DNA from: Dialister sp.
GTDB taxonomy: Bacteria > Bacillota > Negativicutes > Veillonellales > Dialisteraceae
Direction: 5' to 3'
Assembly (NCBI GenBank): GCA_022743185.1
Contig: JAIIJA010000001.1
Location: 1 to 40,467 of the forward strand
DNA length: 40,467 nucleotides
A program made the translations under genes and the position numbers. Under the pieces are notes generated by a model that made no database searches, was not told the DNA's origin, and was given only the letters and a program-made list of their open reading frames with translations. Shown here one piece after another: positions 1-40,467 of the stretch; positions within the stretch are counted from its first letter, which is position 1, and every line of letters begins with the position of its first letter.

Positions 1-230
1 CTCAGAAATGGGATTTCCTTTTTTATTGCCCGCTTTGCGTTTTGCTAAATGCATGATACGAGAATACCGCATCCCCGTATCGTCATTTCGAGCGGAAGCG
101 AGAGATCCTTTTCCTCAGAAAGCGTCGCGTTGCCTTGCTTTCTGCGCTGCGCTTTGATTTCTCACTCTTTCTTCCCAAGGCGCAGGTCCCCTGTTATAAT
201 GGATAGAGATTCAATTACAGGAGGCCAATT

Positions 231-872
231 ATGTCACAGAGTGCTATGCAGGAGATCACCTGTCCAAAATGCGGGAAGAAGACGTCTTTCCTCGTATGGG
301 ACAGTATCAATACGATGAAGAATCCGGAGATGAAGGAGAAGGTCAGAAATGACGAGGCCTTCCGTTTCCACTGCCCGGAGTGCGGCGCGTCAGCGCTTTT
401 GAATTACAATTTCCTCTATCATCAGCAGGAGGATAAGGTGCTGATCTATGTCAGCGCAGATGGCGAGGATGCATCGGAGATGGCGCAGATCTTGGACCAG
501 CGGGGGAATGCCTTCGACGGCTATCGGAAACGCATTGTCCGCTCCTACAATGCGTTCAAGGAAAAGCTCCTCATCCTCGATGCGGGCTTCGATGACCGGA
601 TCGTGGAGATCATCAAGAGCTCCGTATGGGACAATGTCGAGGCGCACTACAAGGATAAGAAGATCGATGAGATCTATTTTGCGACCAATGACGACGGTGT
701 GCACGGCTTCCTCTTCCGCAGAGCGGGAGAGATGGTGGCATCGATGGAATTTGATGAATCCCTGTACCAGGCCATCTATGACAGCGCGTATGAACGCCTC
801 GATGCCGCGACAAGAAATGATCTCTATATCGATCGCGACTGGGCGAAGGATGTCGTAGAACGGATGGGATAG
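231..872 (+). CDS. CpXC-domain (double CPxCG zinc-ribbon) protein
   Basis: 213 aa ORF with CPKCG and CPECG motifs, WDSIN and FLYH motifs typical of the CpXC family; SD caggagg upstream. Confidence 0.8.
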   Translation: MSQSAMQEITCPKCGKKTSFLVWDSINTMKNPEMKEKVRNDEAFRFHCPECGASALLNYNFLYHQQEDKVLIYVSADGEDASEMAQILDQRGNAFDGYRKRIVRSYNAFKEKLLILDAGFDDRIVEIIKSSVWDNVEAHYKDKKIDEIYFATNDDGVHGFLFRRAGEMVASMEFDESLYQAIYDSAYERLDAATRNDLYIDRDWAKDVVERMG

Positions 873-915
873 AAGGGGAAGTCCGTGGGCGGGGCGCCCT
901 TTGATTGAGCGAAAG

Positions 916-1362
916 AAGGTTCAGGGTTCAAGGTTCAGGGTTGTGGTGCGGCGCATTTCGTCATCCTGAGCGGGGAGAAAAAATGGCTTATCTGAAACGG
1001 GAGAACTGAGTCGAAGGATCTAAGTGCCGCGGAGTATAGATGGGCGATGCCTGAAGGTCTCTTGACAGCAGGTTTCCCTTGTATCGTCAGCCTTCCTTGC
1101 GGGTAATGCTAGTAAGTTAAGGAAATCGTTAGTTACGTAACGTCTTGCTTCCCCCTTCGGGGAAGTGCCGAAGGCAATATGTGCAAGCGAACTGGATTTT
1201 CGCGTCGCTTCACTCCTAATAATCCAGTTCGCTTGCACAACCCCATCGGGGAGCTCCCCCGATGGGGAGCCAAGAACGTTCTTCCGCTTAACTTAATAGC
1301 CTTCCCCTCGAGGGGAAGGTGCCCCGTAGGGGCGGATAGGGCACTGGCGGTATGAAAGACAG
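916..1362. repeat. Mosaic intergenic repeat block (GGTTCAG/A heptamers, CGTC-type REP-like palindrome, CCTTCCCCTC-GAGGGGAAGG palindrome)
   Basis: 916-1030 and 1298-1362 are close copies of 23627-23752 and 23767-23832. Confidence 0.85.
1108..1300. mobile_element. Candidate MITE with 14-bp terminal inverted repeats
   Basis: gctagtaagttaag (1108-1121) vs cttaacttaatagc (1287-1300), 13/14 complementary; its right end recurs inverted at 40418-40466. Confidence 0.5.
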
Positions 1363-1432
1363 ATGAGAAAAACGGCAAGCGGGCATCGCCTATATACTTG
1401 CGGCGAAGCCGCCAACACACCCTTAAACCTTC

Positions 1433-2056
1433 TTACTTCGTCCCGAAGATGCGGTCGCCGGCATCACCTAGGCCCGGGAGGATGTATTTCTTTTCATTCA
1501 GCTGACGGTCGAGGGAGGCGGTATAGATCGGAACGTCCGGATGTGCCTGGTTCACGACCTCGACACCTTCCGGGGCAGCGACGAGACACATGAATTTGAT
1601 ATTCTTGACGCCTTTTTCTTTCATCATGTCGATGGCTGCGACGGCGCTGCCTCCGGTAGCGAGCATCGGATCGACAAGGATGAAGTCGCGGTTTTCCACA
1701 TCCGGGAGCTTGCAATAGTATTCGATCGGCTTGGCGGTGACGGGATCGCGGTAGAGGCCGATGACGCCGATGCGGGCAGATGGCATGAGTTCGGTGAGGC
1801 CTTCCACCATGCCGAAGCCGGCGCGCAGGATCGGGACGATGCCGAGCTTCTTGCCGGCGACCTGTTTTCCTGTCGCTTTTTCGAGCGGTGTCTCGATAGC
1901 GACATCTTCGAGCGGTAGATCGCGGGTGAGCTCATAGCCCATCAGGAGCGTGATCTCCTGCAGCAGACGGCGAAATTCACCGGAGCTGGTTTCTTTCTTT
2001 CTCATAATGGTCAGCTTGTGCTGGATCAGCGGATGATCAATGACATGGATATGCAT
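1433..2056 (-). CDS. upp: Uracil phosphoribosyltransferase
   Basis: [37 protein letters not shown] motifs; start at MHIHV with SD gaggagg. Confidence 0.97.
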
Positions 2057-2364
2057 AATGGCCTCCTCAGGGAAATACAGAGTGAATAGGAAGTAGCGGT
2101 TTTTGCTTTTCTCATTGTAGCACAAATGAGAGAGGTTTGGGGGAGGGACGGCCCTTTGACCCTGAATGAAAGCTTTGCTCGAATGAGGAATTAGGAATGA
2201 GGAATTAGGAATGAAGGTGGCGGCTTCGCCGAGATTGATGACGAGGTCGCAGCTGTTCTGGCATTCATTATCTCACATTCGACGTTTCTCGCTGCGCAGG
2301 ATGACGAAACGGGGCGATGCCCAAAGAACGGAGGATAGAAGTCATATGTCTGATGTCTCCTAGT

Positions 2365-2402
2365 CTAATCCCTAGCTACTCATCCCTGCTTTCAAACTTC
2401 AG
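2365..2402 (-). repeat. 38-bp dispersed repeat module (CTGAAGTTTGAAAGCAGGGATGAGTAGCTAGGGATTAG)
   Basis: Copies at 2365-2402 (-), 4144-4181 (+) and 30427-30464 (+). Confidence 0.85.
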
Positions 2403-2562
2403 GGCACGCCCCACGAGTGAACCCTGTTTCCTTAAATCTTTCTTTAATGACAATTCCCGAAGAATGTTGTAAAATGAAAGACAGTATGATAGAAATGCAT
2501 TTTTATACCTTTATATATAGTTTGAGGTTCATATAGCTCCAAGTAAAGAAAAGAGGAATCCT

Positions 2563-4080
2563 ATGAAATCCAATAAACTGACATCCCTTCTCTGCGCGCT
2601 GGCTCTGACAGGGGCGGTGGTGCCGCTTTCTATGGCAGAGGCGGCAGAACCGGCTCTGCCAGCTCCGGCGGCAGCCCAGGAAGCACCTGCTGAAGGTGTG
2701 AACTACACCGATGCCCTGATGAAGGGACTTTCTCTGACGCTTCCTGATGTCCAGAGTGCGGTCGAGTCAGGCACGTTTAAGAATCTTTCACCAGAAGCGC
2801 CTAAGCCTGCAGAGCCGGAGCCCGCTCCATTGCCCGAACCGGAACCAGAGCCGGAGCCCGAGCCGGAACCCGAACCTGCGCCTGCCCCGGCACCGGCGGC
2901 GAAGTATACCGCAGATCAGGGGAGCGCAGCCGCCGAGATCGGATCCGATGGTGCGTATGACGGCATGACCTACAGCTCGGACAAAGCGGATGAGAATGCG
3001 CTTCGCGTCTCCATGGCATACATCACCGCGAAGGGCGATACCATCACGAAGTCCGGTGACACCTCGAATGCAGAAAGCAGTGACCTTTACGGGATGAATG
3101 CGGCGCTGCTCGTGACCCATGGCGGACACGGGGCTTTCACGGATGTGAAGATTTCCAGCACAGGAAACGGTGCGACGGGCGCCTATGGCTACAGCAAGGG
3201 CACGTACATCAATCTGACGAATGCAGAGGTCTCCACCACGGGCGCGCAGGCTGCCGGCGTCGAGGTCTCCCAGCGTGCGATGATGAAGGTAGAGGCATCC
3301 ACGGTCACTACCACCGGAAATCAGTCGCCGGCGATCCGCATCTCTCAAAACGGCGGCATCCTTCTCACCGAAAACTCCGACTTTACCGCTTCCGGCACGA
3401 ATGCACACGGCATCTATACCCAGGGCGATGTGACCATCACAGGCGGGACTGTCAAGGCGGAAAAGACCAAGGCGGCTGTCATCAAGAATATCAGCTCCAT
3501 CACGCTCGATGGAGCGACGCTCGAAGGCAATGAGACAGGCGCGCTTCCTTACAATATCGTCATGTACTCGGATGCCGACGCGATCGGTGTCACAGGGACG
3601 CAGCAGTTCGAGGCGAATCATGCAAGCCTCATCTCTCATAAGGGCGGCATGTTCTATGTGACCGGCACCCACTGCCGCATCACGCTGAAGGACAGCACGC
3701 TCACGCAGGATGAAGCATCGCCTGTCTTCACCATCACAGGCAATGACGGCGGCTACGGCTGGGGCGATGCAGGCGCGAACGGCGGTCACGCGGAAGTCAT
3801 CCTGTCGCATCAGATCCTGAATGGCGATATTCTCCTCGATACCATCTCGGATATCAATCTCAGTATCAAAGACCAATCCACCTGGACCGGTGCGATCACC
3901 ATCGCGCCGAATGCCCAGGAGGGCGCTCCGTACAAGACCAATGCCGATATTTTCATTGCGGAAGGCTCTACATGGAACCTGACCGCAGACTCTCAGATCA
4001 CCAGCCTCTTCAATCTGGGCACGATCCATTACAACGGACACACCATCACACTTGCCGATGGGACGGTCATGAAGGAATAA
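2563..4080 (+). CDS. Secreted beta-helix (autotransporter-passenger-like) protein with Pro/Glu-rich linker
   Basis: N-terminal signal peptide, (PE)n/(PA)n tract, repeated I-x-T-x-G-x-x-A-x-G units, C-terminal GSTWNLTADS motif; no beta-barrel. Confidence 0.7.
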   Translation: MKSNKLTSLLCALALTGAVVPLSMAEAAEPALPAPAAAQEAPAEGVNYTDALMKGLSLTLPDVQSAVESGTFKNLSPEAPKPAEPEPAPLPEPEPEPEPEPEPEPAPAPAPAAKYTADQGSAAAEIGSDGAYDGMTYSSDKADENALRVSMAYITAKGDTITKSGDTSNAESSDLYGMNAALLVTHGGHGAFTDVKISSTGNGATGAYGYSKGTYINLTNAEVSTTGAQAAGVEVSQRAMMKVEASTVTTTGNQSPAIRISQNGGILLTENSDFTASGTNAHGIYTQGDVTITGGTVKAEKTKAAVIKNISSITLDGATLEGNETGALPYNIVMYSDADAIGVTGTQQFEANHASLISHKGGMFYVTGTHCRITLKDSTLTQDEASPVFTITGNDGGYGWGDAGANGGHAEVILSHQILNGDILLDTISDINLSIKDQSTWTGAITIAPNAQEGAPYKTNADIFIAEGSTWNLTADSQITSLFNLGTIHYNGHTITLADGTVMKE

Positions 4081-4097
4081 ATTGACAGAAATAGAAG

Positions 4098-4135
4098 ATC
4101 ACGCGGTGCGAGGTAGTCGCATGGCGTGATTTTTT
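4098..4135 (+). terminator. Intrinsic terminator
   Basis: atcacgc.gtgcga/tcgcat.gcgtgat stem followed by T-run. Confidence 0.75.
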
Positions 4136-4232
4136 ATTTGAGACTGAAGTTTGAAAGCAGGAATGAGTGGCTAGGGATTAGGAGCCTTGAGTGACTAGTG
4201 ACTAGTGGCTAGTGACTGGGTTTCTTCGGCAT

Positions 4233-4378
4233 CGTCATCCCGAGCGCAGCCGAGGGATCTCTACTGCCCTGCAGGAATCAGCGTGTATGCACTGAGGGGA
4301 AACGATGTCTTGGTGCTGCCTCACATCAGGCAATGAGCGTTCTGCAATATAGATTTCTCGGCTACGCTCGAAATGACG
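4233..4378. repeat. Inverted pair of CGTC-tagged REP-like palindromes
   Basis: cgtcatcccgagcgcagccgagggatct (4233-4260) and inverted agatttctcggctacgctcgaaatgacg (4351-4378); other copies at 81-107, 959-1021, 23668-23744, 23899-23925, 30518-30545. Confidence 0.8.
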
Positions 4379-4648
4379 ACAGCGCGAAGCGCTATCAAAA
4401 CTCCGCGGCGCTTCATTATTATTTGCGCCGCATCAACCCCTTTGAATCCGTAGAACCTACAGAACCTACAGAACCCGCTGAATCTCTTTCGCTCAATTAA
4501 AGGACGGCACGCCCCTTGGGCTAACCCTGAACCCTGAACCTTCATTTCCTCTTGACGCAGCCCTTTCACTAGTGCTATAAATAAAACTATATTTCATATG
4601 CGTGCGGCGCATAGCCGTGCCTCTCTTTTTCCGTCTGGAGGGATCCCT

Positions 4649-5479
4649 ATGAACTTCAAGAAAGCCATCCTCGTATCGGCTGCACTCCTCGCATCTTGCG
4701 GCATCATCGCAGGCTGCGGTGACCAGAAAGCCGCATCCTCTGCTTCTTCTGCGGCTGCCAAAGAAACCACCATCAAGGTCGGCGTATCCCCTGTACCGCA
4801 CGCTGAGATCGTCGGTGCGGTGAAAGACAAGCTCGCCAAAGAAGGTGTCAAGGTCGAAATGGTCGAATTCACCGATTATGTTCAGCCGAACCTGGCCCTT
4901 GCGGATAAGAGCCTCGATGCGAATTTCTTCCAGCACAAACCATATCTGGATGAATTCTGCAAATCCAAAGGCCTGAAGCTGACATCCCTGGGAGCTGTCC
5001 ATCTCGAACCGATGTGCGTGTATTCCAAAAAGCTGAAGTCTTTGAATGATCTTGCTGACGGTGCGCATGTAGCCATTCCGAACGATCCGACCAATGGCGG
5101 CCGTGCCCTCCTCGTCCTCCAGTCTGCCGGTCTCATCAAATTGAAGGAAGGCGCTCCGATCACCGCGACCCCGCAGGATATCGCAGAGAACCCGAAGAAC
5201 CTGAAATTCTCCGAACTGGAAGCCCCGCAGCTTCCGCGTGCCCTGGAGGATGCGGATATCGCGATCATCAATATGAACTTCGCCCTCGAAGCCAAGCTCG
5301 ATCCGAAGAGTGCCATCTACAGCGAAGGCTCCGACTCCCCGTATGCGAATATTGTAGCTGTCCGTGAAGGTGATGAAAACCGTCCGGAACTCCAGAAGCT
5401 CATGAAAGCGCTCACAAGCAAAGAAGTCAAGGACTTCATCGAAAAGAAATACGGCGGCTCTGTCAAGACCGTATTCTGA
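4649..5479 (+). CDS. metQ: MetQ/NlpA-family ABC substrate-binding lipoprotein
   Basis: Lipobox IAGC; VPHAEI, FTDYVQPN, DANFFQHKPYL, IPNDPTNGGRAL motifs; start at MNFKK after ggaggg. Confidence 0.92.
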   Translation: MNFKKAILVSAALLASCGIIAGCGDQKAASSASSAAAKETTIKVGVSPVPHAEIVGAVKDKLAKEGVKVEMVEFTDYVQPNLALADKSLDANFFQHKPYLDEFCKSKGLKLTSLGAVHLEPMCVYSKKLKSLNDLADGAHVAIPNDPTNGGRALLVLQSAGLIKLKEGAPITATPQDIAENPKNLKFSELEAPQLPRALEDADIAIINMNFALEAKLDPKSAIYSEGSDSPYANIVAVREGDENRPELQKLMKALTSKEVKDFIEKKYGGSVKTVF

Positions 5480-5493
5480 TCGCGCCTTTGAAG

Positions 5494-5522
5494 AAAAACT
5501 CCCCGAAAGGGGAGTTTTTTTT
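5494..5522 (+). terminator. Intrinsic terminator
   Basis: aaaaactcccc-gaaa-ggggagttttttt. Confidence 0.9.
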
Positions 5523-5720
5523 GCTGCGACAAGGGGGCCCCCTTCATGAGGAGCCCATCGGAGCAGAGATCGCCATGATAGAAAACCTACCATATGCGCT
5601 ATGGCAAGGATCCCTCCATCCACCTCCTTCTCTATTGCTGAACGGTTCCCCATTCTATATAATGATATATTGAGATAGAATCATAGAAAAAATATCATTT
5701 CCCATGTCAGGAGCCCATCC

Positions 5721-6929
5721 ATGCGATTCCTCGCTTCGAAAAAGAACATCCAGAATCTTTTATATGCGACACTCTTTCTGCTGCCGCTTCATCCCTATGT
5801 GTTTTACGTGACACTTCTCCCATGCCTTCTTCTCTGGGCAGTGAATCATTGCACCAGAGGCGAAGTGAAATGCGTGTGCCCTCACCTCTGGGGACTGCCG
5901 GCGGTCTTTTTGGCGTGTGCCTTTTTCTCCGGTTTCCACTCTCCCGACCCTGCCTTTTCACTCATGAACTGGGCCTTCCAGCCATTGATGTATGCCGCGA
6001 TCTACCTTTTGATCCTTTCGCTTCTTTCCTCCGTGCGAGAAAAGGAGAAGGCGCTCTATGCCTTCCTGGCAGGAGCCATCTGCGTGGCTGCTTATGGCTT
6101 CATCCAGTATGCGAATGTGGCAGGCATGGCAGCCGATATGACGGCGCAGAGCTGGGTCGATCCCGAGAGATTTCCTCTCCTTCGGCGCCGCATGTATTCG
6201 ACACTGGAAAATCCGAATCTCCTCGGGGCCTATGCCGTCATGATCATCAGCATCCTCACTGCTTTCTTTCTCAAGGAGCGGCAGAAAAAAAGGAAATGGG
6301 CTTTTGCCATCATTCTCTTCGTCCTGCTTCTCTGCCTTGCGCTGACCTATTCACGTGGCGCATGGCTGAGCCTTGCGGCTATCGTGCTCGGACTCACCCT
6401 CTTCTATGACAAGCGATTCGGCTTCCTTTTCTTCCTCATCCCTCTCGTCCTCCTCTTCTACCACGGACAGATGGTCGAGCGTTTCTTGTCCCTCTTCTCC
6501 GGCGAAGACACCTCTGTCGGCCTGCGATTTGCCCTGTGGGAGAGCACCATCGCCATGATCGAAGAGCACCCGCTTCTCGGCGTGGGGTGGGGGAGCTATT
6601 ATCTGGCCTATCCCGACTACAACTTCTTTATTCAGGATGAGCATGTCCTCATCTTCCATGCGCACAACATGTATCTCAATATGTTCGCCGAAGTCGGCAT
6701 CATAGGCGGAGCAGCCTTCCTTTTGACCTTCTTCGCGCAGGGCTTTCTCTGCTGGAAGCTCTACCGTGGCAAGGCTAGCCTCTTCACGCGAACGATGGGG
6801 CTTGGCGGTCTGCTCATGGTCATGGCCATCGCCGTCATCGGCATGAGTGACCATGTTCTCTTCGGACGCTCGATCTCCTTCTGCTTCTGGAGCCTTTCCG
6901 CACTTTGCGTAGGAAGCGGGGACTGGTGA
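5721..6929 (+). CDS. O-antigen ligase / IctB-like membrane protein (Wzy_C family)
   Basis: Multi-TM protein with RMYSTLENPN, LTYSRGAW, GVGWG and HAHNMYL motifs. Confidence 0.85.
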   Translation: MRFLASKKNIQNLLYATLFLLPLHPYVFYVTLLPCLLLWAVNHCTRGEVKCVCPHLWGLPAVFLACAFFSGFHSPDPAFSLMNWAFQPLMYAAIYLLILSLLSSVREKEKALYAFLAGAICVAAYGFIQYANVAGMAADMTAQSWVDPERFPLLRRRMYSTLENPNLLGAYAVMIISILTAFFLKERQKKRKWAFAIILFVLLLCLALTYSRGAWLSLAAIVLGLTLFYDKRFGFLFFLIPLVLLFYHGQMVERFLSLFSGEDTSVGLRFALWESTIAMIEEHPLLGVGWGSYYLAYPDYNFFIQDEHVLIFHAHNMYLNMFAEVGIIGGAAFLLTFFAQGFLCWKLYRGKASLFTRTMGLGGLLMVMAIAVIGMSDHVLFGRSISFCFWSLSALCVGSGDW

Positions 6930-7202
6930 GCGGTTATCGGGGCGGAAGCGTGAAGGGGGCAGTGATGCCCGAAGTGATGCACCGGTCTTCTCAGAGCACC
7001 TTCGCGGGAAGCCTTCGAGTGCGGTCTTGCAGCGCTCCCCTGTACCATTTCTATAACTTCCACTGCGAGGATCATCGCTTTCATAGCCTGTAGACTCTGA
7101 GTCACATGATTGATGATTTGTCTAATAGGAATTATTTATAACATCCCTATGAGAATTTTAAAAACAAAGAACTTACTTTTTACGAACCTTTCGAAAAAAG
7201 TG

Positions 7203-7211
7203 TGATATAAT
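7203..7211 (+). promoter_or_regulatory. Extended -10 promoter of the succinate operon
   Basis: TGaTATAAT in an AT-rich region ~240 nt upstream of the CoA-transferase start. Confidence 0.6.
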
Positions 7212-7453
7212 AACAGTGATGACTGAGAAGGTCGCAAATACAGTCGGTGAGGCCGATGATACCAAGGAGGAGTTTTTCTGATGTTATGAGACATGTTTAC
7301 ATGCGGTCATAGGAAAGCAGAAAGGACTCCTTTTTCTTTTATACTTCGGAAGCACGGCTGTGTTTTTATGAGGCAAAAAGTTCCAGACCATAGAGAAAGC
7401 TCAAAAAGGTACTGGACTTTTGATATTTTTATATTTTTGGGAGGATGATAGTA

Positions 7454-9001
7454 ATGATCGACACCAATGATAGCGAATTCCTTAGCAGAATTGAATGTGC
7501 AGATCTGAAAGCAAAAATCTGTGATGCTAAAACTGCAGCAGCTATGATTCAGGCAGGCGACATCCTTGGTATTTCCGGATTCACCCCATGCGGCTATCCG
7601 AAGATCACCATGCATGAACTCGCAGAACGTATGAAAGAAACCCCATTCCAGGTAGACGTATGGACTGGCGCTTCTACTGGTTCCCAGATTGATACTGAAC
7701 TGGTCGCTGTAAACGGCATCAGAAACCGTATGCCATACCAGACCAACGGCAACCTCAGAAAAGCCATCAATGCAGGCACCATCAACTATTATGACCTTCA
7801 CCTGTCCCATGTAGCTCAGCAGATCCGTGCTGGCTTCTTCACCAACGTGAAGGGCGAACGTGTCACCGGCCCAGATTTCGCAGTAGTAGAAGTCTGCAAG
7901 ATCGGACCGAACGGCGAACTGTACCCGACCACTGCTATCGGTAACTCTCCGGTATTCGTAGATACCGCTAAGAAAGTCATCGTAGAAGTCAACACCACCC
8001 AGCCGCTGGAACTCGCTGGCATGGCTGATATCTACATGAGAAAGAACCCGCCGCACTGCGAACCGATTCCGATCAAAACTGCTGGCGACCGCGTAGGCAC
8101 TCCTTACATCCCATGCGATCCGGCAAAGATCGCTGCTATCGTTCCATGCGATCTGCCGGACGTTACCCGTGCACTGGCTCCACTCGATGACGACGCAGAA
8201 GCAATGGGCAACAACCTGATCGATTTCCTGAAAAACGAAGTCGCTCATGGCAGACTGCCGGAAAACCTGCTCCCACTGCAGTCCGGTGTAGGCAACGTAG
8301 CAAACGCTGTTATCCATGGCCTCGTAGAATCCGACTTCAAGAACCTTTCCGTATACACCGAAGTTATTCAGGATGGCATGTTCGACCTGATCGATAGAGA
8401 CAAGATCGACATGATCTCCGGTACTTCCCTGTCCCCATCCCCGGATGGACTGAAGCGCTTCTATGCAAACATTGAAAAATACAACAAGAAGATCATTCTC
8501 CGTCCGCAGGAAATCTCCAACAATGGCGAAGTAGCTCGTCGTCTCGGCGTCATCGCTATGAACACCGCTCTGGAAATGGATATCTACGGCCACGTAAACT
8601 CCACCCACGTAAGCGGCACCAAGCTGATGAACGGTATCGGCGGCTCCGGCGACTTTGCTCGTAACGGCTTCCTGTCCTGCTTCTTCTGCCACAGCACCGC
8701 TAAGGGCGGCAAGATCTCCGCAGTTGTTCCGATGTGCTCCCATGTAGACCACACCGAACATGATACCCATGTATTCATTTCCGAACAGGGGGTCGCTGAT
8801 GTTCGCGGCCTGTCCCCGAAAGAAAGAGCAAAGGCCATCATCAACAACGTCGCTCATCCGTCCTTCAGAGATCAGCTCATGGACTACTATGAAAGAGCAT
8901 GCGCAGCTTGCGGCGAAAGCCAGACCCCGCATCTCCTTCAGGAAGCATTCAAATTCCATGAAAGCCTCGCTGAAACCGGCGACATGCACTTCAAGAAATA
9001 A
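7454..9001 (+). CDS. Acetyl-CoA hydrolase/transferase family succinate CoA-transferase (ScpC/Cat1-like; likely propionyl-CoA:succinate)
   Basis: SGFTPCGYPK, LQSGVGNVANA, YTEVIQD, NGIGGSGDF, HVDHTEHD motifs; first gene of the mutase cluster; alternative start 7445. Confidence 0.9.
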   Translation: MIDTNDSEFLSRIECADLKAKICDAKTAAAMIQAGDILGISGFTPCGYPKITMHELAERMKETPFQVDVWTGASTGSQIDTELVAVNGIRNRMPYQTNGNLRKAINAGTINYYDLHLSHVAQQIRAGFFTNVKGERVTGPDFAVVEVCKIGPNGELYPTTAIGNSPVFVDTAKKVIVEVNTTQPLELAGMADIYMRKNPPHCEPIPIKTAGDRVGTPYIPCDPAKIAAIVPCDLPDVTRALAPLDDDAEAMGNNLIDFLKNEVAHGRLPENLLPLQSGVGNVANAVIHGLVESDFKNLSVYTEVIQDGMFDLIDRDKIDMISGTSLSPSPDGLKRFYANIEKYNKKIILRPQEISNNGEVARRLGVIAMNTALEMDIYGHVNSTHVSGTKLMNGIGGSGDFARNGFLSCFFCHSTAKGGKISAVVPMCSHVDHTEHDTHVFISEQGVADVRGLSPKERAKAIINNVAHPSFRDQLMDYYERACAACGESQTPHLLQEAFKFHESLAETGDMHFKK

Positions 9002-9043
9002 TTTAATTATTCAAGAAGCCGTATGAGGCAAAGCATTTAATGC

Positions 9044-9071
9044 TTTACAAATACAGATAATACTGTATAAT
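9044..9071 (+). promoter_or_regulatory. Sigma-A-type promoter upstream of MCM-1
   Basis: TTTACA-16 nt-TATAAT. Confidence 0.6.
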
Positions 9072-9307
9072 TACCTATGGTGATATCTGTCACACGACAG
9101 TGTCAATACATGGGTCAGCAAGAGTCCCCAATCGCTGCTGCAAGAAGACTCGAATGAGCACTGCAGCAGCCAAAGGCTTTGCGTGACCCCATTGGGAAGA
9201 TAGATCCTATGTAAGTGGTAAGAAGAACACAAAGTCGCGGCCACCGAAGTCAAGGAAAGGCTTCCTAGAGTTTTACATACTTACTTTTTTAGGAGGAAGA
9301 TGAACTC

Positions 9308-10969
9308 ATGTCTAACGAATCCCTGAAAGCTAAACTTGCAGCTTACAATGACACCTATGCAAAACAGTGCGCAAAACATCCGGAAAGAGTTGGTCTGAAA
9401 CACAAGAACCTGTACACCCCACTCGATCTCGAAGGTTTCGACTATGAAAAAGACCTCGGATTCCCGGGCGAATATCCATACACCCGTGGCGTACAGCCGA
9501 CCATGTACCGTGGCAAACTCTGGACCATGCGTATGTATGCTGGTTTCTCCACCGCTGAAGAATCCAACAAACGTTACAAATACCTGATCGCTAACGGCGG
9601 CACCGGCCTGTCCTGCGCATTCGACCTGCCAACCCAGATCGGCTATGACTCCGACGACAAAATGTCCGCTGGCGAAGTTGGTAAAGTAGGCGTAGCTATC
9701 GACTCCCTCTACGATATGGAAAGACTGTTCGACGGCATTGACCTCGGCAAAGTTTCCACTTCCATGACCATCAACGCACCGGCTTCCGTACTGCTGGCTA
9801 TGTACATCGCTGTAGCTGAAAAACAGGGCGTTCCGGCAACTGCTCTTCGCGGCACCATCCAGAACGATATCCTGAAAGAATACGCAGCTCGCGGCACCTA
9901 CATTTTCCCGGTTAAACCGTCCATGCGTCTGATCACCGATATCTTCGAATACTGCTCCGCAAACGTACCGAAGTGGAACACCATCTCCATTTCCGGCTAC
10001 CATATCCGTGAAGCAGGCTCCACCGCTGCTCAGGAAATCGCATTCACCATCGCTGATGGTATCGCATACATCGAAGCAGCTCTGAAAGCTGGCATGAAGA
10101 TCGATGAATTCGCAGGCCGTCTGTCCTTCTTCTGGAACGCTCACAACAACGTACTCGAAGAAGTTGCAAAATTCCGTGCATCCCGTCGTCTGTGGGCTAC
10201 CATTCTGAAGGAAAGATTCCATGCAGAATCCAGCAAGTCCATGAAACTGCGTTTCCACACCCAGACCGCTGGTTCCATGCTGACCGCTCAGCAGCCAAAC
10301 AACAACATCATCCGTGTTGCTCTCCAGACCGCTGCAGCAGTTATGGGCGGAACCCAGTCCCTGCACACCAACTCCCGCGATGAAGCTCTGGCTCTGCCGA
10401 CCACTGAATCCGTAACCATCGCTCTGCGTACCCAGCAGATCGTAGCTTACGAATCCGGCCTGGCTGACGTAGTTGATCCGCTCGGCGGCTCCTACTATGT
10501 TGAAGCTATGACCAATGCTATCGAAGCAGAAGCTAAAGAATACATCCGCAAGATCGATGAAATGGGCGGCGCAGTAGAAGCTATTGATAAAGGCTACATC
10601 CAGAAAGAAATTCAGGACGCTGCTTACGCTTGGCAGATGTCTGTTGAATCCGGCGAAAGAACCATCGTTGGCGTCAACAAATTCACCATGGAAGAACCAC
10701 CGGTTACCGGCCTGCTGAAGATCGACGCATCCGTTGGCGAAAAGAAGAAAGCTCAGCTCGCTCAGGATAAAGCAAACCGTGACCAGGCTAAAGTTGCTGA
10801 AGAACTGGCTAAACTTGAAAAAGCAGCTCAGACTCCGGCTGAAGGCCCAGACCACATCAACCTCATGCCAGTCATCCTCGACTGCGTACGTGCATACTGC
10901 ACCGAAGGCGAAATCTGCGGCGTTCTGCGTAAAGTTTACGGCGAATACAAACCGCACAACACCCTCTAA
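9308..10969 (+). CDS. Methylmalonyl-CoA mutase, split-type large (substrate-binding) subunit (MCM-1)
   Basis: PYTRG, RMYAGF (Tyr specificity residue), [27 protein letters not shown]; no C-terminal B12 domain. Confidence 0.92.
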
Positions 10970-11031
10970 TCTAAGGGCAGCCTGAAGCAAAGATAATTAC
11001 ATTACTCAAATATTTCTGGAGGTAATTTACA

Positions 11032-11427
11032 ATGGCAGACAAACGTATCAGAGTACTGGTAGCTAAACCGGGTCTTGATGGACATGATCGTGGCGCAAAA
11101 GTTATTGCTCGTGCACTTCGTGATGCAGGCATGGAAGTTATTTACACCGGTCTTCGCCAGACCGTTGAACAGATCGTTGAAGCAGCAGACGCAGAAGACG
11201 TTAATGTTGTAGCTCTGTCCCTGCTCTCCGGCGCTCACAACACCCTCTTCCCGGAAGTTGTTGAAGCACTGAAGGCTAAAGGAATGGGCGACGTTCTCGT
11301 AGTTGGCGGCGGCGTAATTCCGGAATCCGATATCCCAGGCCTGAAAGAAGCTGGCGTAAAAGCTATCTTCACTCCTGGCACACCAACCAAAGAAGTTATC
11401 GACTTCATTAAAGAAAACGTAAAATAA
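11032..11427 (+). CDS. Methylmalonyl-CoA mutase, cobalamin-binding small subunit
   Basis: [13 protein letters not shown] (DxHxxG), SLLSGAH and GGG motifs. Confidence 0.95.
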
Positions 11428-11547
11428 TCGACTTTTAGACTGACTAGCTTGACAGTTTATTAGTTGAAATGTAGCTTGCATGGGGCTGGGGGGATACTCA
11501 GTCCCATTGCAACTATATTATTTACTCTTCGAAAAGGCGGTGCATCC

Positions 11548-12486
11548 ATGGAATTTTCTATGAAGGATTTTTGGAATGGATCCAGACGTGCCTTAGCGAG
11601 AGCAATTACCATCGTTGAAGACGAACGGGATGGATTTGAAGATGTCATGAAAGAGATCTATCACCATACCGGTCGTGCACAGGTCATCGGTATTACTGGT
11701 GCGCCTGGTGCGGGTAAGAGCACACTGTCAGATGCCCTCATTAAGCAGTTCCGTAAGCAGGGCAAAACTGTAGGTATCGTAGCCATCGATCCTACGAGTC
11801 CATTCTCCGGCGGCGCCATCCTTGGTGACCGTATCAGAATGAACGACCTGACCTTGGATAAGGGTGTTTATATCCGTAGTATGGGTACGCGCGGCAGCCT
11901 CGGCGGACTTTCCCGCAAGACTGCAGATGCGGTCAAACTGATGGATGCTTTCGGTCTCGATGTCATTCTCATCGAAACAGTAGGCGTAGGACAATCAGAA
12001 GTTGATATCGTTAAAAATGCGGATACGACACTTGTTGTGCTCGTACCTGGACTAGGCGACGATATTCAGGCTATCAAAGCAGGTATCCTTGAAATTGGTG
12101 ATGTATTCTGCATCAACAAATGTGATCGCGATGGCGCAGATCGTTTGAACGTCGAAATCGAAATGATGCTTGATCTGGGCGAAGCTCAGAACTGGCGTCC
12201 TCCGATTGAGAGAACGATCGCGAACAAAGATCAGGGCGTGGCGGAAGTTGTAGCAGCTCTGGGCGAACATAGAAAGTACCTCGAAGAGTCTGGTCTCCTT
12301 GAAGAAAGAAGACGTGAACGGGCTAGAAGCGAGATGCTGGAAATGATTCACGATCGCATTTCCCGTCATATTGAGGAAAATATTTCCTCGACGGGTGAAT
12401 TTAGTGACTGCGTGGAACAAGTCTTTGAACGGAAGACAGATCCGTTCACGGTCGTTGATTCCATTGTAGGCAAAATATTCAAATAA
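11548..12486 (+). CDS. meaB: MeaB/ArgK GTPase chaperone of MCM (copy 1)
   Basis: GITGAPGAGKS, DPTSPFSGGAILGDRIRM, ETVGVGQSE, NKCD. Confidence 0.95.
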   Translation: MEFSMKDFWNGSRRALARAITIVEDERDGFEDVMKEIYHHTGRAQVIGITGAPGAGKSTLSDALIKQFRKQGKTVGIVAIDPTSPFSGGAILGDRIRMNDLTLDKGVYIRSMGTRGSLGGLSRKTADAVKLMDAFGLDVILIETVGVGQSEVDIVKNADTTLVVLVPGLGDDIQAIKAGILEIGDVFCINKCDRDGADRLNVEIEMMLDLGEAQNWRPPIERTIANKDQGVAEVVAALGEHRKYLEESGLLEERRRERARSEMLEMIHDRISRHIEENISSTGEFSDCVEQVFERKTDPFTVVDSIVGKIFK

Positions 12487-12506
12487 TTTTAAAGGAGGAG
12501 TTTATT

Positions 12507-12959
12507 ATGGCATTCAAAGTAATTTGTGTGGACCATGTAGGCGTTGCTGTTAAAGACCTTCAGGCTATTAAACAGCAGATGAAAGACATCCTTGGACTGG
12601 ATCCATCCCTTCCGGATGAAACCGTCGAAGAACAGCATGTAACCACCAGCTTCTTCAAACCGTCTGCTCAGACCGAAGCATGCGAACTCGAATTCCTGGG
12701 TTCCACCACTCCGGACGGCCCGATTGCTCGTTTCATCGAAAAAGCAAACGGCGGCAAGAATGGTTTCCAGCATGTAGCACTTCGTGTCGACGACATCGAA
12801 GCTTGCCTTGCTGACCTGCAGGCTAAAGAAGTTCCGCTCATCGATAAGAAATACCGTATCGGTGCTGGCGGCTGTCACATCGCTTTCCTGCATCCAAAGG
12901 CTACAGGCCTTCTGCTTGAACTGACAGAACGCCCAGGCGGCCCATCCTTCAAGGCTTAA
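12507..12959 (+). CDS. mce: Methylmalonyl-CoA epimerase
   Basis: VOC fold: DHVGVAV, QHVALRVDDI, AFLHPK...LLLEL; operon context. Confidence 0.92.
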   Translation: MAFKVICVDHVGVAVKDLQAIKQQMKDILGLDPSLPDETVEEQHVTTSFFKPSAQTEACELEFLGSTTPDGPIARFIEKANGGKNGFQHVALRVDDIEACLADLQAKEVPLIDKKYRIGAGGCHIAFLHPKATGLLLELTERPGGPSFKA

Positions 12960-13039
12960 TTGAACGATGGCAAATGCCTTGCCCACCGGGGTAAGGCATC
13001 CCCCTCACGGGGGTCCCTAAAATTTTTGGAGGTGTAAGA

Positions 13040-14569
13040 ATGGCAACTGTTGCAGAAAGAATTGAACTTCTTCACAAAAACCTCGCTCACGTAGAGGCTA
13101 TGGGTGGAGAAAAGAAAGTTGAAAAACAGCATGCAAAAGGCAAACTGACGGCTCGTGAAAGACTGGCTCTTCTGTTTGATGAAGGCACTTTCGTAGAAGT
13201 CAATGCCCTTGTAAAATCCCGCTGCCACAACTTCGGTCAGGAAAAGAAAGATCTCCCGGGCGAAGGCGTTGTTACCGGTTACGGTACCGTTGATGGCAGA
13301 CTCGTATTCGCATTCGCACAGGACTTCACCGTTGAAGGCGGCTCCCTTGGCGAAATGCACGCTGCTAAGATCGTTCACGTAAATGAACTGGCTCTCAAAG
13401 TCGGTGCTCCTTGCGTAGGCCTGAACGATTCCGGCGGAGCTCGTATTCAGGAAGCTGTCGATGCACTCTCTGGCTACGGCAAGATCTTCTGGTGCAACAC
13501 CATTGCATCCGGCGTTATTCCGCAGATCTCTGCTATCATGGGACCATCTGCAGGCGGCGCTGTATACTCCCCAGCTCTGACCGACTTCATTTACATGGTC
13601 AAGAAAACATCCCAGATGTTCCTGACCGGCCCGGCAGTTGTTGAATCCGTTACCGGCGAAAAGATCACCGCTGAAGCACTCGGCGGCGCTATGACCCACA
13701 ACCGTACTTCCGGTGTAGCTCAGTTCGCTTGCGAAAACGACGAAGACTGCATTAAACAGATTCGTTACCTGCTCTCCTTCCTGCCGAGCAACAACATGGA
13801 AGATGCTCCTATCGTTGAAACCGGTGATGATCCGACCAGAACTGATCCGGCTCTCGATACCCTCATGCCAGAAAACTCCAACGCTCCATACAACATGTAT
13901 GACGTTATCAAATCCGTTGTAGATAACGGTGAATACTACGATGTAGCTAAAGAATTCGCTAAGAATATCATTACCTGCTTCGCACGTTTCGACGGACAGA
14001 CCGTTGGTATCATTGCAAACCAGCCAGCATTCATGGCAGGCTGCCTTGACTACAATGCATCTGATAAATCCGCTCGTTTCATCCGTTTCTGCGACTGCTT
14101 CAACATCCCGGTTGTAAACATTGTCGATGTACCAGGCTTCCTGCCAGGCAAACAGCAGGAATATGCCGGCGTAATTCGTCACGGCGCTAAGATGCTGTTC
14201 GCATACTGCGAAGCAACCGTTCCGAAGATCACCATGATCCTCCGTAAAGCTTACGGTGGTTCCTACATCGCTATGTGCTCCCGTGAACAGGGCGCTGACC
14301 AGGTATTCGCTTGGCCAACCGCTGAAATCGCTGTTATGGGACCTGCAGGCGCTGCAAACATCATCTTCAAGAAAGACCCGAACAAAGAACAGCGTACAGC
14401 TGAATACGTCGAAGAATTCGCAACTCCATACAAAGCTGCTGAACGTGGCTATGTAGACGCAGTTATCGATCCGAGAAACACTCGTCCGACAATCATCAAT
14501 GCACTGAAGATGCTTGCTTCCAAGCACGAAGTACATCCAGCAAAGAAACACGGCAACATTCCGCTGTAA
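13040..14569 (+). CDS. mmdA: Methylmalonyl-CoA decarboxylase alpha (carboxyltransferase) subunit
   Basis: GKLTARER, DSGGARIQE, DVPGFLPG, RKAYGG, KKHGNIPL. Confidence 0.92.
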   Translation: MATVAERIELLHKNLAHVEAMGGEKKVEKQHAKGKLTARERLALLFDEGTFVEVNALVKSRCHNFGQEKKDLPGEGVVTGYGTVDGRLVFAFAQDFTVEGGSLGEMHAAKIVHVNELALKVGAPCVGLNDSGGARIQEAVDALSGYGKIFWCNTIASGVIPQISAIMGPSAGGAVYSPALTDFIYMVKKTSQMFLTGPAVVESVTGEKITAEALGGAMTHNRTSGVAQFACENDEDCIKQIRYLLSFLPSNNMEDAPIVETGDDPTRTDPALDTLMPENSNAPYNMYDVIKSVVDNGEYYDVAKEFAKNIITCFARFDGQTVGIIANQPAFMAGCLDYNASDKSARFIRFCDCFNIPVVNIVDVPGFLPGKQQEYAGVIRHGAKMLFAYCEATVPKITMILRKAYGGSYIAMCSREQGADQVFAWPTAEIAVMGPAGAANIIFKKDPNKEQRTAEYVEEFATPYKAAERGYVDAVIDPRNTRPTIINALKMLASKHEVHPAKKHGNIPL

Positions 14570-14611
14570 TATTTGCTGCAAGAAAAACTCTAATTGAAAG
14601 GATGGGTACAG

Positions 14612-14926
14612 ATGGATAACAACACAGTTATGTATATCGCGGTATTTGCTGCTATCGTAGCAGTAGTAGCGCTGATCATGATCTGGCAGGTACGTTCATC
14701 TCTCAATCAGTCCGCAGCACCGGCACCGGCAGCAGCTCCGAAGAAAGCCGCTCCAGCTAGAGCAGCAGCTCCTAAAGCAGCTGACAATGGTGCAGTTGTA
14801 GCAGCAATCGCTGCTGCAATCGTTGCGATGGGTGGCGGCGAAATCGTCTCCATCCGCCCGGCAGCTAGAAGTGGCTGGACCTCTGCATCTCGTCTTGCAG
14901 GTGTTTCCGGCACTCAGCAGTTCTAA
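14612..14926 (+). CDS. mmdD: Methylmalonyl-CoA decarboxylase delta (membrane anchor) subunit
   Basis: N-terminal TM helix, Ala/Pro linker, VVAAIAAAI and W..ASR motifs; lies between mmdA and mmdC. Confidence 0.75.
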   Translation: MDNNTVMYIAVFAAIVAVVALIMIWQVRSSLNQSAAPAPAAAPKKAAPARAAAPKAADNGAVVAAIAAAIVAMGGGEIVSIRPAARSGWTSASRLAGVSGTQQF

Positions 14927-14964
14927 TTGAAAGTTGAAAGTACAATCATTTAGGAGGAAAGACA

Positions 14965-15375
14965 ATGAGAAAATTTACTGTAACAGTTAACGGCCAGGAT
15001 TACGATGTAGTAGTTAAAGACGGCGGCGCTGCAGCAGCAGCTCCGGCTCCGGTAGCAGCAGCACCGGCAGCAGCTCCAGCACCGGCTCCGGTAGCAGCAG
15101 CACCGGCACCGGCTCCGGCTCCAGCACCGGCTCCGGCTCCAGCAGCAGCTCCTGCAGGTGCAGGCGAATCCGTTGAAGCTCCGATGCCGGGCAAAGTTAT
15201 CCGCATCAACAAACATGTTGGCGATGCAGTTGCTTCCGGCGACGAAGTCCTCGTTCTCGAAGCTATGAAAATGGGCAACCCGATCATGGCTCCATGCGAT
15301 GGCAAGATCACCGGCATGCCGGTATCCGAAGGCCAGTCCGTACAGGGCGGCGACGTTCTCTTCACCGTTGGCTAA
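14965..15375 (+). CDS. mmdC: Methylmalonyl-CoA decarboxylase gamma (biotin carrier) subunit
   Basis: MRKFTVTVNG N-terminus, Ala/Pro linker, APMPG, EAMKM biotinylation site. Confidence 0.92.
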   Translation: MRKFTVTVNGQDYDVVVKDGGAAAAAPAPVAAAPAAAPAPAPVAAAPAPAPAPAPAPAPAAAPAGAGESVEAPMPGKVIRINKHVGDAVASGDEVLVLEAMKMGNPIMAPCDGKITGMPVSEGQSVQGGDVLFTVG

Positions 15376-15386
15376 TAGCCGATATG

Positions 15387-15415
15387 AAAAAGCAGCGCGT
15401 ATGCGCTGCTTTTTT
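15387..15415 (+). terminator. Intrinsic terminator ending the MCM-1/mmd operon
   Basis: aaaaagcagcgc-gtat-gcgctgctttttt. Confidence 0.9.
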
Positions 15416-15649
15416 ATTGCAATAAAACGGAGTACGCAAGAGAGAATCAGGCACTCCGTTTTTGATCCCACGTTTCCGCCGTAAGCGGATCACACGTTAC
15501 TTTTTGTATTTGGTGTAGTGACAGCAAGAAGAGGCGGATAAGAAATAGCACCGCCGACAGGGGGGGAAGCGAATGATCCCATTCAGGGGAAAGGCGTATA
15601 CGTCCTCTCGGCTGATCTCGGTTCTTTTGCAGTAGCTTCCTGTCACGCC

Positions 15650-16156
15650 TTAGTAGGCATCATCCTCTTCCATTTCCTGCTTTTCTCTTGCGATCAAGAT
15701 ACGGAGCATGGTGAGGGAAGCCTGGAGGTAATCATAGTCCTTGGCGAAGGCACAGAGGATGCCGTAGCGGAAGAGAGGCTCCTTTTCTTCGGGCGGTACC
15801 TGATGAACGGCGATCAGGATATCATCACGGCCGTAAAGAGCAAGAGCACGCGAGAGGGCGACAGCATTCTTACCTCTGGCATCACTTGCCGTGGTGTAGA
15901 AGACGAAGTGAACGTCGTTGTCTGCTGCCCCTTTGGCTGCATCCTCCGGCTGCTGGGAGGGGCTGACGTCGACGTCCCAGCCGGAGTCTGCCAATGCATT
16001 GGCGGCCAGTTTTCGTTCTTCACGATCACTTTCGAGATCATTTTCCATTTCTATGAGAAGAACGCGCGGACGTCTGCCATCAAGTTCAGCAAATTCTTTA
16101 GAAAGCCGAAGGGCTTCTTCTCTGATGGTTTCTTTTGTTTTCGGGTCGAGTACCAT
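15650..16156 (-). CDS. Stand-alone degenerate MCM B12-binding-domain paralog lacking DxHxxG
   Basis: Aligns by eye with the C-terminal domain of MutB (GRRPR, GWDVDV, PE.AA..A.DNDVH, GR.DIL.A); SD aaggag before MVLDPK. Confidence 0.8.
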   Translation of the reverse strand: MVLDPKTKETIREEALRLSKEFAELDGRRPRVLLIEMENDLESDREERKLAANALADSGWDVDVSPSQQPEDAAKGAADNDVHFVFYTTASDARGKNAVALSRALALYGRDDILIAVHQVPPEEKEPLFRYGILCAFAKDYDYLQASLTMLRILIAREKQEMEEDDAY

Positions 16157-16311
16157 GGTAAGCTCCTTGTATGAGAATAAAAATAATGATAATGAAATAA
16201 ATTTTACATATAAATCTATTATAATATAAAACATCGCTGTTATTCAATGTATAATTTGCAATTTCAGATACTACATTAACAGGAAATGTATAAGACGGAG
16301 AAAAACATTGA

Positions 16312-16340
16312 TTGACACTGAGAAGAATATGAATTATACT
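16312..16340 (+). promoter_or_regulatory. Sigma-A promoter of the mutAB leader
   Basis: TTGACA-17 nt-TATACT. Confidence 0.85.
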
Positions 16341-16371
16341 GAGACTGTAGTCATTTAGACAATTTCATATG

Positions 16372-16640
16372 GCTGGCAGATGCGAAAGCATAAAAGAGAA
16401 TCCGGTCTAAGCCGGAGCGGTCCCGCCACTGTAAGGAGGAGTCTCTCACAGTTATGTCACTGGGCGAAAGTCTGGGAAGGCGTGAAGAGATGAGGAGCCC
16501 GAGCCAGGAGAACTATCTGCCAATGAATCACCGCGAAGGAAGTAGGGGTCTACTCAAGACATGATTTGATTCTGTCTAAGATCAGGGCTTGTGAGAAGAT
16601 CCGTATTTCCGTCAACCTGCGAGAGATGGGGAGGGGATTG
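16372..16640 (+). promoter_or_regulatory. Cobalamin riboswitch (class I-like, with kissing-loop hairpin)
   Basis: GAGAAtCCGG..CCGG, CGGTCCCGCCACTGT, CACTG..GGGAAGG, GAGCCAGGAGAAC B12 box; downstream ACCTGCGAGAGATGGG hairpin. Confidence 0.92.
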
Positions 16641-16666
16641 AGATCGGTCCTGGTCTCATTATTTTC

Positions 16667-16697
16667 CGGCTGCCCCCACTGGGTCAGTCGTTTTTTT
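16667..16697 (+). terminator. Attenuator (riboswitch expression-platform terminator) before mutA
   Basis: cggctg-ccc-loop-ggg-t-cagtcg followed by T7. Confidence 0.75.
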
Positions 16698-16829
16698 ATG
16701 GTAGGACCAAGACGTGAACCTGAAGGAGGTGAACTTTCTGTCTGATTGAAATTGTCTAAAGGGGCGTTCTCTTGATTTGCGCTGGTAAGTCAGTGGGCGG
16801 CCATAAATTATTAAAGGAGGAACTATTTC

Positions 16830-19103
16830 ATGGATGAAGTAACAAAAGCAACATCCGCGGAAAATCAGGAAAGACAGCTTACCGATAAGGAATTGGAAGC
16901 GATTCTGAAACAGTCGGAAGGCAAAACCGATTTCCCACAGGTCACATTTGATGAATTCACACCACCAACCTACGAGGAATGGGTTGATGCGTGCAACGCT
17001 CTTCTGAAGGGCAAGCCGTTTGATAAGCTGATGTATACCAAGACGTATGAAGGCATCACTTTTAGCCCGATTTATACCCTGCATACGGGTCCGGACGCAC
17101 AGGAAGCGATCCTGCCGACCGATGACTATCCGGGTATGGGGGACTTCATGCGTGGCCAGAAAGTCAATGGTTACAAAGAAGAACCATGGGGCATTGCACA
17201 GTCTTGTGATGAAGCACTTCCAAAGGAAAATAATGAGCTCCTGAAACACGAGATCGATCGTGGTTCCACGGTATACAATGTACGCCTTGATGCATCCACT
17301 CTACATGGCATCGATGTGACTGATGCTGAAAAGCCAGGTGAAACCGGCGTTTCTCTGACCACTCTCGAAGATGTGCATAACCTTCTGGACGGTCTGGATC
17401 TTGCAAAGTATCCATTCATGATGTATACCGGCGAATCTGCACTGGCACCGCTTGCTATGGTGGCTGCCGCAGTCAAAGCACAGGGAAAAGATGTGTCCGC
17501 GCTTCATGGCGTGATCGGTGGAAGCCCGTTGACACAGCTGCTGACTGATGGCAAGAATAAGGAAAGCCTTGAAAAAGCATACGACCAGATGGCAGAGACC
17601 ATCCGCTGGGCTTGCAAGAATGCACCGAGCGTAGCGACCGTATTCATCACTTCCGATGTATTCTCTCTGGGCGGCGCACAGGCCGTACAGGAAATCGCAT
17701 ATACCTTCGGCGTCGCTGTAGAGTATGTCCGTGAAATGCTGAAGAGAGGCATTTCGATCCATGATATCGCACAGTCCTTCTACTTCGGCTTCAATGTAGG
17801 CGCTACGTTCTTCATTGAAATTGCAAAGCTTCGTGCAGCTCGTCAGGTATGGTCGAACATCATGAAGGCTTTCGGTGCAGAAGAAGAAGATCGTTCGATG
17901 AAGATCCATGCAAAACCGGCATTCTTCACAAAGACCATTTTCGATGTGGGCGTGAACATGCTCCGCAACACCACCGAAGCATTCTCTGCTGTCGTTGGCG
18001 GTGTAGATACCTACGAAAATGCACCGTATGATGATACTGTCAGAAAAGGTGATGAATTCTCCCGCCGTATCGCTAGAAACCTGCAGATCATGCTGCAGGA
18101 AGAATTCGGCATGCTGCGCCCGATCGATGCAGCTGGCGGCTCCTGGGCGATTGAAAAACTCACCAAAGAGATGGCAGAAAAGATCTGGGCTGAATTCCAG
18201 AAGATCGAATCTCTGGGCGGCATGACCAAAGCCATCGAAGAAGGCTATCCGCAGAAGGAGATCAAAGCCGTCCTCGAAAAGCGCTTCAAAGCACTGGATC
18301 TTAGAAAAGACCGTGCGGTCGGCAATAACATGTATCCGCTGATGGGCGAAGTGCTCCTCGAAGCTCGTCCGGAAGATACGAAAGCCATTAAGCAGGAACT
18401 TGGCGATGCAGCCAAAGCATACCGTGCAGACCTTGATCTTGCCTTCAGAAGCCAGGCACTGGCAGAACTGAAAGCAGCTGGTGAAGGTGAAGTCGTCAAC
18501 AAAGCAGCTGCAGCAGCTGCTGCCGGTGCGACCATTGGTGAGATCAATGAAGTCGCTGGTAATGCAGAAGGCTCCGTTGCTATCGAAAAGATCGATGCAC
18601 ACCGCTGGACGGAACGCTTCGAAGCACTTCGCTTTGATACCGAAGCATATAAAGAAAAGACTGGCAAGAATGTCGAGATCTTCCTTGCAAACATGGGCAA
18701 GATCCCGCAGCATAAAGCCAGAGCAGACTTCTCCACCTCCTTCCTGCAGGTCGGCGAATTCAATGTCCATCTCAATAATGGTTTCCAGGATGACGAAGAC
18801 AAACCGGGCTCCCGCTGGGATAAGTGCGTAGAAGCACTGAAAGCTGGTGCTGATGACAAAGGCACGCCATATGATGTCGCTGTCATCTGCTCCACGGATG
18901 CGACCTATCCGGAAGATGTACCGGCTCTGGCTCCGAGACTGAAAGAAGTCCTCGGCGACGGCACCCTCTTCCTCGCAGGCGCAGCTCCAAAGGATCTGGA
19001 AGAGACCTACCGCAAGGCGGGCGTAGATGATTTCATCAGCGTCAAAGCAAACTGCTACGAAATTCTCCGCATGCTGCAGAAAAAGAAAGGAATGATTGAA
19101 TAA
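16830..19103 (+). CDS. mutA: Methylmalonyl-CoA mutase small/beta (non-catalytic) subunit (MCM-2)
   Basis: MCM fold ([37 protein letters not shown]) without catalytic or DxHxxG motifs; stop overlaps mutB start. Confidence 0.9.
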
Positions 19104-21301
19104 TGGCAAACACAAATCCTGATTTCACACAGCTGTCTCTGGGGGAACATCCACACTGCTCCTATGATGAGTGGAAGGAAAAGCTGGAAGCCAAGACCGG
19201 CAAAGGCTTTGATGCACTCTATGAACCGACCATGGAAAAGATCCCGGTCGCTCCCTTCTATACCAAAGATGTCTATGATGACTGCAATCATCTGGACTTC
19301 ATGAGCGGTATCCCGCCATTCCTTCGTGGACCGTACTCCACCATGTACGTTTTCCGTCCATGGACTGTTCGTCAGTACGCAGGCTTCTCCACTGCCGAAG
19401 AATCCAACGCATTCTACAAGAGAAACCTGGCAGCAGGTCAGAAGGGTCTGTCCATCGCATTCGACCTTCCGACCCACCGCGGCTACGATGCGGATAACCC
19501 GCGCGTTATCGGCGACGTAGGTAAAGCCGGCGTATCCGTATGCTCCATGCTTGATATGAACATCCTCTTCGACGGCATCCCGCTGGATCAGATGTCCGTA
19601 TCTATGACCATGAACGGCGCCGTTCTTCCGATCCTGGCATTCTTCATTTCCGCCGGCATCGAACAGGGCGTCGACAAGAAGATCCTTGCAGGTACCATTC
19701 AGAACGATATCCTGAAGGAATTCATGGTACGTAACACCTACATTTACCCACCGGCGATGTCCATGCGTATCATTGGTGATATTTTCGAATACACCACCAA
19801 GTACATGCCGAAGTTCAACTCCATTTCCATTTCCGGCTACCACATTCAGGAATGCGGTGCTACCTGCGATCTGGAAATCGGTTACACGCTGGCAGACGGC
19901 ATGGAATACATCCGCTGCGGCGAAAAAGCAGGTCTGCCGGTCGATGCATTCGCAAAGCGTCTGTCCTTCTTCTGGGATCAGGGCAAGAACTACTTCATGG
20001 AAGTCGCAAAGATGCGTGCAGCTCGTGTCCTCTGGGCAAAGATCCTCAAAGGCTTCGGCGCAAAGAATCCGAAATCCATGGCACTTCGTACCCACTCCCA
20101 GACCTCCGGCTGGTCCCTCACCGAACAGGATCCATTCAACAACATCGGCCGTACCTGTATGGAAGCTATGTCTGCAGCTCTCGGTCACACCCAGTCCCTG
20201 CATACCAACGCACTCGACGAAGCAATCGCTCTGCCGACCGACTTCTCTGCTCGTCTGGCTCGTAACACCCAGCTTTACATCCAGGATGAAACCAAAGTCT
20301 GCAAGATCATCGATCCATGGGGCGGCTCCTACTATGTGGAATACCTCACCAACGAGATCATCAAACGTGCATGGGCACACATTCAGGAAGTCGAAGCACT
20401 GGGCGGCATGTCCAAGGCTATCTCCACCGGCCTTCCGAAGATGCGTATCGAAGAATGCGCCGCTCGTCGTCAGGCAGATATCGACTCCGGCCGTGAAACC
20501 ATTGTCGGCCTGAACAAGTACAGACTGGCGAAGGAAGATCCGCTGAACGTTCTCTCCATCGATAACACCGCTGTACGTAACGCACAGATCAAACGTCTGG
20601 AAAAACTCAGAAGCATCCGCGATCCGGAAGCTGTCCGCCGCGATCTGGAAGCAATCACCAAGTGTGCAGAATCCCGTGACAACGGCAACCTTCTGGAAGC
20701 GGCTGTCCAGGCAGCACATGACCGTGCATCCCTTGGCGAAATCTCTGACGCTGTTGAAAAGGTATCCGGCCGCTTCAATGCAGTCATCCATACCATTTCC
20801 GGCGTATACTCCAATGAATTCGATGACACCTCCGAACTGGACGAAGCAAAGAAACTGGCTAACGAATTCGAAGCTCTCGAAGGCCGCCGCCCGCGTATCT
20901 TCCTCGCGAAGATGGGCCAGGATGGTCACGACAGAGGCCAGAAAGTCCTTGCTACCTCCTTCGCAGATATGGGCTGGGACGTCGACGTAGGCCCGCTCTT
21001 CCAGACTCCGGAAGAAGCGGCACAGGATGCCGTCGACAACGACGTTCATATGGTCGGCTTCTCTTCCCTGGCAGCAGGTCATAAGACCCTGCTCCCGGCT
21101 ATCGTCGAAGACCTGAAGAAACTCGGCCGTGAAGATATCCTCGTAGCTATCGGCGGCGTTATCCCGCCACAGGATTACGAATTCCTGTACGATCATGGTG
21201 CAGTTGCTATCTTCGGACCAGGCACCAACATTCCGAAATGCTGCATCAAGCTGCTCCAGATGCTCGTAGACCGTGCTAAGGAAGAAGCTAAGGCAGAATA
21301 A
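19103..21301 (+). CDS. mutB: Methylmalonyl-CoA mutase large/alpha catalytic subunit (MCM-2)
   Basis: [44 protein letters not shown]. Confidence 0.96.
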
Positions 21302-21347
21302 GGTCGCCTAACGTTTTCTGACACTGTCATTCAATGCGTATCGGCAA

Positions 21348-21420
21348 AGGGTTCAAGGTTCAGGGTTCAGGGGTTTACTGGAAATGGTGATACCCTAACC
21401 TGAACCCCGAACCCTGAACC
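21348..21420. repeat. Inverted heptamer (GGTTCAG/A) array hairpin
   Basis: gggttcaaggttcagggttcagggg ... cctaacctgaaccccgaaccctgaacc. Confidence 0.75.
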
Positions 21421-21699
21421 AATGACCATTTCGCAGCTGGAATAGTGACAGAAGCGTTTTAAAGAAATCTGATTTCTTGTCCTGCGCGGAGCCGAGGGCG
21501 ACCTCGGCTCCCTAGCAGGGCTTGCAATCTGCATCGAGTGATAGCCCGGAAAACAGAGAAATGGTGATGGATAGTCACCATGCCCGGTCACTATCACGAC
21601 CAATGAATCACGCTTGATACACATCATATTTTCATTTGGCAGTCCTCCTTTTCATGATCCATCTGCAGGGGGGAAGCCAGGAAAGGGAGGGTATGACAA

Positions 21700-22875
21700 A
21701 TGCCTGAAAACAATGATGATTTAAGACCCAGCTGGGTACCGGAAGAAAAAAATCCTGAATTTGCCTGCTCTGTCATGCGTGGGATAGATACCACGGCAAA
21801 CAGCATCACAGGGGCGAAGGAATACCCGGATGCTCCGCTTCGAAAAGTGCCGCTTCGTAAGAAAATGACCGTCGAACAGTACATCGACGGTGTGGCCAAA
21901 GGGGATCGTGTGACGCTGTCCAAGGCCATCACCTTGATCGAAAGCAATGCGCCGAAAGACTTTGACAAAGCGCAGCGCGTGCTGCAGGGACTTCTTCCTA
22001 GAACGGGCAAGGCTCTCCGTATCGGTATCACCGGTGTACCGGGAGCCGGCAAATCGACCTTCATCGAGTCCTTCGGTCAGATGCTCTGCCATCAGGGCTA
22101 CAAAGTCGCCGTCCTTGCCGTCGACCCGACCTCATCCATCACCGGCGGCTCTATCCTCGGGGATAAGACACGTATGCAGAACCTGTCTCGTGAACCAAAC
22201 TGCTTCATTCGACCCTCTCCATCCAAAGGCACTTTGGGCGGTGTCGCGAGAAAATCCCGCGAGACTATGCTCCTCTGCGAAGCTGCCGGCTGTGATGTCA
22301 TCCTCGTCGAGACCGTCGGCGTCGGTCAGTCGGAGACCACGGTCCGCTCCATGGTCGATTTCTTCATGCTCGTCGTACTGACAGGGGCCGGCGATGACCT
22401 CCAGGGCATCAAGAAGGGTATCATGGAGCTTGCTGATGCCATCGTTGTCAACAAAGCGGATGGGGATAACCTCGAGCGGGCCAAGGTCGCGCAGGGCGAG
22501 TATGAAAGAATGTGCGAATTCATCCGTCCGGCTACCGAAGGCTGGAAAACCCATGCTTACCGCTGCTCCGCGATCAAGAAAACAGGTCTTTTGGAGCTGT
22601 GGGCCGTCATGCGTGAATTTGAAAAGGTCACAAAGAAATCCGGCATTTTTGAAAACCGCAGACAGCGCCAGATCCTTGACTGGGTGAACAGCATGATCGA
22701 TGAACATCTGCATAATCTCTTCTTTGAAGATCCGCTCATCAAGAGCCGTCTGCCATCCGTTAAAGCGGCTGTCCTTGCGGGCGTCGTCTCCCCAAGTCAG
22801 GCCGTTACGGAGCTTATCCACTCCTTCGATATGGATCGCGCATCCATCAAGCATTTGGAAGAAACGGAAAAGTAA
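21700..22875 (+). CDS. meaB: MeaB/ArgK GTPase chaperone of MCM (copy 2, N-terminally extended)
   Basis: GITGVPGAGKS, GGSILGDKTRM, ETVGVGQSE, NKAD; SD gggagg. Confidence 0.95.
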   Translation: MPENNDDLRPSWVPEEKNPEFACSVMRGIDTTANSITGAKEYPDAPLRKVPLRKKMTVEQYIDGVAKGDRVTLSKAITLIESNAPKDFDKAQRVLQGLLPRTGKALRIGITGVPGAGKSTFIESFGQMLCHQGYKVAVLAVDPTSSITGGSILGDKTRMQNLSREPNCFIRPSPSKGTLGGVARKSRETMLLCEAAGCDVILVETVGVGQSETTVRSMVDFFMLVVLTGAGDDLQGIKKGIMELADAIVVNKADGDNLERAKVAQGEYERMCEFIRPATEGWKTHAYRCSAIKKTGLLELWAVMREFEKVTKKSGIFENRRQRQILDWVNSMIDEHLHNLFFEDPLIKSRLPSVKAAVLAGVVSPSQAVTELIHSFDMDRASIKHLEETEK

Positions 22876-22995
22876 AGAGCATCCGGCAGACTGGTGGCGG
22901 AGATCCCATGCAAGGATCGATTTCGTTTCTCATAGACTGGATCCTTTATCCGTTTCTGCCTATTTTACAAGCAACATACAAAGGAGAACTCCTAA

Positions 22996-23565
22996 TTGTT
23001 TACCAAAGATCTATACCTGGCCGGTGGGTCATTCCATGGGCTGCAGGAAGTGTTTTCCAGAATCTACGGTGTCGTAGATACCCAGGCGGGCTATGCGAAT
23101 AGCCGTATCGAATCTCCGACGAAGGAGCAGGTCGCCGATGGGAGCGCAGAGGCTGTGGAGTGCGTGAAGGTCACGTACAATCCGAAGAAAATCGACATCG
23201 GTATGCTCCTTAACGTATTCTTCACCATCATCAATCCTTACACCGATGGCATTCAGGGAAAATATGTCGGCCCGCAGTACCGAAGCGGGATCTACTACAC
23301 GAGCAAGGAGGATGTGCCGCAGATCAGCTACTTCCTCGTTTTCCTGCAGAATCGCGGTGTCGCTCATCAGATGACGGACAATGCTCTCGTTGTCAATGAA
23401 TTCGAAGGAGAAGGGAAGGTGCGCCCGAAGGTCAGGACAGAGATGAAAGAGCTTGTGAATTTCTATCCTGCGGACGAAGAGGAGCAGCACTATCTCAGAA
23501 GTCACCCGGATGCATATACCCCCATCGATATTCATTTGCTGGAAGAATTAAAAATCATACAGTAA
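22996..23565 (+). CDS. MsrA-fold protein lacking the catalytic cysteine
   Basis: LAGGSFHG in place of AGGCFWG; GYAN, GPQYRSGIYY, NFYPA retained; TTG start with aaggag SD. Confidence 0.8.
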   Translation: MFTKDLYLAGGSFHGLQEVFSRIYGVVDTQAGYANSRIESPTKEQVADGSAEAVECVKVTYNPKKIDIGMLLNVFFTIINPYTDGIQGKYVGPQYRSGIYYTSKEDVPQISYFLVFLQNRGVAHQMTDNALVVNEFEGEGKVRPKVRTEMKELVNFYPADEEEQHYLRSHPDAYTPIDIHLLEELKIIQ

Positions 23566-23612
23566 AAAGGAGCTGTGAAGAAATGAATCCGCATTTCTTC
23601 ACAGCCCTTTTT
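23566..23612 (+). terminator. Intrinsic terminator (repeated module)
   Basis: gctgtgaagaaatg-loop-catttcttcacagc plus T-run; near-identical copy at 40253-40300. Confidence 0.85.
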
Positions 23613-23625
23613 ACTTTGCTCTCAT

Positions 23626-24425
23626 TTGGTTCAGGGTTCAAGGTTCAGGGGTGAGGTGGCGCATTTTGTCATCCTGAGCGGAGAAAAAGGTCGTGTGTTA
23701 AAAAATGGCTTATCTGAAAATATGAGAACTGAGTCGAAGGATCTAAGTGCCGAGAAGTATAAAAACAGCCTTCCCCTCGAGGGGAAGGTGCCCCGAAGGG
23801 GCGGATAGGGCACTGGCGGTATGAAAGACAGTTGAAGAAAGTGGAGAGGTGCGCGGCACACGTGGGGAAAACGTGTGTCCCTGAGCCTCGAATAACAAAG
23901 ATTTCTCGCTTCGCTCGAAATGACGATACAGGGATGAGGATCATTCAACATCATTTTTTACCGCTATGGGGATCTATCCTCCGCCTTCGGCGCGCCCTTT
24001 CTTCAAGGGGCTACTCAGCTGTCATACAAATGCGCTGCCCCGCTGCCCCGAGCACCACCGATAAAGGCTACAAAATGAGAATACCGCTTCCCACGTATCG
24101 CAGCCTTCCCCTCTAGGGGAAGGTGCCCCGCAGGGGCGGATAGGGTGACTATGGCATGAAAGACAGCTGGGATAAGGTTTCCTGGCCACTCCTATGAGAG
24201 CTGCAAGTCCCCCGCGGCAGATGGAACGCGAAAATGAGATGATCGTTTCACATCGCCTTTTTTGGTCAGGGCTAGGGGAATGCTGATTCAATCTGACAAT
24301 GATGGGATCCGTGTTTCCTTGGCTCGTGGGCATGCTGTCCTTTGATTACGTTTGAAAGTTTCGCTTGAATGAGAAATGGTGGTGCCTCAAAGTAGTATTC
24401 AAGTCACCAGTCACTAGCCACCAGA
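23626..24425. repeat. Large mosaic intergenic repeat block
   Basis: Heptamer arrays, inverted CGTC-type REP pair, two CCTTCCCCTC palindrome copies (23767-23810, 24101-24145). Confidence 0.8.
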
Positions 24426-24469
24426 GGCTCCTCTCAATTTATTTTCTAAACGCATTCATGAATTTCTCA

Positions 24470-24498
24470 TTGACATGCATGCCAAATGGTGCTATCAT
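24470..24498 (+). promoter_or_regulatory. Sigma-A promoter of the tandem riboswitch transcript
   Basis: TTGACA-17 nt-TATCAT with TGn extension. Confidence 0.85.
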
Positions 24499-24511
24499 GT
24501 ACATAACCGAA

Positions 24512-24703
24512 TAAGAAAAGGTAAGTGCCTTAAAGGCTTAATAGGGAAGACCGGTGAAATGCCGGCACGGTCCCGCCACTGTAATGCAGAGCGAATCCAT
24601 AATGTCACTGAGAGATCGGGAAGACGGATAAGCGAGGAAGCAGAGTCAGGAGAACTGCTTATCTTGGATCACCGTTATGACCCACGAGCGATGGGAAGGG
24701 GAT
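24512..24703 (+). promoter_or_regulatory. Cobalamin riboswitch, tandem copy 1
   Basis: AATAGGGAAgaCCGGTGaaatgCCGG, CGGTCCCGCCACTGT, GGGAAG, GAGTCAGGAGAACTGC, CCCACGAGCGATGGG hairpin. Confidence 0.95.
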
Positions 24704-24716
24704 GTCTTTACAGATG

Positions 24717-24746
24717 TCTCTTTGCGTTCGTGCAAAGAGGTTTTTT
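24717..24746 (+). terminator. Attenuator terminator of riboswitch copy 1
   Basis: ctctttgc-gttcgt-gcaaagag-g-T6. Confidence 0.85.
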
Positions 24747-24778
24747 AATGGGGATTTCGGTACTTGAATAACTTCATA

Positions 24779-24974
24779 AGAAAACAGGTGCCCTGTAGGG
24801 CTTAATAGGGAAGACCGGTGAAAGACCGGCACGGTCCCGCCACTGTAATGCAGAGTGAATCCAACGAAGTCACTGATTTGAGGAGATCGGGAAGGCTGGA
24901 GGAGCGAGGAAGCAGAGTCAGGAGAACTGCCTGTTTTGTACAACCGTTTGACCTACGAGCGATAGGAAGGTGTG
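24779..24974 (+). promoter_or_regulatory. Cobalamin riboswitch, tandem copy 2
   Basis: AGGTGccc..gggcTTAATAGGGAAgaCCGGTGaaagaCCGG, CGGTCCCGCCACTGT, GGGAAGG, GAGTCAGGAGAACTGCC, CCTACGAGCGATAGG. Confidence 0.95.
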
Positions 24975-25004
24975 CTTGACTGCAAGTCCTTTTGACGTGC
25001 ATAT

Positions 25005-25039
25005 TCCACCCTTTTTCTATCCAAAAGGGTGGATTTTTT
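25005..25039 (+). terminator. Attenuator terminator of riboswitch copy 2
   Basis: tccaccctttt-loop-aaaagggtgga-T6. Confidence 0.85.
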
Positions 25040-25756
25040 GATTTCCTTCTGCGGCATGATGAGGATCAATGAAGCAGAGCCCCTTTTGCTGAGGATGGTG
25101 ACAGGGAACACTATTCTCCGAGTAGGTCAACGGAACTTCTCGCTTTTTCGCAAAGGCTGATGTCAGTAAAGATCTCCGAGCTTATCCGGAATCCGGCCTT
25201 GATGGCCCGGAGCATCCCTGTATGTGGATATCAGCGATACTATCGATGTAATGCCTTCGGGCTTTACATATACCTGTGGGGATTTTTCTCCATGGTTCAT
25301 CTCCTTTCCGGTGATGGTCATAAAGAAATTTCATTTCTTTTGGGAAAATGATCATCACCACCCCTTCTACGAATACTTCTTCGGAAGTGACTATATATGA
25401 TGTATTCCTCAGTATCTGAGGTTTACATATACCTGTGGGGTTTTCGTTCCCCATGGTTCATCTCCCTTCAGCGATGGTTTCAACAGGGAAATGGAATCAT
25501 CGCCCCCCTTTTACAGATCCTTCCCTTAGGGAAGTTCCTATAGGAGGATATTTCCTCCACTCTTGGCCGGCCTATCCGGCTGACTCGACCTCCTTGGGAC
25601 GTTATTGTCCTTCTGTCAGGATGGCATCAGGGAATGCCATCCTGGCTCCCTCTCTTTGGTAATAACTTTCTACGAAAGCTATTATACAGGTTCTCATTAC
25701 GGAGCCCAACCAGCTCCAACCCCTTTGGAAGCGGCGCATGTCGCTTCTCTTTTTTT
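25040..25756 (+). ncRNA. Candidate B12-regulated structured non-coding RNA with repeated modules
   Basis: No credible + strand ORF; two ~150-nt structural repeats (25245-25395, 25399-25542), four GAUGG..GGGAA hairpins, cUUCGg tetraloops and G-U pairs all favour the + strand; ends at terminator 25727-25756. Confidence 0.65.
25727..25756 (+). terminator. Intrinsic terminator closing the candidate ncRNA
   Basis: ggaagcggc-gcat-gtcgcttct followed by c-T7. Confidence 0.8.
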
Positions 25757-25868
25757 ATGCCAGATGGTATGAGTGACGCTCATGTAGTGTGGCTCCTCTC
25801 AAAATGAGAAAATGGTGGTGCGGCGCTGACTTCATAAAGCGCCGCACCACCACTTCTCACTCCTCACT

Positions 25869-25895
25869 AAAAAAAGCAGCCTGGGGCTGCTTTTT
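25869..25895 (-). terminator. Terminator of the HAD gene (symmetric A/T tracts)
   Basis: aaaaaagcagcc-tgg-ggctgcttttt abutting the stop codon. Confidence 0.8.
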
Positions 25896-26656
25896 CAAAT
25901 CCATCCAAACCGCCTGCATGCTTCATAGATGCCGTCTTCATCGGCCCGGCTGGTGATGTACTTGGCTTTTTCCTTGAGCTGTGGCTTGGCATTTCCCATG
26001 GCGATGGAGAACCATTCGGGGCGGAACATGGTGCGGTCATTCATGCCGTCGCCAAAGACAACGATGTCTTCATCCGGAATGGCGAAGCGGCGCTGAAGCT
26101 CCTTGATGCCGTGCTCCTTATGGATAGGCTCGATGAGCATGGTATCCGCACGGAACCAGACGTGAGGGAGTGGGCCCAAGGGGATCTCCGCTTCCTCCTG
26201 CTTGCTGCAGGCGATGAAGATCTTGTGGATGACGGAGGCAGTGTGAAAATCAAAAGCGGGGTCCACTTCCGTCTTGTAGTAGCGGTCTTTCACCTTCTCA
26301 AGGTAGCTGTCCGTAGTCGTGATGCGGTATTTCTCATTTCTGATCGCAAGCGCCCAGGGATGCTTCTCGCCGTCGATGGCAGAGAGCATCGCGAAGCAGT
26401 CTTCAAGTGCAAGACCTTCATCATAAAGGATCTTGCCGTCTATGGTGACCGCATTTCCTCCATCGGAGACAGCGGCTGTGATGCCAAGGTCACACGCGAC
26501 CTGCCAGGCATCTGCCTGAATGCGTCCGGTCGCAAGCGAGACGAAGTGCCCTGCCTTTTGGAGGCGTCGGATGGCTTCTCTTGTGCTGTCGGGATAGTCG
26601 GCAGTAAGCGGCGTGGTCAGCGTGCCGTCGATATCAAAGAAAAAGTATTTCTTCAT
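25895..26656 (-). CDS. Cof-type HAD-IIB phosphatase
   Basis: FFDIDGTL, LATGR, FGDGMND, AMGNA motifs; SD aaggagg. Confidence 0.92.
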   Translation of the reverse strand: MKKYFFFDIDGTLTTPLTADYPDSTREAIRRLQKAGHFVSLATGRIQADAWQVACDLGITAAVSDGGNAVTIDGKILYDEGLALEDCFAMLSAIDGEKHPWALAIRNEKYRITTTDSYLEKVKDRYYKTEVDPAFDFHTASVIHKIFIACSKQEEAEIPLGPLPHVWFRADTMLIEPIHKEHGIKELQRRFAIPDEDIVVFGDGMNDRTMFRPEWFSIAMGNAKPQLKEKAKYITSRADEDGIYEACRRFGWI

Positions 26657-26686
26657 AGGGCCTCCTTGGAGAATCATTTTCTTTCA

Positions 26687-27556
26687 TTATACTACATGTT
26701 TCCTGTTCCCCAGCCAGATCCCGAAAAGGATCATGACGATGCCGATGATCTGCGGGACGGAGATCGATTCGCCGAGAAGCAGGAAGGAGAAGAAGAGGGC
26801 GGCGGGGAGCTCGCTGGCAGCGAGAAGACTGCCGAGGCCAGGGGAGATGTGCGGCATCCCGCTGCTAAAGAGGAGCGGCGGGAGGAAGACACCGAAGAGG
26901 GTGAGGGGAATTCCGTAGGGAAGGATAGAGGCAAAATGCGCGGGCGATACCGGAAGGTCGGGCGGCAGAAAGAGGAGAACCATCACGAGCGCGCCGCTTA
27001 CCATGAGGGCGCTTTTGGTGATGGGATGGATGCCTCGCCCGATGCGGTTCATGCAGAGAAGGCCGGTGGTGTAGGAAATCGCGGCAGCAAATCCCCAAAG
27101 CATGCCGGCGGAGAGGGGAAAGGCGGCAGCGCTTCCGATCACGCCCGCAGCCAGTACAGTACCTGCGAGGACGATCGCGATGGAAAGGAGACGGAGGCGG
27201 GTGGGCTTCTCCCGTCGGATCACGCACTCGGCGAGCGTGCCGAGCCAGATGGACTGGAAAAGGAAGATGACGGCGAGCGAAGCAGGCAGGGTCTCCAGCG
27301 CGTGGTTGTAGAGCATGGTGGTGCCTGAGAGCGGAATACCGGTCAGGAGAAAGGCCAATGCGGTCTTTTTCGCGGGGAATCTCCGCACGCGGAGAAGCCA
27401 GATGGTCCAGAGCAGAAGAAATCCAAGAAAATACTGGATGGAAGAGACGTCATTGATAGAAAAGCCCGACCGATAGGAGAGCTTGACGAGTGTGGAAATG
27501 ATACCATAGGAAGCGCCGCCGCCCAAAACGAGTGCGGCATAAAATGTTTGTGACAT
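26687..27556 (-). CDS. EamA/DMT-family transporter
   Basis: About 10 TM helices in two repeats; SELPAA..F..LLLGE motif; SD aaggag before MSQTF. Confidence 0.85.
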   Translation of the reverse strand: MSQTFYAALVLGGGASYGIISTLVKLSYRSGFSINDVSSIQYFLGFLLLWTIWLLRVRRFPAKKTALAFLLTGIPLSGTTMLYNHALETLPASLAVIFLFQSIWLGTLAECVIRREKPTRLRLLSIAIVLAGTVLAAGVIGSAAAFPLSAGMLWGFAAAISYTTGLLCMNRIGRGIHPITKSALMVSGALVMVLLFLPPDLPVSPAHFASILPYGIPLTLFGVFLPPLLFSSGMPHISPGLGSLLAASELPAALFFSFLLLGESISVPQIIGIVMILFGIWLGNRKHVV

Positions 27557-27733
27557 AGATGGGTGACTCCTTTTGTATGTCCCTATTATAGCATGAGAGA
27601 AGGGGCTGGGGACCGGGGAAACACGGCGTCCTCGCTGGTGGCATCTTCTGCGCTTCCCCTCTTCATATAGCCGTTCTTGCAACTGGAAAAAGCTAAAGCC
27701 TTTTTTATTGTCGACTATAGTGATAGAAATAAA

Positions 27734-27762
27734 TTGACAATTTACCGCGCTATCGATACAAT
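27734..27762 (+). promoter_or_regulatory. Sigma-A promoter of the ecf operon
   Basis: TTGACA-17 nt-TACAAT. Confidence 0.75.
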
Positions 27763-27882
27763 ATAAATTGACTATGAAGAACCATATTTGTTATTATTAA
27801 ATATCATTGTTATCCCGGTTAGCAGCAGGTGGCGGGGAGGATCTCTGTCCGCTTCCTGTTTTACTCTAAGGAAAGAGGACAT

Positions 27883-28758
27883 ATGGAAGAAACTATGACA
27901 CAGGATGGGAAAGAGATTCTCTTCGACATCCGTCATTTGACACATACCTTCGAGACGGAGGACGGGAAGACATTCGACGCGCTGTCGGATGTGACCTGCA
28001 CGATCCCGAAGGGATCCTTCACAGCCATCATTGGCACAAATGGGAGCGGCAAGTCTACACTCGCAAGGCATCTCAATGCCCTGTATCTTCCGACGGCGGG
28101 CGAGGTCATCGTAGAAGGCATGAAAACCAGCGACATGGAGCATATCTGGGACATCCGGCAAAAGGTCGGCATGGTCTTTCAGAATCCGGATAACCAGCTG
28201 GTCGCGGCTATCGTCGAAGAAGACGTCGCCTTTGGTCCGGAGAACCTGGGTGTACCCGCAGAAGAAATCCGAAAGCGCGTGGACTATGCGCTGGAAAAAG
28301 TCGGCATGAGCGCCTACCGCACGCATTCACCGGCGATGCTCTCTGGCGGACAGAAGCAGAGGATCGCCATCGCCGGCGTACTCGCGATGCATCCGGACTG
28401 CATCGTCTTGGACGAACCGACGGCGATGCTCGACCCTCTGGGACGCAAGGAAGTCATGGATACCATCCATGAGCTGAACCGCTCGGAAGGGATCACCATC
28501 GTGCTGATCACCCATTTCATGGAGGAAGCCGTGACGGCGGATCATGTGCTGGTCGTCGACCGCACGAAGCTCCAGATGCAGGGGACAGCACGCGAAGTCT
28601 TCTCGCAGGCAGACAAGCTGACGGCCATGGGGCTCGATGTCCCGGTCGCTGCCGACCTTGCCCATGGGCTTCGGAAAAAAGGTTACGAGATTCCTGAAGA
28701 TTGCATGACAGATGAGGAGCTGGGAGAAGCACTATGTCCATACGCGTCGAACATATAA
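27883..28758 (+). CDS. ecfA1: ECF transporter ATPase A1
   Basis: GTNGSGKST, FQNPDNQ, LSGGQKQR, LDEPTAMLDP. Confidence 0.93.
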   Translation: MEETMTQDGKEILFDIRHLTHTFETEDGKTFDALSDVTCTIPKGSFTAIIGTNGSGKSTLARHLNALYLPTAGEVIVEGMKTSDMEHIWDIRQKVGMVFQNPDNQLVAAIVEEDVAFGPENLGVPAEEIRKRVDYALEKVGMSAYRTHSPAMLSGGQKQRIAIAGVLAMHPDCIVLDEPTAMLDPLGRKEVMDTIHELNRSEGITIVLITHFMEEAVTADHVLVVDRTKLQMQGTAREVFSQADKLTAMGLDVPVAADLAHGLRKKGYEIPEDCMTDEELGEALCPYASNI

Positions 28759-29603
28759 GTTATATTTATGGCAAGGGTTCGCCATTTGAAAAGACGGCCC
28801 TGGATGATGTTGATCTCACCATCGAAAAAGGAGAATTCATCGGCATTATCGGTCATACAGGGAGTGGGAAATCGACACTCATCCAGCACCTGAACGGGCT
28901 CATCCATCCGACCTGCGGCAAAGTCACCATCGATGGTGTCGACCTTGCCGAGAAATCCAAAGCCGCCGTCGCCAAGCGCCACTCGGTCGGCATGGTTTTC
29001 CAGTACCCGGAGCACCAGCTTTTTGAAGAAACCGTCGCCAAAGACATCGCCTTCGGGCCGATGAATCTGGGGTGTGATGAAGAAGAGGCCGGAAAGCGCG
29101 TGAAAAGCGCTATGAAATTTGCCGGTCTTGACTGCGACACCTTCGCAGGCCGCTCGCCCTTCCGCCTCTCCGGCGGGCAGCAGCGCCGCGTCGCCATTGC
29201 CGGCGTCATCGCGATGCACCCGGATTTCCTCATCTTGGACGAACCATCGGCAGGCCTGGACCCCATCGGGCGGCGGGAAATTTTCTCCCGCATCCAGAGC
29301 TGGTACAAGAAAGGCGTATTCTCCGTCATCCTCGTCTCGCATAATATGGATGACATCGCACGCCTGGCGACCCGCCTTCTCGTCATGCACAAAGGCCGCC
29401 TTGTGCTGGACGGCGAACCGATGGATATCTTCCTCCACCACAGAGAAGAACTCAAGGCCTGCGGCGTCGACGCCCCGCCCCTCACGCAGACCCTCCTCTA
29501 CCTGAAAGAGAAGGGCATCCCCGTGCCGGAAGAGGCAAAAACGACCGAAGAAGCCGTAGAAAAAATGGCAAAGATGCTGGGAGGTAAGACACATGCTCAC
29601 TGA
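28734..29603 (+). CDS. ecfA2: ECF transporter ATPase A2
   Basis: GHTGSGKST, FQYPEHQLFEETV, SPFRLSGGQ, LDEPSAGLDP. Confidence 0.93.
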   Translation: MSIRVEHISYIYGKGSPFEKTALDDVDLTIEKGEFIGIIGHTGSGKSTLIQHLNGLIHPTCGKVTIDGVDLAEKSKAAVAKRHSVGMVFQYPEHQLFEETVAKDIAFGPMNLGCDEEEAGKRVKSAMKFAGLDCDTFAGRSPFRLSGGQQRRVAIAGVIAMHPDFLILDEPSAGLDPIGRREIFSRIQSWYKKGVFSVILVSHNMDDIARLATRLLVMHKGRLVLDGEPMDIFLHHREELKACGVDAPPLTQTLLYLKEKGIPVPEEAKTTEEAVEKMAKMLGGKTHAH

Positions 29604-30396
29604 TATGACCCTCGGCCAGTACTATCCCGGCCATTCGTACCTGCACCAGATGGATCCCCGTGCGAAGATCCTCTGTACCATGATCTTCATCGTCGCGATT
29701 TTCCTCGCGAACAACCTGTATTCCTACGTAGTCGTTGCCGGCTTCACCTTCCTTGCCATCGCCCTCTCCGGCGTACCGGCGAAAATGATCTGGAAGGCCA
29801 TCAAGCCCCTCTGGGTGATCCTTGTTTTCACCATGCTCATCCACATCCTCACCACCCCTGGGACGGAGATCTTTTCGTGGAAATTCATCCACATCAGCGA
29901 AGAAGGCATCAGGAACGGCATCGTCATGACACTGCGCCTCGTCTTCCTCATCGCCTTCTCCTCGCTGCTCACCTATACCACGAGCCCGATCGTCTTGACC
30001 GACGGCATCGAAGACCTCCTGATGCCATTCCGTCGCTTCGGGGTACCCGCGCACGAGCTCGCCATGATGATGACCATCGCGCTCCGTTTCATCCCGACAC
30101 TTTTGGAAGAAACTGACCGCATCATGAAAGCCCAGTCCTCCCGAGGCGCTGACTTCGTGAACGGCAATCTTTGGCAGCGCGCCAAGAACATGATCCCGCT
30201 CCTTGTCCCGCTCTTCATCTCCGCCTTCCGCCGCGCCGACGACCTCGCGACCGCCATGGAAGCCCGCTGCTATCGCGGCGGCGAAGGACGTACCAAGATG
30301 CACCAGCTCTCCTATACATGGCGGGATAGAAATGCCTTCATCGCTATTGCCCTCGTGACCGGCGCCCTCATCGCGCTGTATGTAGTCATGAGATAG
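29593..30396 (+). CDS. ecfT: ECF transporter transmembrane component T
   Basis: LGQYYPG..LH.MDPRAK, IALRFIPTL, AQSSRGA and AMEARCY motifs. Confidence 0.93.
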   Translation: MLTDMTLGQYYPGHSYLHQMDPRAKILCTMIFIVAIFLANNLYSYVVVAGFTFLAIALSGVPAKMIWKAIKPLWVILVFTMLIHILTTPGTEIFSWKFIHISEEGIRNGIVMTLRLVFLIAFSSLLTYTTSPIVLTDGIEDLLMPFRRFGVPAHELAMMMTIALRFIPTLLEETDRIMKAQSSRGADFVNGNLWQRAKNMIPLLVPLFISAFRRADDLATAMEARCYRGGEGRTKMHQLSYTWRDRNAFIAIALVTGALIALYVVMR

Positions 30397-30709
30397 AATC
30401 GGGCGTGGGGTTAGCCACATGGAATCCTGAAGTTTGAAAGCAGGGATGAGTAGCTAGGGATTAGAAATGAGCGGTGATCGAAATAGCGCAATTGGTACGC
30501 TGACCGTTCTGCGAGGAAGATCTCTCGGCTACGCTCGAGATGACGGCGCGAAGCGCTATCAAAATTTCGCGGCGCTTCTGATTTTTATGCGCTACACCAT
30601 CCCCGCCCTACCTATAGAACCCCCTGAACCTCTTTCAAACGCAATTAAGGGGAACTCCTAATCCCTAATCCCCAGTCACTAGCCACTATTTTTCCCGAAG
30701 GATCATCCC

Positions 30710-31510
30710 ATGCGAAATATCTGGATCACCGTTTCCTACGAAGGAACAAACTATGCCGGCTTCCAGCGCCAGCCCACCCGCATGACCGTGCAGGAAATGC
30801 TTGAGAATACACTCCTTCAGCTGACGGGAAAGAAGACAACCATTTACTTCGTCGCCCGCACCGATGCCGGCGTCCATGCCTATGGGCAGGAGTGTACCTT
30901 CTACACCGAGTCCCGCATCCCGGGGGATCGATTTGTCCACGCCATGAATGCCCTCCTTCCGCGCGATATCCGCGTCCGCCAAAGCCGGGAGATGGACGAA
31001 GACTTCTCCGTCCGCCGCCGCAACTTCGGCAAGACCTACGGCTACCTATTGACCGAGAGCCGCGAAGCCTCGCCCTTCCTCGTGCGCACCATCTGGCGCA
31101 CCGGTAAGCAGCTCGACCTTGCGAAAATGGAAGCAGCCGCCAAAGTCTTGGAAGGCCGCCACGACTTTACTTCCTTCCGTGGGAACAACGCCGTCCCCTC
31201 CGATCCCGTGCGGCTTATCCATGAGATCCGTCTTCGGAAAGTGGGGCCCCTCATCTGGATCTACGTCACCGGCGAAGGCTTTCTCTACCACATGGTCAGA
31301 AACATCGCCGGCGCTCTCGTTGATGCCGGGAGCAGCGTCCTTGCTCCGGATGATCTCGAACGGATTTTGGAAGCCCGCGACCGACGAGAGCTCGGTCTCA
31401 CCGCTCCGGCGGAAGGTCTTGCCCTTCTCAAAGTCTATTTCCAGCCGATCACGAAAGAAGCAATCAATGAGACATTGCAAGAGCCCTTCTACCCATGGTG
31501 CGGCGCATAG
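30710..31510 (+). CDS. truA: tRNA pseudouridine(38-40) synthase
   Basis: SYEGTNYAGFQ, RTDAGVHA, HDFTSF, GFLYHMVRNI, TAPAEGL; usual position after ecfT. Confidence 0.95.
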   Translation: MRNIWITVSYEGTNYAGFQRQPTRMTVQEMLENTLLQLTGKKTTIYFVARTDAGVHAYGQECTFYTESRIPGDRFVHAMNALLPRDIRVRQSREMDEDFSVRRRNFGKTYGYLLTESREASPFLVRTIWRTGKQLDLAKMEAAAKVLEGRHDFTSFRGNNAVPSDPVRLIHEIRLRKVGPLIWIYVTGEGFLYHMVRNIAGALVDAGSSVLAPDDLERILEARDRRELGLTAPAEGLALLKVYFQPITKEAINETLQEPFYPWCGA

Positions 31511-31546
31511 AAAAAGGGCGTGATGCAAAAGCGTCACGCCCTTTTT
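31511..31546 (+). terminator. Intrinsic (possibly bidirectional) terminator after truA
   Basis: aaaaagggcgtgatgc-aaaa-gcgtcacgcccttttt. Confidence 0.85.
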
Positions 31547-31857
31547 GTATTCGTGATTCCTTAGCCGTTGGAAGATCAGACAAAGGCACTATGCTTGTAA
31601 AAGTCCTTCTGCCGCTCTGAATGTAAAAGGACATAACAATGGAAGTCAGAATGATATTGATTTTGAACTCTGCGGTGTACTTCTTGTTTTGTATGATGGG
31701 GATCTCCTGTTTGAGCTCATTAGGCTCCAAATCTACGCTTAAAAGCCAAGGGGGCCGGTCAGGATCTCTGGGCTTATTATACCTGTCCTTTTGCGTGGGA
31801 GAGAAATAGCTTGGTGACAATTCATGCTTCGATGCTTCTGGCTTTGATATTGTCAAA

Positions 31858-32096
31858 TTTGGGGTTATTTCTTTTCCTGCCATTTGATAAGACGGCTCTG
31901 CTTCTTCGTCTTGAAAATACTTATCGACGGTATAAAGCTGCCGTTCCTCATGCAAGGCAAGGTTGGAAAAAGTAACTTCCCGAACTCTGCGCCGACGAAT
32001 TTCCTCATGGGCGTTGCACGCTTCATTGTGCAGCACTGATTTACAGAACTTTTGAAACGCACATTGCTTTTCAAATTCCCTGCGATTAGGTGTCAT
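31858..32096 (-). pseudogene. 3'-truncated sigma-70-like regulator of Tn916/CTn-type ICEs (Orf7-like)
   Basis: MTPNRREFEKQCAFQKFCKSVLHNEA..REVTFS.L....QLYTVDKY resembles the N-terminus of this family; sigma region-4 HTH absent after KEITP; SD aaggaggtga. Confidence 0.65.
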
Positions 32097-32454
32097 GGTG
32101 TTCACCTCCTTTCTGCCGAAAGGCGGTAGTACCTCCCCTTTTCGCGGGATAATACAGGCGACTTTTTGCTTTGCCAAAAAGAGGGCAAAGTTTTTGAAAA
32201 ATCTTCTGTAAAATGCGAAATGCGCCTGCCTGCAAAATGCAGACAGACGCATAGGAAATAACAGCAGTATTTAATTGTTTTGACAGTTCATCTACATAGC
32301 CGGAATAACCCGTTGTAGGATACAAACTTTTTTAGACAAAAGATGTCCTTTTATCAGATAAGCATAGCTTATTTTATTCAGCATAACGGCAACCTCCTAT
32401 ATACCGCCATGCTGATTGCAAGGTAAAATGTGGTCGTCATTGCTAAATTTATGC

Positions 32455-32492
32455 AAAAAGAAGCGGCGGCTCTGAAATTCAAAACCACCGCT
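32455..32492 (-). terminator. Terminator downstream of the acetyltransferase
   Basis: Minus strand agcggtggttttga-at-ttcagagccgccgct-tcttttt. Confidence 0.7.
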
Positions 32493-32557
32493 GAAAAAAC
32501 GCATTAAAAGATGTCTGCATTGCGACGGCTTTTTTCTTTTGCCGTCGCGCGGCAGAT

Positions 32558-33178
32558 TTAGTTTAGTTGTTTTACATTACCGGATTGAATAGCAGTAATA
32601 TTTTTAGCTATTCTCTCTTTAGACCAATCCCACCATTTTAATTTGAGCAATGTATCAATCGTTTCCTCATTAAATCTTTTTCGTATCTGTTTTGCCGATA
32701 CACCTCCCACGATTGTATAAGGTGGAACATCTTTCGTTACAACTGCTCGCGCTCCGATAATAGCACCGTCGCCAATCGTAACGCCCGCTAAAATGACTGC
32801 TTCATAACCAATCCAAACATCATTTCCGACAACAATATCTCCTTTATTATCCCATGCCTTTTTAATGTCTTTTACGTCTAATCCCCATTCTTCAAAAAAA
32901 ATAGGAAATGGGTATGTTGATAAGGACGATAATGTATGATTTGCACTATTGAAAATAAACTTTGCTCCACACGCGATTGAACAAAATTTCCCAATTATCA
33001 ATTTGTCTTGATTGATAGGGTATTGATATAAAACATTATTTTTTTCAAAGTCTTTTGGTTCTTTCACAAAATCATTATACATAGTATAATCGCCCACTAT
33101 GATATTAGGGTTAGTGATAACACTTTTAAGATATACCGTTTCTTTATCTTTTGAACGTGGATAAATTTTCTGTAACAT
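32558..33178 (-). CDS. Vat/CatB-family xenobiotic O-acetyltransferase (hexapeptide repeat)
   Basis: [51 protein letters not shown]. Confidence 0.9.
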
Positions 33179-33191
33179 AATGGTTCCTCCC

Positions 33192-33899
33192 TTATCGCTC
33201 TAACGGAAAAGTGAATGTTTGAATACATTCAAAATGGTTATTTTCTACATAATATACGGTTTGCTCTTTGGCAGAATACACGAAAGAAACTCTCGTTGCC
33301 CATGCACCCTCTTGACGTACATCATAAAGTAAATGAATTGCGTCTGAAATTGAAAAATCGGGGCTATATTTTTCTAATTTTTTCAAAGCACGTTCATATC
33401 TATCGTCCCCCGGAACAATAAAATCTTTTGTACTTTCCGGCTTCATCAAAGAATAGTTCGTTATCAAGGAATATTGTTCGCGTTCTTCTTTATAGCCTAT
33501 TCCCGGTTCAATGATTAAAACACGTCCATGACTGTCTGATAACATTGCCTGCATGGTTGCGTCCGGTGCATAAGTAACTTGCTTTGCCTTTACAATTTGG
33601 AGTACCTCATCAAAAGAAATTTGTGCTTTAATAAACTGTTCTGTCAAGTCGGCAATCGTTATACAGTCAGAATTATCTCGAGATATTCCGGCAGGATTGT
33701 CATGCACATATAACAATGTCCCAACATTTCCATTCCTATTGATACCATGATAAGAGTGGTATGTACCGTCCGGTCGTAAAATACCTATATAAAAGCGTTC
33801 TTTTTCTTTTATCACTTTATGTTTCCACACTGCAAGGTCAATATCAAAATTAAATCCTGTAATCATGTCATTCCCATTATAAACAAATCGGGTACACAT
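33192..33899 (-). CDS. Ntn-hydrolase superfamily protein (linear amide C-N hydrolase-like)
   Basis: N-terminal M-C-T nucleophile position, GFNFD, GINRNG, LITN, T..S.VYS. Confidence 0.65.
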
Positions 33900-34030
33900 A
33901 ATAGTTCCCTCCCATGTATTTTAAATATTTCTTCTTTATCATACAGTTCGTTGAAAAAATTTTCTATACTCTATATAACACCGAACCAATCTGTATAAAA
34001 ATAAGAGGCTGCACTCGGCAGCCCCTTACC

Positions 34031-34294
34031 TTACTTTTGATATATAATTTTCCGAACCGCATATAAAGATAGGCAATATTTTTCGGCAAGACAATTTATA
34101 GAAATACCGCTTTGATATTCTTGTTTTATCTTCTGATTACGTTGCTCTAATTCTTTCCTGTAACCGGAAACTTCTCCCCAACGCTTTTGTTGCTCCTGTT
34201 CGACAGGAACATAAATATATTCGCCTTGAACATAACTTTGTAACTCTTTTACCAATGCGTCCGGAAGAATAACTTGTGCATTTTTATATTTCAT
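34031..34294 (-). CDS. CD3324-family small HTH (Mor-like) protein
   Basis: MKYKNA..ILP..LV.ELQ.YVQGEYIYVP, WGE.SG, RN..I, LAEKY.LS..VRKIIY; SD aaggagg. Confidence 0.75.
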   Translation of the reverse strand: MKYKNAQVILPDALVKELQSYVQGEYIYVPVEQEQQKRWGEVSGYRKELEQRNQKIKQEYQSGISINCLAEKYCLSLYAVRKIIYQK

Positions 34295-34355
34295 GCAGGC
34301 TTCCTCCTTGATTATGATAGTCAAGTTACAAAGCCAGCATTATTTTGCGACTATT

Positions 34356-34433
34356 TTACTCCATGCAACCGTCGCAATCTACTGGCTTTGCATGGAGAAA
34401 ATCTTTGTTTCTCTTTTTGGTGTTGATACACAT
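34356..34433 (-). CDS. Putative 25-aa leader peptide MCINTKKRNKDFLHAKPVDCDGCME
   Basis: SD-like gaaagaagtga then ATG; overlaps mutually exclusive hairpins upstream of the CD3324-like gene. Confidence 0.45.
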   Translation of the reverse strand: MCINTKKRNKDFLHAKPVDCDGCME

Positions 34434-34465
34434 ATAAATCACTTCTTTCAATCAAATAGGGATTA

Positions 34466-35041
34466 TTGTCAGTATATCATTTTGATGGAAAAAAATACAA
34501 CCTGTATATTTTAGGAGATAATGAACAATTTTACGGTAGTCGAAGCGCTTGGCAGAAGACTGATTACGGTCAGGTGTATAGTGCTGATGATTACTGGGGG
34601 TACATTTCTGCTATCAATGATACGGAGGCTCTTTTTCAGTCAACAAATTTATTTGGAAAGAAGGGCAATGCTTATCTTGAATACATGAATATGACAGATC
34701 CAACATACATGGGAGGTGTTTATCTAATTACTGGTGAATCTGATCAGCCGGATGTTTTGGTTACAGCTGAACAGATGACTGTGGGTGGATTTATTAGTTA
34801 CCGGTGTTTTGTCATTCAAAATGGTAGCCTTACGCCGATGAGATTTATGGGGGATGATAAACGAACACATTTATCAGTTATTGGTACCTATAAAAAGCCG
34901 TATGGTGTAGAGGATGGCACGATAGCTTTTCCGTGGCGTAGGCAAAAAGGGTTCAACTACAATGCCGGAAGTTTTGTGTCTGTTTACATGCCGGATTTTA
35001 CCAATTTGATTCTGATCCATGGTTACACATACGAAGAATAA
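34466..35041 (+). pseudogene. Hypothetical protein, probably 5'-truncated
   Basis: Protein-like 191-codon frame, but its TTG start has no SD and lies inside the island promoter. Confidence 0.45.
34471..34500 (-). promoter_or_regulatory. Promoter of the island operon
   Basis: Minus strand TTGTAT-18 nt-TATACT with TGn extension. Confidence 0.55.
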
Positions 35042-35243
35042 CCGAATGTTTGATACAGTTTCCTTTTATAAGATAAAGAGGATAGGCTTATTATACGGGG
35101 ATAGAAAAGAGCGATGAGCTTTGCAGGCTCATTGCTCTTTTGCACTTTCCGCATGCGAAAAAATAGAATTTGTTTTCCCGATAAATCATGCTATAATACG
35201 AGTAGAGTACTAAAAAAACGAAAAGAGTACTGGAGGAATTATT

Positions 35244-35792
35244 ATGGATGAACAGCTGATCGCGGCGGCGAAGGAAGAGATGCGGCTGCACTCGGTCAAA
35301 TTCACGATGGACGATATCGCAAGGAAGCTCCATATCTCGAAAAGTACGCTGTACCAGAAGGCGTCTTCGAAGGCGGTGCTGATCCGCATGGTGTGTCTGG
35401 CAGATCAGGAGGCGTTTCGGAAGGCGAAGGAAGCGCTGATGATGAAGAAGGACACGGCGCGCGGGCGGCTGCTCTCGTACTGCCGTCTTTTTGTGGAGAC
35501 GCTGTGGGCGATGCCGGATGGGTTTTATCAGGATATAGAGATCCATTATCCGGAGATCTGGAAGATGTGGATGGATTTCAAGTATGAGGAGTTCGACTAT
35601 ATGATGGAGCTCCTTAAGGCCGGGGTCGCGGCGGGGGCTTTTCGTGAGGTGAATTTGACGATCCTTCGCATGATCCTCATCACATCGACGCACAATCTGA
35701 ATGATGCGGATTTCCTTCGCGAGCAAAATATGACGGGTACGGATGTGATGAATGTGCTCGAGGATATCATTTTGCATGGGATAGAAAAGTAA
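35244..35792 (+). CDS. TetR/AcrR-family regulator
   Basis: FTMDDIARKLHISKSTLY HTH, GV..GAFR; upstream of the RND genes; SD ggagg. Confidence 0.9.
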   Translation: MDEQLIAAAKEEMRLHSVKFTMDDIARKLHISKSTLYQKASSKAVLIRMVCLADQEAFRKAKEALMMKKDTARGRLLSYCRLFVETLWAMPDGFYQDIEIHYPEIWKMWMDFKYEEFDYMMELLKAGVAAGAFREVNLTILRMILITSTHNLNDADFLREQNMTGTDVMNVLEDIILHGIEK

Positions 35793-36088
35793 TATAAGGT
35801 TGGCGGGTTCAGGTTGATGGATTCGGGAAATTTTACCGGAGGGTTCTATAGGTTCAACAGGTTCAAGGGGTTCAACGGGGAAGGTACGGCGCATAAAAAC
35901 CGGAAGCGCCGCGGAATATAAATGGGTGATGACTGATTGAGATGTTGAACCAGGAGACTAAGTGACTTTAGAAGTCAGATGTTTGATGTCTGATATCTCT
36001 TGATCTCCCAGTCTCTCAGTCTCTTAGTCTCATCCCCAGCCACTGTTCCTTAGTCCCCAGTCACTATTAATATACAAGGAGTCAGTCT

Positions 36089-37153
36089 ATGAAACGTTTA
36101 GCTATGTATATCGGTGTGATGCTTATAGGTGCTTCGATCGCGCTGTCGGGGTGCGGAGCAGAGAAGGCAGCGGCGCCAAAGGCGCCTTTGGTGAAGTCGA
36201 TGGTCATCGGTGAGACGGAGTCAGGCGTGAAGAATACGTTCTCCGGCACGGTGCATGGTTTTTTTGAGTCGCCTCTGGCATTTCAGGTGGGGGGCCGGAT
36301 CATGCAGCGCTATGTCACATCCGGTGAGCGGGTCAGCGCAGGGCAGGCGCTCTTCAAGGTAGACTCGAAGGATGCGGAGGAGCAGGCAGCAGCGGCGCGT
36401 TCGCAACTGAATGCGGCGGAAGCATCGTATCGCCTCGCACAGTCGACGCTGGCGCGGTATGAGAAGCTGCACTCGGTGTCGGCGATCTCTGATCTTGCCA
36501 TTGATCAGACGAGAAATCAGGCGGAGCTTGCAGCGGCGCAGCTCGAGTCTGCACAGGCGGCGCTCTCGCGCGCGGAGAATAATCTTGGCTTCACGGTGCT
36601 TTCGGCAGATCGCGATGGGATCGTCGGCGCGACGCTCTATGAGGTGGGGCAGGTCGTCGCGGCGGGGACACCGGTGGTGTCGATCATCGATGATTCGCAG
36701 CTGGATGTCTACATTTCTTTGACAGAGAAGCAGTATCGGGAGTATTCGGTGGGGATGCCGTGTACGGTGACATTCTGGGCGCTGCCGAATGTGAGCGTAG
36801 AGGGGCGCGTCCGCGAAGTAGCGGCTGCGCCGAATGCGCAGACGGGGACATATGATGCGAAGGTGACTTTGGTCGATCCGCCGGAGAATATCGCCGTCGG
36901 CATGACGGCAGAAGTGAAGTTTGGCGACAGAGGGGTCGGCAAGGGCATCATGATCCCGCTTTCTGCGATGGCGACGCAGGATCAGAAGCCGTCTGTCTGG
37001 GTGATCCGGGATCACAAGGTGACGCTGACGCCGGTCAAGGTGGGGCGCTACGGCGAGGATACGGTGGAGATCATCGAAGGACTTGCCAAGGGTGATCGCA
37101 TCGTGACGGCGGGCGTTTCGAAACTGGCTGAAGGAGAAGAGGTACGCGTATGA
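36089..37153 (+). CDS. RND efflux periplasmic adaptor (MFP) lipoprotein
   Basis: Lipobox LSGC, LAFQVGGRI, G.RV.AGQ.L, coiled hairpin, GL..GD.IVTAG. Confidence 0.92.
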   Translation: MKRLAMYIGVMLIGASIALSGCGAEKAAAPKAPLVKSMVIGETESGVKNTFSGTVHGFFESPLAFQVGGRIMQRYVTSGERVSAGQALFKVDSKDAEEQAAAARSQLNAAEASYRLAQSTLARYEKLHSVSAISDLAIDQTRNQAELAAAQLESAQAALSRAENNLGFTVLSADRDGIVGATLYEVGQVVAAGTPVVSIIDDSQLDVYISLTEKQYREYSVGMPCTVTFWALPNVSVEGRVREVAAAPNAQTGTYDAKVTLVDPPENIAVGMTAEVKFGDRGVGKGIMIPLSAMATQDQKPSVWVIRDHKVTLTPVKVGRYGEDTVEIIEGLAKGDRIVTAGVSKLAEGEEVRV

Positions 37154-40100
37154 AAGGGCTGAATCTGGCAGAGTGGGCCATCAAGCACAAGCCGGTGGTC
37201 TATTTCTTCATTTTCTTCATCCTCCTGGGAGGCTTGTGGTCGTATTTCCATCTGGGGCGCAGTGAGGATCCGGACTTCACCATCCGTCAGGCGGTGGTGT
37301 CGGCGGCTTGGCCGGGCGCGACAGCGGAGCAGATTACCGAGCAGGTGACGGATCCGCTCGAGAAAAAGCTCCAGGATACGAAGGGGCTGGACTATCTGAA
37401 GTCCTTCACGCATGATGGCAAGACGGTCATCTATGTGAATCTGAAGGACTCGGTCAAGAAGGAGGATATCCAGACGCGCTGGCATGAGGTGCGAAATCTC
37501 GTGAATGATGAGAAGGCAGCTCTTCCCGCCGGTGTGTACGGTCCGTATGTGAATGACCGCTTTGATGATGTCTATGGCTCGATCTACGCAGTGACGGGGG
37601 ACGGCTTTTCCTATGAGGAGAAGCGTAAGTCGGCGGAAATGCTGCGCCGTCGTCTCGCCGCTGTCGAGGATGTGCAGAAGGTCGAGCTCCTGGGGGTACA
37701 GGAGCAGAATATGTACATCGAGATGGATCAGAATAAGCTCGCCTCCTTCGGGATGAATCCATCCGATGTATTCCGCATCCTTCAGCAGCAGTCGGCGATG
37801 ATGCCGGCAGGGACGATCCATACATCGTCTCGCAATGTGGCGATCCGCGTGGACGGTCTCCTAGGCAGTGTGGAAGCCTTGGAGAATATCCCGATCCATG
37901 TGGGCGAGCGGAGCTTCCATCTGGGCGATGTGGCAAAGGTCACGCAGACCTACACGACGCCGGAGTCTTCCCTTTTCTATTTCAATGGCAAACCGGCGAT
38001 CGGTATCGCGGTCTCGATGCGGGTGGGCGGGAATAACCTGACGCTCGGGGACAATCTCAATCGGGAGATCGAGCGGTCGAAGGCAGACCTTCCGGCGGGC
38101 ATGGACATCGGGCTCGTGGCGGATCAGCCGAAGGTGGTGAATGAGTCCATCCATGATTTCACGGAGTCGCTCTTGGAGGCCATCGTGATCGTCATGGCGG
38201 CGTCCTTCCTTTCGCTCGGACTTTGGAGCGGCATCGTGCTGGCGCTCTGTATCCCGGTCGTCGTGTGTGCGACATTCCTCTTCATGAAATGGCAGGGAAT
38301 CGATCTGCATATCGTGTCTCTGGGAGCGCTCATCGTGTCCCTCGGCCTTCTTGTCGATGATGCGATCATCGTCATCGAGATGATGCAGGTGAAGCTCGAA
38401 GAAGGCATGGACCGCCTGTCAGCGGCGGAAGCGGCCTATAAGAGCTGCGCGAAGCCGATGCTCGCCGGGACGCTCATCACGGCGGCGGGCTTCATCCCCG
38501 TCGGGATGGCAGAAGGCCAGACATCGGAGTACTGCGCGGCACTCTTCTGGGTCATCGCAGCAGCCCTTCTTCTCTCCTGGGTGGCATCCATCTTTGTCAG
38601 CCCGGTCTTGGGATACAAATTCATTCAAGTAAAAACAAAGGAAGAGAAGGAGAAGGAAGCACGCGAAAAGGGGAAAAGCTGGAAATCGTCCATCGGAGAC
38701 AAGGCTTACCGGATCTTCTACAAGCTCATTGCGCTCTGTATCCATTTCAAGAAGACGGTCATCGTGGGGACTGCCGGTCTTTTCTGTCTGACTCTTGCGA
38801 TGATCCCGCTGGTGAATCAGGAATTCTTCCCCGACTCGGTGCGTCCGGAGATCATTCTGGATGTGAATCTCCCCTCCGGGGCTTCCATACAGGAAACAAA
38901 GCGTGTCATGAGTGGCATTGCCGATACACTCTATGGGGATGAGCGTGTATCCTCCTTCTCGACATACATCGGCGATACCGCGCCGCGTTTCATCCTGCTC
39001 TTTGATCCCAAAGCACCGGAAGACGGGCATGGGCAGATGATCATCGTCGCGACAGACCAGAAGAGCCGTGATGCGCTTCGTAAAGAGATCATGGATACGG
39101 TGACGGAGAAATATCCGGATGCACAGGCACATACCCGTCTCATCACGACCGGCCCGCCGTCCGAGTATCCGGTGATGTTCCGCCTGTCGGGCGAATCCAT
39201 CGATGAGACGGTGAAGCTGGCTTCCGAAGCGCTCTCCATCATGAAGCAGAATCCGAATGTCACGAATGCGAGCCTCGACTGGCCGCAGGAGACACCGACA
39301 CTGAAACTCAAGATCAATCAGGACAAGGTGCGCGAGCTGGGGATCGATAACTATGCAGTATCGCAGGATCTCTACGTGAAGCTCTCCGGCTATAAGGTGG
39401 CTGAGTCGTATCAGGGCGATCAGCTCATCCCGATCTCCTTCAAGCTGGAAGGAGATAATGTATCGCGTCTGGCCAGCCTCGACTCACTGCCTGTCCATGT
39501 GGGAAATGGCCGCTACGTGCCGCTGGGCGAATTTGCGGATCTGTCTTATGAAAATGAGACAAGCACCATCTGGCGCAGGGATCTGAAGCCGACCATCACG
39601 CTTCGGGCAGATGTAACAGGCGGAGCCAAGGCAGACTCTGTCTCCATGACGCTCTATGATACGGATCTCAAAGCCTTCCGTAGTAGCCTTCCGGAAGGGG
39701 TGACGTTCGAGAAGGATGGGTCGCTTGAGTGGAGCGAGAAGTCCATGACCTACATCGTAGGCGCCATGCCTATGATGGTCTTCTTCGTCCTCATGGTATT
39801 GATGTTCGAGCTGGGAAATATTCCCAAGCTCATCATGGCTGTCGTGACCGGACCACTCGGACTCATCGGCGCGATCCTGACACTGCTGGTAACGCGGCAG
39901 GCGATCGGCTTCGTCGCCATCATCGGCTTTGTGGCGCTCTCCGGCATGGTTATCCGAAACAGCATCATCCTTCTGGATCAGATCCGCCAGCATCTGGAAA
40001 GCGGGAAGACACCGTATGACGCCGTCGTCGAGTCGGCGGCGCTCCGTTTCCGTCCCATCATGCTCTCTTCGGTGACGGATGTCCTGGGCTTCGTGCCACT

Positions 40101-40236
40101 TATTCCGAATCCCTTCTGGCGCCCGCTCGCCGTCTCCTTCATCGGCGGTCTTCTCCTTGCGACCGCGATCGGACTCCTCGTCGTACCTGCCATGTACTGC
40201 TGGTGGTACAAGGTGAAAGAGCCCTGCGAGCAGTAG
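37150..40236 (+). CDS. RND efflux permease (AcrB/HAE1 family)
   Basis: 1028 aa; EDPDFT, GLLVDDAI, GMVIRNSIIL, RFRPIML. Confidence 0.95.
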   Translation: MKGLNLAEWAIKHKPVVYFFIFFILLGGLWSYFHLGRSEDPDFTIRQAVVSAAWPGATAEQITEQVTDPLEKKLQDTKGLDYLKSFTHDGKTVIYVNLKDSVKKEDIQTRWHEVRNLVNDEKAALPAGVYGPYVNDRFDDVYGSIYAVTGDGFSYEEKRKSAEMLRRRLAAVEDVQKVELLGVQEQNMYIEMDQNKLASFGMNPSDVFRILQQQSAMMPAGTIHTSSRNVAIRVDGLLGSVEALENIPIHVGERSFHLGDVAKVTQTYTTPESSLFYFNGKPAIGIAVSMRVGGNNLTLGDNLNREIERSKADLPAGMDIGLVADQPKVVNESIHDFTESLLEAIVIVMAASFLSLGLWSGIVLALCIPVVVCATFLFMKWQGIDLHIVSLGALIVSLGLLVDDAIIVIEMMQVKLEEGMDRLSAAEAAYKSCAKPMLAGTLITAAGFIPVGMAEGQTSEYCAALFWVIAAALLLSWVASIFVSPVLGYKFIQVKTKEEKEKEAREKGKSWKSSIGDKAYRIFYKLIALCIHFKKTVIVGTAGLFCLTLAMIPLVNQEFFPDSVRPEIILDVNLPSGASIQETKRVMSGIADTLYGDERVSSFSTYIGDTAPRFILLFDPKAPEDGHGQMIIVATDQKSRDALRKEIMDTVTEKYPDAQAHTRLITTGPPSEYPVMFRLSGESIDETVKLASEALSIMKQNPNVTNASLDWPQETPTLKLKINQDKVRELGIDNYAVSQDLYVKLSGYKVAESYQGDQLIPISFKLEGDNVSRLASLDSLPVHVGNGRYVPLGEFADLSYENETSTIWRRDLKPTITLRADVTGGAKADSVSMTLYDTDLKAFRSSLPEGVTFEKDGSLEWSEKSMTYIVGAMPMMVFFVLMVLMFELGNIPKLIMAVVTGPLGLIGAILTLLVTRQAIGFVAIIGFVALSGMVIRNSIILLDQIRQHLESGKTPYDAVVESAALRFRPIMLSSVTDVLGFVPLIPNPFWRPLAVSFIGGLLLATAIGLLVVPAMYCWWYKVKEPCEQ

Positions 40237-40252
40237 GCATTCGGTCAAAATG

Positions 40253-40345
40253 AAAGGAGCTGTGAAGAAATGAATCCGCATTTCTTCACAGCTCCTTTTT
40301 ACTTTGCTTTCATTTGGTTCAGGGTTCAGGGTGCAAGGTTCAGGG
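40253..40345 (+). repeat. Terminator plus heptamer module, copy of 23566-23650
   Basis: Near-identical sequence through ...catttggttcagggttca. Confidence 0.85.
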
Positions 40346-40417
40346 CTCTCGTGGCGGCTTCGCCGCCTTTTTTTAGAAGATGGTATTCTCGTATCGCAGC
40401 CTTCCCCTCTAGGTAAT

Positions 40418-40467
40418 GCTATTAAGTTAAGCGGCAGAACGTTCTTGGCTCCCCATCGGGGGAGCTG
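40418..40467. mobile_element. Start of a second, inverted copy of the candidate MITE (cut by window end)
   Basis: 48/49 identity to the reverse complement of 1252-1300. Confidence 0.55.

What the first reader, a model, noticed from the sequence alone, without database searches (positions are those of the whole stretch)
24470..25756. Tandem cobalamin riboswitches that appear to control a non-coding RNA rather than a gene
Seen: a consensus promoter (24470-24498), two complete cobalamin aptamers each with a terminator (24717-24746, 25005-25039), then ~700 nt with no credible + strand ORF, closed by a + strand terminator (25727-25756). The next gene is convergent. In both platforms the purine run after the kissing-loop hairpin can pair with the terminator 5' arm (e.g. 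AAGGGGAUGUC/GAUGUCUCUU), which is the layout of an OFF switch. Established: B12-riboswitch-controlled RNAs exist (EutX in Enterococcus faecalis; Rli55 and AspocR in Listeria), but they belong to ethanolamine/propanediol systems, and tandem riboswitches sharpen the response. Inference: this is a B12-starvation-induced regulatory RNA beside a B12-dependent succinate-to-propionate locus, possibly an undescribed B12-sparing system.
Basis: partly seen in the sequence, partly recalled or inferred. Interest (0 to 1): 0.9.

Follow-up and report, generated by a model that had tools for sequence, protein, structure and literature searches.

The report
B12-switched modular non-coding RNA in Dialister
Two vitamin-B12 sensors in a row sit in front of a roughly 700-base structured RNA that codes for no protein, is built of repeated modules and is conserved in Dialister and its close relatives, so these gut and mouth bacteria seem to make a so far undescribed regulatory RNA when B12 runs short.

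Summary
The window has a near-consensus promoter (24470-24498), two Rfam-confirmed cobalamin aptamers (24506-24676, 24769-24948), each with an antiterminator/terminator platform. A 700-nt ORF-free tail follows and ends at a conserved terminator (25727-25756).

The tail is not a decayed gene. It is a structured RNA made of a core hairpin with an ACAGGGAA loop (25091-25118), two full ~130-nt three-hairpin modules and one degenerate one (25265-25698), and an invariant 3' domain.

A covariance model of the module gave 88% paired cells against 72% in shuffles, with many G-U pairs, so the + strand is the RNA. It hits one locus per genome in 45 of 151 genomes of the order. All hits lie in two of four families, and wherever I checked they lie behind cobalamin riboswitches (34 of 36 loci with two, 2 with one) and a conserved TTGACA-17-TAnnAT promoter.

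No Rfam family and no paper I found describes it.

The function is open. CsrA is not found, ANTAR-type hairpins are not found, and crude target prediction gave no outlier, including the four methylmalonyl-CoA-mutase-locus start sites it evaluated. My best guess is a B12-starvation-induced decoy RNA (0.4); a base-pairing sRNA is the main rival (0.3). The "B12-sparing" idea is untested.

The parts
24470..24498 (+). Promoter, TTGACA-17-TATCAT with TG extension
   Evidence: TTGACA-17-TAnnAT lies 5-10 nt before aptamer 1 in 26 of 28 related loci; the other 2 carry TTGACA and a near-variant -10 box.
24506..24676 (+). Cobalamin riboswitch aptamer 1 (RF00174, 93.2 bits)
24680..24748 (+). Expression platform 1: short hairpin 24680-24695, antiterminator hairpin 24696-24707/24712-24723, terminator 24716-24741 plus T run
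   Evidence: The antiterminator is the minimum-free-energy fold when the terminator's 3' arm is left out.
24769..24948 (+). Cobalamin riboswitch aptamer 2 (RF00174, 104.8 bits)
   Evidence: It is 84-92% identical to aptamer 1 over the repeat blocks.
24949..25040 (+). Expression platform 2: the purine run 24962-24974 can pair with the terminator's 5' arm; terminator 25005-25033 plus T run
25056..25067 (+). Conserved single-stranded ATGATGAGGATC at the start of the tail
   Evidence: Read in the oriented relatives. Not tested statistically.
25091..25118 (+). Core hairpin: 10-bp stem with ACAGGGAA loop, the most widely conserved element of the RNA
   Evidence: fold; the pattern occurs once per genome in 35 of 151 genomes of the order, 0 hits for the reversed-pattern control, and the upper stem covaries; 13 of 401 genomes of the class, all in families f1 and f2.
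25124..25264 (+). Variable linker; 25129-25237 is missing from the match in two close relatives
   Evidence: G001, G002: query 660-768 not matched.
25265..25407 (+). Module 1 (P1, single strand TTCATCTCC, long P2 with GGGAA loop, CCCCTTCTAC, P3)
   Evidence: Model R1, 102.8 bits.
25424..25554 (+). Module 2: P1 25432-25440/25449-25456; single strand 25457-25470; P2 25471-25503 with loop AACAGGGAAAT; single strand 25504-25518; P3 25519-25534
   Evidence: Model R1, 118.2 bits; covariation.
25571..25698 (+). Degenerate module 3, with hairpin 25615-25650 carrying a TCAGGGAAT loop
   Evidence: Model R1, 40 bits, E 5e-6; 12-bp hairpin.
25659..25756 (+). 3' domain: hairpin 25659-25685, invariant stretch ending ACAGGTTCTCAT (25682-25697), hairpin 25701-25717, terminator 25727-25748 plus T run
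   Evidence: GTTATTATACAGGTTCTCAT is identical in 14 of 15 species aligned (the window itself reads C at the first base); G-U pairs fall on the + strand.

Best explanation
The locus is a single transcription unit that makes a non-coding RNA only when cobalamin is scarce. A strong consensus promoter fires constitutively. Each of the two cobalamin riboswitches ends transcription at its own terminator when B12 is bound, and two OFF switches in series should give a steeper, tighter shut-off. At low B12 the polymerase reads on for about 700 nt to a conserved terminator. The product is a highly structured RNA: a core hairpin with an ACAGGGAA loop, then one to five tandem copies (two full copies plus one degenerate copy here) of a ~130-nt three-hairpin module whose stems covary while its loop and joining strands stay nearly invariant, then an invariant 3' domain. 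I read this payload as a decoy. It would offer several copies of one binding surface and titrate a factor that has not been identified, most likely an RNA-binding protein, so that some pathway is re-set while B12 is lacking. That is the logic of EutX/Rli55 with a different payload. Shown: the parts, their conservation, covariation, strand and restriction to one locus per genome. Inferred: B12-dependent read-through, the decoy mechanism and the partner. Taken apart, I put about 0.9 on 'a genuine riboswitch-gated structured ncRNA'. The 0.4 given here is for the decoy mechanism.
For: - Riboswitches and platforms.
- No promoter-like site on the + strand between 25005 and 25656.
- The tail is conserved in 23 of 24 same-genus genomes, although the next gene differs: a convergent hydrolase here, a glutathione-peroxidase-like gene with its own promoter in 8 loci, a tRNA in family f2.
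- The repeats fall into different reading frames within the same spurious ORF, and there is no Pfam hit.
- Module model R1: 44 hits in 22 sources, all on the riboswitch strand.
- Covariation: 88.4% of cells paired against 72.2% in shuffles (0 of 500 shuffles as high); 170 cells changed on both sides against 45; structures slid by 1-3 columns gave 38-62% paired.
- G-U is the commonest pair at several positions, which fixes the strand.
- Copy number varies from 1 to 5 between species. The loops and junctions are nearly invariant. The RNA sits at one locus per genome. The promoter has a perfect -35 box in all 28 loci read. These features suit a stoichiometric titrator.
- No start region in the genome is unusually complementary to the RNA.
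Against: - No partner is identified.
- The two known kinds of partner are unsupported. CsrA was not found in a 98%-complete genome. ANTAR-type hexaloop hairpins are missing from the RNA, and the single ANTAR regulator is present in 148 of 151 genomes of the order, including the two families that lack the RNA.
- No other copy of the module or of its hairpin was found in the genome, so no natural target of the supposed factor carries the same motif.
- The pyrimidine-rich joining strands, one resembling the 3' end of 16S rRNA read from a relative, and the presence of Hfq fit a base-pairing RNA just as well.
- Read-through at low B12 is not shown.
- The covariation alignment was fitted to the model and mixes paralogous copies, which inflates the counts.
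Confidence: 0.4

Rival explanations
1. A trans-acting base-pairing small RNA, possibly Hfq-assisted. Its repeated pyrimidine-rich single strands (TTCATCTCC and CCCCTTTTTAC in each module) and the invariant ACAGGTTCTCAT of the 3' domain would pair with ribosome-binding regions of several mRNAs. That would repress, or less likely activate, them when B12 is scarce. This could amount to the B12-sparing response the first reader proposed.
For: - The joining strand resembles the anti-Shine-Dalgarno end of 16S rRNA as read in a relative, and its complement reads like a Shine-Dalgarno box, spacer and ATG.
- Hfq is encoded in the genome.
- The 3' domain has the usual sRNA build: hairpin, 12-nt invariant single strand, hairpin, terminator with 7-8 U.
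Against: - No target stands out. The best non-self duplex with the joining strand was -30.4 kcal/mol against a mean of -15.7 (sd 4.6) over 2258 crude start regions.
- For the whole RNA, the four mutase-locus start sites the duplex scan evaluated (16830, 19103, 11032, 21700) ranked 1645, 2133, 2231 and 291 of 2258. Nothing stood out for the 3' strand either.
- In 4 of the 35 aligned modules (L015_1, L016_2, L020_1, L027_1) the CTCC core is changed to CTTC or CTTT, which weakens Shine-Dalgarno pairing.
- Three separate invariant single strands plus an invariant loop per module are more than a seed needs.
- Caveat: my gene caller was crude. It chose the wrong strand for three genes of the first mutase operon (7445, 9308, 13040), so those start sites were not tested.
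Confidence: 0.3
2. The modules are sensors or cis-acting attenuators of another kind. Each hairpin followed by a U-rich strand would be a weak terminator governed by a second ligand or factor, so the whole 1.25 kb is a long multi-input leader and only the 3' domain, or a downstream gene, is the real output.
For: - P2 followed by CCCCTTTTTAC looks like the local type of hairpin-plus-U terminator. The same tail ends a palindromic element present about 100 times in this genome.
- In 8 related loci a glutathione-peroxidase-like gene follows on the same strand.
Against: - That gene has its own promoter-like TTGAC...TATAAT just after the RNA's strong conserved terminator. It is missing here, and family f2 has a tRNA there instead.
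- No Rfam aptamer matches the tail, even at E<=10.
- A chain of attenuators with no regulated gene makes little sense.
Confidence: 0.1
3. A decayed gene (for instance a former B12 transporter) or a functionless repeat array left behind the riboswitches.
For: - Riboswitches usually precede genes.
- The segment 25061-25079 is 84% identical to part of the aptamer, a hint of past duplication.
- Repeat elements flank the unit.
Against: - Compensatory changes keep the helices intact.
- The repeats shift reading frame, and there is no Pfam hit.
- An invariant 20-mer and an intact terminator persist across species that are only 66-86% identical over the matched parts of the tail.
- The element is kept in two families.
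- Not run: a translated search of the tail against a protein database.
Confidence: 0.03

Closest known systems
EutX (Enterococcus faecalis) and Rli55 (Listeria monocytogenes): B12-riboswitch-gated RNAs that sequester the ANTAR antiterminator EutV
   Same: A cobalamin riboswitch with its own terminator decides whether a longer non-coding RNA is made. The long form is made without B12, and it carries binding sites rather than a coding sequence (passages read in PMC5449094).
   Different: Here there are two riboswitches in series. The payload is about 700 nt with 1-5 three-hairpin modules. It has no ANTAR-type hexaloop hairpins. No eutB was found in the genome. The locus lies beside methylmalonyl-CoA mutase genes. 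The partner is unknown.
AspocR (Listeria): B12-riboswitch-gated antisense RNA to pocR
   Same: A riboswitch gates a non-coding transcript that runs towards a convergent gene (PMC5449094).
   Different: This RNA stops at a conserved terminator 139 nt (25757-25895) before the convergent gene's end, and the downstream gene differs between relatives. A cis-antisense role is therefore unlikely.
CsrB/RsmZ-type protein sponges
   Same: Several hairpins each present the same purine motif containing GGA in the loop, and copy number varies between species. That CsrA recognises GGA in loops is recalled, not tested here.
   Different: No CsrA gene was found (genome 98% complete). There are only 3-4 such loops, and they are embedded in much larger modules.
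C-rich base-pairing sRNAs of Firmicutes (RoxS/RsaE type)
   Same: Repeated unpaired pyrimidine-rich motifs that could cover Shine-Dalgarno boxes. The properties of this family are recalled, not tested here.
   Different: This RNA is five to ten times longer, is riboswitch-gated, and has no convincing target.
Tandem cobalamin riboswitches with separate expression platforms
   Same: Two complete AdoCbl switches in series. This arrangement is listed as known in Table 1 of PMC9481103 (passages read).
   Different: In the passages I read, tandem switches are described as controlling ORFs. A search of that paper for 'sRNA', 'EutX', 'no ORF' and 'lack an ORF' found nothing.

Membership tests
Cobalamin riboswitch (Rfam RF00174) | Match to the covariance model above the gathering score of 31.5 bits | tested here: met
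   93.2 and 104.8 bits, full model length 1-189.
Cobalamin riboswitch (Rfam RF00174) | An expression platform that converts ligand binding into termination (OFF switch) | tested here: inconclusive
   Terminator and competing antiterminator are present in both platforms. The direction of switching cannot be proved from sequence.
EutX/Rli55-type ANTAR decoy | Gating of a non-coding RNA by a B12 riboswitch | tested here: met
   Architecture conserved in 36 of 36 loci scanned. Expression was not tested.
EutX/Rli55-type ANTAR decoy | ANTAR substrate: paired hairpins with hexaloops carrying A at position 1 and G at position 4 (definition recalled) | tested here: not met
   Only one A..G.. hexaloop hairpin with a stem of at least 4 bp in 24470-25760, and it lies inside terminator 2.
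EutX/Rli55-type ANTAR decoy | Link to an ethanolamine (eut) locus and its EutV/EutW regulators | tested here: not met
   EutB (PF06751): 0 hits. A HisKA_2 kinase plus REC-ANTAR regulator pair exists elsewhere in the genome. It is present in 148 of 151 genomes of the order, including families without the RNA.
CsrB/RsmZ-type sponge | Repeated GGA-containing hairpin loops | tested here: met
   Three hairpins of 10-12 bp with CAGGGAA loops, plus a GGGAA loop in module 1.
CsrB/RsmZ-type sponge | CsrA/RsmA protein encoded by the organism | tested here: not met
   PF02599: 0 hits in six frames. The genome is 98.2% complete and the control genomes rang.
Base-pairing sRNA | A conserved unpaired seed with complementary, conserved mRNA targets | tested here: inconclusive
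   Seeds exist. No outlier was found among 2208-2258 crude start regions of one genome. No comparative prediction was made.
Type III toxin-antitoxin (RNA repeat antitoxin) | Tandem RNA repeats followed by a toxin gene in the same operon | tested here: not met
   No conserved downstream ORF; the next gene differs between relatives.
Any described RNA family for the tail | Rfam match in 24950-25900 | tested here: not met
   None at gathering score. The 22 matches at E<=10 are all far below their cut-offs, and 17 of the 22 lie on the palindrome at 25792-25900.

The most novel reading that the evidence does not exclude
Dialister and two related families carry a dedicated B12-starvation RNA. Tandem riboswitches would release a very abundant, multi-module decoy that captures a global factor not yet known to be RNA-regulated: an RNA-binding protein, or a component that recognises the 16S-like pyrimidine strand. 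This would re-programme translation or central succinate-to-propionate metabolism when the cofactor is missing. It would be a cofactor-sparing response run entirely by RNA, the first of its kind outside the ethanolamine/propanediol systems.
Probability: 0.3. Interest if true: 0.85.

Novelty: new variant of a known kind. Interest (0 to 1): 0.7.

Why it matters
So far, riboswitch-gated regulatory RNAs are known from a handful of cases tied to ethanolamine and propanediol use. This one is a separate RNA family with a different payload: no Rfam match, and no paper found in four searches.

It occurs in common human gut and oral anaerobes whose energy metabolism depends on a B12 enzyme. It lies directly after a B12-repressed copy of that enzyme's operon.

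Its clean architecture makes it a ready experimental system: a consensus promoter, two OFF switches, repeated modules and a fixed 3' end. It can be used to ask what a cell does, beyond raising uptake, when B12 runs out. It can also be used to find a new RNA-protein or RNA-RNA recognition motif (the ACAGGGAA hairpin and the module).

If the partner turns out to be a known regulator, the result is a neat new member of a known scheme. If not, it opens a new regulatory circuit.

Tried and rejected
- **CsrA sponge.** The loops carry GGA, but no CsrA gene was found.
- **ANTAR decoy.** There is one ANTAR regulator, but no ANTAR-type hairpins in the RNA. The regulator's distribution (148 of 151 genomes) does not follow that of the RNA.
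- **Small proteins on the - strand.** The complement of the joining strand looks like a ribosome-binding site plus ATG. However, the frames behind it differ between the two copies, and the P1 stem that would be translated covaries.
- **Decayed gene.** No Pfam hit and frame-shifting repeats.
- **16S rRNA mimic.** The joining strand is alike at about 14 of 16 positions to the 16S 3' end of a relative. I could not test whether that exceeds chance. The loop's likeness to the stretch before helix 45 is weak. I leave this as a lead.
- **Pairing of the loop or the second joining strand with other RNAs.** The complement of the loop occurs only inside ORFs or by chance. The complement of CCCCTTTTTAC occurs about 100 times, but as one arm of a genome-wide palindromic element whose other arm carries the same motif, so this shows only that the motif is the local terminator tail. 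A twofold excess of ATTTCCC upstream of start codons (27 against 13 expected) is too weak to use.
- **Target prediction**. No outlier. My gene caller is crude and mis-called three genes of the first mutase operon.
- **Public RNA runs**. Only assembled contigs were available. In the two runs on record as RNA (X8, X9), contigs cover 24524-25082 and not the tail. In two runs whose RNA status is a guess (X1, X3), contigs cover the riboswitches and parts of the tail (25217-25621). Contigs of three runs from two studies stop at 25079-25082, but no DNA run was laid beside them. None of this shows presence, absence, strand or B12 dependence of the transcript.
- **Rfam** at E<=10 found nothing for the tail.
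Full report
**1. The observation**

- Rfam's cobalamin model matches 24506-24676 (93.2 bits) and 24769-24948 (104.8 bits), both full length on the + strand. A third copy lies at 16361-16534.
- The consensus scan finds TTGACA-17-TATCAT with a TG extension at 24470-24498. It finds terminator-like hairpins with T runs at 24716-24741, 25005-25033 and 25727-25748.
- Folding the platforms shows that the purine run behind the last aptamer hairpin can pair with the 5' arm of the terminator in both switches. In switch 1 this is a 12-bp hairpin (24696-24707 with 24712-24723) that excludes the terminator. In switch 2 the run includes the 3' strand of the preceding hairpin. This is the usual build of a transcriptional OFF switch, although sequence alone cannot prove the direction.
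- Between 25040 and 25760 the longest ORFs are 75 aa (+) and 90 aa (-). None of 11 ORF translations hits Pfam at E<=1.
- The next gene (25895-26677) is a convergent HAD-type hydrolase.
- Upstream lie msrA, a mutA/mutB/meaB set that has its own cobalamin riboswitch, and a second complete succinate-to-propionate operon.

**2. What the tail is**

It is not a relic.
- A DNA search of relatives found the region in 23 of 24 genomes of the same genus. The last 520 nt are 66-100% identical.
- Record titles of matching public contigs name the genus as Dialister.
- Oriented on the riboswitches, the relatives show no conserved ORF. Spurious ORFs contain the same repeat in different frames.
- The next gene varies. 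It is the convergent hydrolase here, a glutathione-peroxidase-like gene with its own promoter-like site in 8 loci, and a tRNA in a second family.

The tail is modular. Each module of about 130 nt runs in this order:
- a hairpin P1;
- the single strand TTCATCTCC, followed by a few pyrimidines;
- a long hairpin P2 whose loop reads AACAGGGAAAT;
- the single strand CCCCTTTTTAC;
- a short hairpin P3 (CTTCC...GGAAG);
- the tail TNCCTATA.

Species carry one to five modules.

**3. Structure and strand**

I aligned 35 modules from 18 loci and wrote the three helices as a structure. From this I built covariance model R1 and re-aligned 44 hits from 22 sources. All 44 hits are on the strand of the riboswitches.

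On that alignment:
- 88.4% of cells form standard pairs, against 72.2% in shuffles (0 of 500 shuffles as high).
- 170 cells changed on both sides, against 45.
- Structures slid by 1-3 columns gave 38-62% paired.
- 22 of 25 pairs show compensatory change.

Two caveats apply. The alignment was fitted to the model, and the copies are related both as orthologues and as paralogues, so these figures overstate independence.

G-U is the commonest pair at several positions: 20 of 44, 23 of 44 and 20 of 44 sequences. These would be mismatches on the other strand, so the + strand is the RNA.

In the window the model finds modules at 25265-25407 (102.8 bits), 25424-25554 (118.2 bits) and a degenerate one at 25571-25698 (40 bits). 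It finds nothing elsewhere in the genome at E<=0.1.

**4. The two ends of the tail**

- **5' end.** Just after terminator 2 come a conserved ATGATGAGGATC and a 10-bp hairpin with an ACAGGGAA loop (25091-25118). A pattern for this hairpin occurs exactly once per genome in 35 of 151 genomes of the order, with no hit for the reversed-pattern control. Its upper stem covaries (GGTG/CACT, GGCG/CGCT, GATG/CATC, ACTG/CAGT) while the lower stem and loop stay fixed.
- **3' end.** A hairpin is followed by the invariant GTTATTATACAGGTTCTCAT (identical in 14 of 15 species aligned; the window itself reads C at the first base), a second hairpin, CCCCTTT and the terminator, again with G-U pairs on the + strand.

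**5. Distribution and link to B12 sensing**

- Model R1 hits 45 of 151 genomes drawn from the order. By family, without the window's genome: f1 36 of 51, f2 8 of 9, f3 0 of 51, f4 0 of 39. There is one locus per genome, apart from one genome with a second copy 1 kb away and one locus split over two contigs.
- The hairpin pattern adds genomes of a second genus of f1 that carry a short form of the RNA: the hairpin, one degenerate module and the terminator.
- In a draw of 401 genomes of the class, the hairpin is found in 13, all in f1 (7 of 14) and f2 (5 of 5).
- A strict module pattern run over one genome for each of about 185,000 species gave 24 loci, of which 13 are titled Dialister. I scanned 16 of the 24 with R1. 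All 5 Dialister-titled loci scanned, and 4 loci titled otherwise (bins from one study, with scores identical to those of same-genus genomes), are true modules. The other 7 have no module at the matched place and are chance matches.
- Rfam scans of 36 loci holding the RNA found two cobalamin aptamers in 34 and one in 2.
- The promoter TTGACA-17-TAnnAT lies 5-10 nt before the first aptamer in 26 of 28 loci. The remaining two have TTGACA and a near-variant -10 box.
- Three genomes of the family that have no cobalamin riboswitch at all also lack the RNA.
- Within the genus, the unit lies 7-9 kb downstream of the mutA riboswitch in at least seven species.
- This genome has four strong cobalamin riboswitches: one before a TonB-dependent receptor, one before mutA/mutB/meaB, and the tandem pair. 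The RNA is therefore one of only three outputs of B12 sensing in this organism.

**6. How it probably works**

*Gating.* A constitutive strong promoter, two OFF switches in series, and read-through to a fixed terminator at low B12. The parts are shown; the behaviour is inferred.

*Payload.* I favour a decoy that titrates a factor through repeated, invariant binding surfaces. The grounds are:
- variable copy number;
- invariant loops and junctions on covarying stems;
- one locus per genome;
- a promoter built for abundance;
- the absence of any strongly complementary start region.

The known partners of such decoys do not fit.
- CsrA is not found.
- The genome has one HisKA_2 kinase plus REC-ANTAR regulator pair, but the RNA has no ANTAR-type hairpins.
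- That regulator occurs in 148 of 151 genomes of the order, irrespective of the RNA.
- No eutB was found.

*Main rival.* A base-pairing sRNA. The joining strand resembles the 16S 3' end read from a relative. Hfq is present. The 3' domain has the build of an sRNA.

My target searches found no outlier. The four mutase-locus start sites they evaluated ranked 291 to 2231 of 2258. The gene calls were crude, three genes of the first operon were mis-called, and no comparative prediction was possible. The B12-sparing idea is therefore neither supported nor excluded.

**7. Comparison with what is known**

B12-riboswitch-gated non-coding RNAs are established. Rli55 and EutX sequester the ANTAR protein EutV, and AspocR is an antisense RNA to pocR (passages read in PMC5449094). 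Tandem AdoCbl switches with separate platforms are listed as known (passages read in PMC9481103). A cobalamin riboswitch before mutA of Veillonella parvula has been used experimentally (passages read in PMC9600662).

The RNA described here shares the gating principle but fails the defining tests for the EutX/Rli55 and CsrB families (see the membership table). It has no Rfam match.

Four literature searches and look-ups in three papers found no description of it. Subscription-only papers and supplements were not searched.

**8. Verdict**

The locus is a genuine, previously undescribed, lineage-restricted family of modular non-coding RNAs under tandem cobalamin riboswitch control. Its mechanism of action is open.

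I rate it a new variant of a known kind, with interest 0.7.

Noticed in passing
window 16361-16534, with 16830-22875: A third cobalamin riboswitch precedes a second mutA/mutB/meaB set, so a B12-dependent enzyme is placed under a B12 switch. A split-type mutase operon (9308-12486) has no riboswitch. A mutA riboswitch of Veillonella parvula is mentioned in PMC9600662. The paralogue may be a low-B12 form.
   Followed up: partly
window about 23562-23650 and about 40292; about 100 places in the genome: A palindromic, terminator-like repeat (core GTAAAAAGGGGCTGTGAAGAAATGA...TCATTTCTTCACAGCCCCTTTTTAC) is scattered through intergenic regions, often near contig ends. It probably explains the 318 contigs of this assembly.
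   Followed up: partly
window 24370-24440 and 25790-25860: A second repeat family (GAGAAA(A)TGGTGGTGC palindromes) flanks the riboswitch-RNA unit, with an exact 12-nt direct repeat GGCTCCTCTCAA at 24426 and 25791. It could be ordinary extragenic palindromes or a trace of insertion of the unit.
   Followed up: no
window 25061-25079: The stretch just after terminator 2 is 84% identical (16 of 19) to part of the aptamers (24899-24917, 24627-24645). It may be a vestige of a third aptamer (family D3).
   Followed up: no
window 25129-25237: Two relatives that are otherwise 98-100% identical (G001, G002) do not match this stretch of the tail, so this linker is dispensable.
   Followed up: no
window 23650-24328: Metagenome contigs join 23650 to 24213 or 24328, and 23929 to 24402, with a few other letters in between. 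This suggests strain-level insertions or deletions in the ORF-poor stretch between msrA and the promoter (table 5).
   Followed up: no
G000 contig C86:1663-4821 (locus L095): A HisKA_2 histidine kinase and a REC-ANTAR response regulator sit side by side, as in EutW/EutV, although no eutB was found. The ANTAR regulator is single-copy in 146 of the 148 genomes (of 151 in the order) that carry it, and two-copy in the other 2. Its RNA targets are unknown.
   Followed up: partly
G078 contig C1:877822-877930 (locus L061): One relative has an extra module about 360 nt upstream of its tandem riboswitches, on the same strand, besides the usual one downstream.
   Followed up: no
several contigs of G000, e.g. 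C38:1819, C48:1778-2101, C299:6242: A shared element ATTGAATCAG(T/C)GTTTCCCTA lies just upstream of the ribosome-binding sites of several genes, and also occurs in inverted pairs.
   Followed up: no
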